Positions 1-4,583 of a stretch of DNA of 4,583 bases are shown one piece after another. The first letter of the stretch is position 1. Every line of letters starts with the position of its first letter. A model generated the notes under the pieces. It did not search any database, was not told where the DNA came from, and saw only the letters and a list, made by a program, of their open reading frames with translations. Origin of the DNA: a virus (lineage: Duplodnaviria > Heunggongvirae > Uroviricota > Caudoviricetes); IMG/VR virus record IMGVR_UViG_2698536337_000009. One strand, given 5' to 3'. The position numbers were made by a program, and so were the translations under genes.

Positions 1-30
1 ACACTAAATCAGTAAGTTGGCAGCATCACC
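1..30 (-). mobile_element. IS1 terminus (left inverted repeat end); the element body lies left of the window
   Basis: Positions 1-30 are the exact reverse complement of the first 30 nt of IS1 as I recall it (GGTGATGCTGCCAACTTACTGATTTAGTGT). The 23-bp IRL occupies 8-30 and the element boundary is at 30/31. Confidence 0.85.
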
Positions 31-77
31 GAAGTGGTAAAGAAGATAATAAAGAATAATATTTAGGGTTATAGGTC

Positions 78-293
78 TTAGCCCATTTTGAAAACAAAAT
101 ATGCTACTATTGCACTTAATATGAAGGAAATGAATAGAAATATAGATGTTGATGTTTTTAGATATTTTTCAGGAAATAATGGGTGAGCAATAATGTATAC
201 AAGATTAAGTAGTATATAAATTGCTACCGGAATGAAAATCATGCTCCAGTGTGTATCTTTTTTGGGAGGGATTGGCTGCAAATAATCAGACAC
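78..293 (-). CDS. Hypothetical small membrane protein with two predicted transmembrane helices (71 aa from GTG at 293, or 54 aa from ATG at 242)
   Basis: Open frame in AT-rich DNA, where stop codons are frequent. Two hydrophobic stretches (WSMIFIPVAIYILLNLVYIIA and IFLFISFILSAIVAYFVF) are separated by a short polar loop. It lies 82 bp downstream of, and on the same strand as, the 125-aa ORF. The start is uncertain: GTG at 293 lacks a clear SD, and the internal ATG at 242 has a GGAG only 1 nt upstream. Confidence 0.4.
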   Translation of the reverse strand: MSDYLQPIPPKKDTHWSMIFIPVAIYILLNLVYIIAHPLFPEKYLKTSTSIFLFISFILSAIVAYFVFKMG

Positions 294-375
294 CGTTTTT
301 CCATCAGTTTCAAGAAGAATTACTAGATCTCTTACTTCACCACTGACTTGAGTGCATCCTTAGTAGTAATGTTAA

Positions 376-753
376 TCATTTTTTCCCTCCAAATACGATG
401 CCCTCTACGTCTTTGGAAGCTTTTTGTGATGACCACTCCTCTGAATCAGGTGATTTAATTAAAAATATTGTATCTCCATCAAAAATCGTATTTGTTCCGT
501 AAAAATTCACATTTGATAGATCACCACCAAAAACCCTCTGCCCACTCGAGGTAATTGCCTCACCTAATTTAGTAAAATTACCAGCAATAGATGATTTTCT
601 TTTTCCACTTCTATTCAAAGTGGCTTTAATTACACCACCACCATCCTTAGAGTTAAATAATTGAATGTCCACTCCAGCAGTTGGTTGTATATATTTTGAA
701 AGCTCTTTCTTGAACTTGTTAATATATTTATCTTTGTTTTCTTTGTTGGTCAT
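376..753 (-). CDS. Hypothetical 125-aa soluble protein, Lys-rich N-terminus, Gly/Ser-rich body, no Cys, no signal peptide; family not recognised
   Basis: A 378-nt open frame in a region of roughly one-third G+C, unlikely by chance. ATG at 753-751 follows an in-frame stop. Codon usage is AT-rich and consistent with the neighbouring membrane-protein ORF. The SD is weak (GGA about 10 nt upstream). Confidence 0.55.
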   Translation of the reverse strand: MTNKENKDKYINKFKKELSKYIQPTAGVDIQLFNSKDGGGVIKATLNRSGKRKSSIAGNFTKLGEAITSSGQRVFGGDLSNVNFYGTNTIFDGDTIFLIKSPDSEEWSSQKASKDVEGIVFGGKK

Positions 754-906
754 TGGTTAGATCCATAGTTCTGGCTGTGATTAGGTGAAAGTATACAAGG
801 TTTTTAAAGCGAAGATCACTGTTTTGGCTTCAAGATAGTTTTGATTTATCGTAATCAATCCGCCATAATCCTCTCATCGGAGCCTGAACAACTCCGGTGA
901 CTTCTG

Positions 907-930
907 CGCATTTAAGGGGACTTAAATGCG
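907..930. promoter_or_regulatory. Perfect hairpin/palindrome in the divergent intergenic region: CGCATTTAAG-GGGA-CTTAAATGCG
   Basis: Arms 907-916 and 921-930 are exact reverse complements around a 4-nt loop. The loop and right arm contain the AGGGGA Shine-Dalgarno and the ATG (926-928) of the small plus-strand ORF. No U-tract follows on either strand, so it is not a classical intrinsic terminator. Confidence 0.35.
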
Positions 931-1021
931 ACCACAATCTGAACTCATCACCTTGTCACAGATGCAGAAATGCACCTGCGATTTTCTGCATTCTGCGGTT
1001 TCCGTTAGGGAGGCCGTATGA
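926..1021 (+). CDS. Small 31-aa ORF, possibly ylcH-like, translationally coupled to ybcN
   Basis: ATG at 926 with AAGGGGA 5 nt upstream. Manual translation gives MRPQSELITLSQMQKCTCDFLHSAVSVREAV. Its stop TGA (1019-1021) overlaps the ybcN ATG (1018-1020) in an ATGA arrangement. It is below the ORF-track length cutoff. The position matches the ylcH slot upstream of ybcN in DLP12, but I cannot verify the sequence from memory. Confidence 0.3.
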   Translation: MRPQSELITLSQMQKCTCDFLHSAVSVREAV

Positions 1022-1473
1022 CTCTGCCAGTAGACGGCATCAAACTCCATCGCGGTAACTTCGCGGCCATCGGCCAGCAGATTCAGCCATTGCTGGATGC
1101 CGGGCAATGCTTACGCCTGCAGGTTAAGCCGTGGCGCGAGAAGCGCAGCCTGTCGCAGAACGCGCTCAGCCACATGTGGTACACGGAGATCAGCGAATAT
1201 CTCATCGCCCGCGGCAAGACCTTCGCTACGCCTGAGTGGGTCAAAGACGCGATGAAGCACACCTATCTCGGCTACGAAAGCAAAGACCGTGTAGATGTCG
1301 TGTCCGGCGAGGTCACCACCGTCCAATCCCTCCGCCATACGTCAGAGCTGGAAACCGGCGAGATGTACATCTTCCTGTGCAAAGTCGAAGCCTGGGCGAT
1401 GAATATCGGCTGCCACCTGACAATTCCGCAGAGCTGTGAATACCAGCAGCTGCGCGATAAGCAGGAGGCGTAA
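1018..1473 (+). CDS. ybcN: NinB-family protein (DLP12 YbcN-like), 151 aa
   Basis: 151-aa ORF with GGAGG 5 nt upstream of ATG. It contains a RSLSQNALSHMW motif resembling the lambda NinB RSLDQN region. Length and gene order (followed by ninE, ybcO, rusA) match the DLP12 nin region. Confidence 0.8.
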   Translation: MTLPVDGIKLHRGNFAAIGQQIQPLLDAGQCLRLQVKPWREKRSLSQNALSHMWYTEISEYLIARGKTFATPEWVKDAMKHTYLGYESKDRVDVVSGEVTTVQSLRHTSELETGEMYIFLCKVEAWAMNIGCHLTIPQSCEYQQLRDKQEA

Positions 1474-1643
1474 TGGCTACACCGCTTATTCGTGTCATGA
1501 ACGGGCACATCTACAGAGTATCAAATCGTCGTAAGCGTAAGCCTGAGCTGAAGCCATCCGAAATACCAACACTGCTCGGATATACCGCTAGCCTGGTTGA
1601 TAAAAAATGGTTGCGACTGGCAGCAAGGAGGAATCATGGCTGA
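1473..1643 (+). CDS. ninE: NinE-family protein, 56 aa
   Basis: Manual translation from ATG 1473 gives [61 protein letters not shown] lies 5 nt upstream. The start overlaps the ybcN stop (TAATG) and the stop overlaps the ybcO start. It is not in the ORF track because it is short. Confidence 0.75.
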   Translation: MATPLIRVMNGHIYRVSNRRKRKPELKPSEIPTLLGYTASLVDKKWLRLAARRNHG

Positions 1644-1926
1644 TTTGAGAAAAGCAGCGCGTGGTCGGGAATGCCAGGTAAGAATCCCTGGCGTATGTAA
1701 TGGCAATCCTGAAACGTCAGTACTGGCACATATCCGGCTGGCTGGATTGTGCGGTACCGGTATCAAACCGCCAGACCTGATTGCCACCATTGCATGTTCT
1801 GCCTGTCACGACGAAATCGACCGCCGCACATATTTTGTCGATGCTGAGTATGCAAAAGAATGCGCGCTGGAAGGTATGGCGAGAACGCAGGTTATCTGGC
1901 TGAAAGAGGGGGTTATTAAGGCGTGA
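1636..1926 (+). CDS. ybcO: YbcO-family Cys-rich protein (DUF1364-type, putative nuclease), 96 aa
   Basis: The internal ATG at 1636 is preceded by AAGGAGG and gives [32 protein letters not shown]..., matching the DLP12 YbcO N-terminus as I recall it. The Cys/His spacing suggests a zinc site. The ORF-track start at 1597 is an upstream in-frame extension. Confidence 0.8.
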
Positions 1927-2285
1927 ATACCTACAGCATCACATTACCCTGGCCTCCGAGCAATAACCGCTATTACCGCCATAATCGCGGGCGCACACAC
2001 ATCAGCGCAGAAGGGCAGGCATACCGCGATAACGTCACCCGAATCATTAAAAACGCAATGCTGGATATCGGCCTGGCTATGCCAGTGAAAATCCGTATTG
2101 AGTGCCACATGCCGGATCGCCGTCGCCGTGACCTGGATAATCTGCAAAAAGCCGCTTTTGACGCACTCACCAAAGCAGGTTTCTGGCTGGATGATGCTCA
2201 GGTCGTTGATTACCGCGTTGTGAAGATGCCTGTTACCAAAGGTGGGAGGCTGGAACTGACCATCACCGAAATGGGGAATGAATGA
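1923..2285 (+). CDS. rusA: Holliday junction resolvase RusA, 120 aa
   Basis: Protein [26 protein letters not shown]...[11 protein letters not shown] is near-identical to E. coli RusA as I recall it. The GTG start at 1923 overlaps the ybcO stop (GTGA). Its position after ybcO is conserved. Confidence 0.9.
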
Positions 2286-2422
2286 TGTTTGAGTTTTATA
2301 TGGCAGAACTTCTTCGCCACCGCTGGGGGCATCTGCGCTTATATCGTTTCCCCGGTTCTGTTTTGACCGATTACCGAATACTGAAGAATTACGCCAAAAC
2401 CCTGACAGGAGCAGGAGTATGA
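2282..2422 (+). CDS. ylcG: YlcG-like small protein, 46 aa
   Basis: Manual translation from ATG 2282 gives [46 protein letters not shown]. The start overlaps the rusA stop (ATGA). It sits in the conserved position between rusA and quuD. Confidence 0.65.
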
Positions 2423-2507
2423 AGTCAGAGATAACAATCAACTAATACTGTTTTGTTGATTTTTGCTTGTAATTGGCGTTCTGGTCTGATTTTTGTGGAG
2501 TAAGTTG

Positions 2508-2891
2508 ATGCGTGATATTCAGATGGTTCTTGAGCGTTGGGGAGCGTGGGCGGCTAATAATCATGAAGATGTGACCTGGTCGTCCATTGCCGCCGGTTTT
2601 AAGGGATTAATTACTTCAAAAGTAAAATCTCGCCCGCAATGTTGTGACGATGACGCGATGATTATTTGCGGGTGCATGGCCCGTCTGAAAAAGAACAACA
2701 GCGATTTGCACGATTTATTAGTAGATTATTATGTAGTCGGTATGACATTCATGTCACTGGCAGGTAAGCATTGCTGCTCTGATGGTTATATCGGGAAAAG
2801 GTTACAGAAGGCTGAGGGCATAATTGAAGGGATGTTAATGGCATTAGATATCCGGTTAGAGATGGATATCGTTGTTAATAACTCTAATTAA
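2508..2891 (+). CDS. quuD: Late-gene antiterminator Q homologue (QuuD), 127 aa
   Basis: ATG at 2508 with GGAG 7 nt upstream. The protein [26 protein letters not shown]... with a Cys cluster ([13 protein letters not shown]) matches DLP12 QuuD as I recall it. The ORF-track start at 2493 is a TTG extension. Confidence 0.85.
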
Positions 2892-2908
2892 TATGCCAAT
2901 TGTTTACT

Positions 2909-2943
2909 AAAAATTATTAAAAATGGGGCGTTGCAACGCCCCC
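2909..2943 (-). terminator. Rho-independent terminator on the minus strand (likely nmpC/IpeX terminator)
   Basis: An 18-nt perfect palindrome GGGGCGTTGCAACGCCCC (2925-2942) is followed, on the minus strand, by ATTTTTAATAATTTTT. On the plus strand the hairpin is followed by CAAAAATAAA, so it is unidirectional. Confidence 0.5.
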
Positions 2944-3079
2944 AAAAATAAAGGGTAATATATAACAGAAGGTTTATATAGTTAGAAGCAAGGTTGTGCT
3001 CCTAAAGGAAGTGGCTTGAGGGAGCCACTTATATGTTGGGGAGGCAAAGCCTCCCGCAACATATCTTTTAGTAATCAAA
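2909..3079 (-). ncRNA. ipeX: Structured 3' UTR of nmpC; likely counterpart of the DLP12 sRNA IpeX
   Basis: About 170 nt between the nmpC stop (3080-3082) and the minus-strand terminator carry two further stable hairpins (3031-3064 and 3009-3030). From memory, IpeX is a DLP12 sRNA mapped immediately downstream of nmpC, between nmpC and quuD. The 5' end cannot be set from sequence. Confidence 0.35.
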
Positions 3080-4162
3080 TTAGAACTGGTAAACCATACC
3101 TACAGCAACGATATCATCGGTAGCAACGCCAGATGCTTTCGTGAAATCGCTCTTATCAATCAGGTTGATTTTGTAATCAACAAAAGTGGACATATTTTTG
3201 TTGAAGTAATAGGTTGCACCTACATCAATATATTCAACCAGGTCCTGATCACCCCACGCACCCAAGTCTTTTCCTTTAGATTGCAGGTAAGCAACGGACG
3301 GACGCAGACCGAAGTCGAACTGATATTGTGCAACTACTTCGAAGTTTTGTGCTTTGTTGGCAATATGGTTATTACCAAAAACAGTCATGTTCTGGGTTTC
3401 AGAATAGGTGGTAGCCAGATAGATGTTGTTCGCATCATATTTCAGACCAGCTGCCCATACTTCAGCATTTTGACCAGATGCATTCAGGCTGTTGTTACCG
3501 TAGATAACCTGATTATTAGTGCGGTCAGATTTAGCATAGGTTGCACCTACACCGAATCCTTCATACTCATAAGTAGTGGAGAAACCGAAACCATCACCAT
3601 TAGCTTCAGTTACGTCAGTGCGGTCATTTTTACCCTGATACTGAGCAGCAAAGTTCAGACCATCAACCAGACCAAAGAAGTCGTTGTTACGATAAGTTGC
3701 AACACCAGTGGTGCGACCAGTCATGAACACATCTGTTTGAGTCCAAGTGTCACCACCGAATTCTGGCAGGACGTCAGTCCACGCACCGATGTCGTATGCT
3801 ACACCGTAGTTACGGCCGTAATCGATGGAGCCGTAGTCACCGAATTTCAGGCCAGCGAAGGCAAGACGGGTTTTATCTTTGGAGGAACCTTGAGATTCAG
3901 CGCGGTTGCCTTTGAATTCATATTCCCACTGACCGAAACCAGTCAGTTGATCGTTGATTTGGGTTTCACCTTTGAAGCCAAGACGGGCATAAGTAGTATC
4001 ACCATCATCTGCATCATTAGAGGAGAAGTAGTGCTTAGCATTAACTTTCCCGTACAGATCCAGCTTGTTACTGTCTTTATTATAAATTTCAGCTGCCTGA
4101 GCAGACATCGCCATCAGTACTGATGCAGCTACAGCAGAAATTGCCACTGTTAATTTTTTCAT
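3080..4162 (-). CDS. nmpC: Outer membrane porin NmpC (OmpC/OmpF general porin family), intact, 360-aa precursor
   Basis: The protein has a classical signal peptide ([23 protein letters not shown], then AEIYNKD) and porin hallmarks throughout. It ends in the canonical C-terminal ...VGMVYQF and closely matches NmpC as I recall it. The start is chosen at ATG 4162, at the signal peptide; the ORF-track start at 4222 is a 20-codon upstream extension. Confidence 0.9.
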
Positions 4163-4552
4163 CGTGAGCCCTTTTTTTGAACTATTATTAAAAAATGATG
4201 TCATTGCGCGATAAATATTCATCTAATCAATGTGATTATTTCAAGATGTAAGTTTTGGTTTCTCGTTTGATTTGTGAAGTAGATCTCTATTTTTATCTGA
4301 ACTTTTTTCTATCGAATCCTATTCATGGCTCTTGACTGAATAAAAATAAATCTATTAGCCAATTTATATTAACGGCTGTTATTTATAAGTGCTCTATAAT
4401 TTGAAGGTTCAATTTAAACCGGCTAAAAATAACACTGGAAATTATTTGTTGGTTATTTGTTGGGATTTGCTTATGTATTTGTAGTGGTGTTTTCAATACT
4501 CGGTAGCATTCTCGCAAATATCATTTAGTGGTTTACGTACGTAAAAAATTGG
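4163..4552 (-). promoter_or_regulatory. AT-rich nmpC 5' leader/promoter region, truncated at the IS1 junction
   Basis: A 390-bp strongly AT-rich non-coding stretch upstream of nmpC with no convincing ORF on either strand. It contains a TTGAAA -35-like element (minus strand) and an 11-bp tandem repeat at 4442-4463. The exact promoter cannot be assigned by eye. Confidence 0.3.
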
Positions 4553-4583
4553 GGTAATGACTCCAACTTATTGATAGTGTTTT
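4553..4583 (-). mobile_element. IS1 terminus (right inverted repeat end); the element body lies right of the window
   Basis: Positions 4553-4583 (GGTAATGACTCCAACTTATTGATAGTGTTTT) match the IS1 IRR and adjacent sequence read inward from the terminus. The element boundary is at 4552/4553, in the same orientation as the IS1 at the left edge. Confidence 0.85.

Follow-up and report, generated by a model that had tools for sequence, protein, structure and literature searches.

Among the described systems closest to the locus reported here, the transposon Tn9 (IS1-cat-IS1) has a passenger of approximately 1.1 kb, and the nmpC gene of Escherichia coli K-12 is interrupted by IS5. IS1 represents the most expanded insertion sequence of Shigella, accounting for 42-59% of IS sites in genomes whose median IS totals amount to 194-286 sites (Hawkey et al. 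2020, PMC7373316). Intramolecular transposition of IS1 or Tn9 is known to generate deletions or inversions in which the IS is left without direct repeats (PMC9330008, section 5.2.1).

The DNA analyzed in our work (named the “window”, being the whole stretch of 4,583 nucleotides of IMG/VR record IMGVR_UViG_2698536337_000009) encompasses a prophage module bracketed by two IS1 copies, which in all probability arrived independently of one another during IS1 expansion, the left one probably having taken part in an inversion. The coordinates of the corresponding features are collected in Table 1.

Table 1. Features of the window, with coordinates in window positions (L001, the prophage locus of E. 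coli ETEC1731; L005, chromosome CP049179.1).
Feature	Position	Strand	Basis
IRL of left IS1, terminal 30 bp	1..30	-	30/30 identity and pattern scan; element runs leftwards past the window
Lambdoid replication gene P, last 29 bp including TAA stop	31..59	+	Window 31 corresponds to L001 6002; P at L001 5317-6030
Pseudogene remnant, 142-aa predicted membrane protein (phrog_16940)	78..380	-	Translations; PHROG match of intact E. coli homologue
125-aa protein, function unknown (phrog_18061)	376..753	-	ORF; PHROG E=9e-85
ybcN (NinB-like)	1018..1473	+	RefSeq annotation of colinear L001 gene; Pfam NinB
ninE	1473..1643	+	RefSeq annotation of colinear L001 gene; Pfam NinE
ybcO	1636..1926	+	RefSeq annotation of colinear L001 gene; PF07102, E=1.6e-42
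rusA, Holliday-junction resolvase	1923..2285	+	RefSeq annotation of colinear L001 gene; PF05866
ylcG	2282..2422	+	RefSeq annotation of colinear L001 gene; PHROG
quuD, Q-type late antiterminator	2508..2891	+	RefSeq annotation of colinear L001 gene; PF06530, E=3.5e-53
Intact prophage porin, 360 aa, nmpC position of DLP12; RefSeq name OmpC	3080..4162	-	PF00267, E=3e-153
Inner copy of 8-bp target duplication AAAATTGG, made by right IS1	4545..4552		L005 compared with L001
IRR of right IS1, terminal 31 bp	4553..4583	-	31/31 identity; element runs rightwards past the window

The first 30 nucleotides of the window match the IS1 left end (GGTGATGCTGCCAACTTACTGATTTAGTGT) in reverse complement, and its last 31 nucleotides the IS1 right end (AAAACACTATCAATAAGTTGGAGTCATTACC), likewise in reverse complement, in both cases without a mismatch; both window ends also match the ends of an element annotated in RefSeq as “IS1-like element IS1A” in E. 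coli CV839-06. The imperfect inverted repeats of IS1 (GGTGATGCTGCCAACTTACTGAT / GGTAATGACTCCAACTTATTGAT) occur exactly at 8-30 (minus strand) and 4553-4575 (plus strand), while a scan with a degenerate IS1 terminal-repeat pattern returned two matches, both at the window ends, with 0 expected (200 shuffles). The resulting boundaries, 30/31 and 4552/4553, also coincide with the ends of the match to uninterrupted prophage DNA of E. coli (query 30-4552). As one inner junction represents the left end of IS1 and the other the right end, the two copies lie in direct orientation, and in the complete chromosomes containing both junctions (L003, L005 and L012) both are indeed full elements on one strand, the minus strand. 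The original prediction had placed two IS1 ends at exactly these boundaries, had assigned direct orientation to the two copies and had called for verification of their length (about 768 bp), all of which is borne out by these otherwise identical genomes, the right copy measuring 768 bp and the left copy 768 bp plus an IS21 insert in L005. The window was also said to close with the IS1 right end, which is right as to the end but not as to the conventionally written strand, since direct orientation requires the reverse complement of the right end at this position.

The interior of the window is the common DLP12-type nin-Q-porin module of a decayed lambda-like prophage. It is colinear, at 99.4% identity, with the annotated prophage of ETEC1731, which is uninterrupted between P and essD and has no flanking IS1, in agreement with the original prediction of a prophage fragment between the two elements. 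The genes ybcN-ninE-ybcO-rusA-ylcG-Q-porin follow one another between the replication and lysis genes, as in the DLP12 late-regulatory module, and Pfam matches were obtained to NinB, NinE, YbcO, RusA, Phage_antitermQ and Porin_1. An exact-protein look-up recovered the identical porin from many E. coli prophages, including intact ones, and the sole IS1-flanked occurrence in this look-up was a previously found genome carrying the same locus. Upstream of ybcN, the phrog_16940 pseudogene is frameshifted and lacks its 3’ end owing to a 186-bp deletion mapped exactly between window positions 89 and 90; its neighbor, the phrog_18061 gene, is located in a low-GC stretch (GC content of 33-35%). No above-threshold Pfam or PADLOC match was obtained for this low-GC gene pair, and its reading as a defence system is therefore unsupported.

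The window derives from a chromosome of the Shigella sonnei type: it corresponds base for base to chromosome CP049179.1 (L005/L015) over positions 1-89 and 90-4583, the 186-bp deletion being the sole difference. Both junctions are also present in three other chromosomes (L003, L008 and L012) and in the IMG/VR contig L024. Only L008 is named S. sonnei in a paper (strain 4303, PMC6201595), being a reference-ordered Ion Torrent assembly in which IS lengths are unreliable. The IS1 structures outside the window, as described below, were read from such otherwise identical genomes, and those of the window strain are deduced from them. The junction created by the 186-bp deletion matched nothing in GTDB representatives or JGI metagenomes, and the truncated 71-aa ORF resulting from it corresponded to no protein record. 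The 125-aa gene was found on contigs of only 2-5 kb in 6,298 of the 12,488 collection blocks, as is expected if assemblies break at the flanking IS1; the window itself is probably a short-read contig that ended approximately one k-mer into the IS1 repeat on each side.

The right IS1, located in the porin-holin intergenic region, is flanked in the orientation of the locus by ACCAATTTT / IS1 / CCAATTTTT. It is associated with a target duplication of 8 bp (AAAATTGG), so that L005 reads ...AAAATTGG / IS1 / AAAATTGGTTATGC, while the corresponding empty site of ETEC1731 reads ...AAAATTGGTTATGC. To judge from this duplication and from the empty site in E. coli, the right IS1 is an independent simple insertion, and the target-duplication check put forward in the original prediction thereby returned a private duplication for this copy. 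The L005 element contains intact insA (91 aa) and insB’ (167-aa ORF). The site surrounded by the duplication is empty in E. coli, where it runs on directly from the segment, and in the uninterrupted E. coli prophage the passenger continues colinearly into the sequence found beyond the right IS1; the segment is therefore native to the prophage and not an import.

The left IS1 interrupts phage gene P, leaving the last 29 bp of the gene, stop codon included, and its flanks (TACCACTTC / IS1 / CGCTTGCAG) show no target duplication. It is adjoined by chromosomal csc DNA: its outer flank represents one of the two halves of a cscK/cscB target of 9 bp, whose counterpart is found, inverted, beside a third, inverted IS1 located 3.6 kb further on (flanks CTGTCTTTT / IS1 / CTGCAAGCG). 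The outer 9 bp of the left IS1 (CTGCAAGCG on the strand of the intact E. coli site) recur there in inverted orientation. Joining the flanks of the left and third IS1 rebuilds an intact cscK/cscB region that is 100% contiguous in 2,647 E. coli genomes, and positions 13813-15648 of L005, corresponding to cscB to the 3’ end of argW, are inverted with respect to E. coli. In L005, IS21 separates bases 1-231 of the left IS1 from its bases 228-768; in the complete genomes this IS21 measures 2,131 bp, has generated a 4-bp duplication and is 99.9% identical to annotated IS21. Split in this manner, the left IS1 of the complete genomes is predicted to be unable to make its own transposase.

The inverted csc target half beside the inverted third IS1 apparently marks an inversion, and the absent duplication at the left IS1 would be explained by this later rearrangement. 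The left IS1 probably took part in an IS1-mediated inversion, either by intramolecular replicative transposition or by recombination of IS1 with IS1. A plain inversion by recombination between two duplication-bearing IS1 copies was also considered and rejected, as it predicts GAAGTGGTA beside the third IS1, where the actual flank is CTGTCTTTT; this flank requires at least one earlier event. An earlier adjacent deletion or rearrangement probably took the remainder of P together with the early region. IS21 entered the left IS1 later, as displayed by the complete genomes. These steps at the left IS1 are reconstructed, and no diagnostic trace of the loss of most of P was found.

Three other explanations of the window were weighed against the independent arrival of two IS1 elements. 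The window contains just 30-31 bp of each IS1, as would be the case if its terminal bases were isolated IS1 end fragments or chance matches instead of the ends of full elements; considering that the matches are exact, with none expected by chance, and that identical genomes extend both of them to full IS1, this explanation is hardly credible. The same two contig ends would also be produced by a circular molecule, either an excised circle or a small replicon, consisting of the 4.5-kb segment and a single IS1, and the window alone cannot separate such a circle from two direct copies. However, three closed or near-closed chromosomes and the IMG/VR contig display two IS1 copies with different outer flanks, and no plasmid record contains the segment with IS1 flanks, which makes a single-IS1 circle very unlikely. 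The layout of the locus, with direct IS1 repeats around a passenger, is that of Tn9, and the outer ends are intact (IRR of the left copy, IRL of the right copy) with one copy retaining intact insA/insB’, all of which would suit a true compound transposon inserted or mobile as a unit. Against this, the outer flanks of the IS1 pair, CTGCAAGCG and AAAATTGGT in window orientation, do not match, in contrast to the matching outer target duplication of a Tn9-type element; nor does the locus show the foreign passenger and lack of private duplications of such an element, given the duplication of the right IS1 and the native origin of the segment. In addition, IS21 interrupts the left IS1 in the complete genomes, and the unit would be approximately 6.1 kb long, or 8.2 kb with IS21. 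Chandler, Clerget and Galas are said to have found, in 1982, that the transposition frequency of IS1-flanked transposons drops steeply with length. Insertion or movement as a unit is therefore most improbable. The original prediction had held that inner flanks alone cannot decide the history of the locus, which is correct, the decision coming from the outer flanks in complete genomes; its comparison with Tn9 stands for the layout and fails for arrival as a unit, as judged by the mismatched outer flanks and the private right duplication.

The searched collections likewise revealed no other context for the unit. Both IS1 junctions were absent from the 5,426 complete genomes of E. coli searched, as was the IS1-segment-IS1 unit from 72,556 plasmid and 50,697 phage records. 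The best plasmid matches covered approximately 81% of the window (839-4552) at 90-91% identity, in large records without IS1 junctions, while phage records contained only the 839-4552 module, with inducible lambdoid phages at 90-95% identity. The junctions were found in neither GTDB species representatives nor JGI metagenomes, and IMG/VR matches to them corresponded only to the same S. sonnei-type locus. The unit thus occurs in a single context across the E. coli, plasmid, phage, GTDB, JGI and IMG/VR collections, which is weak negative evidence, as complete Shigella genomes fell outside the DNA search. The possible mobilization as a unit, as raised by the original prediction, consequently found no counterpart at another location or replicon. 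A functional compound transposon moving an intact porin together with rusA and Q between replicons of Shigella and E. coli, in which the right IS1 would act as the transposase source for two intact outer ends, has next to no probability. The suggested proneness to IS1-mediated deletion or amplification is reasonable on general grounds, as the IS1 copies are 99.8-100% identical. No deleted or amplified variant of the segment was seen, which is likewise weak negative evidence. The realistic outcome is segment loss or tandem duplication by homologous recombination between the near-identical IS1 copies, not transposition of the unit.

The right duplication, the inversion signature at the left IS1 and the mismatched outer flanks therefore argue for a structure assembled in place by separate events, the bracketed segment being passive in a layout that resembles that of a composite transposon. 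The locus is a routine consequence of IS1 expansion in Shigella. It illustrates how this expansion dismantles Shigella prophages, by simple insertion, duplication-free deletion or inversion, and nesting of one IS within another, and why short-read contigs of IS1-rich Shigella genomes stop in IS1. For genome scans, an IS-bracketed contig from an IS-rich genome represents expected assembly behaviour, and should be called a transposon only after its outer target duplications have been checked; beyond such bookkeeping, the locus is of little significance.

Compared with the defective lambdoid prophage DLP12, the segment shares the gene order and names ybcN-ninE-ybcO-rusA-ylcG-quuD-porin-essD, as annotated by RefSeq at the colinear E. 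coli locus, and differs from the K-12 version in that its porin gene is intact; other DLP12-type variants (L014) contain an emrE-ybcK-ybcM block, whereas in the present segment the low-GC pair is located between P and ybcN. With Tn9, it has in common a direct IS1 pair around a passenger, with outer ends and one transposase intact, but the likeness is one of layout only: here no target duplication surrounds the unit, the right IS1 carries a private one, IS21 splits the left IS1 in the complete genomes, and the 4.5-kb passenger, longer than that of Tn9, is native prophage DNA in its native place at a single locus.

The left IS1 resembles the products of intramolecular replicative IS1 transposition (cf. 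PMC9330008) in its absence of direct repeats and in the two occurrences of the 9-bp target, one next to this copy and the other, in reverse orientation, next to an inverted IS1; the difference is that an equal end state could also result when inverted copies recombine homologously after a simple insertion, so that, at the level of sequence, either route could have been taken. The closest likeness in kind is to the IS expansion and genome decay of Shigella (PMC7373316), with which the locus shares lineage-specific IS1 insertions, pseudogenes, a truncated prophage, IS copies without target duplications, an inversion between IS copies, and junctions missing from the searched complete E. coli genomes; it differs from this process in no respect of kind and represents one more case of it.

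The claim that both ends of the window are formed by IS1 copies in direct orientation was borne out, since bases 1-30 match the reverse complement of the IS1 left end exactly, and the final 31 bases that of the IS1 right end. When compared with the ends of a RefSeq-annotated 'IS1-like element IS1A' from E. coli CV839-06, the two window ends show 97-100% identity, and a degenerate pattern of the IS1 terminal repeat finds two matches in the window, both at its termini, and 0 in 200 shuffles. The left repeat terminates a leftward IS1 at base 30, while the right repeat opens a rightward IS1 at 4553, so the two copies are direct repeats, each on the minus strand.

When the 125-aa protein of the window was used to find identical proteins, ten places came back, of which four belong to IS-rich chromosomes measuring 4.5-4.9 Mb (L003, CP104423.1; L005, CP049179.1; L008, CP029794.1; and L012), and both IS1 junctions are present in all four. 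One of these, L008, belongs to Shigella sonnei 4303 (PMC6201595); because it is an Ion Torrent assembly ordered on a reference, its IS lengths were not relied on. CP049179.1 and the window agree at every base of 1-89 and 90-4583, the sole difference being 186 bp missing from the window without microhomology at the breakpoint. With these 186 bp, which are kept in all related genomes examined (S. sonnei-type and E. coli), a phrog_16940 gene that was already frameshifted has lost its 3' end together with the stop codon; neither GTDB representatives nor JGI metagenomes gave a match to the deletion junction. The same IS1-bracketed locus is carried by an isolate-derived IMG/VR contig. The left and right IS1 junctions occur in none of 5,426 complete E. 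coli genomes and are absent from GTDB species representatives, neither was found in JGI metagenomes, and plasmid and phage records gave partial interior matches only, without IS1 flanks.

The sequence between the IS1 ends (31-4552) is present in more than 1,500 E. coli genomes and is 99.4% identical to an uninterrupted lambdoid prophage of porcine E. coli ETEC1731 (L001), in which RefSeq annotates, in order, P, two opposite-strand hypotheticals, ybcN, ninE, ybcO, rusA, ylcG, quuD, an opposite-strand porin, essD, rrrD and rzpD. The interior, with Pfam matches to NinB-like, NinE, YbcO, RusA, Q antiterminator and Porin_1, is a late-regulatory module of the DLP12 type, of which bases 839-4552 are shared with inducible lambdoid phages at 90-95%. 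The leftmost 800 bases have a GC content of 33-35%, versus 50-55% for the nin genes, and carry two overlapping genes, sited between P and ybcN on the opposite strand, which gave no match in a PADLOC search and look like a moron cassette; the phrog_16940 member is a pseudogene in S. sonnei-type genomes. In five other E. coli prophages with an identical porin protein (L014, L016, L017, L021 and L022) both genes are absent and the P-ybcN interval holds other cargo (EmrE-like transporter, serine recombinase, PBP-family protein, AraC-type regulator); this slot appears to be exchangeable among prophages. Separately, GC-rich hairpins occupy the convergent quuD/porin gap, one of which, read on the minus strand, fits a terminator consensus; the porin terminator is their probable identity, with a structure of the phage tR' region as a further possibility.

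Features of the IS1-bracketed locus, in coordinates of the window or of the chromosomes L005 (CP049179.1) and L002 (E. coli CV839-06)
Feature	Location	Strand	Basis
phrog_18061 gene, 125 aa, function unassigned	within window 78-753	minus	PHROG
phrog_16940 remnant (intact form 142 aa, predicted membrane spans), function unassigned	within window 78-753	minus	PHROG
GC-rich hairpins, quuD/porin gap	window 2925-2942 and 3000-3065		
186 bp missing from the window	between window 89 and 90 (L005 10665-10850)		
Right IS1, 768 bp	L005 5434-6201	minus in window orientation	
IS21 within left IS1, 2,131 bp	L005 11141-13271		
Inverted 3.6-kb segment	L005 13813-18158		
IS1A within the 125-aa gene	L002 6776-7543 (window 608-616)		

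The two IS1 copies differ in their surroundings. The right IS1 in L005, encoding an insA of 91 aa and an insB' ORF of 167 aa, is 100% identical to a nearby third IS1 and 99.5% identical to the annotated IS1A. In window orientation it is preceded by ...GTAAAAAATTGG and followed by AAAATTGGTTATGCTG, and ETEC1731 has ...GTAAAAAATTGGTTATGCTG at the unoccupied site; this IS1 is a simple insertion between the porin and holin genes that duplicated 8 bp of its target. An independent IS1A insertion lies inside the 125-aa gene of E. coli CV839-06 with a 9-bp duplication (TTCTATTCA), and this segment has thus been an IS1 target at least twice, in separate lineages.

The left IS1 cuts gene P 29 bp ahead of its stop (window 31 corresponds to L001 6002, P ending at 6030), and the sequences on its two sides, which in locus orientation read TACCACTTC and CGCTTGCAG, show no duplication. 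The DNA outside it, from cscB to the last 15 bp of tRNA-Arg (argW), is not phage DNA and is inverted relative to E. coli. About 3.6 kb further out lies the third IS1, in the opposite orientation, whose far flank CTGCAAGCG is the reverse complement of the outer flank of the left IS1, so that the segment enclosed by these two mutually inverted IS1 copies, with cscB and an argW-proximal att remnant, is itself inverted and has one copy of the 9-bp target at each end in opposite orientations. Joining the flanks of the left and third IS1 in silico, with the 9-mer kept once, yields a 300-bp product that matches 2,647 E. coli genomes at 100% and without a break, at the cscK/cscB junction, which indicates that one 9-bp target is now split and inverted between the two copies. 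Intramolecular replicative transposition with inversion predicts such a split target, and intramolecular transposition of IS1/Tn9 leaves the IS without direct repeats (PMC9330008, section 5.2.1); a simple insertion followed by homologous recombination between inverted IS1 copies would give the same result. On its other side the third IS1 is flanked by CTGTCTTTT, which is not complementary to GAAGTGGTA; this points to a preceding event, probably an adjacent deletion, by which the remainder of P, and with it the early region, was lost. In L003, L005 and L012 an IS21 (99.9% identical to annotated IS21, with a 4-bp target duplication) is nested in the left IS1 after base 231, within insA, and this copy has lost the ability to make a transposase of its own.

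Shigella populations carry a median of ~194-286 IS sites per genome, 42-59% of which are IS1 (PMC7373316), and the IS1 load computed from these figures is roughly 80-170 copies per ~4.8 Mb. By our own calculation, random placement would leave 7-15% of IS1 copies with the next copy at ≤4.5 kb, and each genome would therefore contain several pairs this close, half in direct orientation; the L005 locality is even denser, with three IS1, an IS21, and an IS3-family and an IS4-family element within 20 kb. Each end of the window reaches about one k-mer into IS1 (30 bases on the left, 31 on the right), and of 12,488 collection blocks 6,298 have the 125-aa gene on contigs of just 2-5 kb, the expected product of assemblies breaking at these two IS1 copies. 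The bracketing is thus probably the reason for the ends of the window, that is, a selection effect. The locus is an ordinary, already sequenced case of IS1-driven prophage decay in S. sonnei.

Considering that the left and right copies are 99.8-100% identical, the segment may fairly be expected to undergo RecA-dependent loss or tandem duplication, and no deleted or duplicated variant was seen in the data examined, a searchable set outside which complete Shigella genomes fall. Of the original prediction, the direct IS1 pair with prophage DNA between its members stands, while the analogy with Tn9 (IS1-cat-IS1) is wrong or at least unsupported. An IS1-segment-IS1 unit was found at no second site in the 5,426 complete E. 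coli genomes, plasmid and phage records, GTDB representatives or JGI metagenomes, and movement as a Tn9-like unit was rejected on this single site together with the flanks, the private duplication and the native passenger. The locus shares with Tn9 its layout, in which the IS1 copies are direct repeats, the outer ends are intact and so is one transposase; unlike a Tn9-type unit, its outer flanks (CTGCAAGCG and AAAATTGGT) differ, one IS1 of the pair has a duplication of its own, and the passenger is colinear with the DNA past the right IS1 in uninterrupted prophages, so that the structure was built in place by separate events.

Follow-up and report, generated by a model that had tools for sequence, protein, structure and literature searches.

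The interval between the antiterminator gene quuD and the porin gene nmpC in this prophage is densely packed with inverted repeats, which raises the question of whether it encodes a small RNA and, if so, from which strand and with what function. The window (the whole stretch of DNA analyzed here, 4,583 nucleotides) is a segment of a DLP12/PA-2-type lambdoid prophage. Its plus strand carries a ybcN-like NinB gene (1018-1473), ninE (1473-1643), ybcO (1636-1926), rusA (1923-2285), ylcG (2282-2422), and quuD, a Q-type antiterminator gene (2508-2891; Phage_antitermQ match, E = 3.5e-53) that is identical to K-12 quuD at 383 of 384 nucleotides. The quuD stop codon occupies 2889-2891. On the minus strand lies nmpC/lc (3080-4162; stop codon, 3080-3082), which encodes a porin of 360 amino acids. 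The preliminary description of this DNA had taken nmpC to be intact, and it is: the product gave a full-length Porin_1 match (E = 3e-153), and the gene lacks the IS5 insertion found in K-12 nmpC. The porin is 90% identical in protein sequence to Lc of phage PA-2, with the differences clustered in two stretches, and the two coding sequences are 88% identical in DNA.

Both edges of the window are IS1 sequence. Positions 1-30 are one IS1 end, and 4553-4583 are the opposite end of another IS1 copy, which has the same orientation. These end sequences occur at a spacing of exactly 768 bp in contig L082, where the IS1-segment-IS1 arrangement is also found; the window is therefore the 4.5-kb prophage piece flanked by two IS1 insertions. 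Positions 30-4552 are contiguous in E. coli genomes that lack both insertions. The right-hand IS1 (window 4552/4553; position 7216 of the K-12 segment, L001) lies inside the nmpC-essD intergenic region, 6 bp before a segment homologous to the post-Q sequence of 933W-type phages (presumed late promoter). This IS1 is flanked in L082 by a duplication of 8 bp (K-12 7209-7216), and essD-rrrD come next. At the left, two minus-strand open reading frames (ORFs) in an AT-rich stretch (78-293, 71 amino acids, and 376-753, 125 amino acids) had no Pfam match and are labeled hypothetical proteins in matching E. coli genomes. They stand in place of K-12 ybcL-ybcM-ylcH, where only 839-991 matches K-12 (80%).

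The preliminary description had read positions 2892-3079 as a structured 3′ untranslated region (UTR) of nmpC, about 170 nt long and with three stable stem-loops, and had suggested folding it as a check. Minus-strand RNA from 2892-3079 folded at -69.2 kcal/mol, compared with -36.4 ± 3.7 kcal/mol for 200 dinucleotide shuffles (z = -8.85), and none of the 200 shuffles folded as well. A long closing helix in this fold uses bases past the terminator and would thus be absent from the terminated RNA. The RNA as defined by homology (see below) is 2917-3082 on the minus strand, 166 nt, rather than 2892-3079; it is structured and terminator ended, as had been claimed. It folds into five local hairpins, of which the last is an intrinsic terminator. 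The three stem-loops described earlier were all found at their positions, but there are two more. Hairpin 1 (3031-3064) has 15 pairs (8 + 7) with a bulged C at 3056 and a UUU loop, matching the 15-bp stem with one bulge of the preliminary description; hairpin 2 (3009-3030) has the expected 8 pairs, closing a 6-nt loop, CCCUCA. The two additional hairpins are hairpin 3 (2982-3005), with nine pairs and a G.U pair where K-12 has A-U, and hairpin 4 (2959-2980), the weakest, with seven A-U pairs and the loop ACCUUCUG. The terminator (2917-2942), common to nmpC and ipeX, consists of the palindrome noted earlier, a perfect one at 2925-2942, followed by ATTTTTAATA, the U tract at 2917-2924; the terminator scan called it on the minus strand only. 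quuD converges on this terminator from the other side. The minimum free energy of 2917-3082 was -61.0 kcal/mol on the minus strand and -60.2 kcal/mol on the opposite strand. Since both strands fold about equally well, folding energy alone carries no strand information.

Inspection of the hairpin loops by eye revealed no GGA motif. Small ORFs of 26 to 35 amino acids in the hairpin region overlap the hairpins and were set aside as without support. A plus-strand ORF running from inside ipeX antisense into the porin gene is annotated as ORF1 in PA-2 (L002 180-389) and as a hypothetical protein in the 434/DLP12 hybrid phage 434B (L003 3654-5062). The window counterpart of PA-2 ORF1 (3016-3123, plus strand) is only 35 amino acids long, which suggests that both annotations are spurious.

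IpeX of the K-12 cryptic prophage DLP12 was reportedly described by Castillo-Keller, Vuong, and Misra in 2006. K-12 ipeX is placed at 574365-574531 on the reverse strand, 167 nt (PMC8313858, supplementary file 1), and a 2025 review gives the same length and the same prophage. The preliminary description had named IpeX as the likely identity of the hairpin array and had proposed alignment with the K-12 gene. Over its full length, the minus strand of 2917-3082 was identical to K-12 ipeX (L001 4366-4532) at 160 of 167 positions (95.8%), and the lc 3′ region of phage PA-2 likewise matched the window at 160/167. The window element begins with the T of the stop codon of nmpC, and its last base lies in the terminator U tract. 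In position, too, the elements agree: ipeX lies directly after the porin stop codon, on the same strand and before quuD, and it ends at the shared terminator; the gene order quuD, ipeX, porin gene is common to the window, K-12, and PA-2. Homology and synteny thus bear out the assignment to an IpeX-type small RNA downstream of nmpC. Relative to K-12, the window has six substitutions and a deletion of 1 nt. Three of these seven differences fall in the unpaired 5′ part, two in the terminator loop, and one in the loop of hairpin 1; the seventh, an A-to-G change, makes an A-U pair of hairpin 3 G.U. All seven are structure neutral. A search of the whole window against Rfam 15 (4,227 families, E ≤ 1) gave no match, which does not speak against membership because apparently no IpeX model exists. 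The minus strand of 2917-3082 is therefore an ipeX allele in a PA-2-like, porin-intact context, and the feature is already known. Its annotated 5′ end falls precisely at the stop codon and seems to have been set there by definition, not by mapping.

Conservation of the structure was examined in 120 viral contigs gathered by searching with a pattern built around the stem of hairpin 2, from which 47 distinct homologues were extracted and aligned with the window, K-12, and PA-2 (alignment A2). Under the window structure, 99.4% of cells in A2 were paired, compared with 41 to 52% when partners were slid by 1 to 3 columns. Both partners had changed in five pairs, four of them in hairpin 1 and the fifth in hairpin 3, a number reached in 0 of 500 shuffles. 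All five come from a single divergent lineage, represented by L052 and the truncated L116, so these compensatory changes are real support for the structure but may represent few independent events. Hairpin 2 was invariant in 48/48 distinct homologues; its stem was fixed by the collection pattern, and only the invariance of the CCCUCA loop is informative. One hairpin 3 pair was G.U in 15 of the 48 sequences, one hairpin 4 pair was broken in 8/48, and the terminator stem was kept in all homologues, with three G.U variants. RNAalifold, applied independently to ten diverse sequences, returned the same five hairpins, which are thus common to the window, K-12, and the consensus. The UTR was 94 to 96% identical between the window and L108, L113, or PA-2, while the adjacent porin coding sequence was 85 to 88% identical. 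In L052, conservation was highest in hairpin 4 and in the unpaired block that precedes the terminator. The L052 (5040-5205)/L116 lineage has an identity of about 80% over ipeX and 82% over the porin gene; hairpin 1 has no bulge there, the hairpin 3 loop is longer by 3 nt, and the tail past the terminator is shorter.

The alignment also bears on the strand, since 24 G.U cells would become C-A mismatches on the plus strand. The minus strand is favored as the RNA strand because of these cells, the U tract found on that strand only, the co-orientation with the porin gene, and the published minus-strand RNA.

The element is widespread in E. coli. The region matched 2,503 of 5,426 complete E. coli genomes (about 46%) and 36 phage records, including PA-2 and 434B; phages Chlobot, PhiR34_1, and PhiR68_2 are 100% identical to it. 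A scan of species-representative genomes with a conserved 18-mer gave 13 matches, of which three, in E. coli, reflect real homology; the other ten extend over 18 to 21 nt only, and by our estimate about 17 such matches would arise by chance. At 18-mer stringency, no spread outside E. coli was seen among these genomes. A match to H30 that ends at window position 2955 was considered as a cassette boundary and rejected; the break is an IS5-family insertion with a deletion. Among the matches listed, PGAP-annotated genomes have only quuD and the porin gene marked here and leave ipeX unannotated. For the porin next to ipeX, automated annotation mostly gives the label "ompC", a potential source of error in porin surveys. 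The MG1655 record NC_000913.3 (574340-574528) lists micF, and ipeX is absent from it. The identification is thus a correct recognition of a published prophage RNA, and its practical value is as an annotation point.

Later papers describe IpeX as an RNA from DLP12 with a post-transcriptional lowering effect on OmpC and OmpF. The literature also reports ipeX expression in K-12 and clinical isolates and the same element in PA-2. According to the 2025 review, ipeX is transcribed from the phage porin promoter within the porin transcript and is processed from a larger precursor. The earlier suggestion that the RNA could be a processed 3′ UTR fragment is therefore part of the published picture and not new. 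In the window, a consensus scan, which misses weak promoters, found nothing promoter-like upstream of ipeX on the minus strand, and ipeX shares the terminator of the upstream porin gene. Very probably, 2917-3082 is an ipeX allele that forms the tail of the porin mRNA and lowers OmpC and OmpF in trans, perhaps by base pairing. This account draws its identity, synteny, structure, terminator, strand, and distribution from the comparisons above, and its trans effect and porin-transcript origin from the literature. With the porin gene intact, as in PA-2, transcription of ipeX would start at the porin promoter and ipeX would form the 3′ end of the porin mRNA; the transcript would end at the intrinsic terminator with its stem at 2925-2942, and ipeX may be released by processing. 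Acting in trans, IpeX would then lower host OmpC and OmpF synthesis after transcription, as the literature describes, and the phage porin would replace them.

How such an RNA might reach both porin mRNAs was addressed by target prediction, which the preliminary description had proposed for the leaders of ompC and ompF. Duplexfold of full-length ipeX with these leaders was abandoned: it ignores intramolecular structure and gave meaningless long duplexes. An IntaRNA-like script was used, combining duplexfold on 18-nt windows with opening energies from local unpaired probabilities. A pyrimidine-rich block, ipeX nt 109-132 (2951-2974, minus strand), emerged as a candidate seed complementary to the ompC and ompF Shine-Dalgarno regions; it is invariant or nearly so in A2, divergent L052 included. 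Nucleotides 109-123 (5′-AACCUUCUGUUAUAU) are predicted to form 15 contiguous pairs, one of them G.U, with ompC -21 to -7 (AUAUAACAGAGGGUU), and nt 123-132 (5′-UAUUACCCUU) 10 pairs with ompF -14 to -5 (GAGGGUAAUA). Both predicted duplexes cover the Shine-Dalgarno sequence, and both use the best-conserved ipeX block. The mirror image of this pairing is seen on the plus strand, where 2951-2974 (AAGGGTAATATATAACAGAAGGTT) resembles the ompF (GAGGGTAATAAATA) and ompC (ATATAACAGAGGGTT) ribosome-binding regions side by side.

Total predicted energies were -10.0 kcal/mol for the ompC leader and -8.85 kcal/mol for the ompF leader. Shuffled targets did as well in 6/200 and 10/200 cases, respectively, and other ribosome-binding regions in 1/237 and 4/237; both porin leaders therefore fall in the top 2% of a background that is small and consists of prophage ORFs with predicted starts. 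The ompA leader, reportedly not a target of IpeX, scored -0.35 kcal/mol (201/237 as good), and the leader of nmpC itself scored -5.2 kcal/mol (54/237). Significance against shuffles was modest, about 0.03 to 0.05 per target, and the ompF hybridization energy alone was unremarkable (110/200 shuffles). Runs of 15 pairs, with G.U counted as Watson-Crick, arose in 1 to 3% of shuffles (3/300 and 10/300). Perfect Watson-Crick runs do not exceed 10 nt, and a simple similarity search could have missed such complementarity. The anti-Shine-Dalgarno complementarity is one new lead, with statistics that are suggestive only. Tentatively, and with somewhat less than an even chance, IpeX may be an ordinary anti-Shine-Dalgarno base-pairing repressor with two adjacent modules in nt 109-132 (2974-2951). 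We infer that, if so, the block would pair with the ompC (-21 to -7) and ompF (-14 to -5) ribosome-binding sites and block translation initiation.

Three other explanations have to be set against a trans-acting, pairing RNA from the minus strand. The strongest, to which we give an even chance, is that IpeX acts without base pairing, by protein titration or an indirect effect on porin mRNA stability, and that the complementarity is due to chance. A 2013 review states that IpeX does not base pair with ompC or ompF mRNA, and the 2025 review that its regulation does not rely on complementarity alone. Sources conflict on Hfq dependence, and a third paper calls IpeX Hfq independent. The modest statistics of the 15-pair runs fit chance complementarity as well, as does the one unrelated background ribosome-binding region that outscores ompC. 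These points have to be balanced against the joint ranking of ompC and ompF, which ompA does not share, and against the placement of both duplexes over the Shine-Dalgarno sequence from the block best kept in divergent homologues; a perfect run of 10 nt is also one that earlier simple searches may have overlooked. It is improbable that the array is only the cis-acting 3′ end of the porin mRNA, serving termination and protection from 3′ exonucleases and playing no role in trans. A terminator preceded by stable hairpins is typical of mRNA 3′ stabilizers, and no Rfam family was matched, but trans repression of OmpC and OmpF is reported for the nearly identical K-12/PA-2 sequence. Moreover, the nonhairpin block 2943-2958 and weak hairpin 4 outdo the stems of hairpins 1 and 3 in L052 conservation, a pattern that is not expected of a pure stabilizer.

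Least credible, and very improbable in our view, is a function on the plus strand, either as the Q-dependent late promoter, pause site, and terminator usually found after a Q gene or as the terminator of the quuD operon. In Stx phages the late promoter directly follows Q, and QuuD is 78 to 81% identical to the Q proteins of these phages. Both strands fold equally well, and on the plus strand the hairpin at 3031-3064 is followed by CTTTTA. However, no promoter-like site or plus-strand terminator was called in 2892-3079, and the G.U pairs of the homologues would turn into C-A on that strand. The 55 nt after Q of a 933W-type phage match K-12 L001 7223-7277, between nmpC and essD, and the segment past the antisense insert of PhiR40_1 matches the same K-12 spot; neither of these segments has a match in positions 2892-4552 of the window. 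The interval 2892-3079 was accordingly rejected as a Q-dependent late promoter region, since the post-Q segment matches the far side of nmpC. A published lysis-operon regulatory fragment was cloned from upstream of the lysis genes. Because of that fragment and the matches to the nmpC-essD spot, the late promoter appears to sit past the porin cassette. Terminator, ipeX, porin gene, and promoter together make up this cassette, which is inserted in antisense orientation after Q and before the late promoter.

Antisense genes are also found right after related Q genes elsewhere: a gene for the lipocalin Blc, one for a hypothetical protein, or a porin gene with ipeX. The inserts compared here occupy 3035-3559 in phage 1H12 (L139), 2951-3397 in PhiR40_1 (L140), and 2917-4162 in the window. 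The interval from Q to the late promoter appears to be a hot spot for cassettes of antisense cargo.

The wider interest of the locus lies in the mechanism of IpeX. If true, the predicted pairing would overturn the view in reviews that IpeX acts without complementarity, and it would explain how one RNA of a phage porin cassette silences both host porins. It would also offer a prophage a simple route to swap host outer membrane porins and thus phage receptors and routes of antibiotic entry.

Among known systems, IpeX of K-12 DLP12 is the closest to the window element, with 160/167 identical nucleotides, the same position between nmpC and quuD, five hairpins, and the terminator. It differs in that IS5 within K-12 nmpC separates ipeX from the porin promoter, while the window porin gene is intact. 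The lc 3′ region of PA-2 (J02580.1) shares with the window the naturally expressed arrangement of an intact porin gene followed by ipeX. PA-2 and K-12 do not differ in ipeX; the identity of PA-2 to the window is lower in the porin (90% in protein, 88% in coding DNA) than in ipeX (95.8%).

CpxQ, SroC, and MicL exemplify RNAs that are released from mRNA 3′ UTRs, for which RNase E is the usual endonuclease, and that end at the terminator of their mRNA; they require Hfq, and their seeds are defined. Like them, ipeX uses the strand and terminator of the upstream gene, with no separate promoter-like site found, and IpeX too is processed from a longer precursor, according to the 2025 review; it differs in that its Hfq dependence is disputed between sources and no seed has been published. 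MicC and MicF, which repress ompC and ompF by base pairing, have no sequence relationship to IpeX, which is phage borne, lies within a 3′ UTR, and pairs only by prediction. Nevertheless, their targets are the same, and the predicted IpeX duplexes would likewise cover the ribosome-binding site.
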